Source: a virus
IMG/VR virus record: IMGVR_UViG_3300049044_000138
Length of the DNA stretch: 64,000 nt
Reading direction: 5' to 3' (one strand)
Part shown: one piece after another, positions 1 through 64,000 of the stretch
Layout of the letters: each line of letters opens with the position of its first letter
How positions within the stretch are numbered: position 1 is the first letter of the stretch
Made by a program: the position numbers and the translations under genes
Notes under the pieces: generated by a model
What the model was told of the DNA's origin: nothing
What the model saw: only the letters and a program-made list of their open reading frames with translations
The model's database searches: none

Positions 1-3000
1 CCGCCGACTGATATTTTTCCTGATCGATCGACTCGCCCCGGGCGATCTGCCCCAGAAACGGATCAAGCACTGCCCGCGCATTGGCTTCCTGGTCGCGTAG
101 AGACAGCGGCGAGCCCGACCCGGCGTTCAGGGACTGAAGAAATTCCTTCAGCGCTTGGCTGGCGCTCCCGGCGTTTTCCTTCGCTTCGGCCAGCTCCAGA
201 TTGTAGAGCTTTTGCGCGTCGGCCATTTGCTCGGCGGTTGCGCCACCTTCACGCAGCGCTTCGACGATCTTCTTGAAGCGGTCGTTCACCTCATCGATCG
301 CGTAGCCCACGGGATCGAGACGCTTTTGCAGTTCCTTCGGCACGGACTCGACCAGCAGCGCCTTTTCCAGCGCCTTCTGCAGATCCTGCCCCGACTTTAA
401 GATATTGATCGACGCTTGGCTGATCCCGGTGATCACGCCGCCCTCGATCGACTTCTGGATGGCGAAGGCTACGGCATCTTCCGCGCCATTCTTGCCGAAG
501 TCATAGAGCCCTTCCGCGCTCTTGCCGCTAAAGTTCAGCTTGCCGGTATAGCCGGTCGTCGAGACGCGATATTTGTCCTTATAGGTGCCGATGGTGATGT
601 TCGGCACGCCCGTAATCTCGGCCCCCAGCTGATCGGCGATATCCTCGATCCCGTTGATGACATGACCGGCGGCACCCTTCGCGGCGGCCTTCTGCGCAGA
701 TCCGCGACCGCTGGTGACATTGGCCGTCAGTTCGCCATATTGGTTCATGCTGATCGCGGCGGTGCCGTATTTCGGCTTGCTCAGCAGGCCGCCGAGCAGA
801 GATCCCGCCATACCGCCGATGATGCCCGCGATCGGCCCGCCCAATCCGGCCAGCTTGGAGGATATCGCGCCCAGACCCTTGCCCACGGCATCGCCCAGCA
901 ACTCTTTGCCCACGGCACCGCCCAGGGCACCGCCCAGCGAACTTTGCTTGCCGCCGAACACGGTGCCCGCCAGCGAGGAGCCCGCGACCCCCAGCGACGC
1001 CCCCTGCAGGATATCGCCAAATTTCTTGCCGATCGCGTCGGGAATATCGATCCCGAACGATTTCAGCCGCGCGACAATGGACTGGCCTATGAAGTTATAG
1101 GCGTCCGTCGCGCCGATCAGCGCCTTCGTGTTGTCGTTCGCCGCGTCGGCCTGCTTCCGCGCCGTTACGACGATCTCCGCTTCGGCGCTGCTGGAGCCGG
1201 TGACGACGTCGGATTGCTCGGCCTTTAGATCGGCCAGGAAGCCGTCATCCTTGAACAGGGCGGCCATGCTGCCAGCCAGGTTCGTCGTGGCACCGCCAGC
1301 GGCGACAATCCGGCCGCTGCCGATATCACCGCGCACCTGCGCCACCACATCGGCGAAGGACTTCAGCTCATTCCCGGCAACGGTCGTCTGCGACGACAGG
1401 AACTGATTCGCCTGCTCGACGCCGGTTCGGCCAGTCACGAAATCCTCGATCTTCCGGTCGAGGCCGCCGAAGATGCCTTCGGAGATGATGCGAGCCTGCA
1501 GGGACTTGAAGCTGGCCAGCAGATTACTGCCAAATTCCTTCACCGTGCCACCGCTCAGCAGCCGTTCGGTCGCGCTCTGGACATCGCCGATCGCTTGCAC
1601 ATAAAGGCCCACCTGCCGCCGCTGATCCTCGATCGCGCGCGAGCGGGCTTCGTCGGCCTTGGCGATCTCCAGCACTTTCGCCAGCTGCTGCTCATTGAGC
1701 GGCCCCATCTGGCGCTCAAGCGCCAGCACCTGCTGCAGCGCGTCAGCTTCGGCATAACGGCCCTGGACGACCAACGCGTCGATCTGCTCGCGCTCGCGGG
1801 CGCGGTCGACCAGGTCGCGCAAAGGACGATCGAGCGATTCGCGCACAACGATCTTCGCCTGCTCGGCTGATTTAATGGTCTCTTCGAAGTTCGGCGGCCG
1901 ACGGCGGCTGAGATCGTCGATAATGTCGTCGAGATCCCGAACAGCCTTCTCGACCTGTTGGACCCGTGAGGCATCGCCACCAAAACGTGAAGCGATGTCC
2001 GCAATCCTGTCGGCAGAATCGCGGCCGAACTCATCACGCGCGGCGATCGCCCGGCTGTTGTCTTTCGGCTTGTTCGTCTTTGGACGCAGCAGCAGCGCGC
2101 GATCGGCGGCAGTGCCCGCGCCTTTCAGAAGCCGCTCCGTCCCCTCATACTCCTTCAGGTTGCGGAGTTCGGTGCCAAGCGCAGTCACAGAGGCGGCAGC
2201 GGACGCGAATGCCTCATCCGTCAGAGCGCCAGCCTTCCGGAGGCTATCCAACCGCTCAACGGCCGTGGCGGCGTCCAGTTCACCTGAAAGCACCTGCTGG
2301 GAAATCACGCCGCGCGCGCCGGCATCCTTGCGCGTGACGGAAAAGCCGCCGCCCATGCCCCCCGAAAATTCGGTGGTGGGCGACTGGAGGGCAAGGATTT
2401 CGCTTCGCGCAGTGTCAGCGCGGGTGCGGGCTTGGATAGCCGCAACCTTGGCCTGCGCAATTGCCAGGGCAATCAGCTCCTTCGATTGCTCGCGGATCTT
2501 GCCAGTCGTCAGATCCATGACAGAGCCCAGGATATTCTGAGCGCTGCCCAACTGGTCCGAAGCGAACTTCGTCTTGTCGAGGGCGTCGGAGGTATCCTCC
2601 AGCTTCTCGTAGAACATGCCCAGGACAATGCCGGCCGTGGTCAACGCCGCCACCCAGGGATTGGTCAGGAAACGGCCCACGGCACCTGCCTTGCCGCTCA
2701 TGTCGGATAGTGCGCCGCCGACTTGGCCTATCTGCTGGCCGAAGATGACGAACAGGCTACCACCGCTCGCCAGCGACGCGCCCACGTCCGAAAGCTGGAA
2801 TCCGAGGTTTCGCATCGCCAGCTGATTGTTGCGCGCGGAGTGATCGAGCCGGCTCTGCTGGTCCGTCAGCTGCTTCGTTCTGCTGCTGGTTTGGTTCAGT
2901 TCGCTCTGCAGACGATCGAGTGCGACAGCCTGGTTATTCAGGCTGCGCACATTCTCTTCTGCCTCGCGCGCAGCCGCCTCAGCTGCTGCCACATAGAGCC

Positions 3001-3337
3001 GAGTTTCGGCCGTCGTGTCGCCTGTCGAAGTTGCAGCCTGTCGCGCGGCCGTTGCGATCTCGCGCAATGCCTGCGCCTCATTCTGCGCAGCAGCTGCCGC
3101 CGCCTTGATCGAGGAGCTATCGAGATTTAGCGCGCCCGTATCGGTGCGCGGCAGATCGAGCGCGCGCTTCGCCATGGCCTGCACTTCCGCGAAACTGGCA
3201 TCGAAGGAAGACTTCATGCGCGCGGCCGTGTCGGAGGCCCGCTTTTCCATCTCACCAAACGCCCGCGCATTTTCAGCGGAGAAGGACTCGGCATTCAGCG
3301 CGAGGCGGGCAACGATGTCCGACGAACGACTAGCCAT
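1..3337 (-). CDS. Tail tape measure protein, 5' part (continues beyond the window start)
   Basis: Same sequence as the 5' part of 39037..42681; likely ATG at 3337 after a GAGG RBS. Confidence 0.9.
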   Translation of the reverse strand, partial: MASRSSDIVARLALNAESFSAENARAFGEMEKRASDTAARMKSSFDASFAEVQAMAKRALDLPRTDTGALNLDSSSIKAAAAAAQNEAQALREIATAARQAATSTGDTTAETRLYVAAAEAAAREAEENVRSLNNQAVALDRLQSELNQTSSRTKQLTDQQSRLDHSARNNQLAMRNLGFQLSDVGASLASGGSLFVIFGQQIGQVGGALSDMSGKAGAVGRFLTNPWVAALTTAGIVLGMFYEKLEDTSDALDKTKFASDQLGSAQNILGSVMDLTTGKIREQSKELIALAIAQAKVAAIQARTRADTARSEILALQSPTTEFSGGMGGGFSVTRKDAGARGVISQQVLSGELDAATAVERLDSLRKAGALTDEAFASAAASVTALGTELRNLKEYEGTERLLKGAGTAADRALLLRPKTNKPKDNSRAIAARDEFGRDSADRIADIASRFGGDASRVQQVEKAVRDLDDIIDDLSRRRPPNFEETIKSAEQAKIVVRESLDRPLRDLVDRAREREQIDALVVQGRYAEADALQQVLALERQMGPLNEQQLAKVLEIAKADEARSRAIEDQRRQVGLYVQAIGDVQSATERLLSGGTVKEFGSNLLASFKSLQARIISEGIFGGLDRKIEDFVTGRTGVEQANQFLSSQTTVAGNELKSFADVVAQVRGDIGSGRIVAAGGATTNLAGSMAALFKDDGFLADLKAEQSDVVTGSSSAEAEIVVTARKQADAANDNTKALIGATDAYNFIGQSIVARLKSFGIDIPDAIGKKFGDILQGASLGVAGSSLAGTVFGGKQSSLGGALGGAVGKELLGDAVGKGLGAISSKLAGLGGPIAGIIGGMAGSLLGGLLSKPKYGTAAISMNQYGELTANVTSGRGSAQKAAAKGAAGHVINGIEDIADQLGAEITGVPNITIGTYKDKYRVSTTGYTGKLNFSGKSAEGLYDFGKNGAEDAVAFAIQKSIEGGVITGISQASINILKSGQDLQKALEKALLVESVPKELQKRLDPVGYAIDEVNDRFKKIVEALREGGATAEQMADAQKLYNLELAEAKENAGSASQALKEFLQSLNAGSGSPLSLRDQEANARAVLDPFLGQIARGESIDQEKYQSA

Positions 3338-3349
3338 TCTGATCCTCAC

Positions 3350-3379
3350 AAAAAAGGGCTGCGCATCACCTGCCAGCCC
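3350..3379 (-). terminator. Putative intrinsic terminator just upstream of the tape measure gene
   Basis: GGGCTG(C)GCA-TCACC-TGC-CAGCCC hairpin followed by T6 on the minus strand. Confidence 0.5.
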
Positions 3380-3449
3380 GCAAACTTCAGATTGGCCGGT
3401 TCGCGGCCTGGACTCGACTCATCCGCAAAAAAGCTTCTATCCAGCGTGG

Positions 3450-3953
3450 ATGAACGCCATCGCTCGCGCCGCAGCCGCGCTAATCTGCCTTGCATCGACC
3501 AGCGCGATCGCTGGCCCGGTTGCGGAAACCCTGCAGCATCTTAAGCAAGTCGTCGCAGCAGAGACCGTGGACCCAACTGCGCGTATATTTGACGCGTCCT
3601 TCCGATCGGAAGCATCCAAATCCGGCACCATCTATTGGCTGTGCGGCAAGGTCATCGCTCATGGCAAACCACCCCGAGCCTTCATCGCAACCTTAAATCC
3701 AGATGACGCCGAGCTTTTCCCATTTCCGGAAGTAACCGCCGCTGCATCCGATCAGGTCGGAAGTCAGTGCCGCGACGGCTTTACAAAATACTCCAGAGGC
3801 GACGATGTCGATAAACAACAGCTTCAACAAATATGCGCCCGAGCTAAATATCTTTCTACAGCTAGGGTGCAGCAGACCACGTTTGACTTGAAATTCATGT
3901 CTGAGTGTAAGTTCCGGGGGACTGAGCACCCGTTTGCAGCATTCGATGAATAA
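3450..3953 (+). CDS. Secreted/periplasmic hypothetical protein (moron), 167 aa
   Basis: ATG at 3450; Sec-type signal MNAIARAAAALICLASTSAIA; opposite strand to the tail operon; AT-richer 3' half. Confidence 0.75.
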   Translation: MNAIARAAAALICLASTSAIAGPVAETLQHLKQVVAAETVDPTARIFDASFRSEASKSGTIYWLCGKVIAHGKPPRAFIATLNPDDAELFPFPEVTAAASDQVGSQCRDGFTKYSRGDDVDKQQLQQICARAKYLSTARVQQTTFDLKFMSECKFRGTEHPFAAFDE

Positions 3954-3956
3954 GCC

Positions 3957-4631
3957 CTAGCTGCTGGAAAGCCGCTGAGCGACAATACTCCCAAGCTTCG
4001 CCCCTGCAGCGTCGATCACCGGCTGCAGAGCGACACGATTGGCAAAGGCCACGCTCGGGATCAGCACGAAGATCGGCGTCGTGGTGGCACCACGCAGAAA
4101 GCCGCGCCGCTCATCCGCCTGCGTCCGCTTGCGGGTGATCGGCCTGAAGGTGCCCGTCCGTCCGTTCAAGGTGCCTTCGTCGGCGACCAGCAGCGACGCG
4201 CGACCAGGCCGATAGACGAAGCGGAGGCGAATGCCCGTGCGCCGTTCCCATTCCCCCGGCGTGAGGTTGCGGTTGCGCCCGCGAGAACCCGCTGCCGGCA
4301 ACGGGATGGCGAGATAGAAGCCATCCTTGCCGGCAATGCGCCCCGGCCTGGTGAAGAACTCGAAGGCACCCTTCGTGCGCGACCCGCCGTTCAGGTAGAT
4401 CTCGCCCGCCGGGTTTCTGGCGATGCCACTGCGCGGATAGACCGCGGATTTTAGCGCTCGCCAGAGGCCGCCAGGGACGGCGCTTCGCACCAGCTGCTCC
4501 AGATCCTGCTCTAGCTCGCGCGTGGTGACGCGAACCGCATCAGATCCCGCGCGAAGCATGCGCCGCGCCGCATCGTCCCGGGCAGACCGGATCGATGCGG
4601 TGTCGACGCCAAATCGGACGCTATCGGCCAT
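3957..4631 (-). CDS. Tail completion-like protein (DUF6441-like)
   Basis: ATG at 4631 overlaps the upstream stop; basic protein with LAIPLPAAG and PIFVLIPSV motifs; tail-operon position. Confidence 0.6.
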   Translation of the reverse strand: MADSVRFGVDTASIRSARDDAARRMLRAGSDAVRVTTRELEQDLEQLVRSAVPGGLWRALKSAVYPRSGIARNPAGEIYLNGGSRTKGAFEFFTRPGRIAGKDGFYLAIPLPAAGSRGRNRNLTPGEWERRTGIRLRFVYRPGRASLLVADEGTLNGRTGTFRPITRKRTQADERRGFLRGATTTPIFVLIPSVAFANRVALQPVIDAAGAKLGSIVAQRLSSS

Positions 4632-4905
4632 CCTTGCCTCGCGAAAGTCGATCCAGGGTGGCAAATGCGTCCATCAGCGCGGCGGGCTGGTCTCCCGGCC
4701 CGCCGGCGCTGGGCAGGGCCGCCCCCCCGAACGGCCCCGCGTAACGCTGCGTCATGAACCAGAGGTCGACGACGCCCCAGATCCAGCTTGGGAGTTCAAG
4801 GCGGGGATTGCCGGGCCATCGTTCGCCGTCGATGTCCCATCCGCCCTCGACGTGTCGCTCGACGAAGTCGAGGGGTCGGCGTCGGACTGCGAGGGCTGCT
4901 GAAAA
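4621..4905 (-). CDS. Tail assembly chaperone GT extension (-1 frame, no start of its own)
   Basis: Open -1 frame FSAALAVRRR...PSAGGPGDQPAALMDAF...GR* overlaps the chaperone 3' end; GGxxDQPA motif typical of gpT-like extensions. Confidence 0.7.
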   Translation of the reverse strand, partial: FSAALAVRRRPLDFVERHVEGGWDIDGERWPGNPRLELPSWIWGVVDLWFMTQRYAGPFGGAALPSAGGPGDQPAALMDAFATLDRLSRGKDGR

Positions 4906-5462
4906 GTCCGGTCATCCGTCGCGCCATAGACCAGGCCATAGCCGAAGTTTCCGGCACCGATCATTTCCATGGGATCGATCGCCGCCAGCACGGCCTCCGG
5001 AATCTGCCGATCCTTGCCGAGCGACCATTGTGCATCGACATTTTCCCAACCAATGCAGAAGCGGCGAAACACGACGATCGGCGCGATCTCCTTTCGCCGT
5101 TCCTGCTGTGCGACCAGCTCGCGATATTCCGGCCAGTGCTGCGCCAGCACGGCCCGGGCCTGGATCAGCGCCTGCCGATCACTGGGCGAAAGCTTTTCGC
5201 CGCGCGACTCGGTTTCGACCAGATCCAGGAGTGTGTCGATTTCCGGGTCGTCAGCCAGAAGCGCCTGCAGGCCGTTGCGGAAGGCTGAGATCAGCTCGAA
5301 CGGAAAGACGCGGCCAGCGGCGAAGGTGCCCGAAAGCTCCGCCTCCATCTGGGCGCGCTCGACAACGCCGGCAGCGCGGAAGAAGTAGCGCGGTGCCGCT
5401 TCCTCATCCTTGCGCCAGCTGGGCACATAGGCGTGCCCGGTGGTGGTGTCTGTTGAGATCAT
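4752..5462 (-). CDS. Tail assembly chaperone (gpG-like)
   Basis: Directly after the major tail gene; FCIGWENV motif; Ser/Thr-rich C-terminus overlapping a second frame. Confidence 0.75.
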   Translation of the reverse strand: MISTDTTTGHAYVPSWRKDEEAAPRYFFRAAGVVERAQMEAELSGTFAAGRVFPFELISAFRNGLQALLADDPEIDTLLDLVETESRGEKLSPSDRQALIQARAVLAQHWPEYRELVAQQERRKEIAPIVVFRRFCIGWENVDAQWSLGKDRQIPEAVLAAIDPMEMIGAGNFGYGLVYGATDDRTFQQPSQSDADPSTSSSDTSRADGTSTANDGPAIPALNSQAGSGASSTSGS

Positions 5463-5469
5463 GTTCGCC

Positions 5470-6705
5470 TCAGGAGAAGGTCAGGATGCGATCGCCGTCG
5501 CGGCTATTGGCATCCTTGCCGGGATTGAGCGCCTGCCAGCGCGTCGTTTCCGCGCGGAACGATCCGCGATCGGTCGGTGACGCCTCGATCGGCTGTGCTT
5601 TCGGCCCCAGCAGCGAGACGCGGTTGCCGGCGACGTTGCCGAACTGCAGCGCGATCGGATAGTTTGCGAAGGCGGCTATTTCCGACAGTGTGTCGCGGGT
5701 CGTGACCAGCGTCATCAGCGGATCGGCTTCGAAGATCGTGGCGCGGCCGCCAATCTCGCCGCCAGCATAGCCGTAAGCTGTGTTTGGATCTTCGGGTGCT
5801 TCGACGTTGCCGCCGTTCGTCCAGGACCAGCGGCTGATCGGAAGGCCCTTGCGGTTGACCTGCATTGCGGGCGGGAGGCCGGAGCCCTGCACCAGCAGCG
5901 GCGCGGAGTGATTTGCGATCACCGCATTGGTAGGAACGGCGACGGCCGTCTTGCCCATGTAAACGCCGGTGAAGGAGAATGCGCCGAAGCCCGGGCGCGC
6001 CGTGTTGCCATCAAAATCGACGGTGCCGTGGCAGTCGATCCACTGCTGCAGGTTGCCATCTTCATACCAATAGATGGTCGCGTAGGGGTGATCGGTAGCA
6101 CGGGCGGAAACGTCCGCCGGCGACGTGCCAGCATAGGACCAGTTCGCCGGCATGGCTGCCGAGGTGGATGTATCGAGCGCGGAGCCGTAAAGATCGCTCA
6201 GCGTTGCCACCTTGCCGGACGTATAATCGGTGATCAGCGGCATGCGGCCTGCACCGACGCCGCCGGTGAGAACCAGCGGCAGACCGCGATAGGCCTGCGC
6301 GGTGGTGCTAAAACCTGTGCCGAGCGTCGCACTGGTCGTAGTGCCGGCGGTCAGGGCGGCAGCGGCGATCGCCGCCGTGAAAAGCCCCCGCATGCCGCAT
6401 GCCTGCAGAGGCGCATGCAGCGGCGGCTTCACCGACGACGTGTAGGTGACACCAGCCCCAGCGCCCTTCAGGCGGCTGCGAAAGCCGAAGGTGGCAGGCT
6501 GGCCGACGACCAGCGGCGCGGCCGCGACCAGCGAACCATTCGCTTCGTTCGAGGCTTCCGTCTGATAGGGGCTGTTGTAGGTGATGCTGCCATCCTCGAA
6601 GGGAATGGCGTCGGTCGCAGCCGACGGGCTTGCGGCAACGCCTTGGGCAGACTGCAGCGCAATCAGCAGGACGCCGTTGCGCGGCCGAATTACCGGATCG
6701 GACAT
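5470..6705 (-). CDS. Major tail (tube) protein, 411 aa
   Basis: Position between the tail terminator and the chaperone; N-terminal LLIALQSAQG...DAIP motif; beta-rich composition. Confidence 0.75.
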   Translation of the reverse strand: MSDPVIRPRNGVLLIALQSAQGVAASPSAATDAIPFEDGSITYNSPYQTEASNEANGSLVAAAPLVVGQPATFGFRSRLKGAGAGVTYTSSVKPPLHAPLQACGMRGLFTAAIAAAALTAGTTTSATLGTGFSTTAQAYRGLPLVLTGGVGAGRMPLITDYTSGKVATLSDLYGSALDTSTSAAMPANWSYAGTSPADVSARATDHPYATIYWYEDGNLQQWIDCHGTVDFDGNTARPGFGAFSFTGVYMGKTAVAVPTNAVIANHSAPLLVQGSGLPPAMQVNRKGLPISRWSWTNGGNVEAPEDPNTAYGYAGGEIGGRATIFEADPLMTLVTTRDTLSEIAAFANYPIALQFGNVAGNRVSLLGPKAQPIEASPTDRGSFRAETTRWQALNPGKDANSRDGDRILTFS

Positions 6706-6722
6706 TTTTTACTCCTCTTGTG

Positions 6723-7151
6723 TCAGGCCGGCAGCGCCGGATTTTCTCGGGCAGTGGAAAACTGGATGATGATGTCGAGGCCGAAGCCGAGACGGCGGAC
6801 AGAGGCGAGTTCAGCCACGCTCACGCGCAGCCCGCCTTCGTTGATTTCGTCGACCAGGCCATCCAACGGAGGCTCGGAAAGGAGGGCGGCGACCGTCTGC
6901 GCGTGAAGGTCGTTCAGCGCGACATGCGCCTCGACGCCGTCAGCCTGCTCCACGAAGCCTTCGATCGTCACGGTGAGTTCGTGCCGCGTGTATCCAGCGC
7001 CCCGCTCGATCGGCTCCTGGACGCCATCAAAGATGCCGAGCGCCGGAAAAATGTCTGGATCACCCGCCGGCAGACGCTCGACCTGGACGCCGCCAATCGC
7101 GTTCAGCCGCGTCTCGATCTCGGCGAATATGCTTTCGCGGACGCTGGTCAT
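6723..7151 (-). CDS. Tail terminator (gpU-like)
   Basis: MTSVRESIFAEIETRL start with ATGA overlap; synteny. Confidence 0.65.
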   Translation of the reverse strand: MTSVRESIFAEIETRLNAIGGVQVERLPAGDPDIFPALGIFDGVQEPIERGAGYTRHELTVTIEGFVEQADGVEAHVALNDLHAQTVAALLSEPPLDGLVDEINEGGLRVSVAELASVRRLGFGLDIIIQFSTARENPALPA

Positions 7152-7450
7152 TCCTGCACCACCAGCCACCAGGCGGCGATATCGTCGCGGCGGGTCCTGT
7201 CGATCACCTTCCGCTCGACACCGTCGGAAAGGATCAGGTCACCTTTGCGCGGTTCGCTGGGCAGGTCGGCCTGCGCGATCTCGAAGCAGATCTTGCGCAG
7301 CGTCGATCCGGCACCCTGAAATGTTGGAGCGCCATCTTCCATGCGGACAGCGGGGATGCCCTGCGCCGTCAGGCCGGCACCGGTATAGATGACGGTTTCG
7401 GAAAAGGCCGCACGGATGTCGGCCAGCGCGGCCTCTTCGTCAGGGCGCAT
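7148..7450 (-). CDS. Head-tail joining protein (gpFII-like)
   Basis: 100 aa; FEIAQADLPSEPRKGDLI motif; synteny. Confidence 0.65.
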   Translation of the reverse strand: MRPDEEAALADIRAAFSETVIYTGAGLTAQGIPAVRMEDGAPTFQGAGSTLRKICFEIAQADLPSEPRKGDLILSDGVERKVIDRTRRDDIAAWWLVVQE

Positions 7451-7453
7451 CGA

Positions 7454-7654
7454 TCAGGCCTTGGCCTTCGATGCGCGGGTGGACGCTTCCGGCAACCAGG
7501 CCGCGCTGTCATTGTTGACCAGCTCGGCCGCTCTGGTTTCGCCCAGATCGGTTTCGGTGTCGTCATCGGCACCGACCGTCAGCGTCGAGCCCGCGTCACG
7601 ATAACCGCCGCGCCGATCGAGCGAGGCGGAATGCAAAATGATAGAGCGCGTCAT
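7454..7654 (-). CDS. Small hypothetical virion-associated protein
   Basis: 66 aa with GGAGG RBS, between the capsid and head-closure genes. Confidence 0.6.
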   Translation of the reverse strand: MTRSIILHSASLDRRGGYRDAGSTLTVGADDDTETDLGETRAAELVNNDSAAWLPEASTRASKAKA

Positions 7655-7738
7655 TTACGCCTCCCTTCGTTCATGTGGAAAGGGCGCCGGTGACCGATGC
7701 CACCAGCGCCCCCGCAGAAGCCGTATCCAAACGGCGGA

Positions 7739-7954
7739 TTATTTTTTTTTGCCGCCTTCGCCTTCGCCGTCGCCGGCGTCGCCTTCGTCAGGCGCTATGC
7801 TGGCCGCAGCGGTCTTCCTTGGGCCGATCCAGCCCGACCGCTCCGCGATCGCCAGCTGTTCGGCGTCGACGCCCTTGATTTCGTCATTCTCTGCAAAGTG
7901 CTTGCCAGCGATCGCGACATTCCTCTGCGCAAAAAGCTTTGTCTTCGTCCCCAT
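7739..7954 (-). CDS. Small hypothetical virion-associated protein
   Basis: 71 aa with GAGG RBS, first gene after the capsid gene. Confidence 0.6.
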   Translation of the reverse strand: MGTKTKLFAQRNVAIAGKHFAENDEIKGVDAEQLAIAERSGWIGPRKTAAASIAPDEGDAGDGEGEGGKKK

Positions 7955-8030
7955 TTGTCAGCCTCACTAGAAAGGGAACCGTGAGCCACATCAGTAGCCC
8001 ACGGCTCAAGATGAAGGATTGGCCGCCGGA

Positions 8031-10040
8031 TTAAGCGGTGAGTGCGTCGACCATCGCGGCGAAGCTTTCAGCATGACGAACCGCGATATCGGCCGACTGG
8101 AAAGCCTCGATACGAACCGACCCGGTGCCCGACAGGATGTAGGGGTTCACCAGGATATCGAGGCCGCCCCACATGCCGATCAGCATGTCTGCCCAATTGC
8201 CGTAGATGATCGCGGAGCAAACACCGGAAGCGGTGCCCTTTGTCAGGGTCGACGGCACTTGGTTCGAGACGGCGGCGCGGTAGCCGTTCATCTCGTTGCC
8301 CTTTTCCCAGATCGGGTCGCCGTTTGTGCCGCTGAATTTCTGTGTCAGCTTCAGCTTGCCGCGAACCTTGGTGTTGGTGAGATAGCCGAGGCTACCCAGC
8401 GCCGCATTCGCATTGGCAACCTGTGTTTCCAGGCCGACGATATGATCCCATGCCGGAGCAAGGCCATTCGTGCCGCCGATCACCGATCCGATGCCGCTGG
8501 TGTTGAGGATGCCGCGGGGCTGGTTCGAGGAACCGGAGCCGTTCACGCCCGCCAGATCGAGCGCCAGGGCGAGCGTCTGGGCAAGATCCATCCGGACGAA
8601 GGACTCGACATCGATCGACGACTGCAGCAGCAGCTGCCGCGACATGTCCGTGAAGGCGGCGACAGTCTTAGGCGACAGCGCGACCTGGTCGAAAGCCTGC
8701 TGGCTTTCCGTGGGCGCCGAGCCTTCACCGACCCAATAGGCGGTCGCGCCGCCATTCTGGCGCGGAATGGCGAGGTTGCCGTTCAGATCGCCCAGGATGC
8801 GGACCCCGAGGCCGGTCAGTGCCATCGCGTTGCGCAGCAATTCGATGAAGCTGCCGGACAGCAGATCGGTCGCGACGGTATGGCCGCCAGCGGTGGCGGT
8901 GCCGACATTCAGGTCGCGTTGCTCGCCATTGACGTCCGACCGCAGCACATCGAGCGGGATGCGGAGCGAGCCGGCCTTGGCCGACGCCTGACCGCGCTGC
9001 AGGGCAGCGGCCGAACATTCCATCTCGAAACCGGCGGCACGCATCGCTTCCGCATCTTGCGGATTTGCCATGGCGTTCATCAGGCGCACGAAGCTGTAGC
9101 GCCGCACGTCGCGCTCCGACATGCCGATCGCGGGATGCTCGGCCGTGCGGATCGCGGTGGCGTTTCCGGCCTGCGCTTCGAAATCGCGCACGAACTGCTC
9201 GACCGAACGACCGTCGTTGACGGCAGCGTCTGCCAGCTCGCGGCAGTTGAGGCGAGCGCCCATGGCGCGGATCGTAGCGCTGCGCTCGCGTTCGGAAGCG
9301 ATCGCGACGCTGTGATCGATCGGCGCTGCAGGAGCGGCGGCCGAGCGCTGTTCATTGACGGGAGCCGCTGCAGCAGCGGCGGCGACAGCGGCGGCGGGCG
9401 CAGCAGCGCCGCCACCGGCATTACGAATGCCGAAGTTCATGTCTTCTTCTTCCTCTTTCACAAGGGTTCTGGGATCAAATGGCTCGGCCTCGCCTTCGCG
9501 GCCGACCCCGACGGTCGTGTCTGCAGGGATCGAGACCAGACTGATCTCGTAGGGCTCCCAATCGGTCACCCGGTATGTCGCGTTGTCGCCGTCACGCTGC
9601 GCCAGCACCATTTCGACGATGCGATATCCCACGCTCACCAGCTTGCGGATGCCGTCAATGACATCCTGAAAGACTTCCTGCGCCCGTGCCGATCTGCCGA
9701 ACCGGACGACCGCGCGGCCTTTCCTGCCTGAGATCCAGGCACGTTCCACAACGCCGACCTGGTCGCGGCCGTTATGGTCCATCAGGAGCGCGCCCCCGTT
9801 GTTCAACCGGCCAAGGCGAACAGCGGTATCGGCGTGATCCAGAATTTCGGTGCCCCACCAGCGCTCATAAGGCTCTTCGCTGGAGAAGCTGAGTTCGACG
9901 GTGCGCGCCTCTTCGTCGTAGGCCTCCGCGCGCACCGTAAATTGCATATCCCGGCGCAGGCTCTGGTCGATCTCGCTGTCGCGCGACGCCCAGGCATGCG
10001 TCATCGTTCCCGCCAACAGGGCGGGGGCAAGCTTCTGCAT
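8031..10040 (-). CDS. Fused prohead protease + HK97-fold major capsid protein
   Basis: N-terminal protease motifs (LLMDHN, WEPYEISLVSIPAD); Ala-rich linker; C-terminal capsid motifs (WVGEG, LSPKTVAA, IIYGNW). Confidence 0.92.
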   Translation of the reverse strand: MQKLAPALLAGTMTHAWASRDSEIDQSLRRDMQFTVRAEAYDEEARTVELSFSSEEPYERWWGTEILDHADTAVRLGRLNNGGALLMDHNGRDQVGVVERAWISGRKGRAVVRFGRSARAQEVFQDVIDGIRKLVSVGYRIVEMVLAQRDGDNATYRVTDWEPYEISLVSIPADTTVGVGREGEAEPFDPRTLVKEEEEDMNFGIRNAGGGAAAPAAAVAAAAAAAPVNEQRSAAAPAAPIDHSVAIASERERSATIRAMGARLNCRELADAAVNDGRSVEQFVRDFEAQAGNATAIRTAEHPAIGMSERDVRRYSFVRLMNAMANPQDAEAMRAAGFEMECSAAALQRGQASAKAGSLRIPLDVLRSDVNGEQRDLNVGTATAGGHTVATDLLSGSFIELLRNAMALTGLGVRILGDLNGNLAIPRQNGGATAYWVGEGSAPTESQQAFDQVALSPKTVAAFTDMSRQLLLQSSIDVESFVRMDLAQTLALALDLAGVNGSGSSNQPRGILNTSGIGSVIGGTNGLAPAWDHIVGLETQVANANAALGSLGYLTNTKVRGKLKLTQKFSGTNGDPIWEKGNEMNGYRAAVSNQVPSTLTKGTASGVCSAIIYGNWADMLIGMWGGLDILVNPYILSGTGSVRIEAFQSADIAVRHAESFAAMVDALTA

Positions 10041-10065
10041 TGCTGTCTCCTAAAAAGTGGCGGAA

Positions 10066-10263
10066 CTAGTGAGCGGACGCGTGCCCGCCTTCGCGCAGTT
10101 GGCGCACTGCAGGCCGAGCAAGCACCTTCTCCTGCAGCCGGTGGATGCCTGCGCGAAACTCATGCACATCATCGGCATGTTGCGTTGGCAGTTCGAGGAA
10201 GGCGTTCCATGCCGTCGCGAGAGCTTGGACCACCGCATCTTCATCCTTGGTGAGTTCACACAT
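10066..10263 (-). CDS. Small hypothetical protein, 65 aa
   Basis: ATG overlaps the portal 3' end (ATGTGTGA); helical, protein-like composition. Confidence 0.6.
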   Translation of the reverse strand: MCELTKDEDAVVQALATAWNAFLELPTQHADDVHEFRAGIHRLQEKVLARPAVRQLREGGHASAH

Positions 10264-11824
10264 CGCGCACCTTCGCCCCCGTTTTCGGCGCGGGCTCACT
10301 GCCGCCGCTGTTGCCACCGCCCCCTGCGTGGGGCTGCGCCATTCCCATGTCGCTTTCGGCCTGCAGCTCAGCCCAGACTTCGTCCGGGTCGCGGCCCGAT
10401 TCGCGGATGATCTGCGCGCGACTGCGCACCCCGAGCGCGACCGCCTCGCGATCGGCGGCGGCATCGCTCTTCGGATCGACCCAGTCCCATCGACGACCGA
10501 AGAAAACGGGCGCGTTGAACTTGTCGAACTTCGTGTAGGGCAGGCTCTTCAGCTCGGCGTCATGGATCAGCGCGAGTCCCAGCCACCGCTCGAAGATCTG
10601 GGCCTTGATCTCCGCATACCAGCCCTGGATCATCTTCCACATGTCGCGTTCGTCCAGCGTGCCGGCCCGGATCGAACTGAAATTAACCTGCGTAAGATCG
10701 CCCGTGAGACTGTGGTTTGCGACCAGCAGGCCCGTCGACAGGCGGCGCAGCACGTTGCGCGTGAAGGGATCATAGACCTCATTCGGATAGGTCGGATCAT
10801 ATTCCTTCAGCTCATACCCGTCCGGGATGATGTCGAAGGTGCCGGGCTCAGCCGAGGTGACGAAGTCGCCGCCCCCGGCGCCATAGCCGTCGTCACCACC
10901 TTCCTCTCCGCCCATCGGCGGCCCGGCTTCCGGATCTTTCTGCTGGAAAAAGCCCATCTTCGCGGCGCCCACGTTCGCTGCCACCAGGGCGGCTTCGTCG
11001 AACTGGTCGAGATGCTTGGCATCGCGCAGGGCGACATAAGCCCACGGCACGCCGCGCCACTGGTCGATCTCTTCCGCAATGAAGAGATGGATGATTTCCG
11101 AGGCGTCGACGCGCTCGTACCGCTGGCTTGCCGTGCCGTGCATGTCGGCACCGCCGTCGATGATGCGCAGATGATAAGCCACCGCCTTCATGAAGGGGTC
11201 GAACTCGACGCCCATGCGAATGCGATAGCCGTTCGCCAGATCGCGGTTGTGATCTTCGTCCAGCAGATGGCCTGGCAGCAGCTGCAGCTGGAAACGGTGC
11301 GGGCCGCGATCGCGCCCTTCGACCATCCGGATCAGCACTTCGCCGTCGCGGCCGACCATCGTCACAGCCAGGGCGTCGAACTGCGTTTCGCTCAGCCGGC
11401 CCGTGACGTCGAAATTCCCACGCTTGACCCACCGGCGATAGGCCCGGCCGATCCGATCGCTGTCGGGCTTGTCGGGCTGGCCGTCAGGGCGCCGGCAGTC
11501 GACCTTCAGCGTGAAGCCGTTCGGGCCGACAACGTGCGTGCGGATCAGAGAGAAGAATTTCCGGCCATATTCGTTGTTGCGGCCAAAATCACGGCTGCGC
11601 GCACGCATCGTCCGCAGATGACGCAGCAGCGACATATTCACGGTTTCATCGGTCGTCGTCCATTTGCTGGTGAGACGATCGGTGACACCCGCCTGAAATC
11701 CGCGACGATAGCCGGCGCGCGGCCCGCCGCGAGAAATCCGTTGCCGCGTCGGCGCCGAGTCTGGCGCCATTGCATCGATCGACCGCGCCCCGCGCGAGAA
11801 CTCGAAGCCGAAGATCCGCATCAC
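10256..11824 (-). CDS. Portal protein, lambda family
   Basis: LRTMRARSRD, RGVPW, LTGDLTQVNFSSIRAG and WDWVDPK motifs. Confidence 0.95.
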   Translation of the reverse strand: MMRIFGFEFSRGARSIDAMAPDSAPTRQRISRGGPRAGYRRGFQAGVTDRLTSKWTTTDETVNMSLLRHLRTMRARSRDFGRNNEYGRKFFSLIRTHVVGPNGFTLKVDCRRPDGQPDKPDSDRIGRAYRRWVKRGNFDVTGRLSETQFDALAVTMVGRDGEVLIRMVEGRDRGPHRFQLQLLPGHLLDEDHNRDLANGYRIRMGVEFDPFMKAVAYHLRIIDGGADMHGTASQRYERVDASEIIHLFIAEEIDQWRGVPWAYVALRDAKHLDQFDEAALVAANVGAAKMGFFQQKDPEAGPPMGGEEGGDDGYGAGGGDFVTSAEPGTFDIIPDGYELKEYDPTYPNEVYDPFTRNVLRRLSTGLLVANHSLTGDLTQVNFSSIRAGTLDERDMWKMIQGWYAEIKAQIFERWLGLALIHDAELKSLPYTKFDKFNAPVFFGRRWDWVDPKSDAAADREAVALGVRSRAQIIRESGRDPDEVWAELQAESDMGMAQPHAGGGGNSGGSEPAPKTGAKVRDV

Positions 11825-12381
11825 AGGCTCACCAGCACGCGGCCCGGCCCAGAACGGCCTGCTTTGCGGTCCTCACCGGCGACAATCTTTGCATAGTAGC
11901 TGCGCAGCGCCGTCAGCTCGCTATGCGCCATGCGCTTGATCTGGCGACCATCGGCGAACGTGTATTCCAGGTCGGTCTGCGAGGCGCGCCCTTCGATCGC
12001 CGCTTCGATCTTCGCCAGCACCTTGCGGGCATGGCTGCGCGTGTCGACGTTCGCGGTCGGATCGGGCTGCACGCGGATCAGTCCGGTTTCCGCAGTCAGG
12101 CGATCGTCGCCCTTCACGATCTTCACCGCCCAACGCCAATCACCTGCGACCCAATCGGCCGTGATGGTCGACGACAGCAGCAGCGACCAGGCCGTTGCGC
12201 CGTCGCCGCCTGCGACTGTCACGGCATCGCCGCCGGCGACGGGCACGAAGATGAAGGACGCCGCATAGCCGTCGGCCGCCGGATAGGTGGTGGCCAGATC
12301 GACGCGGTCAACGCGCAGGCTGTCGCCAGCCACGATCGCCGCCGGCATCGTGGAGCGCGGCTCTGTCAGCAAATTCGCCAT
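11821..12381 (-). CDS. Head completion/head-tail adaptor (gpW-like C-terminus with an N-terminal extension)
   Basis: Between terL and portal; LAKIEAAI...YTFADGRQI...ELTALRSYY resembles gpW. Confidence 0.7.
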   Translation of the reverse strand: MANLLTEPRSTMPAAIVAGDSLRVDRVDLATTYPAADGYAASFIFVPVAGGDAVTVAGGDGATAWSLLLSSTITADWVAGDWRWAVKIVKGDDRLTAETGLIRVQPDPTANVDTRSHARKVLAKIEAAIEGRASQTDLEYTFADGRQIKRMAHSELTALRSYYAKIVAGEDRKAGRSGPGRVLVSL

Positions 12382-12384
12382 CGG

Positions 12385-14454
12385 CTATCGGTTTCCTAGT
12401 CTGTTCATCCAGCCCTGCTTGCGCTGAACTGGCCGGGTCCGCGCCTTGCGTGGTGGCGCGGCAGGTGGCGTGATCGCCGCCAACGGCTCCGGCACAGTAG
12501 CGCCCTGGTCCGGATCGTTGGCGGCTTGGCGTGGCAGAACGACGACACCCTGCTTCGGCCAGATGATGCGGAAGCCCTTGGGCACCCACAGCATATCGGT
12601 GCGCGATTGCGCAAAGGGCGGGCGCAGCAAGGCCACCTCGCCATAAACGAGAATATCCCAAGTCTCATTTCGAGCCCGGCGCTTCTCCCATTTGCCGTCC
12701 TTCAGCTCTTCCGCCGTGATCTCTTCGACATGTTCGTCGCTCAGATCTTCCGGCAGATGGATGTAGCCCGGTCCAGGCGCCGATCGGCGCAGGCGAGCAT
12801 CGATCATGTTCTTCACGACGTGGACGTTCGGAATCCACAGCTTCGCGCTGCTCCGCTTCGCCGTACCCTTCGCCTTCTGATCGGCGAACTGGCCGGGCGG
12901 CATCAGCTTGCCCGTCGGCTTTGACCCGCCCTTAACCAGCGTGATCCGGGTCGGATGCACGCCCAGAGCACGCGCCGCATTCCAGAACCATTTCGCGCCG
13001 GCGGTAGCCTGGTCGCCCTTGCGGTCGGAACCGCCCGTGTCGACGACCAATGACAGCACGGGGGCGTGACCGATCGGCTTCCCATCCTCGCCAAGCTCGG
13101 CCAGCGGATAAAGCCGATCGAACAGGCCGAGCAGCACTTTCCAATGTTCGGGATGCGTGAACGGCGCCACCTGCGTCAGGCCGTCGTCCAACACATCGAT
13201 CGCGAAGCGGTCAATCAGCCAGCTTTCCCGGTCCTTACCGTAGCCGACCGCGCCGCACTCGAACCGATCGTGCTGGACGTCGATCATGATGTTGATCACT
13301 TTGACGCCACGCGGCACCGTGCCGAGCTTCCACCCCGCCTCGCGGCGCTGCTTCAGCGCATCGGTCTCGACCGGCTTTTCGCCTGAGAGCACCGAACGAT
13401 AGTTCTGGCCGCCCTTGACGTTGAAGAACGCCTTAAGCGGCGCCTCATCCTGTCGCAGATCCCAGGCGATCTCGGCTTCCCGCCACTGCCGGGCCAGCTT
13501 GCCCCAAGTGGTGAAGGTCAGCAGACCGTCACGGCGGAATGTGCGACGCCGGCGCCCGACGTTGCGATTGCGGGCCACGAAGCCTCGGTTCGGCAGATCG
13601 GCCGTGCTGGCGATCAGGCGCGACCGTTCGGGCGGCAGCAAAATGCAGCCATTGGCCGGGCAGACGACATGCGCCGATTGCTCGGCCAACTCCAGTGAGC
13701 CGCGCTCGAACTTCAAATCGCGGCGAATATCCAGCTCGATCCGCTCTTCGCAGTGCGGGCACACCGGCTGCAGCCGTTCGTCGGTGCCGGCCTCGATAAA
13801 GGCCTCGATATTCGCCTTACGTGACCCCGGCTCCCATGCGGGCGAGGACGACACCAGGATCGTTTCCCGGCCCTCGAACGAAGTCATACGCCCATACATG
13901 AGCGATACGCCGTCGCCCTGACCGTCGATATCGGCAGGGAACTGGTCGAAGTCGTCGAGCCATCCGCGCTGGATGGATCGGGCGCGAGCCATGTTCGCCG
14001 GCCATGTCGATGTCAGCAACATGCCCCGGAACTGCTTCAGGAACATGTTGTCGGCGCTGGCAGTGGGCAGCAACTGAGCCTTCACCACCGGCGATTTCTC
14101 AATCATCACGCCGATGCGGCGGACGACGAAGTCCTGCATCAGCACCTTGTCGGGCTGCACTACCATGAACGGCGCGGGGCTATGTTCGATGGACCAGCCC
14201 ATAAAGGCTTCGCCCACCTTCGACTTGCCGGCCTGCGCTGGCCCCATGTCCCCGACTTCGGAAGTTTCCGGGTCGGAGCAGGCGTCCATGATCTCGGCCA
14301 GGAACGGCAGCGCGAGCGGATCATATTCGGGCAGATATTTTTCTGCCCATTGAGAAACGGTCAGCCCCTCTTTGGGGCGGATCAGCGACGCGAGCCGCCG
14401 AACAATGTCAAAGCCGGTTTCAAACGGCGGGATCTCGATCGGTCGATACAGCAT
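12385..14454 (-). CDS. terL: Terminase large subunit, GpA family
   Basis: LTVSQWAE; Walker A GPAQAGKS; CPHC zinc motif; IDVQHDRFE nuclease; RNETWDILVY; likely ATG at 14454. Confidence 0.95.
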   Translation of the reverse strand: MLYRPIEIPPFETGFDIVRRLASLIRPKEGLTVSQWAEKYLPEYDPLALPFLAEIMDACSDPETSEVGDMGPAQAGKSKVGEAFMGWSIEHSPAPFMVVQPDKVLMQDFVVRRIGVMIEKSPVVKAQLLPTASADNMFLKQFRGMLLTSTWPANMARARSIQRGWLDDFDQFPADIDGQGDGVSLMYGRMTSFEGRETILVSSSPAWEPGSRKANIEAFIEAGTDERLQPVCPHCEERIELDIRRDLKFERGSLELAEQSAHVVCPANGCILLPPERSRLIASTADLPNRGFVARNRNVGRRRRTFRRDGLLTFTTWGKLARQWREAEIAWDLRQDEAPLKAFFNVKGGQNYRSVLSGEKPVETDALKQRREAGWKLGTVPRGVKVINIMIDVQHDRFECGAVGYGKDRESWLIDRFAIDVLDDGLTQVAPFTHPEHWKVLLGLFDRLYPLAELGEDGKPIGHAPVLSLVVDTGGSDRKGDQATAGAKWFWNAARALGVHPTRITLVKGGSKPTGKLMPPGQFADQKAKGTAKRSSAKLWIPNVHVVKNMIDARLRRSAPGPGYIHLPEDLSDEHVEEITAEELKDGKWEKRRARNETWDILVYGEVALLRPPFAQSRTDMLWVPKGFRIIWPKQGVVVLPRQAANDPDQGATVPEPLAAITPPAAPPRKARTRPVQRKQGWMNRLGNR

Positions 14455-14998
14455 TGCCTGTTGCTCTTCCGATTCGCTCCATCCTGTCCGCAAGCTCCCG
14501 CTGATCCTGCGCGATCACCGCGTCGACGATCGCCAGCTGCTCGCGGCTGAAGTCACCCCTCTTCGCGAGCCGCGCCGACAACGACGTGCCCTGCTGCTGA
14601 AACCATGCGACCAGTTCGCCCAACGCTTCCTCGACGGAAGCCTTGTGGATCAGATCGCCCCGCTTCTCCGCCAGCTTCGTCGCCAGCAGCTCATTTTCCA
14701 TGATGGTGCGATGCTCGGTCGGAGAAAGTCCGACCTGCGTCTGCGCCATCGCTTCGCCGCCCAGCAGCGACAAACCATATTGGCGGATCTCATCGGCCCG
14801 CGCCCGCTGCACCTGCTCTTCGCTGTCGCGCAGGCTTTTGATGAAGGCCCAGGCATCGTCGAAATCGATCACATAGGACCGGCCATTCGTGCCGCGCTCG
14901 ATGATCGGGAAGTCCGGATAGTCCCGGATCATTGCCCGAAGCGTGGGCTCCGAAGGCGTCCCCGGCAGGGACGCAAATTCGCCTAGCGTGCCTCTCAC
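14420..14998 (-). CDS. terS: Terminase small subunit (Nu1-like)
   Basis: N-terminal winged HTH-like region (PIIERGTNGRSYVID) plus coiled coil; overlaps the terL start. Confidence 0.85.
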   Translation of the reverse strand: MRGTLGEFASLPGTPSEPTLRAMIRDYPDFPIIERGTNGRSYVIDFDDAWAFIKSLRDSEEQVQRARADEIRQYGLSLLGGEAMAQTQVGLSPTEHRTIMENELLATKLAEKRGDLIHKASVEEALGELVAWFQQQGTSLSARLAKRGDFSREQLAIVDAVIAQDQRELADRMERIGRATGNAVSTDRDPAV

Positions 14999-15059
14999 CG
15001 ATCAAAACCCAAAGAAAAACAAGAGCCTACGGGAAAATACCGAACACTCGCATCTTCCT

Positions 15060-15101
15060 CGCCTTCGGCCCCCGTATAGGTCGGGATGGCGGGAAGGACC
15101 C
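15060..15101 (-). promoter_or_regulatory. Putative cos site (cosQ + cosN)
   Basis: Minus strand GGGTCCT-TCCCGCCATCCCGACCTATACG-GGGGCCGAAGGCG parallels lambda GGGTCCT-TTCCGGTGATCCGACAGGTTACG-GGGCGGCGACCT; just upstream of terS. Confidence 0.7.
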
Positions 15102-15324
15102 AAAGGGGGGTGCCCGCCCGCGACGACCCCGACCACCCCCGGCCCGAAACGGCACCGCCCCGCCGGGCACGGGACCAGGCGAGGCGGCGCAGGCTATTGG
15201 AGAGGACGCTCGCTTGGGGATGCCCATAGGACCGCCCTAAGCGTATGTCCTGAATACCCATTTCGGCCCCGGAGGTGGACACAGAATATTTCGCGAGCAT
15301 CACATTCTACCCCTTGCGCCGTCT

Positions 15325-15774
15325 CTATGCGCGCATTTCTGCGCCATTCAGCGCATTGCAAATGCAGGTGATCGCGCGCGAGTAGCGCTTGCGCAGGCCG
15401 TGCGCCCCATGCCGGACGCCCATCGGCTTCAGTAGCTTCGTCCAGGGCACCGTCTTGCGACCAGCGGCAAGGTTGCGCACCGCCATGGCGATCAGCCGCC
15501 GATCGTCGTCGGACGGCACGAACAGCACCCATGCCAGCGCCTCTTCCATGCGCGCCAGCTGGTCGCGTGACAGCGGCACGCGCGGCACCGGCTTGTCCTC
15601 ATGCGCGCCCCAATCCCACCAGTCCTTGACGATCAGGTGCCACGGCCCGTCGGATGCGAATGGCCAGCCACCACCGCGGGGCAGGCGCTGCTGGAACTCC
15701 ATCGCCTCGACAAGGCGTGCCTGGACGCCATCGAATGTCCAGAAATCTGATCCTTCCAACTCCGGAACCATCAC
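15325..15774 (-). CDS. Putative late-gene regulator (DUF6362/Q-like position)
   Basis: WTFDGVQARLVEA...RMEEALAW...PW...RKRYSRA; last early gene before cos/terS. Confidence 0.6.
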   Translation of the reverse strand: MMVPELEGSDFWTFDGVQARLVEAMEFQQRLPRGGGWPFASDGPWHLIVKDWWDWGAHEDKPVPRVPLSRDQLARMEEALAWVLFVPSDDDRRLIAMAVRNLAAGRKTVPWTKLLKPMGVRHGAHGLRKRYSRAITCICNALNGAEMRA

Positions 15775-15777
15775 TCG

Positions 15778-16020
15778 CCAATCCTTCCGACGCTCAAACT
15801 ACTGAAAACCTTTGATCTTTTATCTATTCTGGAAGCTTTGGAAGCTTTGGAAGGAACTATGTATATTTTCATCACACATGCGCCCGCGCACACGCGCATA
15901 TGTGAGGGGAACATGTCGCCAATCCTTCCAATCCTTCCAAAGGCGCAGAAATCCGCGCTTTCTTCCTTCCGTCGAAGCTTCCGCCATCCTTCCAACCCGG
16001 AAGCTTTTGAACCTTCCGCG
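15778..16020. repeat. Iteron-like repeats with an AT-rich patch; candidate replication origin
   Basis: TGGAAGCTT x2 + TGGAAGGAA (15830-15856); oppositely oriented CCAATCCTT x2 + CCAA (15919-15940); more CTTCC copies; directly after the primase-helicase gene. Confidence 0.6.
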
Positions 16021-16031
16021 CCCCGCCGCGC

Positions 16032-19000
16032 TCAGAAGTCGGGCACGTAATCGTCCTGATATTGCGGTGGTGCATGTGCATCGTCGGGCGGCGCAGCGGG
16101 CGACTGCGCCCCATCGGGCAGCATCGGCACGTCCTCACGCACCTTCCCATTCTCGTCGACGAAGTCGCGGGCCTCGCGGACCAGCTTCATGCCGAGCCAC
16201 TGCATCCCGTCGCTGGCCTTCTTCTGAAAGCCCTTGTCGAGCATGGCCTTGCTGAAGCCCCTCTGCGTCCATTCACGCTCACCGGCGGCCTTGCACCAGG
16301 CCACGAACACTTCGTAGAGCCGGGACGACTGGATACGCCCTTGCGGGTCGACGGCCGTGCAGAGTTTCAGGAAGCGGGCCAGCGGGTCGCTATCCTCTCG
16401 ATACTGCGCCGTCGCCTCCCGCACCGCCTCAGGCTCCACCAGCCCATTGTCGAGCCAGTCCAGCAGGCCGCGCACCATATGATTGAGGACGCCAGCAGCT
16501 TCCGCGCGGAGTTTCGCGGGCAGCTGCTCGTCGCGATCCTGCTCCAGGACGTGCGCATTCCATGGCACAAGCTTCATGCGGCGCCAGATGCCTTCGTCCG
16601 TTCCCGGAATGTCGGGCTTATAGTTGCCGCCGATCGTCAGCTTGAACAGCGGCTGAAGATCGAAGAATCCGCGGTGCAACGCGCGCACCGCCATCGGCTC
16701 GCCACCCGTCGCCGCCTTGATCAGCGCTTCGTTCAGCTTCGCGCCGCGCTCCGGCTCCGACGCGCGAAGCATGCGCACGCCGCCCAGGCGCGCGAGATCC
16801 GGCGACGCCTGCTCACCGCGCTTCTTGATGCCCTGGTCGAGGAAGGTCTCGATCCCGATCGTGCCGGAATAGTCGCCCAGGACATAGGCCCACAAGTCGA
16901 TCGTGACGGACTTGCCGTTGCCGCCGAGGCCATACCAGAACTGCAGCTTCTGCTCCGATATGTCCCCGCTGGCGCTATAGCCCGCCCATTGATGCAGATA
17001 GCGCCGCATGCCCGGATCAGGCTGAGCCCATGCCAGGAAGCCGTCATAGACGACCGACACGGCATCCGGATCATAGGTGACCGGCGCGAGCTTCGTATTC
17101 AGATCCTCGCGGCGATGCGGCTCCAGCGTGACGCTCGCCCCATTTTCCTTGTCCCGCTTGAAGCGCAGCGTGCCGTTCAGCACGTTGATCGCCAACGGAT
17201 CTTGATCGAAGTCCTCGATCGGCGCCGTCACCCACCGTTTGGCGAGGCCGGCGATGCATCCGATCCGCCCCGATCCTTCCGACGCGCGACCCCATTTGAC
17301 GATCAGCTCCGACAGAATGACGGGGCCGCTCTTCCAATCGACGATCCGGTTCATCGCGCCGACCCGTCGTCCGCTATCGCGATAATAATGCCACTGCGTC
17401 GCCAGCATGATCGTCGGCTTGTCATCCTCGGGCAGCGGCTCATCCGGCTCAGCGAACCCGGTTGAGGCCACGAAATCGGCCTCGCGCTGGATCGAGCGCA
17501 CGGTATCGAACACGGCCGCCTGCACTTCCGCCGGCAGCGTGTCCTTGTCCTGGTCGAGCACCTTCCAGCGGCGGCCGTCCCAGCCCAGCCAGCCCTTGGC
17601 CGTGGTGAAGCGGAAGCTGCTGCCATAGCGAGCGTTGAACCGCTCGGCATTGCCGAGATCCGTGCGCTGGAATCCGGCGCAGCGCATGTCCAGCAGCATC
17701 GGCGCGATGTCGAAGCCCTTGGCCACGCCAGCGGCGAAGCTGCGCTCGATATCGTCGGCCGAGACATCCTCGACGCCCTCGGACACTTCGTCGATCGCGT
17801 CGTCGGCCATGTCCTGGTCGATCAGGCCCGCGCCGACGCGCCGGCCCATGCCCCAGGCGAACAGCGTCACGCCATCCTTCGTGCGCTCCGCTGCCTCGAT
17901 CATGCCGCTCAGCCGCTTTTCAGCGACCGCCTTTAGCCGATCCTGCACCTCCGCCGTCTGGTCGGAGAATTTCGCCTCCATGGTTCCAACCGGAAGCTTT
18001 TGATTCTCGACGACCCACCGGGGGGCAGGGGGGAACTCGGCATTGAAGAGCCCGCGCCAATAGGATTGATACTGCGCCCGCGTTTCCTCGTGCCGCACCG
18101 TGGCCGCGAGGTCGGCCAGCTGCTGCCAGATCGCCGCCCTTCCTTCCGGCGTGTCGCGATCGCCGGCGGCCAGCACCGCGGTCCAGACATAACTGGAGAG
18201 GGAAAGGCCGGTAGCGATCAGATCGTCGATCGCCTCACGTCCGCATTCGCGCACCAGGCTGTCGGGGTCGTAACCATCCGGAAGGGTCGCGATCTTCAGC
18301 GACCGACCCGGGCCAGCCATCGGAAGGGCGCGAACGCAGGCACGGGCGGCCGCCATGCGGCCCGCTTCGTCGCCATCCATCAGCAGCACCGGGCATTCCG
18401 TCACGCGCCACGCGCGCTCCAGCTGCTCGGCCGTGATCGCGGTGCCCATGGGCGCGACCGCCTCCTCGATCCCGGCCTGGTCGAGCGCGATCACGTCGAA
18501 ATAGCCTTCGACGACGACCAGCCGCCGCGCCGATCGCGCCGCCGGCGCCGCGCGGTGCAGGTTGAACAGCACGCGTCCCTTGTCGAAATGCTCCGACTGG
18601 TCGCTGTTCAGATATTTGGGCTGGGCTTCACCGAAGGCACGGCCGCCGAAGCCGATAGGGCGTCCGCGTGCGTCATGGATCGGAACCATGAGCCGATGCC
18701 GGAAGCGATCGCGGCGACCCTTTTCCGTGTCGACGACCAGGCCGGCCGCCATCAGCTGGTCGACCGCGATACCGATGGCGGAGATCCCGCCGCGCGCAGG
18801 CGCGAAGCCCAGGCCGAAGCGCTCGATCGCCGCGTCGTTCACGCCGCGCGCGGCCAGCGCCTCCATCGCGACGCCAGCCTGCTCCAGCTGCTGCGCATAC
18901 CAATCGGCCGCTTCGCCCAGCACTTGGCCGACATGCTCGACCCGCCGCGCCCGCTCAGCCTCTTCCGCCGTTCGTGCCGGCATATCCATGCCCGCGGCCG

Positions 19001-19265
19001 TCGCGAGCTGCTTCACCGCATCGATGAAGTCCATGCCCTCATGATCGGTGAGCCAGCGCAGCGCGTCGCCATGGGCGCCGCAACCGAAGCAATGGTAAAA
19101 TTCCTTGTCGTCATTGACGGTGAAGCTGGCCGTCTTTTCGCTATGGAACGGGCAGCAGCCCTTATGTTCCTTGCCCTTTTTCTCCAGCTTCACCTTCTGC
19201 CCGATCAGGGCGGAGAGCGGCGTGCGGGCGCGGATTTCATCCAGGAACGCAGTCGAAAGAGACAC
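16032..19265 (-). CDS. DnaG-type primase fused to a D5/P4-type SF3 helicase, 1077 aa
   Basis: CHC2 zinc finger (CCPFH...CFGC); TOPRIM (VVEGYFD, MDGDEAG); D5_N (TDLGNAERF); Walker A GLGGNGKS; motif C GGNYKP; C-terminal winged helix. Confidence 0.93.
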   Translation of the reverse strand: MSLSTAFLDEIRARTPLSALIGQKVKLEKKGKEHKGCCPFHSEKTASFTVNDDKEFYHCFGCGAHGDALRWLTDHEGMDFIDAVKQLATAAGMDMPARTAEEAERARRVEHVGQVLGEAADWYAQQLEQAGVAMEALAARGVNDAAIERFGLGFAPARGGISAIGIAVDQLMAAGLVVDTEKGRRDRFRHRLMVPIHDARGRPIGFGGRAFGEAQPKYLNSDQSEHFDKGRVLFNLHRAAPAARSARRLVVVEGYFDVIALDQAGIEEAVAPMGTAITAEQLERAWRVTECPVLLMDGDEAGRMAAARACVRALPMAGPGRSLKIATLPDGYDPDSLVRECGREAIDDLIATGLSLSSYVWTAVLAAGDRDTPEGRAAIWQQLADLAATVRHEETRAQYQSYWRGLFNAEFPPAPRWVVENQKLPVGTMEAKFSDQTAEVQDRLKAVAEKRLSGMIEAAERTKDGVTLFAWGMGRRVGAGLIDQDMADDAIDEVSEGVEDVSADDIERSFAAGVAKGFDIAPMLLDMRCAGFQRTDLGNAERFNARYGSSFRFTTAKGWLGWDGRRWKVLDQDKDTLPAEVQAAVFDTVRSIQREADFVASTGFAEPDEPLPEDDKPTIMLATQWHYYRDSGRRVGAMNRIVDWKSGPVILSELIVKWGRASEGSGRIGCIAGLAKRWVTAPIEDFDQDPLAINVLNGTLRFKRDKENGASVTLEPHRREDLNTKLAPVTYDPDAVSVVYDGFLAWAQPDPGMRRYLHQWAGYSASGDISEQKLQFWYGLGGNGKSVTIDLWAYVLGDYSGTIGIETFLDQGIKKRGEQASPDLARLGGVRMLRASEPERGAKLNEALIKAATGGEPMAVRALHRGFFDLQPLFKLTIGGNYKPDIPGTDEGIWRRMKLVPWNAHVLEQDRDEQLPAKLRAEAAGVLNHMVRGLLDWLDNGLVEPEAVREATAQYREDSDPLARFLKLCTAVDPQGRIQSSRLYEVFVAWCKAAGEREWTQRGFSKAMLDKGFQKKASDGMQWLGMKLVREARDFVDENGKVREDVPMLPDGAQSPAAPPDDAHAPPQYQDDYVPDF

Positions 19266-19390
19266 AGAGACCCACCCCGAAAATCAGGCTTTGCAGATAC
19301 AGATTGGTCCGGGCGGCTTTCGCCTTTGGGTCGGTAGATCGGGCACCATGCCCGATCCTCCATGCGCCCCGGTGCGCGGAAGGCGGATGC

Positions 19391-20053
19391 TCAGCCCGGA
19401 TCGGGATCGACCGGCGCGAGCAGATCCGGAGCCCGGAACGGCGTCAGGACATCATAGACACAAAGATTCTCGATCGCGGCCGCGTCCCAGACGCACCAGA
19501 TCACTTCCATGGTCGGCGCACCCTTGCCGAGAAAATCCGGCCGCCAGTTCAGCGCGTAGATCCGCGACGGCGTGCGCTGCCGCCAAAGGCCCGTGCGGAC
19601 CTGCGCATGCCAGAAGGTCGACTTCAGCAGCATGGCGACATAGGTGCAGCCCAGGTCGCCATGCAGATGCCGGATCATTTCCTCCGCCAGCGTGAAGGGC
19701 GGGTTCGTCACCACCACCGGCGAAAGCGCCTGCCGGCAAAGCAGGAGATCCTGCTGCGTCACCCGATGCTCCGGATCGGCGACTAGGTCGGTCGCGATCG
19801 TCACGAAGCCAGCCGCTTCCAGCTCGCCCGAGATCGCACCGCCACGGCCGCACGGCTCCCATACCGGATTGACCAGATCGCAGGCGTCGAGCAGATGCTC
19901 CCGCTCTGCCGCGATGAACGCGCGAGTGACCGTTGCCGGCGTCGGATAATAATCATTGCCCTGCCGCTCGACCTTCGCCCCGCCGGTCATCATGCGGCCG
20001 AGGCCCTTCGGAGCCGGCCCGGCGATCGCCGGTTCGGGGAACATGTCAGTCAC
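19391..20053 (-). CDS. Orphan DNA amino-methyltransferase (probably N6-adenine)
   Basis: DYYPTP; SAM-binding WEPCGRGG; catalytic TNPPF. Confidence 0.85.
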   Translation of the reverse strand: MTDMFPEPAIAGPAPKGLGRMMTGGAKVERQGNDYYPTPATVTRAFIAAEREHLLDACDLVNPVWEPCGRGGAISGELEAAGFVTIATDLVADPEHRVTQQDLLLCRQALSPVVVTNPPFTLAEEMIRHLHGDLGCTYVAMLLKSTFWHAQVRTGLWRQRTPSRIYALNWRPDFLGKGAPTMEVIWCVWDAAAIENLCVYDVLTPFRAPDLLAPVDPDPG

Positions 20054-20334
20054 AGGAGCGGCCTCACAACTGCACGTGGATCGAGCGGCTGATCGCCTTC
20101 GTCCTCGGCCTCAAATTCCAGACAAGAAGGCGCGCCGTCATCATCCTGCACCCAAGCTTGGGGATAGGAGGGATCATCGATCTCAAATGCCATTGTGAGC
20201 GTGATGATCTCGCACCCCGCAAATGCGTCACCTTCACGTCTCGCTTGATCCCTCATGCAACGCGCGCACCAGGCCGACATGAAGATCTCGCCTTCGGTTC
20301 CGTTCGACGGGCGATAGGGGTGAAGGTCAGCCAT
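20050..20334 (-). CDS. Hypothetical Cys-rich phage protein
   Basis: YRPSNGTEG...WCARC...C...C; coupled to its neighbours. Confidence 0.75.
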   Translation of the reverse strand: MADLHPYRPSNGTEGEIFMSAWCARCMRDQARREGDAFAGCEIITLTMAFEIDDPSYPQAWVQDDDGAPSCLEFEAEDEGDQPLDPRAVVRPLL

Positions 20335-20337
20335 GGA

Positions 20338-21468
20338 TCAGACCCGCAGCGGCATCAGGACGTAAAGCCCAGCCGCTTCCTCGCTATTTTGCCAAAGGGA
20401 GGGAGCTGTCGGGTCCGCCAGCAGCACCCGGGCGCGCGTCCCTTCGGCTCCGGTGCCCTTCAGCTGCGCCAGAATGTCGAGCAGGAAGCGGCCGTTGAAG
20501 CCGATGCGCAGCGCATCCCCGTTGAACTCGCACGGCACGTCCTCGCTGGCCGTCCCCGTTTCTGGGCTGACAACCTCCAGCGTGATCGCCTTCGCCTCGA
20601 AATTCACCGCGATCGTCTTCGTCTTGTCGCTGCTGATCGTCAGCACGCGCTCAACCGCTTCCGCCAGCGGACCGGGCTCGAACCAGCAATCGAGCCTGTT
20701 GCTCACCGGAATGACGCGCGAATATTCCGGGAAGGCCCCGTCGATCGTCTTGCCGGTGAGAACGGTCTTGCCGATCTCGAAGCGGAAGCGCTGAGTGCTG
20801 ACAGACACGCCCACCGTGCCGCCTTCCTCATCCAGAAGCTGGCTCAGCGTGGCGATGGCCTTGCGCGGGATGATGATGCCGGGCATTCCTTCCGCGCCGT
20901 CCAGCACCTCCCAATGATAGCGGGCGAGACGGTTGCCATCGGTCGCGGCCGCGAATTGGCAGCTGCTGCCGTCGGGCACATGGACATAGATCCCGTTCAG
21001 ATAATAACGGGTCTCTTCGTTTGCGATCGCGAACTTCACGCTTTCGATCAGCTTGATCAGCTGCGTCGCGTCCTGCTCCCATTCGGCATCCCAATCGCCC
21101 ATCGCGATGGTCGGGAAATCGTCGGTCGGCAGGGTGTTGAGCTTGAAGCGAGCCCGGCCGCACTTGATCGTGATGCCGGTATTGCCGTCCGGCGCGATCG
21201 ACGCGATGCCTTCGGTCGGCAGCTTGGCCGCGATCGAAGCGAGCGTCGAGGCATCGACGCAGAAGTTCATCGCCTTGTTTGCCCCGGCATCCTCCAGGTC
21301 GACGATCTTCTCGACCATGATATCGAGGTCGGTGCTGGTCAGGAACATCTGCCCGGGCGTCGACGTGATCAGCACATGCGACAGGATCGGGATGGTGTTG
21401 CGGGTTTCGACGACCGCTTTGATCGCCTTCAGCGCGCCGCGCAGCGCCTTCACCTTCACCTGCATCAT
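20338..21468 (-). CDS. dnaN: DNA polymerase III beta sliding clamp homologue, 376 aa
   Basis: RNTIPILSHVL, TDLDI, ETRYYLNG, ATDGNRLA, IDGAFPEY, IGFNGRFLLD, LMPLRV; true start 21468 (ATGA overlap), not 21876. Confidence 0.95.
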   Translation of the reverse strand: MMQVKVKALRGALKAIKAVVETRNTIPILSHVLITSTPGQMFLTSTDLDIMVEKIVDLEDAGANKAMNFCVDASTLASIAAKLPTEGIASIAPDGNTGITIKCGRARFKLNTLPTDDFPTIAMGDWDAEWEQDATQLIKLIESVKFAIANEETRYYLNGIYVHVPDGSSCQFAAATDGNRLARYHWEVLDGAEGMPGIIIPRKAIATLSQLLDEEGGTVGVSVSTQRFRFEIGKTVLTGKTIDGAFPEYSRVIPVSNRLDCWFEPGPLAEAVERVLTISSDKTKTIAVNFEAKAITLEVVSPETGTASEDVPCEFNGDALRIGFNGRFLLDILAQLKGTGAEGTRARVLLADPTAPSLWQNSEEAAGLYVLMPLRV

Positions 21469-21917
21469 GCCGCGATATCCTTGTCGAGGGCGCCGTCGAG
21501 CAGCGCGATCATGGCCATCACCGGCCGTTGCCCGGTCGCTCGGGCGTGCTGACAGACCCGCTCCCATGTCGGAGCCCAGCGATCGCGGATGATGCCGGTC
21601 GCAAGCGATGGCGCACCCTCCAGCGCCTTTTCCTGCAACTGCGTGCCCAGCGACACGTCCTGGAACAGGTTCGTCGGCACCGGATCGGCTTCCACGGGCT
21701 CGACGACTGGAGCCGGCGCAGGCGACGGGCGCATCGAAGGCACCAGGGCGAGATCGAACTGGTGGATCTTCCCTTCCTGCCGCAGCTGCTGGACGGCGGC
21801 CGCGAACGCACCGACCTTCAGGCCGGTCAGGCGACGCAGATCCGGCATCGTCCAGCCGCCCACGGGCGTTTTGCACCGCTGCAGCTCCAAAATAATCCTA
21901 TCGGCAGCTTCGCTCAC
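21465..21917 (-). CDS. Hypothetical protein with an N-terminal winged HTH
   Basis: WTMPDLRRLTGLKVGAFAAAVQQLRQEGKI; coupled at both ends. Confidence 0.7.
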   Translation of the reverse strand: MSEAADRIILELQRCKTPVGGWTMPDLRRLTGLKVGAFAAAVQQLRQEGKIHQFDLALVPSMRPSPAPAPVVEPVEADPVPTNLFQDVSLGTQLQEKALEGAPSLATGIIRDRWAPTWERVCQHARATGQRPVMAMIALLDGALDKDIAA

Positions 21918-22721
21918 TCAGGCCTCCAGCGCTTCAGCGACAGCGCGGCCGATCGCCACGACGGCGGCCTCGCGCATGTTGTTGTTGGGTTGTTCCGCCT
22001 TCACGCGGTTGATCTCATCGCGCCATTCAGCCTGGTCGGCACCGCCCAGGACGATCGCGATCAGATCCTGCTGTCCCACGCCATGCGCGGCGATCGCCGC
22101 TTCGACGCCGGGGAAGATCGTGCCGAAATAGCGCAGCACCTGCCCTGAGAAGGCGACGGAAGCCGTCAGGCATGCCGAGCGCAGCACCTGCTCACCGCTC
22201 TGGCGCAGGCACTTCTCCAGACCGCCGATGTTGCAGATTTGGCCGGGCTTCCACGCATCGGGGTTGGTCGTCGCAGCGACAGACAAGCCAGCATTGTTGA
22301 GGGCGTCGAGGATCTTGCCCGCGTCGCCATCGCCAGCCGCGAGCGCGGCCTTGAACAGGTCGAGCTTGCTTAGCGGCCGCCGCTGCTGGTTCAGCGCGAC
22401 GAAGGCCGCAGCCTCATCATCGGCGCAGCGCGACGCGATGACGACGCAGGGCAGATCGTAAATGTCGCCGCGATCGCGAGCCGCCGCGAGGCGGTGCTGG
22501 CCGTCGATCACCCAAAGCGACCCATCTTCGCGCTTCGCGACATTCAGGGGCTGGCACAGGCCCCAATCCCATTCCCGCGCGATCCGCTTGACCAGCGACT
22601 GGCTAGGCCCGGTGTCGATCGAGCGCTGATAGCTGTCGTCGATCCGCAGATCCGCGATCGGGCGAAACTCCAGGCTCGGCCGCTGGCCACGCTGGGCACG
22701 AAGTTTGGCCGCGCCGCTCAT
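21918..22721 (-). CDS. ParB N-terminal-domain protein (DUF6551-like)
   Basis: LRIDDSYQR, PLNVAKR, VIDGQHRLAA. Confidence 0.8.
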   Translation of the reverse strand: MSGAAKLRAQRGQRPSLEFRPIADLRIDDSYQRSIDTGPSQSLVKRIAREWDWGLCQPLNVAKREDGSLWVIDGQHRLAAARDRGDIYDLPCVVIASRCADDEAAAFVALNQQRRPLSKLDLFKAALAAGDGDAGKILDALNNAGLSVAATTNPDAWKPGQICNIGGLEKCLRQSGEQVLRSACLTASVAFSGQVLRYFGTIFPGVEAAIAAHGVGQQDLIAIVLGGADQAEWRDEINRVKAEQPNNNMREAAVVAIGRAVAEALEA

Positions 22722-24469
22722 GCCGCTTCATCCATCTCAGCGGCCATGGCTCCAGCCCATGCTTCGATCGAGGGCCAGACCTGCATCGCGCCGTTCGCGC
22801 TTTCGACCAGTTCGGCCAGATCATCGTAGAAAAAGCTGGCATTCTCATCGCCGGCATCTTCCTGCTCATCGACATAGGCACCGCTTTCCCAGCGGAAATG
22901 CGTAACGCCATCAACATGCACGACTGCTGGCTGGGGGTCCATTGCCAGGACTTCGTTATGCTGCGCTGCCAGCGCGGCAGCTTCCTCTTCCTTGGCTTTC
23001 TGCTCAGCTTCACGCTGCGCGGCCGCTTCCGCTTCCTGACGGTCGAATTCGGCTTCAGCCGCTTCCAGCTGGGCATCGATCTCAGCGGGCGTCACCATGA
23101 CGCCGATCGTGACCGAATAACATTCACCGATGCCGTCGATTTCTTCCGTCCGGTGCAGCGAGGGGCGCATGCTCTGCCAGAAATGGCGGCCCTCTACCTT
23201 CTGCTCGCGGATATCCCTTGCGGCCAGGAACGCCGCCACAGACCGGATGGAGGCCGCGCGACGCTCCGCCGCGCGCTCAGCTTCCGATTTCGTCGGCGCA
23301 TCCTGCCGGGCAGGCACAATGTCGGCCATCCGCGCACCCGGGACGAAAAAACCTTCGTCCAGGACCAAATTGCCGGCGTGGTTCACCCCCGCATAGCCGA
23401 TGATATCGATCCCGCTGTCGCTGGCTTTCTCGCGCAGCTTTGCCATGCTCGGCAGATCGGTGCGCCAATAGGGCCGCTCGACCTTCTCATAGCCCTTCGG
23501 AGGTTTTGGGACCTTGCCTAAGCGCAGCCCCGGCACGAGGATCACGGCGCTGGTGGTCGGATGATTGCGCTTTGCGTCGGCTTCGACGCCCACGATCTGG
23601 AAATTCGCCCGATCAGTGGCGATGCCGACGATGATGTCGGGATCAATCAGCTTCCGGCCTGAATAATTCTCGGCATCACCGAAGAGATCATCTTCATAGC
23701 GGCCGCCCTTTTTCTCATAATCCGCCTTGCCAACGAATTTGAACAGCGCGTCGCCGGTCGTCATCACCGAGTTCGTGATACCTGATCGGATGCTCTGGAC
23801 GCCATGGCCCCAGGCTCCCTTCTTCTGTTCCGCCGCGAAGATCTTCAGCTGCAGCTTTTGGTCCTGCGTTGCCGCATAGGCTATGGCCGCATCGATCGTC
23901 AGCTGACCCGCGCGCATCGCTTCGAGAACTTCCGGCGCGAGCGCAGCCAGCCGCAGGCGCTGCTTCACATAGCGCTCGCTGAAGCCGAACTGCTTTGCCA
24001 GATCGGCGGGCGACAGCGTGCCCCGTCGCATCAGCTGGGCGAACGCTAGAAACTCATCCGCCGGGTTCATGTCGCGCTTGGCGAGGTTTTCCGACAGGGA
24101 TAGGTCGATGGCCTCAGCCGCCTCGCGGATCAGCACAGGCACGTCAAAGCTGTCATCCATAACGCCGCGATCGCGCAGGACATGAAGCGCCTGAAGCCGA
24201 CGGCCGCCACCGACAACGTAGACCGCATCCTTGTCGATGTCGGTATCGCCTTTGTAGCCGATCAGATTCTGCAGAAGGCCATGCGCGGCGATATCGTCGG
24301 CCAGGCTTTCGACATCGGCCGCCTTGTCCGTATGGCGCACATTTTCAGGCGCGCGGACAAGACGACCGAGCGGCACCGGCTGAATTGCCATAGGTGCGAC
24401 CCGAGGGCTGGCCGGTGCGGTAATCTCTTCTGACGCCACAGTCGGCGTCGCTTTCTTAGGTCTTGCCAT
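22718..24469 (-). CDS. ParB/RepB/Spo0J-family protein, 583 aa
   Basis: ENVR...GLLQNL...GGGRRLQAL; SLSEN...MNPADE; HTH (LAKQFGFSERYVKQRLRLA). Confidence 0.9.
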   Translation of the reverse strand: MARPKKATPTVASEEITAPASPRVAPMAIQPVPLGRLVRAPENVRHTDKAADVESLADDIAAHGLLQNLIGYKGDTDIDKDAVYVVGGGRRLQALHVLRDRGVMDDSFDVPVLIREAAEAIDLSLSENLAKRDMNPADEFLAFAQLMRRGTLSPADLAKQFGFSERYVKQRLRLAALAPEVLEAMRAGQLTIDAAIAYAATQDQKLQLKIFAAEQKKGAWGHGVQSIRSGITNSVMTTGDALFKFVGKADYEKKGGRYEDDLFGDAENYSGRKLIDPDIIVGIATDRANFQIVGVEADAKRNHPTTSAVILVPGLRLGKVPKPPKGYEKVERPYWRTDLPSMAKLREKASDSGIDIIGYAGVNHAGNLVLDEGFFVPGARMADIVPARQDAPTKSEAERAAERRAASIRSVAAFLAARDIREQKVEGRHFWQSMRPSLHRTEEIDGIGECYSVTIGVMVTPAEIDAQLEAAEAEFDRQEAEAAAQREAEQKAKEEEAAALAAQHNEVLAMDPQPAVVHVDGVTHFRWESGAYVDEQEDAGDENASFFYDDLAELVESANGAMQVWPSIEAWAGAMAAEMDEAA

Positions 24470-24535
24470 GGGAACGTCCTTCTCTCTGTGGTGCCGTGAT
24501 CGGCTTGTTTTTGCGGATGAAAGAGCGGGGGCGGC

Positions 24536-24760
24536 CTATTGTAGGTCGGTCGCCCCCGCAGTTGCGCCGCCACCAGAAAGGGGTCGAGGAGCGGCGGCGA
24601 TCTGCTGTTGGGTTTCGCGGTCGATTTCGTCGGCCCAATTCTCGGCCAGGTCGAAACCGATGCCGAAGATTTCGGCCAGATCGGCGAGCATGCAGCGTCC
24701 GACCTGGTTATAGCGGGCCTCGAAATGGCGGCGGGTGATGGTCATGTCGACGAAGGTCAT
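24536..24760 (-). CDS. Small hypothetical protein
   Basis: 74 aa from ATG 24760 (ATGA overlap). Confidence 0.6.
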   Translation of the reverse strand: MTFVDMTITRRHFEARYNQVGRCMLADLAEIFGIGFDLAENWADEIDRETQQQIAAAPRPLSGGGATAGATDLQ

Positions 24761-25128
24761 CGGCCCGCCTCCGCCAACAGCGCCCCGGGCAGCGCGCGCG
24801 TTTCCAGCGCCGCGCCGATGGCCGCGATCAGCTGCTCGGCCTCTCGCTCGCTGATCTCGGCCATGCCGTCTGCCGTCGCCAGCAGCACCTGCCGCGCCGC
24901 CGGTCGATACAGCGCCATCACGCCGTTTGGGAAACGCCACCGGGCACGCCGGGGAAGTCCCTGCTGCGCCCGAAAATGCTCCATCACCCCACGGTCAATG
25001 CAGCTGGCGCAGAACAAGGCGGGCTCATAGCCGGGCACGCGCAGCGCGTCCCAGCCGTCCGGGAGTGCCAGCTCTGCAACACCCTGCACCATCTGGACGC
25101 AGCCGACGCACTGGACCTGATCACTCAC
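24757..25128 (-). CDS. Hypothetical zinc-ribbon protein
   Basis: CVGC...CASC; coupled operon gene. Confidence 0.7.
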   Translation of the reverse strand: MSDQVQCVGCVQMVQGVAELALPDGWDALRVPGYEPALFCASCIDRGVMEHFRAQQGLPRRARWRFPNGVMALYRPAARQVLLATADGMAEISEREAEQLIAAIGAALETRALPGALLAEAGR

Positions 25129-25643
25129 AGCTGCGCCCTCCGCGTCTGCGCGCCCGTGGCGACGATCGTCACGACGCGGCGCTCGCTCGGGGACGGCTCT
25201 TCAACGACGATCGCGCCCGACTGGACCAGCCGCCGCACGCGGTAGGAGGCAGCGACCGCATCCTTTAGGCCGATACGCTTCGCCAGTTCGGCATTGGTCG
25301 GGCAGGGCAGTCCTTTGCTCGCGGCCTGCGCCAGGAGGCGCAGCACTGCCCGGGTCGTCATCTTCCCGTCATTCGCCGCCAGAGCAAACCGGCCCCGGTT
25401 GACCGGTTTGCGCGCGCGGACCTGTGAGGGCCGCGGATCTGACAGGCGCTGCGCTATGAAGCGGAAGCCGTCATCGCCTCGCTTGGCCGTCATCGTGACA
25501 AGGCCCTTTTCGTGCAGCGAGCGGACGTAGGCGCCGATGCCCTCGGCAGGACGGGCCCCGGTCGCATAAACGACATCATCGCCGGGCCGCGCAGCCTTCA
25601 CCCAATTGTCGAACTGGTCCGGTTTCATCATCATCTGCAACAT
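25125..25643 (-). CDS. Winged-HTH DNA-binding protein
   Basis: CPTNAELAKRIGLKDAVAASYRVRRLVQSGAI. Confidence 0.75.
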   Translation of the reverse strand: MLQMMMKPDQFDNWVKAARPGDDVVYATGARPAEGIGAYVRSLHEKGLVTMTAKRGDDGFRFIAQRLSDPRPSQVRARKPVNRGRFALAANDGKMTTRAVLRLLAQAASKGLPCPTNAELAKRIGLKDAVAASYRVRRLVQSGAIVVEEPSPSERRVVTIVATGAQTRRAQL

Positions 25644-26137
25644 CAGCCCCCCACCTCTTCGCGAAGCTGGGCCAGCAGCTGGACGCCAAGCGTCACCAGC
25701 TGCTCAGCGTCAGCAATCAGCGCATGATTCTTGATTTCGCGGGCGTCGATCCGCTGATCGTCGGCCAGGGACGCGCAGATCTTCGACGTGATCTCGGCCG
25801 CTTCGGTCGACAGCGCGCCGACATGCTTCAGCCAGTCACCCTTCGAGGCGCCCGTCTCCGGCAGTTTGTAGAGGTCGAAGCCATCGGCCCGAGCCAGCGC
25901 ATGGGTGATGTGCGGCCAGCCGGGCTTGCCCGCGCCAAGCGCCTGCACCTTGCGCACCAGATCGATCGGCATGAAGTCGGGCTTGTTCGGCGATCCATAA
26001 TCGCTGAACCGCGACTGAGCGCGACCGAGGCTTTCGGAAAGGAACTCCTGTCCGCCTGCCCCCCTGATCGCATCCTTCGTCGCCAACTTCAGAGCCAGAT
26101 CGGCGGGCTCTAGCGCCTGTTCCCCCCGTGAGCCCAT
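25643..26137 (-). CDS. CII-like phage regulatory protein
   Basis: Downstream of cro; LKLATK...FMPIDLV...ITHALAR pattern. Confidence 0.6.
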   Translation of the reverse strand: MGSRGEQALEPADLALKLATKDAIRGAGGQEFLSESLGRAQSRFSDYGSPNKPDFMPIDLVRKVQALGAGKPGWPHITHALARADGFDLYKLPETGASKGDWLKHVGALSTEAAEITSKICASLADDQRIDAREIKNHALIADAEQLVTLGVQLLAQLREEVGG

Positions 26138-26304
26138 TTCAGATGGACCCTCCGGGGCTTGCGACCCAAGTCATTCAAGAGCCTCCGATTTTTGATTGAA
26201 GCCATCAGGCGAAGAAACCCGTCGCGCTTTGGGGGAGCGACTGGACGCCGCCCCCACCGCCGCTACAGTCGCCGCTGCAACCACCACGACTGAAAGGATA
26301 ATCA

Positions 26305-26562
26305 ATGGCCGAAGCCGATCCCGCAGGTGAGGATCCTTACGAAGACATGCTGCTGGCCCTGCTACTGAGCCAGTCCAACCTGATCGCGACGCTGGCGAAA
26401 TTCGCTGAAGCAGCCGGGACGCCCCGCGAACTGCTATCGGCAGCCATGAACGACTATCTGGATGCGAACGATCGCGCGATTGCTTCAGAGCGGGTACGCC
26501 GGATGTTCCGCGACCAGCTTCAATGGCTGGCAGACCGTTACGATGCCAGTAATCGCGCATAG
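26305..26562 (+). CDS. Hypothetical protein antisense to the early operon, 85 aa
   Basis: Strong RBS (GAAAGGA) before ATG; helical amphipathic composition. Confidence 0.65.
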   Translation: MAEADPAGEDPYEDMLLALLLSQSNLIATLAKFAEAAGTPRELLSAAMNDYLDANDRAIASERVRRMFRDQLQWLADRYDASNRA

Positions 26563-26607
26563 CACTGGCCGAAACCTGAAGGGCTTGTTCGATGGCGGAC
26601 AAGTCTT

Positions 26608-26745
26608 TCACGCCTCTACCTTCTTCCATTCGATGGATTTCACCCGCCGCCAGATCCCGCCGTCGCGGATGGACACTGCCAAACGGTTTGCCTGCACATC
26701 GACCGCAGCCACGCGCACCAGCTTCACCTTGCCCATGTCCAGCAT
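26608..26745 (-). CDS. Small hypothetical protein, 45 aa (not in the ORF track)
   Basis: TGATG coupling to the cro stop; MLDMGKVKLVRVAAVD...KKVEA. Confidence 0.55.
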   Translation of the reverse strand: MLDMGKVKLVRVAAVDVQANRLAVSIRDGGIWRRVKSIEWKKVEA

Positions 26746-26984
26746 CACTCACCCCCTCCGATATTTTGATCTGAGCTATCGGGTGACGGAACCTGTTCCG
26801 CATCCGTATCAAGAGGCCACGGAAGCCCTTCGGCCTTCGCGGCGAGTTTCAGATGGGCGAGACGCGAAAGGGGAATGCCATTTTTCCGCCAGCTGTGGAC
26901 AGTCGAGGGGGGCACCAAGGTCATGCGCGAAACCGCAGTCGTCCCGCCCAATCCGTCGATAATATGGTTCGCTTCGTCGCTCAT
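26745..26984 (-). CDS. cro: Cro-like repressor
   Basis: IIDGLGGTTAVSRMTLVPPSTVHSWRKNGIP HTH; divergent from cI. Confidence 0.85.
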   Translation of the reverse strand: MSDEANHIIDGLGGTTAVSRMTLVPPSTVHSWRKNGIPLSRLAHLKLAAKAEGLPWPLDTDAEQVPSPDSSDQNIGGGE

Positions 26985-26995
26985 GGTCCGAGCTA

Positions 26996-27057
26996 TGCGA
27001 TAATCGCACAGTCTAAGCAAGTGAATTTATGCGACAATAGCAATTGCAGCCATCGCA
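26996..27057. promoter_or_regulatory. Three operator sites between cro and cI
   Basis: TGCGAT-A-ATCGCA (26996-27008), TGCGAC-A-ATAGCA (27030-27042), TGCAGC-C-ATCGCA (27045-27057). Confidence 0.75.
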
Positions 27058-27077
27058 TGGGTTCGCAATCTCGAGGC

Positions 27078-27635
27078 ATGGACCCCGAAGAGATCTTACA
27101 GCTGCTGGACGCGCGCGGAATTAGCCAATCCGAGCTGGCGCGACGGATCGACCTTGATCAGGATAAGCTCAACAAATCGCTGCGCGGAAAACGGAAAATC
27201 AGCGTGAAGGAGATGGAGGCCATCAAAGCCGTCTTGATCCAAGAGCATGCGCAGCCTACCCGTTCGATCCCAGTGATAGGTCAGATCTCAGCAGGCAACT
27301 GGCGCGAAGCGATCCAGCATCCGATCGACGCAATCCCCATGCCGGATAGCTCGATCCCGCCCCGCGCATTTGGCCTCCGCGTCAGTGGCGATTCGATGGA
27401 TCTCTTGGTCGATGATGGCGCGCTGATCATCGTGGACCCGGATGACCGGGTCCTCTTCAATGATAGATATTACGCTGTTTTGAACGCAGACGGCGAAGCC
27501 ACGTTCAAGCAATTTAAGACCGACCCCGCTCGGCTCGCGCCTTGCTCGACAAACCCCGCCCATCGCGAGATCGTTCTGGGTGATGAGTTCTATGAGGTGA
27601 TCGGCCGGATAATCTGGCGCGCCTCTCGGATGTAA
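27078..27635 (+). CDS. cI: CI repressor (HTH + S24 autopeptidase)
   Basis: ISQSELARRI HTH; Ala-Gly cleavage site (ISAGNW); GDSM and TFKQ Ser-Lys dyad; start 27078 or 27057. Confidence 0.92.
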   Translation: MDPEEILQLLDARGISQSELARRIDLDQDKLNKSLRGKRKISVKEMEAIKAVLIQEHAQPTRSIPVIGQISAGNWREAIQHPIDAIPMPDSSIPPRAFGLRVSGDSMDLLVDDGALIIVDPDDRVLFNDRYYAVLNADGEATFKQFKTDPARLAPCSTNPAHREIVLGDEFYEVIGRIIWRASRM

Positions 27636-27855
27636 TCAGCTCCTGCACTTGCTCCTGCGTCATGCCGATCTCATCCGGCCGAACCTCCTTCACCTGAATG
27701 TCGCCAGGGACCACATCAAAGTAGCTTCCCCACTCATCGAAGGCGCCCAATCCGGCCGCAACGGCCTCCCGTCGCGCCTGCATTAGCCGAAGCCGCCAAG
27801 GCCCCACAGGCTTACCAAACGACACCACGCGATAGGCATTGATCTTCGTGAACAT
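27514..27855 (-). CDS. Hypothetical protein convergent with and overlapping the cI 3' end; SOS box upstream
   Basis: ATG 27855 after AGGGTGAG; YRVVSFGKPVGPWR...GLGAFDEWG; 122-nt antisense overlap with cI. Confidence 0.7.
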   Translation of the reverse strand: MFTKINAYRVVSFGKPVGPWRLRLMQARREAVAAGLGAFDEWGSYFDVVPGDIQVKEVRPDEIGMTQEQVQELITSERRARLSGRSPHRTHHPERSRDGRGLSSKARAERGRS

Positions 27856-27892
27856 TCTCGACTCACCCTGTCTCTGAGAAGGCCCGGAATAA

Positions 27893-27907
27893 GAACAAAG
27901 ATTGAAC
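27893..27907. promoter_or_regulatory. Alphaproteobacterial LexA box
   Basis: GAAC-AAAGATT-GAAC (GTTC-N7-GTTC on minus), just downstream of a minus-strand TTGATA (27916-27911). Confidence 0.75.
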
Positions 27908-27929
27908 AAATATCAACGGCATGCCGCCG

Positions 27930-27984
27930 CTATGCGATCATCGCATAGATATATATTGACAGATGTATTGCGATAATCGCATAG
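27930..27984 (+). promoter_or_regulatory. Operator-flanked promoter of the rightward accessory/int operon
   Basis: Perfect palindrome CTATGCGAT-C-ATCGCATAG (27930-27948), TTGACA (27956-27961), TGCGAT-A-ATCGCA (27969-27981). Confidence 0.75.
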
Positions 27985-28013
27985 GTTGCCCCTCGCAACA
28001 GAGGGAGGCAATC

Positions 28014-28463
28014 TTGCTTCAGGTCGAAAACTCCTTTCCATTTCCCGGCAGCGTCGCATTGCTGCACGGATTGCGCTGGCGCGTGCTCAGCCATGCAGCT
28101 GATCAAACTGCGCTCCTGAGCCGCATCGGCCCCAACACTGCACTGACGCGTCGCGCACCGATCGGCGATCTAGTCGATCCAAAGATCGCAGACGAGAACG
28201 CGATCATCGCGCTCACCGACGCGAGCGAGGCGAGCGCTCGCATTGGCCTGTTCATTGCCCGCCACCTGCGCGACGCCAACGAGATCGCCATGGCGACCCT
28301 ACGCCGGCAACTGGCTGAAGCCGCCCGCGAGGGGCGCATTCCCGACCCCCGCGACAACTTCCAGATCGCCATGCTCCTGCGCCGTCTGGGCTGGCGCAAG
28401 GCAGGCTACGTCCAGGACAGCGGGGGCATGACCGCCCGCTACGTTCGGAGCGCCGCGAAGTGA
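28014..28463 (+). CDS. Hypothetical protein
   Basis: TTG start after a GGAGG RBS; LLRRLGWRK C-terminal HTH-like segment. Confidence 0.65.
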   Translation: MLQVENSFPFPGSVALLHGLRWRVLSHAADQTALLSRIGPNTALTRRAPIGDLVDPKIADENAIIALTDASEASARIGLFIARHLRDANEIAMATLRRQLAEAAREGRIPDPRDNFQIAMLLRRLGWRKAGYVQDSGGMTARYVRSAAK

Positions 28464-28636
28464 GCGCGGCCGCTGTCGTCATCTTCAGCAGCGCCTGGTT
28501 CGCGCTGGCGATCATCTGCGGGATGCTGGCCGAATACCGCCACAAGATCTCCGCCGCCCTCCGGTTCGAGCCGATCCCGAGTGAGCAGCGATTCCGCGCC
28601 GGTCAGCCAGTCATCACCGTCAGGAGGCGCGCGTGA
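28460..28636 (+). CDS. Small membrane protein, 58 aa (not in the ORF track)
   Basis: GTGA coupling at both ends; hydrophobic N-terminus AVVIFSSAWFALAIICGML. Confidence 0.55.
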   Translation: MSAAAVVIFSSAWFALAIICGMLAEYRHKISAALRFEPIPSEQRFRAGQPVITVRRRA

Positions 28637-28926
28637 TCGTCATCATTCACGGCCCTATGGCCAGCGGCAAGACTTTCCACAGCAAGGCCTTCGCCAAGCA
28701 CTTCGGCTGTTCGCACATTGCAGATTGGGATCGCCATGGGCAGCCGCTGCCCAACAGCAACAGCCTCTTGGTCCTCACCAATGACCACCCCCGGCGCGCC
28801 GAATCCGCGATCAGGAAGCGCAACCCAGACGCGAAGATCCGCATCATCTCGATACGGATTGCGCGCCTTGCGATCGGCGTCGCCCCGATCGCACCGCCGC
28901 TGCCTCCCAGGAGGGCCGCACGATGA
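28633..28926 (+). CDS. Minimal P-loop protein, 97 aa
   Basis: VIIHGPMASGKT Walker A at the N-terminus. Confidence 0.7.
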   Translation: MIVIIHGPMASGKTFHSKAFAKHFGCSHIADWDRHGQPLPNSNSLLVLTNDHPRRAESAIRKRNPDAKIRIISIRIARLAIGVAPIAPPLPPRRAAR

Positions 28927-29225
28927 GCATGGAATATATCCGCTCCTACTATGGCGTGCCCGCGCAGCCGGGCGGCCGCGTCCGCTACAGCGGCGGTCGA
29001 TACCCAATGGAAGGAACCATAGACGACGCCCAGGGCGCCTATCTCATGATCCGCCTCGACGGCCAACGACACGCCATGCCCTACCATCCGACATGGAAGA
29101 TCGAATATCTTCCCGAAGAGACCAACGCGTCGAGCCGTCCTGAAATCACACACGACGCGGACTGCCTGTCGTTCTTCATCGCCCACCCAGGGCCGTGCGA
29201 CTGCTCGGCCAGCCGCAATGCCTAA
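28923..29225 (+). CDS. Hypothetical phage protein
   Basis: YIRSYYGVPA...GGRV...YHPTW; ATGA coupling. Confidence 0.75.
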   Translation: MSMEYIRSYYGVPAQPGGRVRYSGGRYPMEGTIDDAQGAYLMIRLDGQRHAMPYHPTWKIEYLPEETNASSRPEITHDADCLSFFIAHPGPCDCSASRNA

Positions 29226-29592
29226 GGCGACGCCTGCCCAGCTGCACCAGTTCGCCCAGGACGAACGGACGCGCCGCAAGGCTGCGTTCAAGGCAGCTGG
29301 GCAGGCGCTGTCCGATCGCGCTCAGCAGGACGATATCATCTGGTCCAACATCGAGCAGATGGCCGGCCTCGAAGCAGGCGATCCCATCTGCCTGAAGCGC
29401 GAGCCTCGCTATTGGAACAGGGCTCAACGGATCATCATGGCGCGCAGCGCATGGGCAACGGCGTGCAAGGCTGAGGACAGCCTGGACGCGTCGGTGCCCG
29501 CGAATCTCGAAAAAATCACCGCACTTTGGTGGCTTTTCCGCTGGCTGAAGCCGGTGGGCTGGTCGCCCTACATCAGCGAAACCGCCGCATGA
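29218..29592 (+). CDS. Hypothetical protein
   Basis: 124 aa coupled operon gene. Confidence 0.65.
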   Translation: MPKATPAQLHQFAQDERTRRKAAFKAAGQALSDRAQQDDIIWSNIEQMAGLEAGDPICLKREPRYWNRAQRIIMARSAWATACKAEDSLDASVPANLEKITALWWLFRWLKPVGWSPYISETAA

Positions 29593-29801
29593 ACGCGTTC
29601 AGCGTCCTCGATCTCGCGCTGGCCATTGCCGAAGACATGGCGGCAGAGGATGCTGCGCGCGAGTTCGAATCACAGAGAGACTTCACCCATGAGCTGGGCA
29701 CCGGAAGGCACCCGCGTCGCAATCTACGCGCGCTTCAGCACGGACATGCAGAACGCCCTAAGCGCCGAGGATCAGATCAGGCTCTGTCGAGCCTACGCTG
29801 A
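29589..29801 (+). CDS. Small ORF overlapping the integrase start
   Basis: ATGA coupling to the upstream gene; 70 aa; 3' half overlaps int out of frame. Confidence 0.4.
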   Translation: MNAFSVLDLALAIAEDMAAEDAAREFESQRDFTHELGTGRHPRRNLRALQHGHAERPKRRGSDQALSSLR

Positions 29802-31335
29802 ACGGCAGGGCTGGCAGGTCGTCGACGCCTATTCTGACGCGGCCATTTCAGGACAGAACAAGCACCGCCCCGGGCTGAACGCGATGCTCGCCGCCGCCGA
29901 TCGGCGCGACTTCGATATCGTCCTTTCGGAATCGCTCGACCGTATCGCCCGCGATCTAGGCGACACGGCCGAGATCTACCGCCGCCTGGAGTTCGCCAGG
30001 GTCGCGCTGTTCACCTGCTCCGACAACCGCGTAACCGAACTTCACATCGGCTTCATCGGCACGATGAGCGCCCTCTACGTGAAGGAGCTGGGCAGCAAGA
30101 TCCGCCGAGGCGGGAAGGGGCAGGTCGGACGCGGCCGAGTGCCGGGCGGCCGCTGCTATGGCTATGACGTGACGCCGGTCGTGAACAGCGACGGATCGGT
30201 CGAGTTCGGGCACCGCGCCATCAATGAGGAAGAGGCCGCGGTCGTCCGCCGGATCTTCCGGGAATATGCCGAAGGCGTCCCGCCTCGCACCATCGCCCAC
30301 AAGTTGAACGCGGAAGGCGTCCCTTCGCCGCGCGGCACCGAATGGCGCGCAAGCACCATCAACGGGTCGGCAGCACGTGACTATGGCATCCTGCGCAACC
30401 CGATCTATGTCGGTCGCATCCGCTACGGCCGCGTCCGCATGGTGCGCGACCCCAATTCCCGCAAGCGGCTGTCGCGGGTCGACGTCCAGCCGGACATTGT
30501 CGAGGGCGAAGCGCCACACCTGCGCATCATCGACGATGCGCTCTGGTCGATCGTCCAGGAGCGGAAAGAAGATCTCGCCCATGTCCCGTTCCATCGGCAG
30601 CGCCGGGCGCGGCATGTGTTGAGCGGCCTGGTCCGGTGCGGATGCGGCGGCACTTATACGATAGTGTCGAAAGACCGTTGGGCCTGCTCCCGGCATAAGG
30701 AGGCGGGCACCTGCGACAATGGCCGCCGGATCTCCACCGGCCGCCTTGAACAGCGGGTTCTATCCGGCCTGCAGGACCGGCTCCTAGATCCGGAGATCAT
30801 CCGCGCAGTGGTGAAACGTTATCATGATGCGCGGACGCAAGCGCGAGCAAAACTCCAGTCTTCGCGCTACCGGGCAGAGGAACGGGTCGACCAGCTGAAG
30901 GGCGAGATCCGCAACCTGGTCAACGCGATCGCCGCCGGTGCCGACATGGATGAAGTGAAAGAAGCGCTGAAGGACCGCAAGGCAGCGCTCGCGTCGGCCG
31001 AAGCCGCCTTGGCCGAGCATGAAGCCGTCCCGGCCATCATCCTGCATCCACAGATCGTCGAAGCATACCGGCGCAAGATCCGCCAGCTGGGCGACGCGCT
31101 CACCAGTGGCGAGCAGGCACAGAAATATCTCCCGATGATCCGCGACCTGGTCGAGGCCGTGATTGTGCGGGATGACGAAAACGCGCCCGATCGCGCGTCC
31201 CTGGAGCTGGTCGGAAATCTGTCAGCAGTGCTTGCGATCGCGACAGGAAAGCCTGTGCCAATGAAGCGGACTGTAAAGGTGGTAGCGGAGGAACGTTACC
31301 GCCTCGACAGTCCGCTGAAGAAGTTCCGGGTTTAG
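29689..31335 (+). CDS. int: Large serine integrase
   Basis: AIYARFST catalytic Ser; SESLDRIAR; recombinase domain (GRCYGY, LRNPIYVG); zinc ribbon (CGCGG...C...C); coiled coil; likely start 29689. Confidence 0.95.
   Translation: MSWAPEGTRVAIYARFSTDMQNALSAEDQIRLCRAYAERQGWQVVDAYSDAAISGQNKHRPGLNAMLAAADRRDFDIVLSESLDRIARDLGDTAEIYRRLEFARVALFTCSDNRVTELHIGFIGTMSALYVKELGSKIRRGGKGQVGRGRVPGGRCYGYDVTPVVNSDGSVEFGHRAINEEEAAVVRRIFREYAEGVPPRTIAHKLNAEGVPSPRGTEWRASTINGSAARDYGILRNPIYVGRIRYGRVRMVRDPNSRKRLSRVDVQPDIVEGEAPHLRIIDDALWSIVQERKEDLAHVPFHRQRRARHVLSGLVRCGCGGTYTIVSKDRWACSRHKEAGTCDNGRRISTGRLEQRVLSGLQDRLLDPEIIRAVVKRYHDARTQARAKLQSSRYRAEERVDQLKGEIRNLVNAIAAGADMDEVKEALKDRKAALASAEAALAEHEAVPAIILHPQIVEAYRRKIRQLGDALTSGEQAQKYLPMIRDLVEAVIVRDDENAPDRASLELVGNLSAVLAIATGKPVPMKRTVKVVAEERYRLDSPLKKFRV
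31265..31316. other. Putative attP inside the integrase 3' end
   Basis: Imperfect 52-bp palindrome AGCGGACTGT-AA-AGGTGGTAGCG-GAGGAA-CGTTACCGCCT-CG-ACAGTCCGCT centred on GG 31290/31291; minus strand TCCTCCGCTACCA resembles a tRNA 3' end. Confidence 0.75.
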
Positions 31336-31640
31336 CGGCTTTTGCTCGGCGTTCCGGCGACTTCGGCATTGTGCCGGATGATCTCGGCACGGCTTTCGAC
31401 ATAAGCATTGACGACCGCAGCATGGCGCAGCCGGCATTCATCGTTCAGAGCGGCGTTAGGGTTCGTCACCCTCGCCAGCGTTGCCCAGCGCTGGTCCGGC
31501 AGCTGCTGGAGCGTGGGGCAAGGGGCACTCAATTCCGCCGTCAGCTCGGCGGGCACAGGTGCTGCTGGCGAGGGCGGCGTTAAGCGACCGCCACAGGCCG
31601 TCAGACATGCGAGCATCAGAACGGGCAAGAAACGGATCAT
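31332..31640 (-). CDS. o-spanin (Rz1-like lipoprotein)
   Basis: Lipobox LACLTAC; Pro-rich; overlaps the i-spanin gene. Confidence 0.8.
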   Translation of the reverse strand: MIRFLPVLMLACLTACGGRLTPPSPAAPVPAELTAELSAPCPTLQQLPDQRWATLARVTNPNAALNDECRLRHAAVVNAYVESRAEIIRHNAEVAGTPSKSR

Positions 31641-31920
31641 CGGCGATCTCCTTTTCGATGGCGGGCTGAATGACGGTCCCGTGATAGGTCCGGACGGCCG
31701 CGAGGCCTTCGGCCAGCGCCCGATCGTTTGTCGTGACGATCGTCGCCAACCTGCCTTCGCTACGGCGCAATAGGATGGCGAACGTCGCGGCTGATTCTGC
31801 GCGCTGCAGCTGCTCATCCTTCTGCGCGCGATCATAGCCGCGCTGGTCGATATACCAGACGGCACCGATGATAGCGGCGACCGCCAGAAGGTGCGGCCAG
31901 ATGCGGGATAAGATCGCCAT
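31456..31920 (-). CDS. i-spanin (Rz-like)
   Basis: N-terminal TM (LLAVAAIIGAVWYI) followed by a helical periplasmic domain. Confidence 0.75.
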   Translation of the reverse strand: MAILSRIWPHLLAVAAIIGAVWYIDQRGYDRAQKDEQLQRAESAATFAILLRRSEGRLATIVTTNDRALAEGLAAVRTYHGTVIQPAIEKEIADDPFLARSDARMSDGLWRSLNAALASSTCARRADGGIECPLPHAPAAAGPALGNAGEGDEP

Positions 31921-31975
31921 CACGCATCCTCCCATGTGCAGCCATAGAAGACGATGAGCCAGGGCAGGAGGAAGA

Positions 31976-32146
31976 TCATTGCTCCCCCACCTTTCCATCG
32001 GGGACCAGCGCACCCAGCGTGCCGCAGACCAGGCTGAGCCAACTGAAAGGGCTCGGCAGGACAGCCGCGCCCGAAATGGCCATACCGATGCCAACGAAGG
32101 TCGACCGCTCTTGCAGGCGCGATCGGAGCCAACGCAGGGCCCTCAT
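31976..32146 (-). CDS. Putative holin, 56 aa
   Basis: ATGA overlap with the endolysin stop; two short hydrophobic segments. Confidence 0.55.
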   Translation of the reverse strand: MRALRWLRSRLQERSTFVGIGMAISGAAVLPSPFSWLSLVCGTLGALVPDGKVGEQ

Positions 32147-32658
32147 GCCTCATTCCTCGACACAGGCACGCCAGCGGCCGTCAGCTTCACCGGGCCGCCG
32201 ATCACCGGGACGAGCGCAGGCCAGCGCCGTGCGACGCAGCGCGCCTTCTCCAGCCGCATGATGCTCACCCGATCGCCCTGATTGCCGCCCAGAACATGGT
32301 AGTGCGTCGGATCTTCGCCCACATAGAAGGCGACGTGCCCGCCACCCGCTCGATCGAACACAAGGATAGCGCCAGGCGCGAGCCGATCGGCCGCGATCGA
32401 TAGCCCCCATGTCGCCCAAGCCTTGGCCCGCACGCCGACCTTCATGGTCGACAGGTCGGCACCGGCGACGCGGAGGCAGTGCGCTACGAAAAGCCCGCAC
32501 CAGGGCACACTATCGGCATTGTAGGCGATGCCCAGGATCTTCAGGCCGAGAAGCTTTGCCCAGCCGAGGATTGTTGTATTGTTCGCAGCGCCGGCCGCTT
32601 CACGCGTGCCGATCAGTTGCCGCGCGGCCAGCAGCCACGCGGGTTCGGTCGAACCCAT
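32143..32658 (-). CDS. Putative endolysin, TIGR02594/NlpC-P60-like Cys-His peptidase
   Basis: PAWLLAAR...VPWCGLFVAHCL...GGHVAFY...VLGGNQ; lysis-cassette position. Confidence 0.8.
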   Translation of the reverse strand: MGSTEPAWLLAARQLIGTREAAGAANNTTILGWAKLLGLKILGIAYNADSVPWCGLFVAHCLRVAGADLSTMKVGVRAKAWATWGLSIAADRLAPGAILVFDRAGGGHVAFYVGEDPTHYHVLGGNQGDRVSIMRLEKARCVARRWPALVPVIGGPVKLTAAGVPVSRNEA

Positions 32659-32671
32659 CTCATTCTCCCAT

Positions 32672-32694
32672 AAAAAAAGGCACCCCCCGGTGCC
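32672..32694 (-). terminator. Intrinsic terminator before the lysis genes
   Basis: GGCACC-GGGG-GGTGCC hairpin followed by T7 on the minus strand. Confidence 0.7.
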
Positions 32695-32719
32695 CGACGT
32701 TTCGATCTTTCAGCTGAAG

Positions 32720-33157
32720 CTAGACGCGCACCGCTTCCGGCGCTGGCCTGTCGATCATGGCCATCAGCGAGGCCAGGTCTTCCGGTATCCCCGGATCGAG
32801 CGGGAAGGCCCGGTCGAGCATGGCCTGCGCGTGAGACAGATTGGGATTGTCCGGCTCCAGCCGCCGAAGCGGTTCCGCCACCAGCTCGAAGGCGCGGCGC
32901 AACACGCGGATCTCCACAGCCTGCCGGCGCAGCTGCGTTTCGATATGCTGCTGGTACTTCAGGTCGCGTTCGTCCTGCTTCGCCTCGCGCGCCTTCAGTT
33001 CATCATGCCAGGCCTGCAGCTTCGCCGCCCTGGACAGTGCCCGAGCGTCCCGCCAGTTGAGCAGCCAGGCCATCCCCTTGCCGAAAGCATAGAGGATGGC
33101 AACGCTGCCGGCGATCATCCCACCCGCTTCACCAGCAGCCGATCCAGCGTCCGCCAT
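32720..33157 (-). CDS. Single-TM coiled-coil protein (possibly lysis-associated)
   Basis: MIAGSVAILYAFGKGMAWLL TM, then a coiled coil; TGATG coupling. Confidence 0.65.
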   Translation of the reverse strand: MADAGSAAGEAGGMIAGSVAILYAFGKGMAWLLNWRDARALSRAAKLQAWHDELKAREAKQDERDLKYQQHIETQLRRQAVEIRVLRRAFELVAEPLRRLEPDNPNLSHAQAMLDRAFPLDPGIPEDLASLMAMIDRPAPEAVRV

Positions 33158-34347
33158 CAGGCCGCCGCCTCTAAGACGGCCAGACGGGCTTCAACCTCAG
33201 CCAGACGCAGCGCAACGTCTTGCAAAGCAGCGGTCAAGAGCGGAACAAGGTGGCTCTTGTCGACACCCTGATAGTCAGGCAGCGTCTGCTTTTCGATAAC
33301 AGCGGCGACAGCCTGCTGAATAACGTTGCCTTCGTCATCTCTGATTTCAGGTTGCGCAGGAGAGACTTCGATGTCCCTTTCAACCACCGCATCTTTCTCG
33401 CCGCTAACTGCTTGCGGGACGACCTCCTGTAGTTCATGCGCAATAAACCCATCTTCACGCTCGCCGTTCGACTTCCATGCAAAATTTACGGGCTTAATGC
33501 GGAGCAGCTTGTCTATTGGGGATTGGATGGGCTGGGGGTCATCTTTGAGCCGGTAATCCGATGAAGTATTAAAAGTGACACCAGTAGTGCCGCTCTGCCC
33601 AATGGAACCTATTGCCGCTCCATTGTAGCCGAATACTAGGTACGACCACCCAGCGGCTGTGCCGCTATGGTTGATCGTTTGCGTCGCGCCGGGCGCGTTC
33701 AAGTCGATACTGTTAGAGTTCTGAAGGCCAGTCGCAGTCTGATTTATCGAAACGCCACCAGCATGGTTGATCCTCATCCGCTCCGTCGAAGTTCCACCGT
33801 TCAAGGTGGAGAGGATCATTCCGCTACCGACACCTTGACTAAGATAGCCGGATATTTCTGCCCCATATCCTGAACCTTTCTCAATACGGACGCTAGTTTT
33901 ACTTTCTCCGGTAGGATTCGCCGTCGAAATATAGCGGCCAGCGGTGAAGGACGCGGCGGTCGATGCGTCCTGAACATCTAGCTTATAAGTGGCTGAGGTC
34001 GCGCCGATGGCGACGCTCCCCCCGGCCGGGTTGAGCAAAAGATTATACGCTGAAGTCCCGCCATCTGAACGTTGGCCCTGCAGCCACGGCGCCCCAGAGG
34101 CAGCATCCACCCCTATCTGAAGGCCGTAACCTGCATCTGCTCCAGAAAACTGAACTATTCCTTTTCGCGCGCCGAGCGTGGGCGCGTTGTCCGATGTCCC
34201 TTGCGCGAGGAATTTTCCATCCGAGCGTTTCGCGACAAGTGCCGACGCAAGGATGTTTATACCGCCAGAACCGCGCTGGAGGAGGAGAATATCCGCCGGA
34301 TCGAAATAGGCGCTATCAGTGAAATCCTGCCAGATCGTGTCGACCAT
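33157..34347 (-). CDS. Tail fibre/spike with a C-terminal intramolecular chaperone (peptidase S74)
   Basis: TSSDYRLK...GFIAHELQEVVPQAV...LVPLLTAALQD; beta-rich N-terminus; AT-richer than its flanks. Confidence 0.9.
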   Translation of the reverse strand: MVDTIWQDFTDSAYFDPADILLLQRGSGGINILASALVAKRSDGKFLAQGTSDNAPTLGARKGIVQFSGADAGYGLQIGVDAASGAPWLQGQRSDGGTSAYNLLLNPAGGSVAIGATSATYKLDVQDASTAASFTAGRYISTANPTGESKTSVRIEKGSGYGAEISGYLSQGVGSGMILSTLNGGTSTERMRINHAGGVSINQTATGLQNSNSIDLNAPGATQTINHSGTAAGWSYLVFGYNGAAIGSIGQSGTTGVTFNTSSDYRLKDDPQPIQSPIDKLLRIKPVNFAWKSNGEREDGFIAHELQEVVPQAVSGEKDAVVERDIEVSPAQPEIRDDEGNVIQQAVAAVIEKQTLPDYQGVDKSHLVPLLTAALQDVALRLAEVEARLAVLEAAA

Positions 34348-34778
34348 TAGCCCCGCCCTCCATCATTGCTGGCCGGGAGGACAGATGCGTTGGTCACATC
34401 GAACCGCCCAGGACTGATCGGGTCAATCGCCAGCACCAGCAGATCACCCGGGCGCACTGCGTATGACGGCGCAGTCAGCCGCACATGCGCGATCGACCGC
34501 CCCTCCATCGATGCGCTCGCCACCGGAATCAATGCCCAGCGACCCAACTGATCATTGGCCGCGATCGCGGCACGCGCCTCTTCCGCACGGGCAGCAGGAA
34601 CCAGATAGAGGCGAGCCCAGGCGGGCTTATGATCGAGGCTGTCGATCGCCGCCCGAGCCTCGATATCCCCGAGACCGTCCGCCACCGACATCGCCACGGC
34701 GGTCGGCTGATCGGACACCGGCCCGCCAGCACAGGCGGCCAGCAGTGCAAGGCTCAACAGAGCAAGTTTCTTCATCAC
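34347..34778 (-). CDS. Lipoprotein in the tail-fibre module
   Basis: MMKKLALLSLALLAAC signal II/lipobox. Confidence 0.8.
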   Translation of the reverse strand: MMKKLALLSLALLAACAGGPVSDQPTAVAMSVADGLGDIEARAAIDSLDHKPAWARLYLVPAARAEEARAAIAANDQLGRWALIPVASASMEGRSIAHVRLTAPSYAVRPGDLLVLAIDPISPGRFDVTNASVLPASNDGGRG

Positions 34779-35029
34779 TGTTCCCCCGTCGCTGCCATGC
34801 CTACCGGCATTTCAGCTTCATCTACAATAGCTTGCTGCTCGGCTAACTCGGCATCCGTGAAGGTCCGGAAGGCCATCGCCCCCAGGATGATGCCGCCCCG
34901 TTCCTTGTCGTCGACCGACACCGGCGCGCACTGGTCGCCATTTTCCATGTAGCCCAGGATCTCTTCCGGCCTGCTGGCCTCTATGAACCGGGCGCGCGCG
35001 CCGATCCTGCCCATTGCCCAAATGGTCAT
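34775..35029 (-). CDS. Small hypothetical protein (possible tail-tip accessory)
   Basis: ATG 35029 after GAGGTG; 84 aa. Confidence 0.6.
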   Translation of the reverse strand: MTIWAMGRIGARARFIEASRPEEILGYMENGDQCAPVSVDDKERGGIILGAMAFRTFTDAELAEQQAIVDEAEMPVGMAATGEQ

Positions 35030-35031
35030 TT

Positions 35032-37881
35032 TCACCTCTTCACGATGTCGATCGAAATTTCGCCGGACCAATTGTAGCTCCAGCTGCCTGCAGCTGGCGG
35101 GTAGGCTGCAACGTCGAGTGCCAGCACATAGAGATCCCCGGCCGCCGGCGATGTCGTGGAATGTTGCAGCGCCGCCGCCATGTCGACGTTCGTCCAATTG
35201 GCGAGCGTTGCATTCTTGCCCGTGACAGAGCCGCCCGAGGATGACGGATTGCGGTTCGTTCCGCTGGCACTGGCGAGATAGCTCGCCGCATTGGCAGCGG
35301 GGACGCGATAGACCCGCAGCACCGGATATCCCGGCGTCGGCCCGCCGGTATATTTCACCTGCCCGAACGCGGCGATCTTGATGCCAGTCACCCCCGACGG
35401 CAGCGAACCGACCGTGACATAGGCCAGTTCGTGGATAGTCGTGAACGCGGCCGCCGATCCTGAGTTGGAGGCGATCGTGAGCGAGATGACCGATCCGGCG
35501 ACCAGCGATTGCGTGCTGGCTTTGCCGTCCTTCAGCGAACCGTCGCTGTTCAAGCCGTTGTTCGCCGCCGCCGCGCCGGATGCGACCGTGCTGGCGGCCG
35601 CGCCGCTCACCGTGCCAGTGACATCACCGGCGAAGGCAACGCTGCTGGCAGGCCGATAGGGGTTCTCACCAGCGGCAGAGGGCTTCACCCAAGCCGACTG
35701 GATGATGCCAGCCGCGTTCACATCGGGATCGACCATCCGATAGGCGCGAACGGCGAAGGTGTAATAGCTGGTCGGCTCGGCACCATAGAGGATGAAGGCT
35801 CGCTTGCCTGCCGCCATGAAGAAGGTTTGCTCGGCCGCTGGTGTTGCACCGACCGTGTAGGCCGCCGAGCTGGTCGAGGCATAGACCAGGATCTCGAACC
35901 CATCGATGTCGCTTTCCGTGCCGCCCCAGACCCATTCAAAGCTGATATCGGCCGACCCGCCGGAGTTGATCGCATGATCTACCGCACTGCCGTCGGTGAC
36001 GATCGTCGGCGCTACCGGCGTTGTGCCCAGCCGATCATTCCGAGCATTGAAGTTCGTCGCCGTGGTGGTGAGCAGCGCCGCCTGCGTCGCCGTCGCGCCG
36101 TAGGTTGCCGCAGCGACCCAGGCGGACCCGCTCCAATAGTCCATCTGGACCGGGCTGAGATAAGCCCGCACCAGCACATCCCCGATATCGGTTCCCGTCG
36201 GCACCGGATCGGATGCCGAATACATAGTGAAGATGACCGCCTTGCTGTCGGCCAGATTCGACGCTGCAGTCGCTGCCGCCAGCGCATTCGTAATGCGCTG
36301 GTCACCCACCGGGGCCCAGGGCAGGATGACATAACTTCCGCCGAGCAGGATGGCGTTGCCGCCGATCGACAGCCTGCCGCTGCCGGCGACGCGAACATAG
36401 GTGGCGATGATATTGCCGCTGCCGTCCGTCTGCTGCCACCAGTCATTTTCCTGACTTTCATCGGCGGTCGGCGCGGTCGGCTGCGTAAACACGATGCGCT
36501 TCGCGTCCACCACCGTTGTCAGGTCATCGAGCAGCGCCTCGATCGACGCGCCCGAGCTGGTGACAGCCACGACGGCATTCGACAGGCGCTGCCAGTCGGT
36601 GTTCGCGTCTGTAGGCGCGGAATTGGCCGTCGGCACCGTTGCGACGAAGAGCCATTGCGACCCGTCGCTCAGCGAGACGACATCGCCCTCGCGATAGACG
36701 GTGGCCGCATCATACTGTCCCATGGGCGCGTTCAGGTTGAAAGCGATATCGCTGGAGCTATGCACCTGCCACGTCGGCACCGCGCCTTGCGCCAGCCGCC
36801 AATAGGGGGCGGCGATCGAGATCTGTTCGACACTGGCAACCGGAGGCAAAGCCGACCCGTCGGCCGCCATGGTGGTGGACGCCGTGCCGATGCCGATCGC
36901 GGCGACGCGCAGAACGCCTAGCCAGTCGACGAAGGCGACAGCATTAACGCTGGCAGCTATCCGCTGGATCAGCTCGCGCGCCGTCGTCTGCGCGGTCACC
37001 ATCAGCGACAGGTTCCACGGCCGCGCACTGTTCAGCGCCGTCATGTCGGAGGTCGAGAACTTGCCCACGCCGCCGGCGATCGTCGCCACGCGCTGGATCA
37101 GCGCCCCCGGCAGGCGCGACCAGCCGCCAACGGCGTCGCCGTTGGCATGGAAGCAAACCATGCCGTCCGCCGGTGCCCCGAAGCGCACATAGCCACCGGC
37201 CAAGGATGTCGCCCACTGGCCGCGCTGCACTGTCGCTGCCTTCAGGGCCGCGAAGCTGGCATAGTCGCCGATCGCCGCGCCGAAGCGTGTCAGACGATCG
37301 AAGGCCAGCGACACGCCGCCAATCAGCCCATAGGCCGAGATCTGATAGATGTTGTCCACCGCGTCGACCAGGACGCCGGGCGCGAAGCGTGGCGCGCCCA
37401 GCGCGAGCGGCTTCGCCGTGCCCTGCAGATCTGTCGAACCTTCAGCCCCGCCGGTCCCGGCATAGGTCGCCAGCAGCGGCTGATCGAGCCAGCTGTCGTC
37501 GGTGCCGATGCTGACCGTCGCGATGCCGTTGGCGATCTCCGGCTGCTCTTTCACCCGGCCGTCAAACTTCAGCGTGAACGCAGCCCACGCGTCGCCCAAA
37601 TTGCCCTGCCAAATCCGCACGCGCGCATCGTGAATTGCCAGCGCAGGCAGGTTCGGAATGGAGCCGAAGTTGACCGTGAGCGAGCCCGAGGGAGAGGTGA
37701 TCGACTTGGGATCGAAGCCACCGTCGAAGAAGTCATAGCGCAGCTTCGGCAGCGTCGCGATCGCGGGCCACCATACTTGCCCGTTCAAATGGCAAAGCCG
37801 CTCATCGTCATGGCTGGCAAGGCATAGGGGAACGGCCGTGGAACCGCTCCACGCGTCGATTTGCACAAGATAGGCGATCAT
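35032..37881 (-). CDS. Central tail tip/host-specificity protein, 949 aa
   Basis: ATGA overlap; tail-hub N-terminus; CBM5/12-like segment; FnIII-like YTFAVRAY; beta-rich C-terminus. Confidence 0.8.
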   Translation of the reverse strand: MIAYLVQIDAWSGSTAVPLCLASHDDERLCHLNGQVWWPAIATLPKLRYDFFDGGFDPKSITSPSGSLTVNFGSIPNLPALAIHDARVRIWQGNLGDAWAAFTLKFDGRVKEQPEIANGIATVSIGTDDSWLDQPLLATYAGTGGAEGSTDLQGTAKPLALGAPRFAPGVLVDAVDNIYQISAYGLIGGVSLAFDRLTRFGAAIGDYASFAALKAATVQRGQWATSLAGGYVRFGAPADGMVCFHANGDAVGGWSRLPGALIQRVATIAGGVGKFSTSDMTALNSARPWNLSLMVTAQTTARELIQRIAASVNAVAFVDWLGVLRVAAIGIGTASTTMAADGSALPPVASVEQISIAAPYWRLAQGAVPTWQVHSSSDIAFNLNAPMGQYDAATVYREGDVVSLSDGSQWLFVATVPTANSAPTDANTDWQRLSNAVVAVTSSGASIEALLDDLTTVVDAKRIVFTQPTAPTADESQENDWWQQTDGSGNIIATYVRVAGSGRLSIGGNAILLGGSYVILPWAPVGDQRITNALAAATAASNLADSKAVIFTMYSASDPVPTGTDIGDVLVRAYLSPVQMDYWSGSAWVAAATYGATATQAALLTTTATNFNARNDRLGTTPVAPTIVTDGSAVDHAINSGGSADISFEWVWGGTESDIDGFEILVYASTSSAAYTVGATPAAEQTFFMAAGKRAFILYGAEPTSYYTFAVRAYRMVDPDVNAAGIIQSAWVKPSAAGENPYRPASSVAFAGDVTGTVSGAAASTVASGAAAANNGLNSDGSLKDGKASTQSLVAGSVISLTIASNSGSAAAFTTIHELAYVTVGSLPSGVTGIKIAAFGQVKYTGGPTPGYPVLRVYRVPAANAASYLASASGTNRNPSSSGGSVTGKNATLANWTNVDMAAALQHSTTSPAAGDLYVLALDVAAYPPAAGSWSYNWSGEISIDIVKR

Positions 37882-38681
37882 GCGTCGAGGCTCACCAGAC
37901 TCGCGCGCCACTCAAAGCCGCCGGGCTTTGCCCAGACGGTGCCGAGATCGCCGACCAGCGGTCCAAACCAGATGCGATTCTGCCGCTGCGCGTGCGCGTC
38001 GGGATCAAGGATCAGCGCGATCGGTTCGCTGATCCCGATTTCCTCGATCAGCGGATGCACCGTCGACTCCACCTCATCGCGCAGGACCGCGCCATAGCTG
38101 ATCCCGACCGACCGCAGTTTCTTGCCGCGCCGGCGCAGCAGAACGCCGCGAACGGAGAAGTCGGTGGTGCCGAGATCCCGAACGCCGAACGCCGCGCCGA
38201 ACTGGAAATTGCGCGCGAGCTGGATCTTGCTGCCCAGCACCAGGCGCGCGATCGTCGCCGCGCTTGTGCCGAGCCCGGCGATCGTGAACCGCCACCAGCG
38301 CGCAGCCGGCGGCGGCGATGCCGGTGCCAGCCACAGGCCGCGCCCCTTGCCGGAAATCGGCATGGCCGATCCCGCCAGGAACGGAAGCACCGCACCCACC
38401 CAGGAACCGGCGGGGAAGCTGCTGCCCTGCGCGGCCGTCGCCGCCTCGACCTTCAGCGTCCAGCTGGAATTTGCCCCGCTCGCGCCCAGCAGCACGGCCG
38501 TATCGATCAGGACATCAGAGCCCATGTCGATCGTGATGGTGCGGGAATCCGCGCCGGTCGCGCTTTTCCAGACGACGCCCATATGATCGTTGCCGATGTA
38601 AGAAGGATCATAGCCGGCGGCCGTTGAGCTGGCACTGACAGCTGCGAAGGGCAGCGGCTTGATGATCAGCGCATTGCTCAT
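37878..38681 (-). CDS. Minor tail protein (distal tail-like)
   Basis: Second gene after the TMP; beta-sandwich N-terminus. Confidence 0.65.
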   Translation of the reverse strand: MSNALIIKPLPFAAVSASSTAAGYDPSYIGNDHMGVVWKSATGADSRTITIDMGSDVLIDTAVLLGASGANSSWTLKVEAATAAQGSSFPAGSWVGAVLPFLAGSAMPISGKGRGLWLAPASPPPAARWWRFTIAGLGTSAATIARLVLGSKIQLARNFQFGAAFGVRDLGTTDFSVRGVLLRRRGKKLRSVGISYGAVLRDEVESTVHPLIEEIGISEPIALILDPDAHAQRQNRIWFGPLVGDLGTVWAKPGGFEWRASLVSLDA

Positions 38682-39037
38682 CCGAAATATTCCACCTTGC
38701 TCTGTTCGGTTTCGAGATCGACTTCGATGCGTGAGACCAGCAGCAGGGCGTCGAGCCCTTGCTCGCTATCGATCACGCGATGCGTCGGAACGGTGCCGGC
38801 CGGAACGTCGACCAGATCCGCCACTGTGACGCTGAAGCGCCGCCGCACCACCCCGAGCAGCGCCGCGCGCTGGGCAAGGGCGGCGCTGGCGTCGGTAGCG
38901 CTGTCGAAAAAGCCTTCCGCCGGGCTGTCGCTGTTGTCGCGTGCCGACGGGAAGCGACCCTTGATCGTCAGATCCTGAGAGGACACGACGATCTGCTGCC
39001 GCAGGGCAGCAGCGATATCGGACGGTATCGCGGGCAT
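38678..39037 (-). CDS. Minor tail protein
   Basis: TGATG coupling to the TMP stop; 119 aa. Confidence 0.65.
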   Translation of the reverse strand: MPAIPSDIAAALRQQIVVSSQDLTIKGRFPSARDNSDSPAEGFFDSATDASAALAQRAALLGVVRRRFSVTVADLVDVPAGTVPTHRVIDSEQGLDALLLVSRIEVDLETEQSKVEYFG

Positions 39038-42000
39038 CAGACGTAGTTCCGTGACAGGCCGATGAAGCCGCCTGCAGCGATGGCCTGCTGGATTTCCTGC
39101 AGCTTCTGCACGATCGCCGGAAAGCCTTGGGCCATCAGCTGCACACCATTTTCAGTGCTGGCAGCGGTCGCCTGCGCCGCCTTCGCCGTTGCCTCATTGA
39201 AGGGATCGGACGTGGTGCGGATCGGCGCGGCATTGTCGATCGTCGCGATCGCGTTGCCAGTCGCGCCCTGGATCATGTCGAACGCTTCGAAATATTTCGC
39301 GGTCGACCCGTAAAGCTGCCGCTCGATGTCCAAAAACGTCTGCGCCGCCGACTGATATTTTTCCTGATCGATCGACTCGCCCCGGGCGATCTGCCCCAGA
39401 AACGGATCAAGCACTGCCCGCGCATTGGCTTCCTGGTCGCGTAGAGACAGCGGCGAGCCCGACCCGGCGTTCAGGGACTGAAGAAATTCCTTCAGCGCTT
39501 GGCTGGCGCTCCCGGCGTTTTCCTTCGCTTCGGCCAGCTCCAGATTGTAGAGCTTTTGCGCGTCGGCCATTTGCTCGGCGGTTGCGCCACCTTCACGCAG
39601 CGCTTCGACGATCTTCTTGAAGCGGTCGTTCACCTCATCGATCGCGTAGCCCACGGGATCGAGACGCTTTTGCAGTTCCTTCGGCACGGACTCGACCAGC
39701 AGCGCCTTTTCCAGCGCCTTCTGCAGATCCTGCCCCGACTTTAAGATATTGATCGACGCTTGGCTGATCCCGGTGATCACGCCGCCCTCGATCGACTTCT
39801 GGATGGCGAAGGCTACGGCATCTTCCGCGCCATTCTTGCCGAAGTCATAGAGCCCTTCCGCGCTCTTGCCGCTAAAGTTCAGCTTGCCGGTATAGCCGGT
39901 CGTCGAGACGCGATATTTGTCCTTATAGGTGCCGATGGTGATGTTCGGCACGCCCGTAATCTCGGCCCCCAGCTGATCGGCGATATCCTCGATCCCGTTG
40001 ATGACATGACCGGCGGCACCCTTCGCGGCGGCCTTCTGCGCAGATCCGCGACCGCTGGTGACATTGGCCGTCAGTTCGCCATATTGGTTCATGCTGATCG
40101 CGGCGGTGCCGTATTTCGGCTTGCTCAGCAGGCCGCCGAGCAGAGATCCCGCCATACCGCCGATGATGCCCGCGATCGGCCCGCCCAATCCGGCCAGCTT
40201 GGAGGATATCGCGCCCAGACCCTTGCCCACGGCATCGCCCAGCAACTCTTTGCCCACGGCACCGCCCAGGGCACCGCCCAGCGAACTTTGCTTGCCGCCG
40301 AACACGGTGCCCGCCAGCGAGGAGCCCGCGACCCCCAGCGACGCCCCCTGCAGGATATCGCCAAATTTCTTGCCGATCGCGTCGGGAATATCGATCCCGA
40401 ACGATTTCAGCCGCGCGACAATGGACTGGCCTATGAAGTTATAGGCGTCCGTCGCGCCGATCAGCGCCTTCGTGTTGTCGTTCGCCGCGTCGGCCTGCTT
40501 CCGCGCCGTTACGACGATCTCCGCTTCGGCGCTGCTGGAGCCGGTGACGACGTCGGATTGCTCGGCCTTTAGATCGGCCAGGAAGCCGTCATCCTTGAAC
40601 AGGGCGGCCATGCTGCCAGCCAGGTTCGTCGTGGCACCGCCAGCGGCGACAATCCGGCCGCTGCCGATATCACCGCGCACCTGCGCCACCACATCGGCGA
40701 AGGACTTCAGCTCATTCCCGGCAACGGTCGTCTGCGACGACAGGAACTGATTCGCCTGCTCGACGCCGGTTCGGCCAGTCACGAAATCCTCGATCTTCCG
40801 GTCGAGGCCGCCGAAGATGCCTTCGGAGATGATGCGAGCCTGCAGGGACTTGAAGCTGGCCAGCAGATTACTGCCAAATTCCTTCACCGTGCCACCGCTC
40901 AGCAGCCGTTCGGTCGCGCTCTGGACATCGCCGATCGCTTGCACATAAAGGCCCACCTGCCGCCGCTGATCCTCGATCGCGCGCGAGCGGGCTTCGTCGG
41001 CCTTGGCGATCTCCAGCACTTTCGCCAGCTGCTGCTCATTGAGCGGCCCCATCTGGCGCTCAAGCGCCAGCACCTGCTGCAGCGCGTCAGCTTCGGCATA
41101 ACGGCCCTGGACGACCAACGCGTCGATCTGCTCGCGCTCGCGGGCGCGGTCGACCAGGTCGCGCAAAGGACGATCGAGCGATTCGCGCACAACGATCTTC
41201 GCCTGCTCGGCTGATTTAATGGTCTCTTCGAAGTTCGGCGGCCGACGGCGGCTGAGATCGTCGATAATGTCGTCGAGATCCCGAACAGCCTTCTCGACCT
41301 GTTGGACCCGTGAGGCATCGCCACCAAAACGTGAAGCGATGTCCGCAATCCTGTCGGCAGAATCGCGGCCGAACTCATCACGCGCGGCGATCGCCCGGCT
41401 GTTGTCTTTCGGCTTGTTCGTCTTTGGACGCAGCAGCAGCGCGCGATCGGCGGCAGTGCCCGCGCCTTTCAGAAGCCGCTCCGTCCCCTCATACTCCTTC
41501 AGGTTGCGGAGTTCGGTGCCAAGCGCAGTCACAGAGGCGGCAGCGGACGCGAATGCCTCATCCGTCAGAGCGCCAGCCTTCCGGAGGCTATCCAACCGCT
41601 CAACGGCCGTGGCGGCGTCCAGTTCACCTGAAAGCACCTGCTGGGAAATCACGCCGCGCGCGCCGGCATCCTTGCGCGTGACGGAAAAGCCGCCGCCCAT
41701 GCCCCCCGAAAATTCGGTGGTGGGCGACTGGAGGGCAAGGATTTCGCTTCGCGCAGTGTCAGCGCGGGTGCGGGCTTGGATAGCCGCAACCTTGGCCTGC
41801 GCAATTGCCAGGGCAATCAGCTCCTTCGATTGCTCGCGGATCTTGCCAGTCGTCAGATCCATGACAGAGCCCAGGATATTCTGAGCGCTGCCCAACTGGT
41901 CCGAAGCGAACTTCGTCTTGTCGAGGGCGTCGGAGGTATCCTCCAGCTTCTCGTAGAACATGCCCAGGACAATGCCGGCCGTGGTCAACGCCGCCACCCA

Positions 42001-42681
42001 GGGATTGGTCAGGAAACGGCCCACGGCACCTGCCTTGCCGCTCATGTCGGATAGTGCGCCGCCGACTTGGCCTATCTGCTGGCCGAAGATGACGAACAGG
42101 CTACCACCGCTCGCCAGCGACGCGCCCACGTCCGAAAGCTGGAATCCGAGGTTTCGCATCGCCAGCTGATTGTTGCGCGCGGAGTGATCGAGCCGGCTCT
42201 GCTGGTCCGTCAGCTGCTTCGTTCTGCTGCTGGTTTGGTTCAGTTCGCTCTGCAGACGATCGAGTGCGACAGCCTGGTTATTCAGGCTGCGCACATTCTC
42301 TTCTGCCTCGCGCGCAGCCGCCTCAGCTGCTGCCACATAGAGCCGAGTTTCGGCCGTCGTGTCGCCTGTCGAAGTTGCAGCCTGTCGCGCGGCCGTTGCG
42401 ATCTCGCGCAATGCCTGCGCCTCATTCTGCGCAGCAGCTGCCGCCGCCTTGATCGAGGAGCTATCGAGATTTAGCGCGCCCGTATCGGTGCGCGGCAGAT
42501 CGAGCGCGCGCTTCGCCATGGCCTGCACTTCCGCGAAACTGGCATCGAAGGAAGACTTCATGCGCGCGGCCGTGTCGGAGGCCCGCTTTTCCATCTCACC
42601 AAACGCCCGCGCATTTTCAGCGGAGAAGGACTCGGCATTCAGCGCGAGGCGGGCAACGATGTCCGACGAACGACTAGCCAT
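39037..42681 (-). CDS. Tail tape measure protein (complete copy, about 1214 aa)
   Basis: Long Ala-rich helical protein; lambda-type NLGFQLSDVGASLASG...GQQIGQV motif; Gly-rich hydrophobic segments. Confidence 0.95.
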   Translation of the reverse strand: MASRSSDIVARLALNAESFSAENARAFGEMEKRASDTAARMKSSFDASFAEVQAMAKRALDLPRTDTGALNLDSSSIKAAAAAAQNEAQALREIATAARQAATSTGDTTAETRLYVAAAEAAAREAEENVRSLNNQAVALDRLQSELNQTSSRTKQLTDQQSRLDHSARNNQLAMRNLGFQLSDVGASLASGGSLFVIFGQQIGQVGGALSDMSGKAGAVGRFLTNPWVAALTTAGIVLGMFYEKLEDTSDALDKTKFASDQLGSAQNILGSVMDLTTGKIREQSKELIALAIAQAKVAAIQARTRADTARSEILALQSPTTEFSGGMGGGFSVTRKDAGARGVISQQVLSGELDAATAVERLDSLRKAGALTDEAFASAAASVTALGTELRNLKEYEGTERLLKGAGTAADRALLLRPKTNKPKDNSRAIAARDEFGRDSADRIADIASRFGGDASRVQQVEKAVRDLDDIIDDLSRRRPPNFEETIKSAEQAKIVVRESLDRPLRDLVDRAREREQIDALVVQGRYAEADALQQVLALERQMGPLNEQQLAKVLEIAKADEARSRAIEDQRRQVGLYVQAIGDVQSATERLLSGGTVKEFGSNLLASFKSLQARIISEGIFGGLDRKIEDFVTGRTGVEQANQFLSSQTTVAGNELKSFADVVAQVRGDIGSGRIVAAGGATTNLAGSMAALFKDDGFLADLKAEQSDVVTGSSSAEAEIVVTARKQADAANDNTKALIGATDAYNFIGQSIVARLKSFGIDIPDAIGKKFGDILQGASLGVAGSSLAGTVFGGKQSSLGGALGGAVGKELLGDAVGKGLGAISSKLAGLGGPIAGIIGGMAGSLLGGLLSKPKYGTAAISMNQYGELTANVTSGRGSAQKAAAKGAAGHVINGIEDIADQLGAEITGVPNITIGTYKDKYRVSTTGYTGKLNFSGKSAEGLYDFGKNGAEDAVAFAIQKSIEGGVITGISQASINILKSGQDLQKALEKALLVESVPKELQKRLDPVGYAIDEVNDRFKKIVEALREGGATAEQMADAQKLYNLELAEAKENAGSASQALKEFLQSLNAGSGSPLSLRDQEANARAVLDPFLGQIARGESIDQEKYQSAAQTFLDIERQLYGSTAKYFEAFDMIQGATGNAIATIDNAAPIRTTSDPFNEATAKAAQATAASTENGVQLMAQGFPAIVQKLQEIQQAIAAGGFIGLSRNYV

Positions 42682-42793
42682 TCTGATCCTCACAAAAAAG
42701 GGCTGCGCATCACCTGCCAGCCCGCAAACTTCAGATTGGCCGGTTCGCGGCCTGGACTCGACTCATCCGCAAAAAAGCTTCTATCCAGCGTGG

Positions 42794-43297
42794 ATGAACG
42801 CCATCGCTCGCGCCGCAGCCGCGCTAATCTGCCTTGCATCGACCAGCGCGATCGCTGGCCCGGTTGCGGAAACCCTGCAGCATCTTAAGCAAGTCGTCGC
42901 AGCAGAGACCGTGGACCCAACTGCGCGTATATTTGACGCGTCCTTCCGATCGGAAGCATCCAAATCCGGCACCATCTATTGGCTGTGCGGCAAGGTCATC
43001 GCTCATGGCAAACCACCCCGAGCCTTCATCGCAACCTTAAATCCAGATGACGCCGAGCTTTTCCCATTTCCGGAAGTAACCGCCGCTGCATCCGATCAGG
43101 TCGGAAGTCAGTGCCGCGACGGCTTTACAAAATACTCCAGAGGCGACGATGTCGATAAACAACAGCTTCAACAAATATGCGCCCGAGCTAAATATCTTTC
43201 TACAGCTAGGGTGCAGCAGACCACGTTTGACTTGAAATTCATGTCTGAGTGTAAGTTCCGGGGGACTGAGCACCCGTTTGCAGCATTCGATGAATAA
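42794..43297 (+). CDS. Secreted moron protein (copy 2)
   Basis: Repeat of 3450..3953. Confidence 0.75.
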   Translation: MNAIARAAAALICLASTSAIAGPVAETLQHLKQVVAAETVDPTARIFDASFRSEASKSGTIYWLCGKVIAHGKPPRAFIATLNPDDAELFPFPEVTAAASDQVGSQCRDGFTKYSRGDDVDKQQLQQICARAKYLSTARVQQTTFDLKFMSECKFRGTEHPFAAFDE

Positions 43298-43300
43298 GCC

Positions 43301-43975
43301 CTAGCTGCTGGAAAGCCGCTGAGCGACAATACTCCCAAGCTTCGCCCCTGCAGCGTCGATCACCGGCTGCAGAGCGACACGATTGGCAAAGGCCACGCTC
43401 GGGATCAGCACGAAGATCGGCGTCGTGGTGGCACCACGCAGAAAGCCGCGCCGCTCATCCGCCTGCGTCCGCTTGCGGGTGATCGGCCTGAAGGTGCCCG
43501 TCCGTCCGTTCAAGGTGCCTTCGTCGGCGACCAGCAGCGACGCGCGACCAGGCCGATAGACGAAGCGGAGGCGAATGCCCGTGCGCCGTTCCCATTCCCC
43601 CGGCGTGAGGTTGCGGTTGCGCCCGCGAGAACCCGCTGCCGGCAACGGGATGGCGAGATAGAAGCCATCCTTGCCGGCAATGCGCCCCGGCCTGGTGAAG
43701 AACTCGAAGGCACCCTTCGTGCGCGACCCGCCGTTCAGGTAGATCTCGCCCGCCGGGTTTCTGGCGATGCCACTGCGCGGATAGACCGCGGATTTTAGCG
43801 CTCGCCAGAGGCCGCCAGGGACGGCGCTTCGCACCAGCTGCTCCAGATCCTGCTCTAGCTCGCGCGTGGTGACGCGAACCGCATCAGATCCCGCGCGAAG
43901 CATGCGCCGCGCCGCATCGTCCCGGGCAGACCGGATCGATGCGGTGTCGACGCCAAATCGGACGCTATCGGCCAT
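43301..43975 (-). CDS. DUF6441-like tail completion protein (copy 2)
   Basis: Repeat of 3957..4631. Confidence 0.6.
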   Translation of the reverse strand: MADSVRFGVDTASIRSARDDAARRMLRAGSDAVRVTTRELEQDLEQLVRSAVPGGLWRALKSAVYPRSGIARNPAGEIYLNGGSRTKGAFEFFTRPGRIAGKDGFYLAIPLPAAGSRGRNRNLTPGEWERRTGIRLRFVYRPGRASLLVADEGTLNGRTGTFRPITRKRTQADERRGFLRGATTTPIFVLIPSVAFANRVALQPVIDAAGAKLGSIVAQRLSSS

Positions 43976-44095
43976 CCTTGCCTCGCGAAAGTCGATCCAG
44001 GGTGGCAAATGCGTCCATCAGCGCGGCGGGCTGGTCTCCCGGCCCGCCGGCGCTGGGCAGGGCCGCCCCCCCGAACGGCCCCGCGTAACGCTGCG

Positions 44096-44806
44096 TCATG
44101 AACCAGAGGTCGACGACGCCCCAGATCCAGCTTGGGAGTTCAAGGCGGGGATTGCCGGGCCATCGTTCGCCGTCGATGTCCCATCCGCCCTCGACGTGTC
44201 GCTCGACGAAGTCGAGGGGTCGGCGTCGGACTGCGAGGGCTGCTGAAAAGTCCGGTCATCCGTCGCGCCATAGACCAGGCCATAGCCGAAGTTTCCGGCA
44301 CCGATCATTTCCATGGGATCGATCGCCGCCAGCACGGCCTCCGGAATCTGCCGATCCTTGCCGAGCGACCATTGTGCATCGACATTTTCCCAACCAATGC
44401 AGAAGCGGCGAAACACGACGATCGGCGCGATCTCCTTTCGCCGTTCCTGCTGTGCGACCAGCTCGCGATATTCCGGCCAGTGCTGCGCCAGCACGGCCCG
44501 GGCCTGGATCAGCGCCTGCCGATCACTGGGCGAAAGCTTTTCGCCGCGCGACTCGGTTTCGACCAGATCCAGGAGTGTGTCGATTTCCGGGTCGTCAGCC
44601 AGAAGCGCCTGCAGGCCGTTGCGGAAGGCTGAGATCAGCTCGAACGGAAAGACGCGGCCAGCGGCGAAGGTGCCCGAAAGCTCCGCCTCCATCTGGGCGC
44701 GCTCGACAACGCCGGCAGCGCGGAAGAAGTAGCGCGGTGCCGCTTCCTCATCCTTGCGCCAGCTGGGCACATAGGCGTGCCCGGTGGTGGTGTCTGTTGA
44801 GATCAT
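44096..44806 (-). CDS. Tail assembly chaperone (copy 2)
   Basis: Repeat of 4752..5462. Confidence 0.75.
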   Translation of the reverse strand: MISTDTTTGHAYVPSWRKDEEAAPRYFFRAAGVVERAQMEAELSGTFAAGRVFPFELISAFRNGLQALLADDPEIDTLLDLVETESRGEKLSPSDRQALIQARAVLAQHWPEYRELVAQQERRKEIAPIVVFRRFCIGWENVDAQWSLGKDRQIPEAVLAAIDPMEMIGAGNFGYGLVYGATDDRTFQQPSQSDADPSTSSSDTSRADGTSTANDGPAIPALNSQAGSGASSTSGS

Positions 44807-44813
44807 GTTCGCC

Positions 44814-46049
44814 TCAGGAGAAGGTCAGGATGCGATCGCCGTCGCGGCTATTGGCATCCTTGCCGGGATTGAGCGCCTGCCAGCGCGTCGTTTCCGCGCG
44901 GAACGATCCGCGATCGGTCGGTGACGCCTCGATCGGCTGTGCTTTCGGCCCCAGCAGCGAGACGCGGTTGCCGGCGACGTTGCCGAACTGCAGCGCGATC
45001 GGATAGTTTGCGAAGGCGGCTATTTCCGACAGTGTGTCGCGGGTCGTGACCAGCGTCATCAGCGGATCGGCTTCGAAGATCGTGGCGCGGCCGCCAATCT
45101 CGCCGCCAGCATAGCCGTAAGCTGTGTTTGGATCTTCGGGTGCTTCGACGTTGCCGCCGTTCGTCCAGGACCAGCGGCTGATCGGAAGGCCCTTGCGGTT
45201 GACCTGCATTGCGGGCGGGAGGCCGGAGCCCTGCACCAGCAGCGGCGCGGAGTGATTTGCGATCACCGCATTGGTAGGAACGGCGACGGCCGTCTTGCCC
45301 ATGTAAACGCCGGTGAAGGAGAATGCGCCGAAGCCCGGGCGCGCCGTGTTGCCATCAAAATCGACGGTGCCGTGGCAGTCGATCCACTGCTGCAGGTTGC
45401 CATCTTCATACCAATAGATGGTCGCGTAGGGGTGATCGGTAGCACGGGCGGAAACGTCCGCCGGCGACGTGCCAGCATAGGACCAGTTCGCCGGCATGGC
45501 TGCCGAGGTGGATGTATCGAGCGCGGAGCCGTAAAGATCGCTCAGCGTTGCCACCTTGCCGGACGTATAATCGGTGATCAGCGGCATGCGGCCTGCACCG
45601 ACGCCGCCGGTGAGAACCAGCGGCAGACCGCGATAGGCCTGCGCGGTGGTGCTAAAACCTGTGCCGAGCGTCGCACTGGTCGTAGTGCCGGCGGTCAGGG
45701 CGGCAGCGGCGATCGCCGCCGTGAAAAGCCCCCGCATGCCGCATGCCTGCAGAGGCGCATGCAGCGGCGGCTTCACCGACGACGTGTAGGTGACACCAGC
45801 CCCAGCGCCCTTCAGGCGGCTGCGAAAGCCGAAGGTGGCAGGCTGGCCGACGACCAGCGGCGCGGCCGCGACCAGCGAACCATTCGCTTCGTTCGAGGCT
45901 TCCGTCTGATAGGGGCTGTTGTAGGTGATGCTGCCATCCTCGAAGGGAATGGCGTCGGTCGCAGCCGACGGGCTTGCGGCAACGCCTTGGGCAGACTGCA
46001 GCGCAATCAGCAGGACGCCGTTGCGCGGCCGAATTACCGGATCGGACAT
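44814..46049 (-). CDS. Major tail protein (copy 2)
   Basis: Repeat of 5470..6705. Confidence 0.75.
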   Translation of the reverse strand: MSDPVIRPRNGVLLIALQSAQGVAASPSAATDAIPFEDGSITYNSPYQTEASNEANGSLVAAAPLVVGQPATFGFRSRLKGAGAGVTYTSSVKPPLHAPLQACGMRGLFTAAIAAAALTAGTTTSATLGTGFSTTAQAYRGLPLVLTGGVGAGRMPLITDYTSGKVATLSDLYGSALDTSTSAAMPANWSYAGTSPADVSARATDHPYATIYWYEDGNLQQWIDCHGTVDFDGNTARPGFGAFSFTGVYMGKTAVAVPTNAVIANHSAPLLVQGSGLPPAMQVNRKGLPISRWSWTNGGNVEAPEDPNTAYGYAGGEIGGRATIFEADPLMTLVTTRDTLSEIAAFANYPIALQFGNVAGNRVSLLGPKAQPIEASPTDRGSFRAETTRWQALNPGKDANSRDGDRILTFS

Positions 46050-46066
46050 TTTTTACTCCTCTTGTG

Positions 46067-46495
46067 TCAGGCCGGCAGCGCCGGATTTTCTCGGGCAGTG
46101 GAAAACTGGATGATGATGTCGAGGCCGAAGCCGAGACGGCGGACAGAGGCGAGTTCAGCCACGCTCACGCGCAGCCCGCCTTCGTTGATTTCGTCGACCA
46201 GGCCATCCAACGGAGGCTCGGAAAGGAGGGCGGCGACCGTCTGCGCGTGAAGGTCGTTCAGCGCGACATGCGCCTCGACGCCGTCAGCCTGCTCCACGAA
46301 GCCTTCGATCGTCACGGTGAGTTCGTGCCGCGTGTATCCAGCGCCCCGCTCGATCGGCTCCTGGACGCCATCAAAGATGCCGAGCGCCGGAAAAATGTCT
46401 GGATCACCCGCCGGCAGACGCTCGACCTGGACGCCGCCAATCGCGTTCAGCCGCGTCTCGATCTCGGCGAATATGCTTTCGCGGACGCTGGTCAT
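46067..46495 (-). CDS. Tail terminator (copy 2)
   Basis: Repeat of 6723..7151. Confidence 0.65.
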   Translation of the reverse strand: MTSVRESIFAEIETRLNAIGGVQVERLPAGDPDIFPALGIFDGVQEPIERGAGYTRHELTVTIEGFVEQADGVEAHVALNDLHAQTVAALLSEPPLDGLVDEINEGGLRVSVAELASVRRLGFGLDIIIQFSTARENPALPA

Positions 46496-46794
46496 TCCTG
46501 CACCACCAGCCACCAGGCGGCGATATCGTCGCGGCGGGTCCTGTCGATCACCTTCCGCTCGACACCGTCGGAAAGGATCAGGTCACCTTTGCGCGGTTCG
46601 CTGGGCAGGTCGGCCTGCGCGATCTCGAAGCAGATCTTGCGCAGCGTCGATCCGGCACCCTGAAATGTTGGAGCGCCATCTTCCATGCGGACAGCGGGGA
46701 TGCCCTGCGCCGTCAGGCCGGCACCGGTATAGATGACGGTTTCGGAAAAGGCCGCACGGATGTCGGCCAGCGCGGCCTCTTCGTCAGGGCGCAT
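46492..46794 (-). CDS. Head-tail joining protein (copy 2)
   Basis: Repeat of 7148..7450. Confidence 0.65.
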   Translation of the reverse strand: MRPDEEAALADIRAAFSETVIYTGAGLTAQGIPAVRMEDGAPTFQGAGSTLRKICFEIAQADLPSEPRKGDLILSDGVERKVIDRTRRDDIAAWWLVVQE

Positions 46795-47374
46795 CGATCA
46801 GGCCTTGGCCTTCGATGCGCGGGTGGACGCTTCCGGCAACCAGGCCGCGCTGTCATTGTTGACCAGCTCGGCCGCTCTGGTTTCGCCCAGATCGGTTTCG
46901 GTGTCGTCATCGGCACCGACCGTCAGCGTCGAGCCCGCGTCACGATAACCGCCGCGCCGATCGAGCGAGGCGGAATGCAAAATGATAGAGCGCGTCATTT
47001 ACGCCTCCCTTCGTTCATGTGGAAAGGGCGCCGGTGACCGATGCCACCAGCGCCCCCGCAGAAGCCGTATCCAAACGGCGGATTATTTTTTTTTGCCGCC
47101 TTCGCCTTCGCCGTCGCCGGCGTCGCCTTCGTCAGGCGCTATGCTGGCCGCAGCGGTCTTCCTTGGGCCGATCCAGCCCGACCGCTCCGCGATCGCCAGC
47201 TGTTCGGCGTCGACGCCCTTGATTTCGTCATTCTCTGCAAAGTGCTTGCCAGCGATCGCGACATTCCTCTGCGCAAAAAGCTTTGTCTTCGTCCCCATTT
47301 GTCAGCCTCACTAGAAAGGGAACCGTGAGCCACATCAGTAGCCCACGGCTCAAGATGAAGGATTGGCCGCCGGA

Positions 47375-49384
47375 TTAAGCGGTGAGTGCGTCGACCATCG
47401 CGGCGAAGCTTTCAGCATGACGAACCGCGATATCGGCCGACTGGAAAGCCTCGATACGAACCGACCCGGTGCCCGACAGGATGTAGGGGTTCACCAGGAT
47501 ATCGAGGCCGCCCCACATGCCGATCAGCATGTCTGCCCAATTGCCGTAGATGATCGCGGAGCAAACACCGGAAGCGGTGCCCTTTGTCAGGGTCGACGGC
47601 ACTTGGTTCGAGACGGCGGCGCGGTAGCCGTTCATCTCGTTGCCCTTTTCCCAGATCGGGTCGCCGTTTGTGCCGCTGAATTTCTGTGTCAGCTTCAGCT
47701 TGCCGCGAACCTTGGTGTTGGTGAGATAGCCGAGGCTACCCAGCGCCGCATTCGCATTGGCAACCTGTGTTTCCAGGCCGACGATATGATCCCATGCCGG
47801 AGCAAGGCCATTCGTGCCGCCGATCACCGATCCGATGCCGCTGGTGTTGAGGATGCCGCGGGGCTGGTTCGAGGAACCGGAGCCGTTCACGCCCGCCAGA
47901 TCGAGCGCCAGGGCGAGCGTCTGGGCAAGATCCATCCGGACGAAGGACTCGACATCGATCGACGACTGCAGCAGCAGCTGCCGCGACATGTCCGTGAAGG
48001 CGGCGACAGTCTTAGGCGACAGCGCGACCTGGTCGAAAGCCTGCTGGCTTTCCGTGGGCGCCGAGCCTTCACCGACCCAATAGGCGGTCGCGCCGCCATT
48101 CTGGCGCGGAATGGCGAGGTTGCCGTTCAGATCGCCCAGGATGCGGACCCCGAGGCCGGTCAGTGCCATCGCGTTGCGCAGCAATTCGATGAAGCTGCCG
48201 GACAGCAGATCGGTCGCGACGGTATGGCCGCCAGCGGTGGCGGTGCCGACATTCAGGTCGCGTTGCTCGCCATTGACGTCCGACCGCAGCACATCGAGCG
48301 GGATGCGGAGCGAGCCGGCCTTGGCCGACGCCTGACCGCGCTGCAGGGCAGCGGCCGAACATTCCATCTCGAAACCGGCGGCACGCATCGCTTCCGCATC
48401 TTGCGGATTTGCCATGGCGTTCATCAGGCGCACGAAGCTGTAGCGCCGCACGTCGCGCTCCGACATGCCGATCGCGGGATGCTCGGCCGTGCGGATCGCG
48501 GTGGCGTTTCCGGCCTGCGCTTCGAAATCGCGCACGAACTGCTCGACCGAACGACCGTCGTTGACGGCAGCGTCTGCCAGCTCGCGGCAGTTGAGGCGAG
48601 CGCCCATGGCGCGGATCGTAGCGCTGCGCTCGCGTTCGGAAGCGATCGCGACGCTGTGATCGATCGGCGCTGCAGGAGCGGCGGCCGAGCGCTGTTCATT
48701 GACGGGAGCCGCTGCAGCAGCGGCGGCGACAGCGGCGGCGGGCGCAGCAGCGCCGCCACCGGCATTACGAATGCCGAAGTTCATGTCTTCTTCTTCCTCT
48801 TTCACAAGGGTTCTGGGATCAAATGGCTCGGCCTCGCCTTCGCGGCCGACCCCGACGGTCGTGTCTGCAGGGATCGAGACCAGACTGATCTCGTAGGGCT
48901 CCCAATCGGTCACCCGGTATGTCGCGTTGTCGCCGTCACGCTGCGCCAGCACCATTTCGACGATGCGATATCCCACGCTCACCAGCTTGCGGATGCCGTC
49001 AATGACATCCTGAAAGACTTCCTGCGCCCGTGCCGATCTGCCGAACCGGACGACCGCGCGGCCTTTCCTGCCTGAGATCCAGGCACGTTCCACAACGCCG
49101 ACCTGGTCGCGGCCGTTATGGTCCATCAGGAGCGCGCCCCCGTTGTTCAACCGGCCAAGGCGAACAGCGGTATCGGCGTGATCCAGAATTTCGGTGCCCC
49201 ACCAGCGCTCATAAGGCTCTTCGCTGGAGAAGCTGAGTTCGACGGTGCGCGCCTCTTCGTCGTAGGCCTCCGCGCGCACCGTAAATTGCATATCCCGGCG
49301 CAGGCTCTGGTCGATCTCGCTGTCGCGCGACGCCCAGGCATGCGTCATCGTTCCCGCCAACAGGGCGGGGGCAAGCTTCTGCAT
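47375..49384 (-). CDS. Protease-major capsid fusion (copy 2)
   Basis: Repeat of 8031..10040. Confidence 0.92.
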   Translation of the reverse strand: MQKLAPALLAGTMTHAWASRDSEIDQSLRRDMQFTVRAEAYDEEARTVELSFSSEEPYERWWGTEILDHADTAVRLGRLNNGGALLMDHNGRDQVGVVERAWISGRKGRAVVRFGRSARAQEVFQDVIDGIRKLVSVGYRIVEMVLAQRDGDNATYRVTDWEPYEISLVSIPADTTVGVGREGEAEPFDPRTLVKEEEEDMNFGIRNAGGGAAAPAAAVAAAAAAAPVNEQRSAAAPAAPIDHSVAIASERERSATIRAMGARLNCRELADAAVNDGRSVEQFVRDFEAQAGNATAIRTAEHPAIGMSERDVRRYSFVRLMNAMANPQDAEAMRAAGFEMECSAAALQRGQASAKAGSLRIPLDVLRSDVNGEQRDLNVGTATAGGHTVATDLLSGSFIELLRNAMALTGLGVRILGDLNGNLAIPRQNGGATAYWVGEGSAPTESQQAFDQVALSPKTVAAFTDMSRQLLLQSSIDVESFVRMDLAQTLALALDLAGVNGSGSSNQPRGILNTSGIGSVIGGTNGLAPAWDHIVGLETQVANANAALGSLGYLTNTKVRGKLKLTQKFSGTNGDPIWEKGNEMNGYRAAVSNQVPSTLTKGTASGVCSAIIYGNWADMLIGMWGGLDILVNPYILSGTGSVRIEAFQSADIAVRHAESFAAMVDALTA

Positions 49385-49599
49385 TGCTGTCTCCTAAAAA
49401 GTGGCGGAACTAGTGAGCGGACGCGTGCCCGCCTTCGCGCAGTTGGCGCACTGCAGGCCGAGCAAGCACCTTCTCCTGCAGCCGGTGGATGCCTGCGCGA
49501 AACTCATGCACATCATCGGCATGTTGCGTTGGCAGTTCGAGGAAGGCGTTCCATGCCGTCGCGAGAGCTTGGACCACCGCATCTTCATCCTTGGTGAGT

Positions 49600-51168
49600 T
49601 CACACATCGCGCACCTTCGCCCCCGTTTTCGGCGCGGGCTCACTGCCGCCGCTGTTGCCACCGCCCCCTGCGTGGGGCTGCGCCATTCCCATGTCGCTTT
49701 CGGCCTGCAGCTCAGCCCAGACTTCGTCCGGGTCGCGGCCCGATTCGCGGATGATCTGCGCGCGACTGCGCACCCCGAGCGCGACCGCCTCGCGATCGGC
49801 GGCGGCATCGCTCTTCGGATCGACCCAGTCCCATCGACGACCGAAGAAAACGGGCGCGTTGAACTTGTCGAACTTCGTGTAGGGCAGGCTCTTCAGCTCG
49901 GCGTCATGGATCAGCGCGAGTCCCAGCCACCGCTCGAAGATCTGGGCCTTGATCTCCGCATACCAGCCCTGGATCATCTTCCACATGTCGCGTTCGTCCA
50001 GCGTGCCGGCCCGGATCGAACTGAAATTAACCTGCGTAAGATCGCCCGTGAGACTGTGGTTTGCGACCAGCAGGCCCGTCGACAGGCGGCGCAGCACGTT
50101 GCGCGTGAAGGGATCATAGACCTCATTCGGATAGGTCGGATCATATTCCTTCAGCTCATACCCGTCCGGGATGATGTCGAAGGTGCCGGGCTCAGCCGAG
50201 GTGACGAAGTCGCCGCCCCCGGCGCCATAGCCGTCGTCACCACCTTCCTCTCCGCCCATCGGCGGCCCGGCTTCCGGATCTTTCTGCTGGAAAAAGCCCA
50301 TCTTCGCGGCGCCCACGTTCGCTGCCACCAGGGCGGCTTCGTCGAACTGGTCGAGATGCTTGGCATCGCGCAGGGCGACATAAGCCCACGGCACGCCGCG
50401 CCACTGGTCGATCTCTTCCGCAATGAAGAGATGGATGATTTCCGAGGCGTCGACGCGCTCGTACCGCTGGCTTGCCGTGCCGTGCATGTCGGCACCGCCG
50501 TCGATGATGCGCAGATGATAAGCCACCGCCTTCATGAAGGGGTCGAACTCGACGCCCATGCGAATGCGATAGCCGTTCGCCAGATCGCGGTTGTGATCTT
50601 CGTCCAGCAGATGGCCTGGCAGCAGCTGCAGCTGGAAACGGTGCGGGCCGCGATCGCGCCCTTCGACCATCCGGATCAGCACTTCGCCGTCGCGGCCGAC
50701 CATCGTCACAGCCAGGGCGTCGAACTGCGTTTCGCTCAGCCGGCCCGTGACGTCGAAATTCCCACGCTTGACCCACCGGCGATAGGCCCGGCCGATCCGA
50801 TCGCTGTCGGGCTTGTCGGGCTGGCCGTCAGGGCGCCGGCAGTCGACCTTCAGCGTGAAGCCGTTCGGGCCGACAACGTGCGTGCGGATCAGAGAGAAGA
50901 ATTTCCGGCCATATTCGTTGTTGCGGCCAAAATCACGGCTGCGCGCACGCATCGTCCGCAGATGACGCAGCAGCGACATATTCACGGTTTCATCGGTCGT
51001 CGTCCATTTGCTGGTGAGACGATCGGTGACACCCGCCTGAAATCCGCGACGATAGCCGGCGCGCGGCCCGCCGCGAGAAATCCGTTGCCGCGTCGGCGCC
51101 GAGTCTGGCGCCATTGCATCGATCGACCGCGCCCCGCGCGAGAACTCGAAGCCGAAGATCCGCATCAC
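49600..51168 (-). CDS. Portal protein (copy 2)
   Basis: Repeat of 10256..11824. Confidence 0.95.
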   Translation of the reverse strand: MMRIFGFEFSRGARSIDAMAPDSAPTRQRISRGGPRAGYRRGFQAGVTDRLTSKWTTTDETVNMSLLRHLRTMRARSRDFGRNNEYGRKFFSLIRTHVVGPNGFTLKVDCRRPDGQPDKPDSDRIGRAYRRWVKRGNFDVTGRLSETQFDALAVTMVGRDGEVLIRMVEGRDRGPHRFQLQLLPGHLLDEDHNRDLANGYRIRMGVEFDPFMKAVAYHLRIIDGGADMHGTASQRYERVDASEIIHLFIAEEIDQWRGVPWAYVALRDAKHLDQFDEAALVAANVGAAKMGFFQQKDPEAGPPMGGEEGGDDGYGAGGGDFVTSAEPGTFDIIPDGYELKEYDPTYPNEVYDPFTRNVLRRLSTGLLVANHSLTGDLTQVNFSSIRAGTLDERDMWKMIQGWYAEIKAQIFERWLGLALIHDAELKSLPYTKFDKFNAPVFFGRRWDWVDPKSDAAADREAVALGVRSRAQIIRESGRDPDEVWAELQAESDMGMAQPHAGGGGNSGGSEPAPKTGAKVRDV

Positions 51169-51725
51169 AGGCTCACCAGCACGCGGCCCGGCCCAGAACG
51201 GCCTGCTTTGCGGTCCTCACCGGCGACAATCTTTGCATAGTAGCTGCGCAGCGCCGTCAGCTCGCTATGCGCCATGCGCTTGATCTGGCGACCATCGGCG
51301 AACGTGTATTCCAGGTCGGTCTGCGAGGCGCGCCCTTCGATCGCCGCTTCGATCTTCGCCAGCACCTTGCGGGCATGGCTGCGCGTGTCGACGTTCGCGG
51401 TCGGATCGGGCTGCACGCGGATCAGTCCGGTTTCCGCAGTCAGGCGATCGTCGCCCTTCACGATCTTCACCGCCCAACGCCAATCACCTGCGACCCAATC
51501 GGCCGTGATGGTCGACGACAGCAGCAGCGACCAGGCCGTTGCGCCGTCGCCGCCTGCGACTGTCACGGCATCGCCGCCGGCGACGGGCACGAAGATGAAG
51601 GACGCCGCATAGCCGTCGGCCGCCGGATAGGTGGTGGCCAGATCGACGCGGTCAACGCGCAGGCTGTCGCCAGCCACGATCGCCGCCGGCATCGTGGAGC
51701 GCGGCTCTGTCAGCAAATTCGCCAT
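51165..51725 (-). CDS. gpW-like adaptor (copy 2)
   Basis: Repeat of 11821..12381. Confidence 0.7.
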   Translation of the reverse strand: MANLLTEPRSTMPAAIVAGDSLRVDRVDLATTYPAADGYAASFIFVPVAGGDAVTVAGGDGATAWSLLLSSTITADWVAGDWRWAVKIVKGDDRLTAETGLIRVQPDPTANVDTRSHARKVLAKIEAAIEGRASQTDLEYTFADGRQIKRMAHSELTALRSYYAKIVAGEDRKAGRSGPGRVLVSL

Positions 51726-51728
51726 CGG

Positions 51729-53798
51729 CTATCGGTTTCCTAGTCTGTTCATCCAGCCCTGCTTGCGCTGAACTGGCCGGGTCCGCGCCTTGCGTGGTGG
51801 CGCGGCAGGTGGCGTGATCGCCGCCAACGGCTCCGGCACAGTAGCGCCCTGGTCCGGATCGTTGGCGGCTTGGCGTGGCAGAACGACGACACCCTGCTTC
51901 GGCCAGATGATGCGGAAGCCCTTGGGCACCCACAGCATATCGGTGCGCGATTGCGCAAAGGGCGGGCGCAGCAAGGCCACCTCGCCATAAACGAGAATAT
52001 CCCAAGTCTCATTTCGAGCCCGGCGCTTCTCCCATTTGCCGTCCTTCAGCTCTTCCGCCGTGATCTCTTCGACATGTTCGTCGCTCAGATCTTCCGGCAG
52101 ATGGATGTAGCCCGGTCCAGGCGCCGATCGGCGCAGGCGAGCATCGATCATGTTCTTCACGACGTGGACGTTCGGAATCCACAGCTTCGCGCTGCTCCGC
52201 TTCGCCGTACCCTTCGCCTTCTGATCGGCGAACTGGCCGGGCGGCATCAGCTTGCCCGTCGGCTTTGACCCGCCCTTAACCAGCGTGATCCGGGTCGGAT
52301 GCACGCCCAGAGCACGCGCCGCATTCCAGAACCATTTCGCGCCGGCGGTAGCCTGGTCGCCCTTGCGGTCGGAACCGCCCGTGTCGACGACCAATGACAG
52401 CACGGGGGCGTGACCGATCGGCTTCCCATCCTCGCCAAGCTCGGCCAGCGGATAAAGCCGATCGAACAGGCCGAGCAGCACTTTCCAATGTTCGGGATGC
52501 GTGAACGGCGCCACCTGCGTCAGGCCGTCGTCCAACACATCGATCGCGAAGCGGTCAATCAGCCAGCTTTCCCGGTCCTTACCGTAGCCGACCGCGCCGC
52601 ACTCGAACCGATCGTGCTGGACGTCGATCATGATGTTGATCACTTTGACGCCACGCGGCACCGTGCCGAGCTTCCACCCCGCCTCGCGGCGCTGCTTCAG
52701 CGCATCGGTCTCGACCGGCTTTTCGCCTGAGAGCACCGAACGATAGTTCTGGCCGCCCTTGACGTTGAAGAACGCCTTAAGCGGCGCCTCATCCTGTCGC
52801 AGATCCCAGGCGATCTCGGCTTCCCGCCACTGCCGGGCCAGCTTGCCCCAAGTGGTGAAGGTCAGCAGACCGTCACGGCGGAATGTGCGACGCCGGCGCC
52901 CGACGTTGCGATTGCGGGCCACGAAGCCTCGGTTCGGCAGATCGGCCGTGCTGGCGATCAGGCGCGACCGTTCGGGCGGCAGCAAAATGCAGCCATTGGC
53001 CGGGCAGACGACATGCGCCGATTGCTCGGCCAACTCCAGTGAGCCGCGCTCGAACTTCAAATCGCGGCGAATATCCAGCTCGATCCGCTCTTCGCAGTGC
53101 GGGCACACCGGCTGCAGCCGTTCGTCGGTGCCGGCCTCGATAAAGGCCTCGATATTCGCCTTACGTGACCCCGGCTCCCATGCGGGCGAGGACGACACCA
53201 GGATCGTTTCCCGGCCCTCGAACGAAGTCATACGCCCATACATGAGCGATACGCCGTCGCCCTGACCGTCGATATCGGCAGGGAACTGGTCGAAGTCGTC
53301 GAGCCATCCGCGCTGGATGGATCGGGCGCGAGCCATGTTCGCCGGCCATGTCGATGTCAGCAACATGCCCCGGAACTGCTTCAGGAACATGTTGTCGGCG
53401 CTGGCAGTGGGCAGCAACTGAGCCTTCACCACCGGCGATTTCTCAATCATCACGCCGATGCGGCGGACGACGAAGTCCTGCATCAGCACCTTGTCGGGCT
53501 GCACTACCATGAACGGCGCGGGGCTATGTTCGATGGACCAGCCCATAAAGGCTTCGCCCACCTTCGACTTGCCGGCCTGCGCTGGCCCCATGTCCCCGAC
53601 TTCGGAAGTTTCCGGGTCGGAGCAGGCGTCCATGATCTCGGCCAGGAACGGCAGCGCGAGCGGATCATATTCGGGCAGATATTTTTCTGCCCATTGAGAA
53701 ACGGTCAGCCCCTCTTTGGGGCGGATCAGCGACGCGAGCCGCCGAACAATGTCAAAGCCGGTTTCAAACGGCGGGATCTCGATCGGTCGATACAGCAT
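51729..53798 (-). CDS. terL: Terminase large subunit (copy 2)
   Basis: Repeat of 12385..14454. Confidence 0.95.
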   Translation of the reverse strand: MLYRPIEIPPFETGFDIVRRLASLIRPKEGLTVSQWAEKYLPEYDPLALPFLAEIMDACSDPETSEVGDMGPAQAGKSKVGEAFMGWSIEHSPAPFMVVQPDKVLMQDFVVRRIGVMIEKSPVVKAQLLPTASADNMFLKQFRGMLLTSTWPANMARARSIQRGWLDDFDQFPADIDGQGDGVSLMYGRMTSFEGRETILVSSSPAWEPGSRKANIEAFIEAGTDERLQPVCPHCEERIELDIRRDLKFERGSLELAEQSAHVVCPANGCILLPPERSRLIASTADLPNRGFVARNRNVGRRRRTFRRDGLLTFTTWGKLARQWREAEIAWDLRQDEAPLKAFFNVKGGQNYRSVLSGEKPVETDALKQRREAGWKLGTVPRGVKVINIMIDVQHDRFECGAVGYGKDRESWLIDRFAIDVLDDGLTQVAPFTHPEHWKVLLGLFDRLYPLAELGEDGKPIGHAPVLSLVVDTGGSDRKGDQATAGAKWFWNAARALGVHPTRITLVKGGSKPTGKLMPPGQFADQKAKGTAKRSSAKLWIPNVHVVKNMIDARLRRSAPGPGYIHLPEDLSDEHVEEITAEELKDGKWEKRRARNETWDILVYGEVALLRPPFAQSRTDMLWVPKGFRIIWPKQGVVVLPRQAANDPDQGATVPEPLAAITPPAAPPRKARTRPVQRKQGWMNRLGNR

Positions 53799-54342
53799 TG
53801 CCTGTTGCTCTTCCGATTCGCTCCATCCTGTCCGCAAGCTCCCGCTGATCCTGCGCGATCACCGCGTCGACGATCGCCAGCTGCTCGCGGCTGAAGTCAC
53901 CCCTCTTCGCGAGCCGCGCCGACAACGACGTGCCCTGCTGCTGAAACCATGCGACCAGTTCGCCCAACGCTTCCTCGACGGAAGCCTTGTGGATCAGATC
54001 GCCCCGCTTCTCCGCCAGCTTCGTCGCCAGCAGCTCATTTTCCATGATGGTGCGATGCTCGGTCGGAGAAAGTCCGACCTGCGTCTGCGCCATCGCTTCG
54101 CCGCCCAGCAGCGACAAACCATATTGGCGGATCTCATCGGCCCGCGCCCGCTGCACCTGCTCTTCGCTGTCGCGCAGGCTTTTGATGAAGGCCCAGGCAT
54201 CGTCGAAATCGATCACATAGGACCGGCCATTCGTGCCGCGCTCGATGATCGGGAAGTCCGGATAGTCCCGGATCATTGCCCGAAGCGTGGGCTCCGAAGG
54301 CGTCCCCGGCAGGGACGCAAATTCGCCTAGCGTGCCTCTCAC
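53764..54342 (-). CDS. terS: Terminase small subunit (copy 2)
   Basis: Repeat of 14420..14998. Confidence 0.85.
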   Translation of the reverse strand: MRGTLGEFASLPGTPSEPTLRAMIRDYPDFPIIERGTNGRSYVIDFDDAWAFIKSLRDSEEQVQRARADEIRQYGLSLLGGEAMAQTQVGLSPTEHRTIMENELLATKLAEKRGDLIHKASVEEALGELVAWFQQQGTSLSARLAKRGDFSREQLAIVDAVIAQDQRELADRMERIGRATGNAVSTDRDPAV

Positions 54343-54403
54343 CGATCAAAACCCAAAGAAAAACAAGAGCCTACGGGAAAATACCGAACACTCGCATCTT
54401 CCT

Positions 54404-54445
54404 CGCCTTCGGCCCCCGTATAGGTCGGGATGGCGGGAAGGACCC
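54404..54445 (-). promoter_or_regulatory. Putative cos site (copy 2)
   Basis: Repeat of 15060..15101. Confidence 0.7.
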
Positions 54446-54668
54446 AAAGGGGGGTGCCCGCCCGCGACGACCCCGACCACCCCCGGCCCGAAACGGCACC
54501 GCCCCGCCGGGCACGGGACCAGGCGAGGCGGCGCAGGCTATTGGAGAGGACGCTCGCTTGGGGATGCCCATAGGACCGCCCTAAGCGTATGTCCTGAATA
54601 CCCATTTCGGCCCCGGAGGTGGACACAGAATATTTCGCGAGCATCACATTCTACCCCTTGCGCCGTCT

Positions 54669-55118
54669 CTATGCGCGCATTTCTGCGCCATTCAGCGCAT
54701 TGCAAATGCAGGTGATCGCGCGCGAGTAGCGCTTGCGCAGGCCGTGCGCCCCATGCCGGACGCCCATCGGCTTCAGTAGCTTCGTCCAGGGCACCGTCTT
54801 GCGACCAGCGGCAAGGTTGCGCACCGCCATGGCGATCAGCCGCCGATCGTCGTCGGACGGCACGAACAGCACCCATGCCAGCGCCTCTTCCATGCGCGCC
54901 AGCTGGTCGCGTGACAGCGGCACGCGCGGCACCGGCTTGTCCTCATGCGCGCCCCAATCCCACCAGTCCTTGACGATCAGGTGCCACGGCCCGTCGGATG
55001 CGAATGGCCAGCCACCACCGCGGGGCAGGCGCTGCTGGAACTCCATCGCCTCGACAAGGCGTGCCTGGACGCCATCGAATGTCCAGAAATCTGATCCTTC
55101 CAACTCCGGAACCATCAC
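54669..55118 (-). CDS. Late regulator-like protein (copy 2)
   Basis: Repeat of 15325..15774. Confidence 0.6.
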   Translation of the reverse strand: MMVPELEGSDFWTFDGVQARLVEAMEFQQRLPRGGGWPFASDGPWHLIVKDWWDWGAHEDKPVPRVPLSRDQLARMEEALAWVLFVPSDDDRRLIAMAVRNLAAGRKTVPWTKLLKPMGVRHGAHGLRKRYSRAITCICNALNGAEMRA

Positions 55119-55375
55119 TCGCCAATCCTTCCGACGCTCAAACTACTGAAAACCTTTGATCTTTTATCTATTCTGGAAGCTTTGGAAGCTTTGGAAGGAA
55201 CTATGTATATTTTCATCACACATGCGCCCGCGCACACGCGCATATGTGAGGGGAACATGTCGCCAATCCTTCCAATCCTTCCAAAGGCGCAGAAATCCGC
55301 GCTTTCTTCCTTCCGTCGAAGCTTCCGCCATCCTTCCAACCCGGAAGCTTTTGAACCTTCCGCGCCCCGCCGCGC

Positions 55376-58300
55376 TCAGAAGTCGGGCACGTAATCGTCC
55401 TGATATTGCGGTGGTGCATGTGCATCGTCGGGCGGCGCAGCGGGCGACTGCGCCCCATCGGGCAGCATCGGCACGTCCTCACGCACCTTCCCATTCTCGT
55501 CGACGAAGTCGCGGGCCTCGCGGACCAGCTTCATGCCGAGCCACTGCATCCCGTCGCTGGCCTTCTTCTGAAAGCCCTTGTCGAGCATGGCCTTGCTGAA
55601 GCCCCTCTGCGTCCATTCACGCTCACCGGCGGCCTTGCACCAGGCCACGAACACTTCGTAGAGCCGGGACGACTGGATACGCCCTTGCGGGTCGACGGCC
55701 GTGCAGAGTTTCAGGAAGCGGGCCAGCGGGTCGCTATCCTCTCGATACTGCGCCGTCGCCTCCCGCACCGCCTCAGGCTCCACCAGCCCATTGTCGAGCC
55801 AGTCCAGCAGGCCGCGCACCATATGATTGAGGACGCCAGCAGCTTCCGCGCGGAGTTTCGCGGGCAGCTGCTCGTCGCGATCCTGCTCCAGGACGTGCGC
55901 ATTCCATGGCACAAGCTTCATGCGGCGCCAGATGCCTTCGTCCGTTCCCGGAATGTCGGGCTTATAGTTGCCGCCGATCGTCAGCTTGAACAGCGGCTGA
56001 AGATCGAAGAATCCGCGGTGCAACGCGCGCACCGCCATCGGCTCGCCACCCGTCGCCGCCTTGATCAGCGCTTCGTTCAGCTTCGCGCCGCGCTCCGGCT
56101 CCGACGCGCGAAGCATGCGCACGCCGCCCAGGCGCGCGAGATCCGGCGACGCCTGCTCACCGCGCTTCTTGATGCCCTGGTCGAGGAAGGTCTCGATCCC
56201 GATCGTGCCGGAATAGTCGCCCAGGACATAGGCCCACAAGTCGATCGTGACGGACTTGCCGTTGCCGCCGAGGCCATACCAGAACTGCAGCTTCTGCTCC
56301 GATATGTCCCCGCTGGCGCTATAGCCCGCCCATTGATGCAGATAGCGCCGCATGCCCGGATCAGGCTGAGCCCATGCCAGGAAGCCGTCATAGACGACCG
56401 ACACGGCATCCGGATCATAGGTGACCGGCGCGAGCTTCGTATTCAGATCCTCGCGGCGATGCGGCTCCAGCGTGACGCTCGCCCCATTTTCCTTGTCCCG
56501 CTTGAAGCGCAGCGTGCCGTTCAGCACGTTGATCGCCAACGGATCTTGATCGAAGTCCTCGATCGGCGCCGTCACCCACCGTTTGGCGAGGCCGGCGATG
56601 CATCCGATCCGCCCCGATCCTTCCGACGCGCGACCCCATTTGACGATCAGCTCCGACAGAATGACGGGGCCGCTCTTCCAATCGACGATCCGGTTCATCG
56701 CGCCGACCCGTCGTCCGCTATCGCGATAATAATGCCACTGCGTCGCCAGCATGATCGTCGGCTTGTCATCCTCGGGCAGCGGCTCATCCGGCTCAGCGAA
56801 CCCGGTTGAGGCCACGAAATCGGCCTCGCGCTGGATCGAGCGCACGGTATCGAACACGGCCGCCTGCACTTCCGCCGGCAGCGTGTCCTTGTCCTGGTCG
56901 AGCACCTTCCAGCGGCGGCCGTCCCAGCCCAGCCAGCCCTTGGCCGTGGTGAAGCGGAAGCTGCTGCCATAGCGAGCGTTGAACCGCTCGGCATTGCCGA
57001 GATCCGTGCGCTGGAATCCGGCGCAGCGCATGTCCAGCAGCATCGGCGCGATGTCGAAGCCCTTGGCCACGCCAGCGGCGAAGCTGCGCTCGATATCGTC
57101 GGCCGAGACATCCTCGACGCCCTCGGACACTTCGTCGATCGCGTCGTCGGCCATGTCCTGGTCGATCAGGCCCGCGCCGACGCGCCGGCCCATGCCCCAG
57201 GCGAACAGCGTCACGCCATCCTTCGTGCGCTCCGCTGCCTCGATCATGCCGCTCAGCCGCTTTTCAGCGACCGCCTTTAGCCGATCCTGCACCTCCGCCG
57301 TCTGGTCGGAGAATTTCGCCTCCATGGTTCCAACCGGAAGCTTTTGATTCTCGACGACCCACCGGGGGGCAGGGGGGAACTCGGCATTGAAGAGCCCGCG
57401 CCAATAGGATTGATACTGCGCCCGCGTTTCCTCGTGCCGCACCGTGGCCGCGAGGTCGGCCAGCTGCTGCCAGATCGCCGCCCTTCCTTCCGGCGTGTCG
57501 CGATCGCCGGCGGCCAGCACCGCGGTCCAGACATAACTGGAGAGGGAAAGGCCGGTAGCGATCAGATCGTCGATCGCCTCACGTCCGCATTCGCGCACCA
57601 GGCTGTCGGGGTCGTAACCATCCGGAAGGGTCGCGATCTTCAGCGACCGACCCGGGCCAGCCATCGGAAGGGCGCGAACGCAGGCACGGGCGGCCGCCAT
57701 GCGGCCCGCTTCGTCGCCATCCATCAGCAGCACCGGGCATTCCGTCACGCGCCACGCGCGCTCCAGCTGCTCGGCCGTGATCGCGGTGCCCATGGGCGCG
57801 ACCGCCTCCTCGATCCCGGCCTGGTCGAGCGCGATCACGTCGAAATAGCCTTCGACGACGACCAGCCGCCGCGCCGATCGCGCCGCCGGCGCCGCGCGGT
57901 GCAGGTTGAACAGCACGCGTCCCTTGTCGAAATGCTCCGACTGGTCGCTGTTCAGATATTTGGGCTGGGCTTCACCGAAGGCACGGCCGCCGAAGCCGAT
58001 AGGGCGTCCGCGTGCGTCATGGATCGGAACCATGAGCCGATGCCGGAAGCGATCGCGGCGACCCTTTTCCGTGTCGACGACCAGGCCGGCCGCCATCAGC
58101 TGGTCGACCGCGATACCGATGGCGGAGATCCCGCCGCGCGCAGGCGCGAAGCCCAGGCCGAAGCGCTCGATCGCCGCGTCGTTCACGCCGCGCGCGGCCA
58201 GCGCCTCCATCGCGACGCCAGCCTGCTCCAGCTGCTGCGCATACCAATCGGCCGCTTCGCCCAGCACTTGGCCGACATGCTCGACCCGCCGCGCCCGCTC

Positions 58301-58609
58301 AGCCTCTTCCGCCGTTCGTGCCGGCATATCCATGCCCGCGGCCGTCGCGAGCTGCTTCACCGCATCGATGAAGTCCATGCCCTCATGATCGGTGAGCCAG
58401 CGCAGCGCGTCGCCATGGGCGCCGCAACCGAAGCAATGGTAAAATTCCTTGTCGTCATTGACGGTGAAGCTGGCCGTCTTTTCGCTATGGAACGGGCAGC
58501 AGCCCTTATGTTCCTTGCCCTTTTTCTCCAGCTTCACCTTCTGCCCGATCAGGGCGGAGAGCGGCGTGCGGGCGCGGATTTCATCCAGGAACGCAGTCGA
58601 AAGAGACAC
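55376..58609 (-). CDS. DnaG-SF3 primase-helicase (copy 2)
   Basis: Repeat of 16032..19265. Confidence 0.93.
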   Translation of the reverse strand: MSLSTAFLDEIRARTPLSALIGQKVKLEKKGKEHKGCCPFHSEKTASFTVNDDKEFYHCFGCGAHGDALRWLTDHEGMDFIDAVKQLATAAGMDMPARTAEEAERARRVEHVGQVLGEAADWYAQQLEQAGVAMEALAARGVNDAAIERFGLGFAPARGGISAIGIAVDQLMAAGLVVDTEKGRRDRFRHRLMVPIHDARGRPIGFGGRAFGEAQPKYLNSDQSEHFDKGRVLFNLHRAAPAARSARRLVVVEGYFDVIALDQAGIEEAVAPMGTAITAEQLERAWRVTECPVLLMDGDEAGRMAAARACVRALPMAGPGRSLKIATLPDGYDPDSLVRECGREAIDDLIATGLSLSSYVWTAVLAAGDRDTPEGRAAIWQQLADLAATVRHEETRAQYQSYWRGLFNAEFPPAPRWVVENQKLPVGTMEAKFSDQTAEVQDRLKAVAEKRLSGMIEAAERTKDGVTLFAWGMGRRVGAGLIDQDMADDAIDEVSEGVEDVSADDIERSFAAGVAKGFDIAPMLLDMRCAGFQRTDLGNAERFNARYGSSFRFTTAKGWLGWDGRRWKVLDQDKDTLPAEVQAAVFDTVRSIQREADFVASTGFAEPDEPLPEDDKPTIMLATQWHYYRDSGRRVGAMNRIVDWKSGPVILSELIVKWGRASEGSGRIGCIAGLAKRWVTAPIEDFDQDPLAINVLNGTLRFKRDKENGASVTLEPHRREDLNTKLAPVTYDPDAVSVVYDGFLAWAQPDPGMRRYLHQWAGYSASGDISEQKLQFWYGLGGNGKSVTIDLWAYVLGDYSGTIGIETFLDQGIKKRGEQASPDLARLGGVRMLRASEPERGAKLNEALIKAATGGEPMAVRALHRGFFDLQPLFKLTIGGNYKPDIPGTDEGIWRRMKLVPWNAHVLEQDRDEQLPAKLRAEAAGVLNHMVRGLLDWLDNGLVEPEAVREATAQYREDSDPLARFLKLCTAVDPQGRIQSSRLYEVFVAWCKAAGEREWTQRGFSKAMLDKGFQKKASDGMQWLGMKLVREARDFVDENGKVREDVPMLPDGAQSPAAPPDDAHAPPQYQDDYVPDF

Positions 58610-58734
58610 AGAGACCCACCCCGAAAATCAGGCTTTGCAGATACAGATTGGTCCGGGCGGCTTTCGCCTTTGGGTCGGTAGATCGGGCACCATGCCCGAT
58701 CCTCCATGCGCCCCGGTGCGCGGAAGGCGGATGC

Positions 58735-59397
58735 TCAGCCCGGATCGGGATCGACCGGCGCGAGCAGATCCGGAGCCCGGAACGGCGTCAGGACATCATA
58801 GACACAAAGATTCTCGATCGCGGCCGCGTCCCAGACGCACCAGATCACTTCCATGGTCGGCGCACCCTTGCCGAGAAAATCCGGCCGCCAGTTCAGCGCG
58901 TAGATCCGCGACGGCGTGCGCTGCCGCCAAAGGCCCGTGCGGACCTGCGCATGCCAGAAGGTCGACTTCAGCAGCATGGCGACATAGGTGCAGCCCAGGT
59001 CGCCATGCAGATGCCGGATCATTTCCTCCGCCAGCGTGAAGGGCGGGTTCGTCACCACCACCGGCGAAAGCGCCTGCCGGCAAAGCAGGAGATCCTGCTG
59101 CGTCACCCGATGCTCCGGATCGGCGACTAGGTCGGTCGCGATCGTCACGAAGCCAGCCGCTTCCAGCTCGCCCGAGATCGCACCGCCACGGCCGCACGGC
59201 TCCCATACCGGATTGACCAGATCGCAGGCGTCGAGCAGATGCTCCCGCTCTGCCGCGATGAACGCGCGAGTGACCGTTGCCGGCGTCGGATAATAATCAT
59301 TGCCCTGCCGCTCGACCTTCGCCCCGCCGGTCATCATGCGGCCGAGGCCCTTCGGAGCCGGCCCGGCGATCGCCGGTTCGGGGAACATGTCAGTCAC
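58735..59397 (-). CDS. DNA methyltransferase (copy 2)
   Basis: Repeat of 19391..20053. Confidence 0.85.
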   Translation of the reverse strand: MTDMFPEPAIAGPAPKGLGRMMTGGAKVERQGNDYYPTPATVTRAFIAAEREHLLDACDLVNPVWEPCGRGGAISGELEAAGFVTIATDLVADPEHRVTQQDLLLCRQALSPVVVTNPPFTLAEEMIRHLHGDLGCTYVAMLLKSTFWHAQVRTGLWRQRTPSRIYALNWRPDFLGKGAPTMEVIWCVWDAAAIENLCVYDVLTPFRAPDLLAPVDPDPG

Positions 59398-59678
59398 AGG
59401 AGCGGCCTCACAACTGCACGTGGATCGAGCGGCTGATCGCCTTCGTCCTCGGCCTCAAATTCCAGACAAGAAGGCGCGCCGTCATCATCCTGCACCCAAG
59501 CTTGGGGATAGGAGGGATCATCGATCTCAAATGCCATTGTGAGCGTGATGATCTCGCACCCCGCAAATGCGTCACCTTCACGTCTCGCTTGATCCCTCAT
59601 GCAACGCGCGCACCAGGCCGACATGAAGATCTCGCCTTCGGTTCCGTTCGACGGGCGATAGGGGTGAAGGTCAGCCAT
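59394..59678 (-). CDS. Cys-rich hypothetical protein (copy 2)
   Basis: Repeat of 20050..20334. Confidence 0.75.
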   Translation of the reverse strand: MADLHPYRPSNGTEGEIFMSAWCARCMRDQARREGDAFAGCEIITLTMAFEIDDPSYPQAWVQDDDGAPSCLEFEAEDEGDQPLDPRAVVRPLL

Positions 59679-59681
59679 GGA

Positions 59682-60812
59682 TCAGACCCGCAGCGGCATC
59701 AGGACGTAAAGCCCAGCCGCTTCCTCGCTATTTTGCCAAAGGGAGGGAGCTGTCGGGTCCGCCAGCAGCACCCGGGCGCGCGTCCCTTCGGCTCCGGTGC
59801 CCTTCAGCTGCGCCAGAATGTCGAGCAGGAAGCGGCCGTTGAAGCCGATGCGCAGCGCATCCCCGTTGAACTCGCACGGCACGTCCTCGCTGGCCGTCCC
59901 CGTTTCTGGGCTGACAACCTCCAGCGTGATCGCCTTCGCCTCGAAATTCACCGCGATCGTCTTCGTCTTGTCGCTGCTGATCGTCAGCACGCGCTCAACC
60001 GCTTCCGCCAGCGGACCGGGCTCGAACCAGCAATCGAGCCTGTTGCTCACCGGAATGACGCGCGAATATTCCGGGAAGGCCCCGTCGATCGTCTTGCCGG
60101 TGAGAACGGTCTTGCCGATCTCGAAGCGGAAGCGCTGAGTGCTGACAGACACGCCCACCGTGCCGCCTTCCTCATCCAGAAGCTGGCTCAGCGTGGCGAT
60201 GGCCTTGCGCGGGATGATGATGCCGGGCATTCCTTCCGCGCCGTCCAGCACCTCCCAATGATAGCGGGCGAGACGGTTGCCATCGGTCGCGGCCGCGAAT
60301 TGGCAGCTGCTGCCGTCGGGCACATGGACATAGATCCCGTTCAGATAATAACGGGTCTCTTCGTTTGCGATCGCGAACTTCACGCTTTCGATCAGCTTGA
60401 TCAGCTGCGTCGCGTCCTGCTCCCATTCGGCATCCCAATCGCCCATCGCGATGGTCGGGAAATCGTCGGTCGGCAGGGTGTTGAGCTTGAAGCGAGCCCG
60501 GCCGCACTTGATCGTGATGCCGGTATTGCCGTCCGGCGCGATCGACGCGATGCCTTCGGTCGGCAGCTTGGCCGCGATCGAAGCGAGCGTCGAGGCATCG
60601 ACGCAGAAGTTCATCGCCTTGTTTGCCCCGGCATCCTCCAGGTCGACGATCTTCTCGACCATGATATCGAGGTCGGTGCTGGTCAGGAACATCTGCCCGG
60701 GCGTCGACGTGATCAGCACATGCGACAGGATCGGGATGGTGTTGCGGGTTTCGACGACCGCTTTGATCGCCTTCAGCGCGCCGCGCAGCGCCTTCACCTT
60801 CACCTGCATCAT
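59682..60812 (-). CDS. dnaN: Beta sliding clamp homologue (copy 2)
   Basis: Repeat of 20338..21468. Confidence 0.95.
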   Translation of the reverse strand: MMQVKVKALRGALKAIKAVVETRNTIPILSHVLITSTPGQMFLTSTDLDIMVEKIVDLEDAGANKAMNFCVDASTLASIAAKLPTEGIASIAPDGNTGITIKCGRARFKLNTLPTDDFPTIAMGDWDAEWEQDATQLIKLIESVKFAIANEETRYYLNGIYVHVPDGSSCQFAAATDGNRLARYHWEVLDGAEGMPGIIIPRKAIATLSQLLDEEGGTVGVSVSTQRFRFEIGKTVLTGKTIDGAFPEYSRVIPVSNRLDCWFEPGPLAEAVERVLTISSDKTKTIAVNFEAKAITLEVVSPETGTASEDVPCEFNGDALRIGFNGRFLLDILAQLKGTGAEGTRARVLLADPTAPSLWQNSEEAAGLYVLMPLRV

Positions 60813-61261
60813 GCCGCGATATCCTTGTCGAGGGCGCCGTCGAGCAGCGCGATCATGGCCATCACCGGCCGTTGCCCGGTCGCTCGGGCGTGCTGACAGA
60901 CCCGCTCCCATGTCGGAGCCCAGCGATCGCGGATGATGCCGGTCGCAAGCGATGGCGCACCCTCCAGCGCCTTTTCCTGCAACTGCGTGCCCAGCGACAC
61001 GTCCTGGAACAGGTTCGTCGGCACCGGATCGGCTTCCACGGGCTCGACGACTGGAGCCGGCGCAGGCGACGGGCGCATCGAAGGCACCAGGGCGAGATCG
61101 AACTGGTGGATCTTCCCTTCCTGCCGCAGCTGCTGGACGGCGGCCGCGAACGCACCGACCTTCAGGCCGGTCAGGCGACGCAGATCCGGCATCGTCCAGC
61201 CGCCCACGGGCGTTTTGCACCGCTGCAGCTCCAAAATAATCCTATCGGCAGCTTCGCTCAC
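60809..61261 (-). CDS. Winged-HTH hypothetical protein (copy 2)
   Basis: Repeat of 21465..21917. Confidence 0.7.
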   Translation of the reverse strand: MSEAADRIILELQRCKTPVGGWTMPDLRRLTGLKVGAFAAAVQQLRQEGKIHQFDLALVPSMRPSPAPAPVVEPVEADPVPTNLFQDVSLGTQLQEKALEGAPSLATGIIRDRWAPTWERVCQHARATGQRPVMAMIALLDGALDKDIAA

Positions 61262-62065
61262 TCAGGCCTCCAGCGCTTCAGCGACAGCGCGGCCGATCGC
61301 CACGACGGCGGCCTCGCGCATGTTGTTGTTGGGTTGTTCCGCCTTCACGCGGTTGATCTCATCGCGCCATTCAGCCTGGTCGGCACCGCCCAGGACGATC
61401 GCGATCAGATCCTGCTGTCCCACGCCATGCGCGGCGATCGCCGCTTCGACGCCGGGGAAGATCGTGCCGAAATAGCGCAGCACCTGCCCTGAGAAGGCGA
61501 CGGAAGCCGTCAGGCATGCCGAGCGCAGCACCTGCTCACCGCTCTGGCGCAGGCACTTCTCCAGACCGCCGATGTTGCAGATTTGGCCGGGCTTCCACGC
61601 ATCGGGGTTGGTCGTCGCAGCGACAGACAAGCCAGCATTGTTGAGGGCGTCGAGGATCTTGCCCGCGTCGCCATCGCCAGCCGCGAGCGCGGCCTTGAAC
61701 AGGTCGAGCTTGCTTAGCGGCCGCCGCTGCTGGTTCAGCGCGACGAAGGCCGCAGCCTCATCATCGGCGCAGCGCGACGCGATGACGACGCAGGGCAGAT
61801 CGTAAATGTCGCCGCGATCGCGAGCCGCCGCGAGGCGGTGCTGGCCGTCGATCACCCAAAGCGACCCATCTTCGCGCTTCGCGACATTCAGGGGCTGGCA
61901 CAGGCCCCAATCCCATTCCCGCGCGATCCGCTTGACCAGCGACTGGCTAGGCCCGGTGTCGATCGAGCGCTGATAGCTGTCGTCGATCCGCAGATCCGCG
62001 ATCGGGCGAAACTCCAGGCTCGGCCGCTGGCCACGCTGGGCACGAAGTTTGGCCGCGCCGCTCAT
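61262..62065 (-). CDS. ParB N-terminal-domain protein (copy 2)
   Basis: Repeat of 21918..22721. Confidence 0.8.
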   Translation of the reverse strand: MSGAAKLRAQRGQRPSLEFRPIADLRIDDSYQRSIDTGPSQSLVKRIAREWDWGLCQPLNVAKREDGSLWVIDGQHRLAAARDRGDIYDLPCVVIASRCADDEAAAFVALNQQRRPLSKLDLFKAALAAGDGDAGKILDALNNAGLSVAATTNPDAWKPGQICNIGGLEKCLRQSGEQVLRSACLTASVAFSGQVLRYFGTIFPGVEAAIAAHGVGQQDLIAIVLGGADQAEWRDEINRVKAEQPNNNMREAAVVAIGRAVAEALEA

Positions 62066-63813
62066 GCCGCTTCATCCATCTCAGCGGCCATGGCTCCAGC
62101 CCATGCTTCGATCGAGGGCCAGACCTGCATCGCGCCGTTCGCGCTTTCGACCAGTTCGGCCAGATCATCGTAGAAAAAGCTGGCATTCTCATCGCCGGCA
62201 TCTTCCTGCTCATCGACATAGGCACCGCTTTCCCAGCGGAAATGCGTAACGCCATCAACATGCACGACTGCTGGCTGGGGGTCCATTGCCAGGACTTCGT
62301 TATGCTGCGCTGCCAGCGCGGCAGCTTCCTCTTCCTTGGCTTTCTGCTCAGCTTCACGCTGCGCGGCCGCTTCCGCTTCCTGACGGTCGAATTCGGCTTC
62401 AGCCGCTTCCAGCTGGGCATCGATCTCAGCGGGCGTCACCATGACGCCGATCGTGACCGAATAACATTCACCGATGCCGTCGATTTCTTCCGTCCGGTGC
62501 AGCGAGGGGCGCATGCTCTGCCAGAAATGGCGGCCCTCTACCTTCTGCTCGCGGATATCCCTTGCGGCCAGGAACGCCGCCACAGACCGGATGGAGGCCG
62601 CGCGACGCTCCGCCGCGCGCTCAGCTTCCGATTTCGTCGGCGCATCCTGCCGGGCAGGCACAATGTCGGCCATCCGCGCACCCGGGACGAAAAAACCTTC
62701 GTCCAGGACCAAATTGCCGGCGTGGTTCACCCCCGCATAGCCGATGATATCGATCCCGCTGTCGCTGGCTTTCTCGCGCAGCTTTGCCATGCTCGGCAGA
62801 TCGGTGCGCCAATAGGGCCGCTCGACCTTCTCATAGCCCTTCGGAGGTTTTGGGACCTTGCCTAAGCGCAGCCCCGGCACGAGGATCACGGCGCTGGTGG
62901 TCGGATGATTGCGCTTTGCGTCGGCTTCGACGCCCACGATCTGGAAATTCGCCCGATCAGTGGCGATGCCGACGATGATGTCGGGATCAATCAGCTTCCG
63001 GCCTGAATAATTCTCGGCATCACCGAAGAGATCATCTTCATAGCGGCCGCCCTTTTTCTCATAATCCGCCTTGCCAACGAATTTGAACAGCGCGTCGCCG
63101 GTCGTCATCACCGAGTTCGTGATACCTGATCGGATGCTCTGGACGCCATGGCCCCAGGCTCCCTTCTTCTGTTCCGCCGCGAAGATCTTCAGCTGCAGCT
63201 TTTGGTCCTGCGTTGCCGCATAGGCTATGGCCGCATCGATCGTCAGCTGACCCGCGCGCATCGCTTCGAGAACTTCCGGCGCGAGCGCAGCCAGCCGCAG
63301 GCGCTGCTTCACATAGCGCTCGCTGAAGCCGAACTGCTTTGCCAGATCGGCGGGCGACAGCGTGCCCCGTCGCATCAGCTGGGCGAACGCTAGAAACTCA
63401 TCCGCCGGGTTCATGTCGCGCTTGGCGAGGTTTTCCGACAGGGATAGGTCGATGGCCTCAGCCGCCTCGCGGATCAGCACAGGCACGTCAAAGCTGTCAT
63501 CCATAACGCCGCGATCGCGCAGGACATGAAGCGCCTGAAGCCGACGGCCGCCACCGACAACGTAGACCGCATCCTTGTCGATGTCGGTATCGCCTTTGTA
63601 GCCGATCAGATTCTGCAGAAGGCCATGCGCGGCGATATCGTCGGCCAGGCTTTCGACATCGGCCGCCTTGTCCGTATGGCGCACATTTTCAGGCGCGCGG
63701 ACAAGACGACCGAGCGGCACCGGCTGAATTGCCATAGGTGCGACCCGAGGGCTGGCCGGTGCGGTAATCTCTTCTGACGCCACAGTCGGCGTCGCTTTCT
63801 TAGGTCTTGCCAT
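62062..63813 (-). CDS. ParB-family protein (copy 2)
   Basis: Repeat of 22718..24469. Confidence 0.9.
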   Translation of the reverse strand: MARPKKATPTVASEEITAPASPRVAPMAIQPVPLGRLVRAPENVRHTDKAADVESLADDIAAHGLLQNLIGYKGDTDIDKDAVYVVGGGRRLQALHVLRDRGVMDDSFDVPVLIREAAEAIDLSLSENLAKRDMNPADEFLAFAQLMRRGTLSPADLAKQFGFSERYVKQRLRLAALAPEVLEAMRAGQLTIDAAIAYAATQDQKLQLKIFAAEQKKGAWGHGVQSIRSGITNSVMTTGDALFKFVGKADYEKKGGRYEDDLFGDAENYSGRKLIDPDIIVGIATDRANFQIVGVEADAKRNHPTTSAVILVPGLRLGKVPKPPKGYEKVERPYWRTDLPSMAKLREKASDSGIDIIGYAGVNHAGNLVLDEGFFVPGARMADIVPARQDAPTKSEAERAAERRAASIRSVAAFLAARDIREQKVEGRHFWQSMRPSLHRTEEIDGIGECYSVTIGVMVTPAEIDAQLEAAEAEFDRQEAEAAAQREAEQKAKEEEAAALAAQHNEVLAMDPQPAVVHVDGVTHFRWESGAYVDEQEDAGDENASFFYDDLAELVESANGAMQVWPSIEAWAGAMAAEMDEAA

Positions 63814-64000
63814 GGGAACGTCCTTCTCTCTGTGGTGCCGTGATCGGCTTGTTTTTGCGGATGAAAGAGCGGGGGCGGCCTATTGTAGGTCGGTCGCCCC
63901 CGCAGTTGCGCCGCCACCAGAAAGGGGTCGAGGAGCGGCGGCGATCTGCTGTTGGGTTTCGCGGTCGATTTCGTCGGCCCAATTCTCGGCCAGGTCGAAA

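Follow-up and report, generated by a model that had tools for sequence, protein, structure and literature searches.

The locus and its genomic context

The gene lies in a 64,000-nucleotide stretch of viral DNA (the window) that contains one phage genome of 39,344 bp 1.6 times over: the sequence repeats with a period of 39,344 nt, and the 24,656 nt of overlap match without a single mismatch. A minus-strand open reading frame (ORF), opened by GTG and devoid of internal stops, encodes the protein described here, P0001 (Table 1). As follows from the repetition, the ORF at 55376–58609 is this gene met again in the wrapped record of a single genome; the identical frame of the two copies, which the original prediction had held against an assembly error, is therefore not independent evidence.

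The scans of ORFs with Pfam and PHROG identified a terminase, portal, capsid, CI-type repressor, and serine integrase, placing the gene in a phage context. The same early operon includes a phage-encoded β sliding clamp, but the ORFs scanned yielded neither a DNA polymerase, DnaB, or a loader, nor a second primase. Directly 3' of the gene lies a candidate replication origin with TTGGAAGS iterons, all 6 genome copies of which are confined to it, and the iteron cluster occupies the same place in the relatives L002 and L004. A collection of plasmids returned only partial matches, either to chromids or to host dnaG-like sequences, so the phage genome is not a known plasmid.

Table 1. Features of the P0001 gene and its surroundings (positions in the window; residues of P0001).
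Feature	Residues	Position	Strand	Basis or remarks
Whole gene, DnaG-primase/SF3-helicase/winged-helix fusion		16032..19265	-	1077 aa, P0001
CHC2 zinc-binding domain	5–98	18972..19253	-	Pfam PF01807 Zn_ribbon_DnaG, 116.5 bits
DnaG RNA-polymerase core	DNAG_N 123–239, Toprim 248–337	18255..18899	-	Pfam PF08275, PF13662
Helical subdomain closing the DnaG core	about 343–410	18036..18239	-	AF2 secondary structure, split loci
Flexible hinge, module joint	411–432	17970..18035	-	pLDDT 51–58
Five-helix bundle of the helicase chassis	433–530	17676..17969	-	AF2; common to Prim-Pol-bearing relatives
D5_N with insertion	540–746	17028..17648	-	Pfam PF08706, 51.1 bits vs 22.4
P4-family SF3 ATPase	713–1004	16254..17129	-	TIGR01613, 212.3 bits vs cut-off 108.7
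C-terminal winged helix	957–1030	16176..16397	-	Pox_D5 PF03288 (957–1018), 24.9 bits vs cut-off 21.4; AF2 helix/strand pattern
Disordered Pro-rich acidic tail	1049–1077	16035..16121	-	ends DDYVPDF
Candidate replication origin, directly 3' of the gene		15752..16019	.	AT-rich patch surrounded by TTGGAAGS iterons of both orientations
Phage-encoded β sliding clamp, same early operon		20338..21876	-	Pfam PF00712/PF02767/PF02768

Domain organization of P0001

The domain order originally read from the sequence (DnaG, linker, D5_N, SF3 ATPase, and winged helix) agrees with the matches to Pfam, to NCBIfam, and to the folds of an AlphaFold2 (AF2) model. Residues 4–400 correspond to the NCBIfam entry TIGR01391 (dnaG), with a score of 388.8 bits (cut-off 283.6), and the DnaG core matches PDB sequences at E about 1e-58. 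In the model, the mean pLDDT of which is 85.5, this core superposes on those of the E. coli and P. aeruginosa enzymes with TM scores of 0.83–0.86 (Foldseek; 1dd9, 3b39, 5vaz). The relative placement of the domains in the model is uninformative, since its pTM is only 0.53. The entry matched by the ATPase, TIGR01613, bears the title 'phage/plasmid primase, P4 family'.

The conservation of functional residues was assessed in 62 homologues sharing 40–91% identity. Invariant among them are C38, H41, C59, and C62 of the CHC2 zinc finger, as well as K217, N220, K229, E253-G254, D257, D297-G-D299, and D333-P-D335 of the RNA-polymerase core. In the SF3 ATPase, the same is true for G779 and N783-G-K-S786 of Walker A, E837 of Walker B, N881 of sensor-1/motif C, and R896, with R895 being nearly invariant. 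Past residue 400, Pfam finds D5 modules only, and the C-terminal DnaB-binding domain of DnaG is absent. By its sequence, the primase module is a complete zinc-binding and RNA-polymerase part of a bacterial DnaG, minus the DnaB-binding domain.

D5_N serves as a collar in helicases of the D5/E5 type (PMC12137749). The winged helix is the presumed origin-binding domain, by analogy with P4 α (PMC4889955); the authors of the mpox E5 structures found no origin-binding role for its counterpart there (PMC12137749), so that P4 alone is the source of this assignment.

Comparison with known primase–helicases

The closest counterpart in plan is the P4 gp-α protein, in which a zinc module, Toprim primase, D5_N, SF3 ATPase, and Pox_D5 winged helix are colinear with those of P0001, and the gene of which is likewise followed directly on its 3' side by cis-acting repeats (crr in P4, iterons here). 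Each is a single protein that starts replication for a temperate element relying on host Pol III. However, P4 α is 300 residues shorter and can be aligned by BLASTP only in the ATPase (24% identity). Its primase consists of Zn_Ribbon_Prim (PF08273) and a minimal Toprim_3 core (PF13362), with no match to Zn_ribbon_DnaG or DNAG_N, whereas the primase of P0001 is an entire DnaG of the cellular type and of host lineage, to which a hinge and helical bundle are added. The primase of P0001 does not belong to the P4 type, as PF01807 and PF08275 are present and PF13362 stays below the cut-off.

The Prim-Pol proteins, represented by pRN1 ORF904 and by the P0065 type of sphingomonad prophages, are built on the same chassis from about residue 433 of P0001, and in the prophage proteins this chassis is up to 67% identical. 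Instead of DnaG they carry an N-terminal AEP domain (PF09250), a non-homologous displacement of the priming module. ORF904 needs sequence located 3' of its own gene (PMC2777425; PMC4234260).

Poxvirus D5/E5 and ASFV C962R share with P0001 the D5_N collar, the SF3 motor, and the C-terminal winged helix. In structure, the C-terminal half matches C962R best, with weak PDB sequence matches of the SF3 half accompanied by strong fold matches. These proteins of eukaryotic viruses have an AEP primase and are only 14–15% identical to P0001, but they offer a geometric model in which the primases are positioned at the fork. The pairing of a primase with a helicase of 3'–5' polarity, the geometry of which the original prediction had found worth testing, is not peculiar to P0001 and is equally a property of P4 α, pRN1 ORF904, and poxvirus D5/E5.

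With chromosomal DnaG, P0001 shares the zinc-binding and RNA-polymerase domains with all their motifs; its primase is, however, attached covalently to a 3'–5' SF3 motor and not docked on the 5'–3' DnaB. In T7 gp4 and Twinkle the primase is also N-terminal to a ring helicase within a single chain, and T7 gp4 has an acidic C-terminal tail that ends in an aromatic residue, as does P0001. Unlike P0001, these are SF4 enzymes that move 5'–3' on the lagging strand, with a zinc ribbon of the T7 type rather than CHC2. The C-terminal half of P0001 consists of D5_N and SF3 and not of an SF4 helicase.

Proposed function

We consider it likely that a temperate siphovirus of 39.3 kb, infecting a sphingomonad host, uses P0001, which is organized on the P4-α plan, as its replication initiator, helicase, and primase; a one-protein machine of this kind, as originally proposed, is the function with the best support. 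In this mechanism, the C-terminal winged helix would bind the TTGGAAGS iterons directly 3' of the gene, and the D5_N collar, together with the SF3 ATPase, would form a hexamer and melt the origin. The hexamer would then move 3'→5' on the leading-strand template; hexameric helicase activity of this polarity is known for pRN1 ORF904, the translocation of which has been measured (PMC2777425). Six DnaG modules, each on its hinge and helical bundle, would be located at the N-terminal face by the fork, in line with the mpox E5 structures, which suggest a motor that travels towards its N-terminal primases and so brings them to the fork, next to the lagging strand (PMC12137749). From there, the DnaG modules would prime the excluded lagging-strand template with RNA, and elongation would be carried out by the host Pol III with the phage's own β clamp. 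We infer, for P0001 as for every member of its clade, that the protein primes, forms hexamers, moves with this polarity, and binds iterons.

P4 replicates independently of DnaB, DnaC, and DnaG, which weighs against a different division of labor, in which the SF3 motor would only recognize and melt the origin and prime there, with host DnaB taking over the fork. P0001 would in that case be an initiator-primase and not the replicative helicase, a reading that we regard as unlikely. It can draw on the description of the helicase role of pRN1 ORF904 as unclear and possibly limited to origin remodeling (PMC2777425), as well as on the argument that a host supplying the polymerase could supply the helicase too. 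Nevertheless, all residues of the SF3 motor are invariant, and the usual DnaG–DnaB coupling is gone with the removal of the DnaB-binding domain.

Considerably less probable is an inactive DnaG module, retained as a DNA-binding or regulatory adaptor while another factor does the priming. Nothing specific points to it beyond the precedent of other SF3 helicases that bind their origin through an inactivated enzyme domain (PMC4889955), and it is contradicted by the invariance, in all 62 sequences, of the zinc ligands, the Toprim Glu, both acidic clusters (DxD and DPD), and the basic KYxNS region, by a TIGR01391 score above the equivalog cut-off, and by the lack of another primase among the ORFs scanned.

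The C-terminal tail of P0001 may also have a role. The tails of this helicase family, which are disordered, acidic, and rich in Pro, end in DD[FYW]VP[DG]F, DDDDYVPF, DDDVPF, or DDEIPF, and the DDYVPDF of P0001 resembles the tip of the host SSB, which ends in DDEVPF. We can tentatively speculate that the tail mimics the SSB C-terminal tip and links the 3'–5' SF3 primase-helicase of polymerase-less phages to the host Pol III, for example, through the χ subunit of the clamp loader. The tail would then replace the DnaB–τ and DnaG–SSB contacts discarded by the fusion. A search of the literature for SSB-tip-like tails of P4-family primases found nothing relevant.

Occurrence of the fusion

The fusion is found at no fewer than 35 viral loci of IMG/VR (at least 35, with 24 as a single HSP) and in the isolate genomes of 4 Sphingobium lysogens. 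That the long ORF arose as an artefact of assembly or of a frameshift joining two adjacent genes is practically negligible as an explanation, since, despite two-gene versions in some relatives and a frame change at the hinge in the viral contig L137, the same uninterrupted ORF recurs in about 60 protein clusters from independent sources, as well as in the 4 isolates and at the 24 single-HSP loci, and the junction segment is conserved and confidently folded. The fusion is thus confirmed as genuine, and its 1077 residues unite a DnaG primase, a probable replicative helicase, and a presumed origin-binding domain. Among 50,697 deposited phages, a near-identity DNA search gave no match, and tblastn hits in 1320 records included 0 that spanned both halves, so the fusion is absent there.

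The architecture, considered unusual in the original prediction, belongs to a published class, an outcome that this prediction had itself named as counting against it. D5-like helicases with N-terminal AEP or DnaG primases are on record (Iyer 2008; Kazlauskas 2016, for P4 gp-α), the combination of a DnaG-type primase, a D5-family SF3 helicase, and a winged helix being that of P4 gp-α, and SF3 has DnaG as its partner in 14% of cases (Kazlauskas et al. 2016, PMC4889955). The design, described since 2005 and common in related sphingomonad phages, is not rare; P0001 is a well-documented example of it and not a new kind. In databases these prophage proteins are named simply 'DNA primase', and every lysogen checked has two matches above the TIGR01391 equivalog cut-off.

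Origin and exchange of the primase module

The DnaG part of P0001 was compared with the own DnaGs of the four Sphingobium lysogens (624–645 aa), to which it is 48–50% identical in alignments that stop at residues 411–424. Its identity to DnaGs of Sphingomonadaceae is 45–57%, versus 31–50% for a class sample of 100 genomes. That sample includes one unpublished genome, G444, which enters none of the trees and supports none of the claims. A comparison with host dnaG had been suggested at the outset, and the lysogens were taken for it as stand-ins for the host; the phylogeny places the cassette beside the chromosomal DnaG of Sphingomonadaceae. In the IQ-TREE phylogeny, which includes 'REP' rows lacking taxonomy, the fused DnaGs group with those joined to a GapR DNA-binding domain (SH-aLRT 99), and this clade lies within a 96-supported one shared with the family DnaGs, leaving other Alphaproteobacteria outside. 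Such a position indicates a captured gene of the host lineage and not a phage primase of the T7 or P4 type. This DnaG clade branches as the sister of the family DnaGs that were sampled and is not nested among them, so the donor could have been an older mobile lineage or a sphingomonad outside the sample. A 'Klebsiella phage' DnaG considered as a phage comparator proved to be the host rpsU-dnaG at a prophage edge.

The joint between the modules is at the hinge, in residues 411–443. Homology to host DnaG ends at 411–424, and that to the closest Prim-Pol-type relatives begins at 419–443, from where they are 63–67% identical to P0001 through the C terminus. Homology to the DnaG-GapR proteins ends at 404–465, mostly 452–465. 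In the SF3 tree, bearers of DnaG and of Prim-Pol are interleaved, and a single clade of DnaG-bearing helicases, a group chosen for the AU test after the first FastTree had been viewed, is rejected (p = 0.00026). The label changes number 3 in the reduced IQ-TREE set and, for DnaG, 14 in FastTree; the latter figure is inflated by partial sequences, so the reduced set and the AU test were relied upon. At the level of sequence, DnaG acts as an exchangeable cassette, with an AEP Prim-Pol replacing it on helicases up to 67% identical.

Natural split forms are cut at residues 365–372, and helices 373–410 consequently go with the helicase polypeptide. A self-splicing intron was considered for the 1.2-kb interruption of the Sphingorhabdus-type split gene, but no Rfam match was found, and the three differing reading frames and an opposite-strand ORF in the insert also contradict it. 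Inteins were rejected for the split genes as well, since the reading frame is not kept across the inserts, and those at other loci encode DNA methyltransferases.

Implications

The view of this protein as an oddity is corrected by these comparisons, since fusions of DnaG with D5-like SF3 helicases are established and frequent in sphingomonad phages. The gene dnaG serves as a marker in genome-quality and phylogenomic pipelines; with equivalog-level TIGR01391 scores, a doubled match in each lysogen checked, and the plain database name 'DNA primase', the prophage proteins can mimic or duplicate the host marker there. For the family itself, host-derived DnaG and Prim-Pol alternating on helicases that are 60–67% identical, at one defined hinge, amount to a clean natural swap experiment, and the fused, split, and GapR-fused states supply constructs, already made, with which to ask what a primase requires of its helicase.

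The phage genome and its primase-helicase gene

The window is periodic, with a period of 39,344 and no mismatches across the 24,656 overlapping nucleotides, so that all features below 24,657 recur in it at +39,344. The record is a single 39.3-kb genome, wrapped or circularly permuted and written ~1.6 times, and the second copy of the fusion gene assumed in the original prediction (55376–58609) is the same gene as 16032–19265. The larger ORFs in the window, scanned with PHROG and Pfam (Table), yielded no match to a DNA polymerase, a DnaB-type helicase, or a loader. The element is a temperate siphovirus whose recognizable replication enzymes are only the DnaG–SF3 fusion and a sliding clamp. The clamp ORF as listed encodes 512 residues, with the clamp domains beginning only at residue 140, and its first ~135 codons overlap ORF 21465–21917; its true start is therefore probably further downstream.

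The gene at 16032–19265, located on the minus strand, has a GTG start and 1077 uninterrupted codons. Its product, P0001, matches the dnaG equivalog-domain model TIGR01391 over residues 4–400 (388.8 bits, cut-off 283.6), the NCBIfam model TIGR01613 ("phage/plasmid primase, P4 family") over residues 713–1004 (212.3 bits, cut-off 108.7), and two PHROGs "DNA primase" families, one for each half. Since Pfam, NCBIfam, and PHROGs agree, the domain description in the original prediction is right.

Table. Features of the phage genome and of the fusion protein P0001
Feature	Window position	Strand	P0001 residues	Source or remark
Large terminase, lambda-like	12385–14493			PHROG/Pfam
Head-tail joining protein, portal, protease-capsid fusion				PHROG/Pfam
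Tail fibre and tape-measure genes				PHROG/Pfam
Iteron cluster, TTGGAAGS	15752–16019			Directly after primase-helicase gene
Disordered Pro-rich acidic tail	16035–16121		1049–1077	Tip resembles that of host SSB
Zn_ribbon_DnaG			5–98	Pfam
DNAG_N			123–239	Pfam
Toprim			248–337	Pfam
D5_N			540–746	Pfam
Pox_D5			957–1018	Pfam
DNA methyltransferase	19391–20053			PHROG/Pfam
Beta sliding clamp, three-domain	20338–21876			PHROG/Pfam
S24 repressor, CI-type	26853–27635	+		PHROG/Pfam
CII-like protein				PHROG/Pfam
Large serine integrase	29626–31335			PHROG/Pfam
Two ParB-like proteins				PHROG/Pfam

Conserved residues and predicted structure

Among 62 aligned full-length homologues, 40–91% identical to P0001, the invariant residues of the primase include the zinc ligands Cys38, His41, Cys59, and Cys62, the residues Lys217, Asn220, and Lys229 of the basic set, and, in Toprim, Glu253-Gly254, Asp257, Asp297-Gly-Asp299, and Asp333-Pro-Asp335. 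In the helicase, Gly779 and Asn783-Gly-Lys-Ser786 of Walker A, Glu837 of Walker B, the sensor-1 residue Asn881, and Arg896 are invariant, with Arg895 nearly so. The fusion is correctly and robustly observed, and the function proposed for it, a one-protein initiator-primosome, is a reasonable inference.

An AlphaFold2 model built from the same alignment has a mean pLDDT of 85.5 and a pTM of 0.53, indicating that the individual domains are good while their placement relative to each other is undefined. The DnaG part is confidently modelled to residue 410, pLDDT falls to 51–58 in the hinge (residues 411–432), and a confident five-helix bundle (433–530) precedes D5_N, the ATPase, and the winged helix; the C-terminal tail is disordered. 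Foldseek superimposed the DnaG core on the catalytic cores of DnaG from E. coli, P. aeruginosa, and others (TM 0.83–0.86, rmsd 2.3–3.0), and matched the C-terminal 590–700 residues to ASFV C962R, an AEP–D5_N–SF3 protein. A PDB sequence search was consistent with these matches.

Distribution of the fusion

How often the architecture occurs, a point left to be counted by the original prediction, can now be stated: it is frequent in sphingomonad temperate phages. The full-length architecture is represented in a large protein database by ~60 clusters at the 90% identity level, 49–91% identical to P0001 and originating from NCBI isolates and JGI, ENA, and Logan assemblies, many on contigs of 34–52 kb and some on megabase chromosomes. 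The close homologues all come from Sphingomonas or Sphingobium. The fusion is a prophage gene in four Sphingobium species genomes, each of which also has its own dnaG (624–645 residues), and both protein ends are covered in 35 of the 75 best IMG/VR loci, 24 of them by a single uninterrupted alignment. Among 401 species genomes of Sphingomonadaceae a full-length match is present in at least two, a lower bound, as two candidates were scored for each genome; of 50,697 deposited phage genomes, not one has the two halves together. An assembly chimera as the origin of the fusion is excluded by recurrence of the full-length ORF across independent assemblies, isolates, and IMG/VR loci.

Clustering at 50% leaves a single representative of the sphingomonad family. 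The top 150 matches include further fused lineages (P0095, P0123, P0124, P0171, and P0243), all with Zn_ribbon_DnaG, DNAG_N, Toprim, and D5_N, and all except P0124 with DUF5906 and Pox_D5; P0171 and P0243 form long branches.

In every one of the four lysogens, TIGR01391 matches above its cut-off twice, in the host dnaG and in the prophage fusion, which public records label plainly "DNA primase"; the prophage gene is thus a possible cause of false duplication of the single-copy dnaG marker. The DnaG match of "Klebsiella phage ST13-OXA48phi12.1" (MK422453.1, 1300–3063) adjoins a 30S ribosomal protein S21 gene, and so looks like a host rpsU–dnaG operon caught at the prophage boundary rather than a phage primase.

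Origin of the DnaG part and exchange of primases

The lysogens' own DnaGs are 48–50% identical to P0001 over residues 1–411/424, where the alignment ends and the host protein runs on into its linker and DnaB-binding domain. Identity to the N-terminal part is 45–57% for chromosomal DnaGs of the 401 Sphingomonadaceae genomes, 31–50% in a 100-genome class sample, and mostly 35–45% in a phylum sample. In a tree of 62 DnaG cores (IQ-TREE, LG+C20 PMSF), the fused proteins and a set of 574–634-residue proteins form one clade (SH-aLRT 99), located within a 96-supported clade with the Sphingomonadaceae chromosomal DnaGs, with other alphaproteobacterial sequences outside; a FastTree of 121 rows gives the same placement. 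Judging by these trees, the DnaG cassette is of host-lineage origin. Six proteins are interleaved with the fused DnaGs, of which five (P0157, P0163, P0164, P0188, and P0213), ~590–630 residues long, carry a C-terminal GapR-like DNA-binding domain (PF10073) and no helicase, while no C-terminal domain was found in the sixth, P0146. The DnaG parts of P0095, P0123, and P0124 fall among the DnaGs of other Alphaproteobacteria, pointing to an independent capture.

[quoted passage not shown] The two types interleave in SF3-domain trees; in a reduced IQ-TREE set, well-supported branches force three changes of primase type, and the AU test rejects a tree in which the DnaG-bearers make up a single group (delta lnL 64.6, p = 0.00026). 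The joint coincides with the low-confidence hinge, and repeated exchange of DnaG and Prim-Pol at this defined position is statistically supported.

Split forms

The gene is in two pieces in eight IMG/VR loci (L154, L157–L161, L173, and L191) and in a Sphingorhabdus-type prophage (L091, 5189–9671), always cut at one place (query residues 365–367/368–372), leaving the last two DnaG-core helices on the helicase chain. The two pieces lie 27 nt to 1.36 kb apart. The intervening DNA encodes a C5 DNA methyltransferase (L159), an N6/N4 methyltransferase (L191), or a low-GC ORF on the opposite strand (L091 and L161), and no intron model matches the interruption. In one IMG/VR contig (L137, 3230–3239) the gene changes frame, with an overlap, precisely at the hinge (residues 411–413), which reflects a sequencing frameshift or else another type of split.

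Downstream iterons and the C-terminal tail

Each genome unit has six copies of TTGGAAGS, all of them within 15752–15995, where they surround an AT-rich patch in both orientations; the expectation is 3.4 copies per 64 kb, and 12 was not reached in any shuffle. The same cluster directly follows the gene in relatives 87% and 78% identical as well (L002, 13273–13439; L004, 13332–13443). The crr repeats of P4 lie directly downstream of alpha, and pRN1 requires sequence downstream of orf904 (PMC4234260).

Across 193 family members, the C-terminal 30 residues carry a net charge of −6 and contain six prolines (both medians), with an acidic run followed by a hydrophobic residue and proline at the end of 45 of 67 DnaG-type and 31 of 83 Prim-Pol-type tails. 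P0001 ends with DDYVPDF and host Sphingobium SSB (L116–L118) with DDEVPF; in its canonical form, DDDIPF, the SSB tip is known to recruit numerous partners, DnaG among them (PMC5872125). It can be speculated that the P0001 tail might dock host replisome proteins.

Comparison with known systems

P4 gp-alpha has the same module order as P0001, but its primase pairs Zn_Ribbon_Prim with a minimal Toprim_3 core; identity is only 24%, over the ATPase. Kazlauskas et al. 2016 (PMC4889955) described the P4 primase as "bacterial DnaG-type", fused to a D5-family SF3 helicase with a winged-helix origin binder, and reported DnaG paired with SF3 in 14% of cases, as well as DnaG–SF3–PolA in phiAsp2. According to Iyer et al. 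2008, most multidomain D5-like helicases bear an N-terminal AEP or DnaG primase, and in situ displacement between the two marks functional equivalence. The architecture is not rare: these two studies and the ~60 clusters make it a common, described family, the outcome that the original prediction named as speaking against it. The question of primase-helicase polarity posed in the original prediction is not special to P0001, being common to P4 alpha, pRN1 ORF904, which translocates 3′–5′ (PMC2777425), and mpox E5, in whose structures the N-terminal primases precede the motor at the fork and adjoin the lagging strand (PMC12137749).

While the DnaG–SF3 fusion class is already known and temperate phages of sphingomonads commonly carry the P0001 family, this case adds a DnaG cassette of apparent host-lineage origin, repeated DnaG/Prim-Pol exchange at the hinge, split and GapR-fused relatives, conserved downstream iterons, and a tail resembling the SSB tip.

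Follow-up and report, generated by a model that had tools for sequence, protein, structure and literature searches.

A candidate SOS-controlled gene convergent with the cI repressor gene of a temperate Sphingomonas-type phage

The immunity region and its repressor

The 64-kb window, the whole stretch of viral DNA analysed here, derives from a temperate phage whose host is a Sphingomonas-type bacterium. Its immunity region contains a cI gene, a divergent cro-like gene and, convergent with cI, a reading frame of 113 codons that we refer to as ORF113 (Table 1). BLAST found no match to the region among phage and plasmid records.

According to Pfam, the product of cI carries a Peptidase_S24 domain (PF00717, E 4e-20) and an HTH_3 domain; in PHROGs, it was assigned to phrog_4. 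Alignment to LexA of T. maritima (3k2z) and within the CI family located the cleavage residues at Ala72-Gly73, Ser106 (in GDSM) and Lys144 (in TFK). These alignments bear out an earlier reading of the window made from its sequence alone (hereafter, the sequence-only reading), in which CI was said to retain its Ala-Gly site and Ser-Lys dyad. CI is therefore predicted to possess the domains and residues of a self-cleaving repressor of the CI/LexA type.

The cro-like gene encodes a DNA-binding protein of phrog_8008 (E 4e-13) and has a homologue at the equivalent place in the related loci L001, L002, L004 and L006. A pattern search for TGCGAT-N-ATCGCA identified three perfect cores, at 26996, 27933 and 27969. 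The first lies between the cro-like gene and cI, together with a second, imperfect copy; the other two flank TTGACA (27956–27961), the −35 hexamer of the rightward early promoter. The first gene of the rightward operon matched no family in Pfam or PHROGs and has a homologue at the equivalent place in L001–L006. The operator palindrome closest to ORF113 (27930–27948) is separated from the −35 hexamer of that gene by 13 bp. The sequence-only reading had described a CI-type operator at this place, correctly, but had put it 14 bp away. The operator primarily serves the divergent rightward promoter, so a CI input on the ORF113 promoter is unnecessary as an explanation.

Table 1. Features of the immunity region, in window coordinates
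Feature	Position	Strand	Remarks
cro-like small DNA-binding gene	26745..26984	-	divergent from cI; opens the leftward early operon
operator pair, cro-like gene/cI interval	26996..27042	.	pattern search; perfect core 26996-27008, copy with 2 mismatches 27030-27042
cI repressor gene	27078..27635	+	HTH plus S24 peptidase
ORF113 codons 74-113 plus stop	27514..27635	-	antisense to the last 40 cI codons; helix end (to ~residue 83), then disordered Arg-rich tail
ORF113 codons 1-73, outside cI	27636..27855	-	conserved core domain (residues 5-58) and helix start
GANTC (CcrM) site TGAGTCG	27859..27865	-	shortly before the start codon, in the conserved leader GGTGAGTCGAG
candidate -10 hexamer CTTATT	27888..27893	-	17 nt after the -35; weak, read from sequence
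SOS box GTTC-N7-GTTC, candidate LexA operator	27893..27907	-	plus strand reads GAAC-N7-GAAC
-35 hexamer TTGATA, ORF113 promoter	27911..27916	-	invariant in close loci
two CI operators flanking the rightward early promoter -35	27930..27984	.	cores 27933-27945 and 27969-27981
rightward operon gene 1	28014..28463	+	from the ORF list; operon ends in a serine integrase gene (29626-31335)

ORF113 and its overlap with cI

ORF113 occupies 27855..27514 of the minus strand, from an ATG at 27855 to a stop codon at 27516..27514. It overlaps the 3′ end of cI in antisense over its final 122 nt, the cI stop codon being at 27633–27635, and this is the overlap that the sequence-only reading had reported. All homologues with 49–96% identity have 113 codons. 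In codons 1–73, changes fell at codon position 3, and dN/dS was 0.06–0.34 over 21 pairs. In codons 74–113, changes fell at position 2 of ORF113, which is the wobble position of cI, and dN/dS exceeded 1. Judged by these patterns of substitution, ORF113 is a real protein-coding gene, and the tail that is encoded in the overlap is shaped by the frame of cI. In an AF2 model, the core had a pLDDT of 90 and the tail a pLDDT below 50.

The probability that the antisense frame is open by chance is 0.005–0.02 per sequence. The frame is open because cI uses the Ile codon ATA, which makes up 2% of Ile codons and is found in 8/8 loci, and because it encodes Val by GTG wherever the following codon begins with A; common codons would introduce TGA or TAA. 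The small gene has in this sense been fitted into the distal end of the repressor gene, at the cost to the repressor of a rare codon that leaves the opposite frame open. An alternative role of the conserved ATA as part of an extra CI operator was rejected: only 7 of 13 operator positions matched, the pattern search did not pick up the site at ≤2 mismatches, and the neighbouring codon was changed in two loci.

Across the family, the coding sequences overlap by at most 122 nt; in some loci they do not overlap at all and are separated by 4 to ~150 nt. Antisense pairing inside the coding region is therefore not shared by all members. At every CI-linked locus, the small gene was convergent with cI and abutted or overlapped it. 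The rest of the phage was not constant among the CI-linked loci: the integrase was of the tyrosine or the serine type, and the early genes differed. Searches for an intrinsic terminator detected none between the convergent genes, and none within or after ORF113.

A profile search at E<1e-3 recovered 83 clusters of ORF113 relatives, across which a domain of 55 residues is retained down to 30–40% identity. We named the family GPWR, after its invariant Trp-Arg. Members were detected in 16/301 Sphingomonadaceae genomes; among 400 other alphaproteobacterial genomes sampled, no member was found except in the centre genome. ORF113 itself had no match in Pfam, PHROGs, NCBIfam, PADLOC or a feature search of the ESM Atlas, and a Pfam match was found for 0/81 family members. 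Against the PDB, a profile search returned nothing and Foldseek returned nothing at E≤0.001; the best VIA-align Z score, 4.5 to a 45-residue zinc finger of an archaeal virus, was within noise. The AFDB clusters and the Atlas yielded only uncharacterised relatives of 60–80 residues, along with weak matches (TM 0.42–0.44) to parts of polyvalent proteins. In all, none of the family, profile and fold searches linked the protein to a known antirepressor or to a recognised fold.

As a side observation, the invariant hairpin G-P-W-R may imitate the loop A-G-N-W-R at the cleavage site of CI. The resemblance is statistically unsupported: comparison of the profiles of the two families gave a single match of 10 columns (GPWR/AGNWRE, E 0.23, probability 0.3%), which is not evidence.

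The direct repeat upstream of ORF113

Upstream of ORF113, the minus strand presents TTGATA (27916..27911), 3 nt, GTTC, 7 nt and GTTC, followed by 37 nt to the start codon. The sequence-only reading had placed the repeat accurately, just downstream of TTGATA and upstream of the 113-aa ORF, with a distance to the latter of 38 nt that was one too many. It had also identified the motif as the alphaproteobacterial LexA box. Indeed, GTTC-N7-GTTC is the published LexA site of this class, including Caulobacter (PMC9578287, PMC7987155). The same motif occurs just upstream of lexA, recA and radA of Sphingobium faniae, whose genome contains a related prophage with an ORF113 homologue that we located through CI. 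In strain CGMCC 1.7749, this prophage occupies about 182–189 kb of contig FMTU01000007.1.

A strict scan for the sigma-70 consensus found nothing in the ORF113 promoter region, and the promoter was inferred from the invariant TTGATA and the weak −10 candidate. The −35 hexamer of more distant loci is TTGATC, TTGACG or TTGAGC, and the −10 candidate of the S. faniae relative is CCTAAT. Within this putative promoter, the SOS box starts 3 nt after TTGATA and ends at the weak −10. A TTG start at 27909, which would give 131 codons, was rejected because the conserved promoter and box would lie downstream of it.

By count alone, the SOS box does not exceed chance expectation: the window contains two boxes against 1.5 expected, and 40 of 100 shuffles reached two. 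The other copy of GAAC-N7-GAAC, at 37830, lies inside an ORF of 959 codons and was taken as chance. The box upstream of ORF113 is considered real because it is conserved at the orthologous position in relatives. In six close loci, CGTTGATATTTGTTCAA-nn-TTTGTTCTTA was invariant and about half of the adjoining intergenic DNA was changed. In distant homologues, GTTC-N7-GTTC was kept 13–50 nt before the start, with different spacers and CI operators. The sequence-only reading had staked its proposal beforehand on a box upstream of homologues, and the box was present in 13/13 distinct loci where the homologue converges on a CI-type S24 gene, among them the S. faniae prophage, even as flanks and CI operators diverge.

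The joint retention of box and cI adjacency, which that reading had named as a point to check, held at these CI-linked loci but not across the family, as 10 of the 19 genomic family matches lie in other contexts that have neither box nor CI. Since about half of the matches fall outside the box/CI context, the domain need not bind CI. According to Pfam, members lacking CI have as neighbours a transposase, a BLUF protein and, once, an HTH protein; the L027 member adjoins an integrase. The box was found in 8 of the 19 matches versus ~0.03 expected, its frequency by chance being ~0.001 per 100 nt. Of 14 CI-family loci in Sphingomonadaceae genomes, five have the small gene and nine do not. All five had a convergent box, 209–394 nt past the cI stop, versus 0/9 with a box within 600 nt. 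Overall, LexA control of the ORF113 promoter is a well-supported prediction, and these comparisons support the view that the box is an alphaproteobacterial SOS operator retained before genes of the ORF113 family.

A GANTC site was present between the box and the start codon in 15/17 box-bearing loci. The version found in the window, TGAGTCG, ranks high among GcrA sites in Caulobacter (PMC4647560).

A possible second route from DNA damage to the switch

Comparison supports the coding status of ORF113, the conservation of its box and the association of the gene with this CI family. Binding by LexA, induction by SOS, the identity of the protein's target and an effect in favour of induction are inferred in addition. 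The reading that we prefer, and to which we give about an even chance, is that ORF113 is an SOS-gated gene of the GPWR family that acts on the immunity switch and is transcribed head-on into cI. In a lysogen, host LexA would occupy GTTC-N7-GTTC, over the spacer and the edge of the −10, and keep the promoter shut. Upon DNA damage, RecA* would bring about the self-cleavage of LexA and the ORF113 promoter would fire. The small basic protein then made would most likely target the immunity switch, either acting as an antirepressor or assisting in the inactivation of CI. At the same time, RNA polymerase and ribosomes would meet the 3′ end of cI head-on, and the re-synthesis of CI would be lowered by collision or antisense pairing. 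As CI is predicted to be directly cleavable as well, the SOS signal would enter the switch by two routes; we consider it probable that DNA damage reaches the lysis/lysogeny decision in this manner, and plausible that a putative antirepressor or antisense action on cI is involved.

An elaboration of this reading is more speculative, and we hold it to be rather unlikely in its entirety. The GPWR protein may be a new SOS-induced antirepressor that acts on a still self-cleavable repressor, such that an early, low-threshold, LexA-gated input, comprising the protein and head-on transcription, is laid atop slow cleavage of CI. The module might then function as a feed-forward commitment device, with the GANTC/GcrA-type site in the leader adding an input from the state of replication. 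In E. coli and lambda, LexA is cleaved sooner than CI-type repressors.

Variation in CI among the relatives bears on the role of cleavage. In the family alignment, the cleavage site is Ala-Arg in L022 and Ala-Ser in L023 instead of Ala-Gly, and the catalytic Lys is replaced by Gln in L002; Ala/Cys-Gly was kept in 9/9 CI relatives without the small gene. These variants are few (n=3; 2/5 vs 0/9 genomes, Fisher p ~0.1), and one is from a metagenome contig of 3.7x. They hint that cleavage of CI may be dispensable in some loci carrying the small gene. The L055 family member converges on the operon of an HTH-only, non-cleavable repressor, where no exact box was found. In the window, CI has all of the residues for self-cleavage, so an antirepressor is not required, and nine related CI genes occur without the small gene.

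Among the alternatives to an action on the switch, we take most seriously, as possible although distinctly less probable, that ORF113 is a LexA-controlled accessory effector. Its product would be SOS-timed and act on the host (division, replication, RecA filaments or repair) and not on CI, and its place beside cI would be a usual cargo slot, as for rex in lambda, which is independently transcribed cargo beside cI. The family matches that have neither box nor CI are consistent with this, as are the integrase neighbour in L027, the predicted ability of the window's CI to self-cleave and the related CI genes that work without a small gene. Many SOS-box genes of prophages are also cargo, for example the dinI homologues in the Gifsy operons (PMC3121763). 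A cargo slot does not readily account for a gene that is convergent with cI and abuts or overlaps it in every CI-linked locus despite the differing remainder of the phage, nor for a reading frame that is actively kept open into cI, nor for the loss of the canonical cleavage site or catalytic Lys from some linked CI genes. If the protein does not touch CI, it would still represent a new phage-carried member of the SOS regulon.

The main effector could also be the RNA, or the act of transcription into cI, with the protein secondary; lambda OOP against cII and the face-to-face promoters of phage 186 are the models. The head-on orientation in all CI-linked loci and the lack of a detected terminator between the genes agree with this, and an ORF open across the overlap would allow ribosomes to stay on the transcript and may thereby shield transcription from Rho. 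There is, furthermore, a LexA-binding sequence in the oop promoter region of lambda (PMC5869508). We nonetheless judge this improbable: the strong purifying selection on 73 codons and the conservation of the domain in 83 clusters, down to the identities given above, argue that the protein itself is selected, and lambda OOP is at most minor in eliminating CII after SOS induction (PMC2327240). A different objection concerns the repeat, which might not be a LexA site but might belong to the promoter or bind a phage activator, placing control with the phage and not with SOS. The chance-level count in the window would fit, and CII-type activators also bind direct repeats near the −35, that of lambda CII being TTGC-N6-TTGC. 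We regard this as very unlikely, as phages of different immunity vary in the spacer, the −35 and the CI operators but share both GTTC words, whereas a phage-encoded regulator is expected to co-vary with its phage. Moreover, the repeat follows a good −35 and is not astride a poor one, and the same motif precedes the three SOS genes named above in a host with a related prophage.

Prophage induction is taught as an either/or: a self-cleaving repressor, as in lambda, or a LexA-controlled antirepressor acting on a non-cleaving repressor, as in 186, N15 and Gifsy. The module described here appears to combine both mechanisms, and it places an uncatalogued protein family in a regulatory setting (SOS), with a target that can be tested (CI). 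To our knowledge, the phage switches of this bacterial group are almost unstudied; S. faniae CGMCC 1.7749 is a cultured lysogen with a close relative of the module.

The sequence-only reading had invoked LexA-repressed antirepressors such as Tum in phages whose repressor is not self-cleaving. These form an established class comprising Tum of coliphage 186, AntC of N15 and GfoA, GfhA and GftA of the Salmonella Gifsy prophages (PMC3121763). ORF113 resembles them in being a small phage gene with its own putative promoter under a candidate LexA operator, in this case by comparison only, and in its link to lysis and lysogeny; expression would likewise be started by cleavage of LexA and not of the repressor. 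It differs in having no sequence or fold similarity to them and in its operator, which is the alphaproteobacterial direct repeat. The repressors of 186, N15 and Gifsy are not self-cleaving, whereas CI of the window keeps its Ala-Gly, Ser and Lys. Finally, ORF113 is located inside the immunity region, where it overlaps cI tail-to-tail, and the Gifsy genes are located outside theirs.

Two further systems offer partial parallels. The lambda OOP RNA is transcribed from pO, a promoter with a LexA-binding sequence, and runs antisense to the 3′ end of a regulator gene that promotes lysogeny (PMC5869508, PMC2327240); a predicted ORF113 transcript extending over the whole of the reading frame would likewise cover the 122-nt overlap with cI. 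OOP is short and non-coding, is directed against cII and has a terminator of its own; by contrast, ORF113 is protein-coding and under purifying selection, its target would be cI and no terminator was seen. In the arbitrium system AimX-AimC-AimL, a small protein gene is similarly situated in a repressor/cro module, AimX being the regulated output that inactivates the repressor (bioRxiv 10.1101/2025.11.23.689978). AimX differs from ORF113 in that its expression in Bacillus phages depends on AimR peptide signalling, in its much shorter length of 29 aa and in its unrelated sequence.

Layout of the immunity region

The window holds a complete temperate phage genome of 39,344 bp written 1.5 times; its ORF list recurs at the same offset, and host DNA is absent. 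The order of genes in the immunity region indicates that cI, encoding the phage repressor, and the small 113-codon ORF, ORF113, are flanked by two divergent, CI-repressible early operons. ORF113 occupies the same slot relative to the repressor gene as lambda rex. Unlike rex, it is aimed at cI, its 3′ 122 nt being antisense to the final 40 codons. On the minus strand, a TTGATA hexamer is followed after 3 nt by a GTTC-N7-GTTC box, which lies 37 nt from the ATG at 27855. All features named in the sequence-only reading were present, and its offsets, including this last distance, were wrong by at most one base. Its statement that CI retains an Ala-Gly site and a Ser-Lys dyad was also borne out: Ala72-Gly73, Ser106 and Lys144 are kept.

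No terminator-like site was found between the small gene and cI. A palindromic operator to the right of ORF113, together with the T-rich run after it, was scored as intrinsic-terminator-like for rightward transcripts. The cI mRNA could end there, past the whole of the small gene, which it would have crossed in antisense.

Features of the immunity region and of the ORF113 leader
Feature	Position	Strand	Remarks
cro-like gene	26984..26745	-	phrog_8008
Two operators	between cro-like gene and cI		
cI	27078..27635	+	HTH + Peptidase_S24
ORF113	27855..27514	-	113 codons
GANTC site	27859-27865	-	TGAGTCG
GTTC-N7-GTTC box	27907..27893	-	candidate LexA operator
TTGATA	27916..27911	-	-35 hexamer
Control region	right of ORF113		158 bp, with two further operators
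Palindromic operator	27930-27948	+	then T-rich run
Rightward operon	start 28014		last gene, serine integrase

A candidate LexA box upstream of ORF113

GTTC-N7-GTTC is the LexA site of Caulobacter and Alphaproteobacteria (PMC9578287; PMC7987155). By count, the motif is unremarkable in the window (two copies against 1.5 expected), the second copy lying inside a large ORF. Among six close loci, a 29-bp block comprising the -35 hexamer and both GTTC words was invariant save for two central spacer positions; the flanking DNA was about half changed on both sides. Homologues of 35-55% identity retained GTTC-N7-GTTC 13-50 nt upstream of the start and differed in their spacers, -35 hexamers and, for some, CI operators. 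To judge from these alignments, the constancy of the box against the turnover of the phage operators points to a host factor more readily than to a phage regulator.

Checking whether homologues keep the box had been proposed in the sequence-only reading. In this comparison, 13 distinct loci had a homologue convergent with a CI-type S24 gene, and in all 13 the box lay upstream of the small gene (chance expectation ∼0.001 per 100 nt). Fourteen CI-family loci were identified in 301 Sphingomonadaceae genomes, five with the small gene and nine without. All five of the former had a convergent box 209-394 nt beyond the cI stop; within 600 nt, none of the nine others did. As far as these loci show, the box tracks the small gene, not cI.

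Sphingobium faniae harbours a related prophage, with a CI that is 76% identical. The same motif lies directly upstream of each of lexA, recA and radA in this bacterium and is 2.5 times as frequent in its genome as a reversed control. The candidate -10 is weak, and no promoter was detected at ORF113 by a strict sigma-70 scan. Overall, ORF113 is very probably under LexA control.

Two observations concern the motif and its surroundings. At three S. faniae contig ends (C10, C14 and C27; loci L014, L015 and L016), a repeated element ends in what is probably an insertion sequence terminus; this end contains the exact 15-mer of the window's box, GTTCAATCTTTGTTC, in a near-palindrome. This may represent a LexA-controlled transposase promoter, or coincidence. 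In addition, 15 of 17 box-bearing loci have a CcrM methylation site (GANTC), of pattern YGA[G/A/C]TCG, between box and start, with ∼0.14 expected per leader (same place as in the window in L001-L004, L006, L008, L017, L019, L020, L025, L027, L028, L033, L039 and L057). The heptamer found in the window is the third-ranked methylated heptamer bound by GcrA in Caulobacter (PMC4647560). Through this site, replication state or GcrA may act on the ORF113 promoter; alternatively, the motif may merely be linked to the ribosome-binding site.

Coding potential of ORF113 and its linkage to cI

Homologues of ORF113 comprised eight at 68-96% identity in the protein collection, two more in viral contigs and one in the S. 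faniae prophage. In each of the eight loci with a complete copy read from DNA, the ORF was exactly 113 codons long. Codons 1-73, which lie outside cI, showed an excess of third-position substitutions (e.g., 10/9/40) and pairwise dN/dS values of 0.06-0.34. In codons 74-113, changes fell at second positions of the ORF, corresponding to wobble positions in cI, and the apparent dN/dS exceeded 1; this tail is therefore shaped by cI rather than by its own needs. Residues 85-113 were disordered in the AlphaFold model. According to these substitution patterns, ORF113 is almost certainly a genuine protein gene.

Given the amino acid sequence of CI, stops would normally be expected in the antisense frame. 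When synonymous cI codons were resampled, weighted by the phage's own codon usage, the frame escaped closure in no more than 0.5-2% of trials for each sequence. At an Ile-Ile pair near the CI C-terminus, the common codons ATC (86%) and ATT (12%) would place TGA or TAA opposite; ATA, which accounts for 2% of Ile codons in the phage, is the sole Ile codon that avoids an antisense stop. ATA was present there in all eight loci, while nearby wobble positions varied freely. Similarly, a Val-Ile pair always used GTG and never GTC or GTT, GTT occurring where the following codon begins with G. In the small protein, these two frame-keeping sites fall on residues 82 and 86, at the close of a predicted helix (67-83) and just beyond it. 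Past residue 87, an open frame arises by chance ∼90% of the time, and it terminates where the Phe-Lys of CI forces a stop. In our reading, selection guards the protein up to and including the C-terminal helix, with the Arg-rich tail beyond it (pI 11.9) as a free rider.

In all CI-linked loci, the small gene was convergent with cI, overlapping it by 122, 84, 62, 41 or 15 nt or separated by a gap of 4 or ∼150 nt. Elsewhere, these phages varied, with tyrosine or serine integrases and other early genes. For example, L001 (ENA contig k119_12212) and L017 (a Hadza gut metagenome contig) share the cI and small-gene module, have a tyrosine integrase in place of the window's serine integrase, and differ in early genes, among which L001 encodes a DNA methylase and L017 a DnaN clamp. 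From its distribution, the module seems to travel as a unit. A distant member, L055, converges on an operon encoding an HTH-only repressor and has no exact box.

The self-cleaving pattern was broken in three linked CI genes: Ala-Arg in L022, Ala-Ser in L023 and Lys to Gln in L002 (L002:2132-2710 (-); low contig coverage, 3.7×). The Ser and the remaining S24 domain were kept in all three. Ala/Cys-Gly was kept in nine of nine CI relatives lacking the small gene, although these numbers are small.

Proposed role in the switch and the protein family

The sequence-only reading had proposed a two-input SOS switch. It is supported in part, by the comparative evidence that the box is conserved with the small gene and that the gene is real. 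In the lysogen, LexA would occupy the box and the cI promoter would supply CI, with the cI transcript probably running antisense across the small gene as well. Upon DNA damage, LexA cleavage would allow the ORF113 promoter to fire; the small protein would help to remove CI from its operators or disable it, and head-on transcription and translation into cI would hinder CI re-synthesis. Direct RecA-stimulated cleavage of CI would stay possible. On balance, the small protein probably acts on the switch; the full pro-induction model is an even call.

LexA-controlled antirepressors include Tum of 186, AntC of N15 and GfoA, GfhA and GftA of the Gifsy phages (PMC3121763). The window's module would work alike, but ORF113 belongs to none of those families, the repressor has intact cleavage residues, and the small gene lies within the immunity region, overlapping cI. 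Small antirepressors adjoining the repressor gene also occur in arbitrium phages (bioRxiv 10.1101/2025.11.23.689978). The module is a known kind of switch in variant form, built on a new protein family.

Other readings place the action elsewhere. The small protein might have nothing to do with CI and be an SOS effector directed at the host. Ten of the 19 genomic family matches come from other contexts that lack both the box and CI, and the domain is therefore not confined to immunity regions; set beside the constant convergence on cI, this role is rather unlikely. The locus might instead act mainly as an RNA or collision device. Lambda oop has a LexA-binding sequence in its promoter region and is antisense to the 3′ end of a regulator gene, cII (PMC5869508), as ORF113 is to cI. 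However, oop is non-coding and plays at most a minor part in CII elimination after SOS induction (PMC2327240). Given the protein-level constraint on codons 1-73, such a device is quite improbable here. Finally, the unremarkable motif count would suit a box that is no LexA site at all; next to its conservation and its copies at the S. faniae SOS genes, this is highly improbable.

A profile of the ORF113 core retrieved 83 clusters at E<1e-3 from 1.8 billion representatives, mostly of 57-125 residues and matching residues 5-58. The consensus is YR-x3-FG-x-P-x-GPWR ... DA-x3-GLG-x-YDE-x-G-x-F ... VPG-x-I, with Trp20-Arg21 invariant. None of 81 members matched Pfam, and ORF113 had no match in PHROGs, NCBIfam or PADLOC. 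AlphaFold with a deep alignment (pLDDT 90) predicted a long helix C-terminal to a small beta-beta-alpha-beta-beta-beta domain, a model matching no solved or annotated fold in fold searches. The invariant G-P-W-R hairpin (ORF113 17-26) resembles the CI cleavage-site stretch A-G-N-W-R (CI 72-81); this was the only local match in profile comparison and was not significant (E 0.23, probability 0.3%). The family was present in 16 of 301 Sphingomonadaceae genomes and, the centre genome excepted, was not found in 400 other sampled alphaproteobacterial genomes.

S. faniae encodes two more distant members (L039 and L040; G001:C52:338456-338659 and G001:C60:188557-188742), of which one has a GTTC-N7-GTTC box of its own, 35 nt upstream. 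A 109-codon frame matching the LexA DNA-binding domain lies 6-8 kb from each (C52:330181, C60:194552); the pair may belong to further mobile elements whose repressors resemble the LexA N-domain. In the profile search, two large proteins, P0009 (1562 aa) and P0089 (1906 aa), matched profile positions 36-83, the C-terminal end of the core and the following helix, 12 and seven times, respectively; both could be repeat proteins, or artefacts of repeat translation.

Follow-up and report, generated by a model that had tools for sequence, protein, structure and literature searches.

What becomes of a phage integrase when the attachment site on which it acts lies within the last codons of its own gene? 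This question is raised by a 64,000-nt stretch of viral DNA, referred to here as the window, in which the 3′ end of a serine integrase gene (int) contains a symmetric site bearing the 3′ end of a tRNA. It is highly probable, judged from the comparisons below, that positions 31265–31316 are a functional attP inside the 3′ end of int, that the cognate attB lies at the 3′ terminus of a host tRNA gene, and that integration swaps one isoform of the integrase (Int) for another. What the swap might do for the phage is a separate matter, and is weighed separately.

The integrase gene and the site at its 3′ end

The window has a G+C content of ~64% and holds a 39,344-bp genome wrapped upon itself, with ORFs recurring at that period (e.g., 416–1228 at 39760–40572). 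The same integrase gene occurs on contigs of 39,441 and 39,471 bp, from several metagenomes, that are likewise ~39.4 kb in length. Given the repeat period and these contigs with the same integrase, the window represents a free temperate phage genome wrapped on itself, probably the product of a circular assembly. The phage encodes a DnaN protein and an S24-peptidase repressor, the latter as a separate ORF ~2 kb upstream of int. No tRNA genes were found within the window. Features of the int region are as follows.

29689–31335, plus strand: large serine integrase gene, phage isoform, 548 aa from its ATG, assigned by Pfam domains
31265–31316: predicted attP, a 52-bp imperfect inverted repeat within the last 24 int codons, based on symmetry and on the prophage junctions of a relative
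31266–31274: outer box of the P arm, GCGGACTGT, with a mirror copy at 31307–31315; the arms co-vary in relatives
31280–31292, minus strand: 13-bp core, identical in attP, attB, attL and attR; the minus strand, TCCTCCGCTACCA, equals tRNA-Met nt 64–76
31282–31287: inner box of the P arm, GTAGCG, equal to tRNA nt 74–69, with its mirror, CGTTAC, at 31294–31299
31290–31291: inferred crossover dinucleotide GG, non-palindromic, at the symmetry centre; it complements tRNA nt 66/65
31294–31335, plus strand: phage-only tail codons, RYRLDSPLKKFRV, and stop, predicted to be replaced in int upon integration
31332–31640, minus strand: o-spanin gene, 102 aa, lipobox LTAC, lipoprotein signal MIRFLPVLMLACLTAC, convergent with int
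31456–31920, minus strand: i-spanin-like ORF, overlapping the o-spanin gene
31976–32146, minus strand: putative holin, a 56-aa ORF
32143–32658, minus strand: candidate endolysin with a CHAP domain

The integrase ORF is open from a TTG at 29626, and 569 residues are counted from there. Its product contains Resolvase (PF00239, E = 1e-25), Recombinase (PF07508) and Zn_ribbon_recom (PF13408) domains, and its nearest solved sequence is the catalytic domain of TP901-1 integrase. Across 26 integrase homologues, Y13, R15 and the catalytic S17 are invariant, as are C317, C319, C333 and C342 of the zinc ribbon. An AlphaFold2 model of the protein (mean pLDDT 79.6) includes a coiled-coil of long antiparallel helices (368–415 and 420–445). 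By its catalytic, Recombinase, zinc-ribbon and coiled-coil features, as read from sequence and model, the protein is a large serine recombinase. Enzymes of this kind integrate DNA through Int alone, and excision additionally needs a directionality factor.

A lysis cassette (31332–32658, minus strand) runs convergent to int. The member nearest int is identified as an o-spanin gene by its lipoprotein signal, and its stop codon overlaps that of int within the tetranucleotide TTAG, the int TAG occupying 31333–31335 and the o-spanin TAA being the complement of 31332–31334.

The arms of the predicted attP (31265–31287 and 31294–31316) are 23 nt each, 83% complementary, and separated by a 6-nt spacer; pairing is 10/10 in the outer arms and 9/11 in the inner arms. 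With 19 of 23 positions complementary (k = 4..26, counted from the centre), this is the top site of such geometry in the 39,344-bp genome. All other centres score below 17, and the maximum among 20 shuffled genomes was 17. G31290 and G31291 flank the centre, which coincides with the junction of the two Glu codons in VVAE|E. An earlier note on this DNA had described a 52-bp symmetric site with these arm counts, centred on this GG between the Glu codons, and had read the minus strand of its left arm as the CCA-ending 3′ strand of a tRNA; it had also remarked on the overlap between the int and o-spanin stops. The per-position count reproduces the arms exactly, the sequence and its translation confirm the centre, the stop overlap is as described, and the minus strand does match the 3′ end of a tRNA-Met.

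Ten further genes ending in the free-phage form were compared with that of the window. Each of the 11 free-form attPs has its best symmetry centre, within the final 110 nt of int, on a GG that precedes the end of the stop codon by exactly 45 nt, and two mirrored boxes are present, an inner box at k4–9 and an outer box at k17–24. Relatives aimed at elongator-type tRNA-Met all retain the inner box in both arms. The outer box occurs in several variants among relatives (GGACTGT, GGTTGATT and TGCACGG), with both arms changing jointly. This co-variation between arms shows that selection acts on the symmetry as such. A two-box layout of each half-site is established for the attP of large serine integrases, and the window site has the corresponding form: ~50 bp, two boxes per half-site, and an asymmetric 2-bp centre.

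The GG lies inside the block over which attP and attB are identical. Since this identity extends over 13 bp (17 bp in the Paracoccus phage phiPam-6, discussed below), prophage junctions cannot place the crossover. It is assigned to GG 31290/91 because this is the centre of symmetry, and strand exchange likely occurs there.

Integrated relatives and the tRNA target

Bacterial genomes were scanned with the integrase, which led to a prophage in Sphingobium agri MAH-33. Its integrase is 97% identical to that of the window, and the alignment is confined to residues 1–556 of the 569-residue ORF, exactly the portion that precedes the predicted tail swap. In S. agri, the end of int reads ...aaagg-TGGTAGCGGAGGA-gggacttgaaccccc... 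and enters a tRNA-Met(CAT) gene that lies on the other strand, giving an Int C-terminus of VVAEE-GLEPPTRGL. The stop codon is a TGA complementary to U33-C34-A35 of the tRNA anticodon loop; the int ORF thus crosses the att core, and its stop lies outside the integrated element. The tRNA-Met(CAT) gene is intact in the lysogen.

The same contig carries the second junction, at a distance of 39,661 bp, which consists of host flank, the 13-bp core, and then ACGTTACC... It encodes E-RYRLESPLKKFRV-stop, the displaced tail, which differs from the window tail at several nucleotides and one amino acid. The displaced 13-nt tRNA fragment lies at this far junction. At the nucleotide level, window and prophage are alike in the int module only (91.9%), and the homology ends exactly at 31292. 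Since homology is limited in this way, the S. agri prophage, on present alignments, is a different phage with the same integration cassette. A second S. agri prophage (contig C14) has lysis genes 75–82% identical to those of the window, together with a serine integrase that is 39% identical, has no tRNA-type tail and adjoins no tRNA. With lysis genes so similar and integrases so unlike, the lysis and integration modules have been exchanged independently.

An empty attB was found in another Sphingobium species, where it reads ...gaaata-TGGTAGCGGAGGA-gggacttgaa.... Its left host flank is 81% identical to the S. agri flank and directly adjoins an intact tRNA. The target tRNA is identical in the two Sphingobium genomes (77/77 nt), is single-copy in each, and has a G1-U72 pair and the anticodon CAU. 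An initiator tRNA was considered and is excluded by G1-U72 and by an anticodon stem that has no GGG/CCC run. Among tRNAs(CAU), the target is probably the host elongator tRNA-Met, with tRNA-Ile2 (lysidine) as the alternative.

For serine integrases in general, attB is distinct from attP and only the central dinucleotide need be common to both. Here, attB and attP differ outside the common 13-bp block, and the block itself is longer than recombination needs; it serves rebuilding of the tRNA. By inspection, the B′ half of attB has no clear match to the attP boxes, and a search of the attB half-sites for the expected 5-bp inward shift of the outer box (ZD box) gave no convincing match.

The proposed course of integration can be stated briefly. 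Because tRNA nt 64–76 are copied exactly in the phage P arm, the tRNA would be rebuilt after insertion. The int frame would continue antisense into the tRNA and terminate at the anticodon-loop TGA, so that the free-phage protein, ending ...VVAEE-RYRLDSPLKKFRV, would be succeeded by a prophage protein ending ...VVAEE-GLEPPTRGL, and the displaced phage tail codons would be left at the far prophage junction. By construction, the phage isoform would perform integration and the prophage isoform would perform excision.

Much of this had been forecast. The earlier note had taken the site for an attP aimed at a tRNA-Met 3′ end, with the tRNA to be restored through the phage arm. It had also predicted that the last 13 residues would give way to antisense-tRNA codons (GLEPPT...), that phage and prophage would encode different Int isoforms, and that int would be directed into the tRNA; comparison of Int C-termini in integrated relatives was among its proposed checks. 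In S. agri the junctions map to the 13-bp core, the tRNA is whole, int and the tRNA are convergent, and the prophage protein has the forecast ending in place of the phage tail; the empty Sphingobium site agrees with the target.

The arrangement extends well beyond Sphingobium. A homologue of the integrase is present in 42 of 401 alphaproteobacterial species genomes sampled evenly across the class (E ≤ 1e-60). The 120 best database matches, which are 42–100% identical and mostly from sphingomonads, include 71 with an elongator-type antisense tRNA-Met tail (...VA[EK]E-G[LF]EPPT.GL), nine with an antisense initiator-tRNA tail (...VAG.GFEP.TFRL), and 19 with the 13-residue tail of the free phage. 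Most database entries of this integrase family represent the chimeric prophage isoform, in which the 8–9 terminal residues are tRNA-derived. For the initiator-type tail, the tRNA of one such relative (L044) is a typical tRNA-fMet, and a free-form attP of this subgroup carries TGGTTGCGGGGGC.

Thirty loci were retrieved, and in 14 of them the 3′ end of int is overlapped by a tRNA encoded on the other strand. This is tRNA(CAT) in twelve cases and tRNA-Glu(CTC) or tRNA-Thr(CGT) in one case each, the last two belonging to homologues of ~43–44% identity (L043 and L047). From these overlaps with tRNA-Glu and tRNA-Thr, it is apparent that the clade switched tRNA targets and kept the frame in which the CCA end is read (...[VLM]-V-A...). 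In four loci (L041, L046, L049 and L052), an initiator-type tail is followed by ~45 nt of tRNA, from the CCA end to the anticodon loop, and then by divergent sequence. The remnant resembles the 3′ half of a tRNA that has been displaced, as would follow if a second element had subsequently entered at the anticodon loop of that tRNA and produced tandem islands. Many homologues (L038, L040, L042, L051 and others) lie ~80 nt from a contig end, or roughly one tRNA length, which suggests that assemblies often break at the tRNA/prophage junction.

A megablast search of the region against a phage collection gave no match, and a protein search of the collection returned four records only, all <41% identical. 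The isolated Rhizobium phage RR1-A (NC_021560, L014) has the same int-attP layout. Its annotated integrase ends ...VVAGE-RFEQSPQIILGRFVA, with TGGTAGCGGGAGAG inside the last codons; these 3′ codons are a candidate attP with a tRNA 3′ end, unannotated in NC_021560. The translated int 3′ end of Microcystis phage Mae-JY29 has no such tail.

Passenger or functional tail

The phage-only tail is composed of two parts. Codons 1–8 mirror the P arm and are thus fixed by the DNA palindrome, while codons 9–13 lie outside it. In the 11 free-form sequences, mean pairwise nucleotide identity in codons 9–13 is 0.58/0.55/0.32 by codon position. By comparison, the mirror region to the left of the P arm, itself coding, scores 0.33/0.24/0.25, and the sequence past the stop 0.25. 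The tail ends in [KR]xFx[AVT], in which the Phe (TTC or TTT) is invariant among the 11 genes, K or R (AAG, AAA or CGN) stands two positions ahead of it, and A, V or T closes the tail. In 11/11 the stop is fixed 13 codons past the crossover. Codons 9–13 therefore look selected at the protein level, a signal that comes from five codons in 11 sequences. Taken together, the codon-phase pattern of identity, the fixed stop and the invariant Phe suggest that a short C-terminal peptide, disordered and basic-hydrophobic, is under selection.

Whether the swap of tails matters functionally is finely balanced, and we lean only slightly to the side of doubt. Our leading guess is that the tail is a degradation tag or a partner-docking peptide that would be removed by integration. 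Put more fully, and as a tentative proposal that we hold to be rather less likely, the 13 residues would be a functional peptide (a protease degron or docking motif ending [KR]-x-F-x-[A/V/T]) that is lost on integration, so that Int would be short-lived or tuned to integration while infection proceeds, and stable or competent for excision once in the lysogen. The tail end resembles ClpX recognition ends of the MuA/YbaQ type, which serves as a lead only. In view of the phage's DnaN, a sliding-clamp-binding motif was also sought in the tail and rejected, as the adjacent hydrophobic pair of QL[SD]LF is not present. If the proposal is true, tail removal would be a built-in sensor of integration state, with one isoform for each direction of the reaction.

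The alternative that survives best is that the swap is a neutral by-product, int simply reading on until it meets a stop and the two isoforms being equivalent. This is quite possible, if somewhat short of probable. The phage-only tail is predicted to be disordered: helix 511–519 is the final ordered element of the AlphaFold2 model, the folded protein ends near residue 519, and pLDDT is <50 for residues 527–548. Furthermore, tail codons 1–8 are dictated by DNA symmetry, the prophage tail is set wholly by the tRNA, and the same trivial reading was weighed for the recombinase DsiB by McMurdie et al. (PMC3146451). A passenger sequence of this kind, however, would not account for a stop held constant at 13 codons past the crossover in every free-form gene, nor for the third-position-biased variation, invariant Phe and conserved K/R of the last five codons outside the palindrome, when the mirror region to the left of the P arm, which is coding as well, shows no conservation.

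A less likely account, and one that we consider improbable, places the effect at the level of RNA. In the free phage, the attP hairpin would be carried on both the int and the convergent lysis mRNAs; integration would split it, and antisense transcription from the tRNA would damp int in lysogens. The 91-nt region folds at −44.7 kcal/mol (z = −6.2 relative to shuffles), int and the tRNA are convergent in the prophage, and there is no terminator-like site on the tRNA strand between the tRNA and int, all of which fit this account. Nonetheless, such a hairpin follows automatically from attP symmetry and is not accompanied by a U-tract terminator, there being no T-run at the palindrome, and the conservation of codon phase at the tail end is left unexplained. 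Finally, the notion that the palindrome is a mere bidirectional transcription stop between int and the spanin gene, bearing a CCA-ending 13-mer by chance, can draw on its stable fold and its position between convergent genes, but is rendered extremely improbable by the mapping of both prophage junctions and the empty site to the core, the elongator-type antisense tail in 71 of the 120 homologues, the co-variation of the arms in the two-box pattern of a serine-integrase attP, and the same want of a T-run.

Comparison with known systems

The preferred reading, an attP within int that exchanges the Int C-terminus at a tRNA gene, is of interest for several reasons. A large alphaproteobacterial clade of serine integrases targets tRNA genes, namely those of elongator-type tRNA-Met, initiator tRNA-fMet, tRNA-Glu and tRNA-Thr, which runs against the usual view; the Islander paper, for instance, states that no serine integrase is known to use a tRNA gene as its target. 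The architecture would assign integration and excision to different isoforms of one enzyme, and offers a testable system for a link between the activity or stability of a serine integrase and its state of integration. Integrases with short sites at conserved, single-copy tRNA genes could also serve as integration tools for Alphaproteobacteria.

The canonical enzymes of phiC31, Bxb1, A118/LI, TP901-1 and SPbeta share the same set of domains and a ~50-bp quasi-palindromic attP with inner and outer boxes and an asymmetric 2-bp centre. In those phages, attP lies outside int and attB within protein-coding genes. Here, in contrast, attP and attB share 13 bp, so that the tRNA is rebuilt. The mycobacteriophage BPs, a tyrosine-integrase phage, reportedly has its attP inside the repressor gene, a finding that is credited to Broussard et al. 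in 2013. The earlier note had drawn an analogy to BPs, which stands insofar as attP lies in a regulatory gene and integration alters the C-terminus of the protein. It fails in that the gene in BPs is the repressor, whereas here it is int and the repressor is a separate gene; Mx8 IntP/IntX and DsiB are closer parallels.

Among phages of similar habit, the nearest by description is phiPam-6 (vB_PamS_Pami6), a mitomycin C-inducible phage of Paracoccus aminophilus with a serine recombinase (PMC3925955; PMC6536676). It is likewise a ~39-kb alphaproteobacterial siphovirus integrated at tRNA-Met(CAT), and its published 17-bp att repeat, CCCTCCTCCGCTACCAT, contains the window 13-mer (PMC3925955; PMC6536676). 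The excerpts available of these two sources make no mention of an attP within int or of a changed C-terminus. The filamentous Ralstonia phage phiRSM also pairs a serine recombinase with a tRNA gene, tRNA-Ser, as attB (Askora et al., in PMC7549136). It differs in being a filamentous phage with a small enzyme of the resolvase/invertase type, and no int-attP overlap is reported for it in the excerpt at hand (PMC7549136).

Overlap of a recombinase gene with its attachment site has two closer precedents. In myxophage Mx8, with its IntP and IntX, the attP site is embedded in the coding region of int, and the gene that results from integration has a new 3′ end and encodes an integrase of altered properties (PMC6070905; PMC4383910, citing Tojo et al. 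1996 and Magrini et al. 1999). The Mx8 enzyme is a tyrosine recombinase with other chemistry and att architecture, whereas only serine-recombinase domains were found here. The Islander paper cites the Mx8 and SSV integrases as extending across attP. The second precedent is the ssrA-specific integrase DsiB of Dehalococcoides, a ~540-aa serine recombinase. Without exception, the 3′ end of its gene overlaps attL and continues into ssrA (McMurdie et al. 2011, PMC3146451), and DsiB resembles the present integrase both in this overlap and in its t(m)RNA-type target. Its authors suggested that DsiB is perhaps fully functional only on the circular element (PMC3146451). DsiB differs in that its target is the T-loop of a tmRNA gene, its element is a mobilisable island rather than a phage, and the enzyme is CcrB-like and paired with a second, small serine recombinase, DsiA (PMC3146451); the likeness drawn here is one of gene layout. 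No description of the int-attP overlap in the present alphaproteobacterial clade was found in the literature searched. A similar design has thus already been published for DsiB and Mx8, and the tailed-phage tRNA-Met clade of the Alphaproteobacteria is a new and well-documented member of this group.
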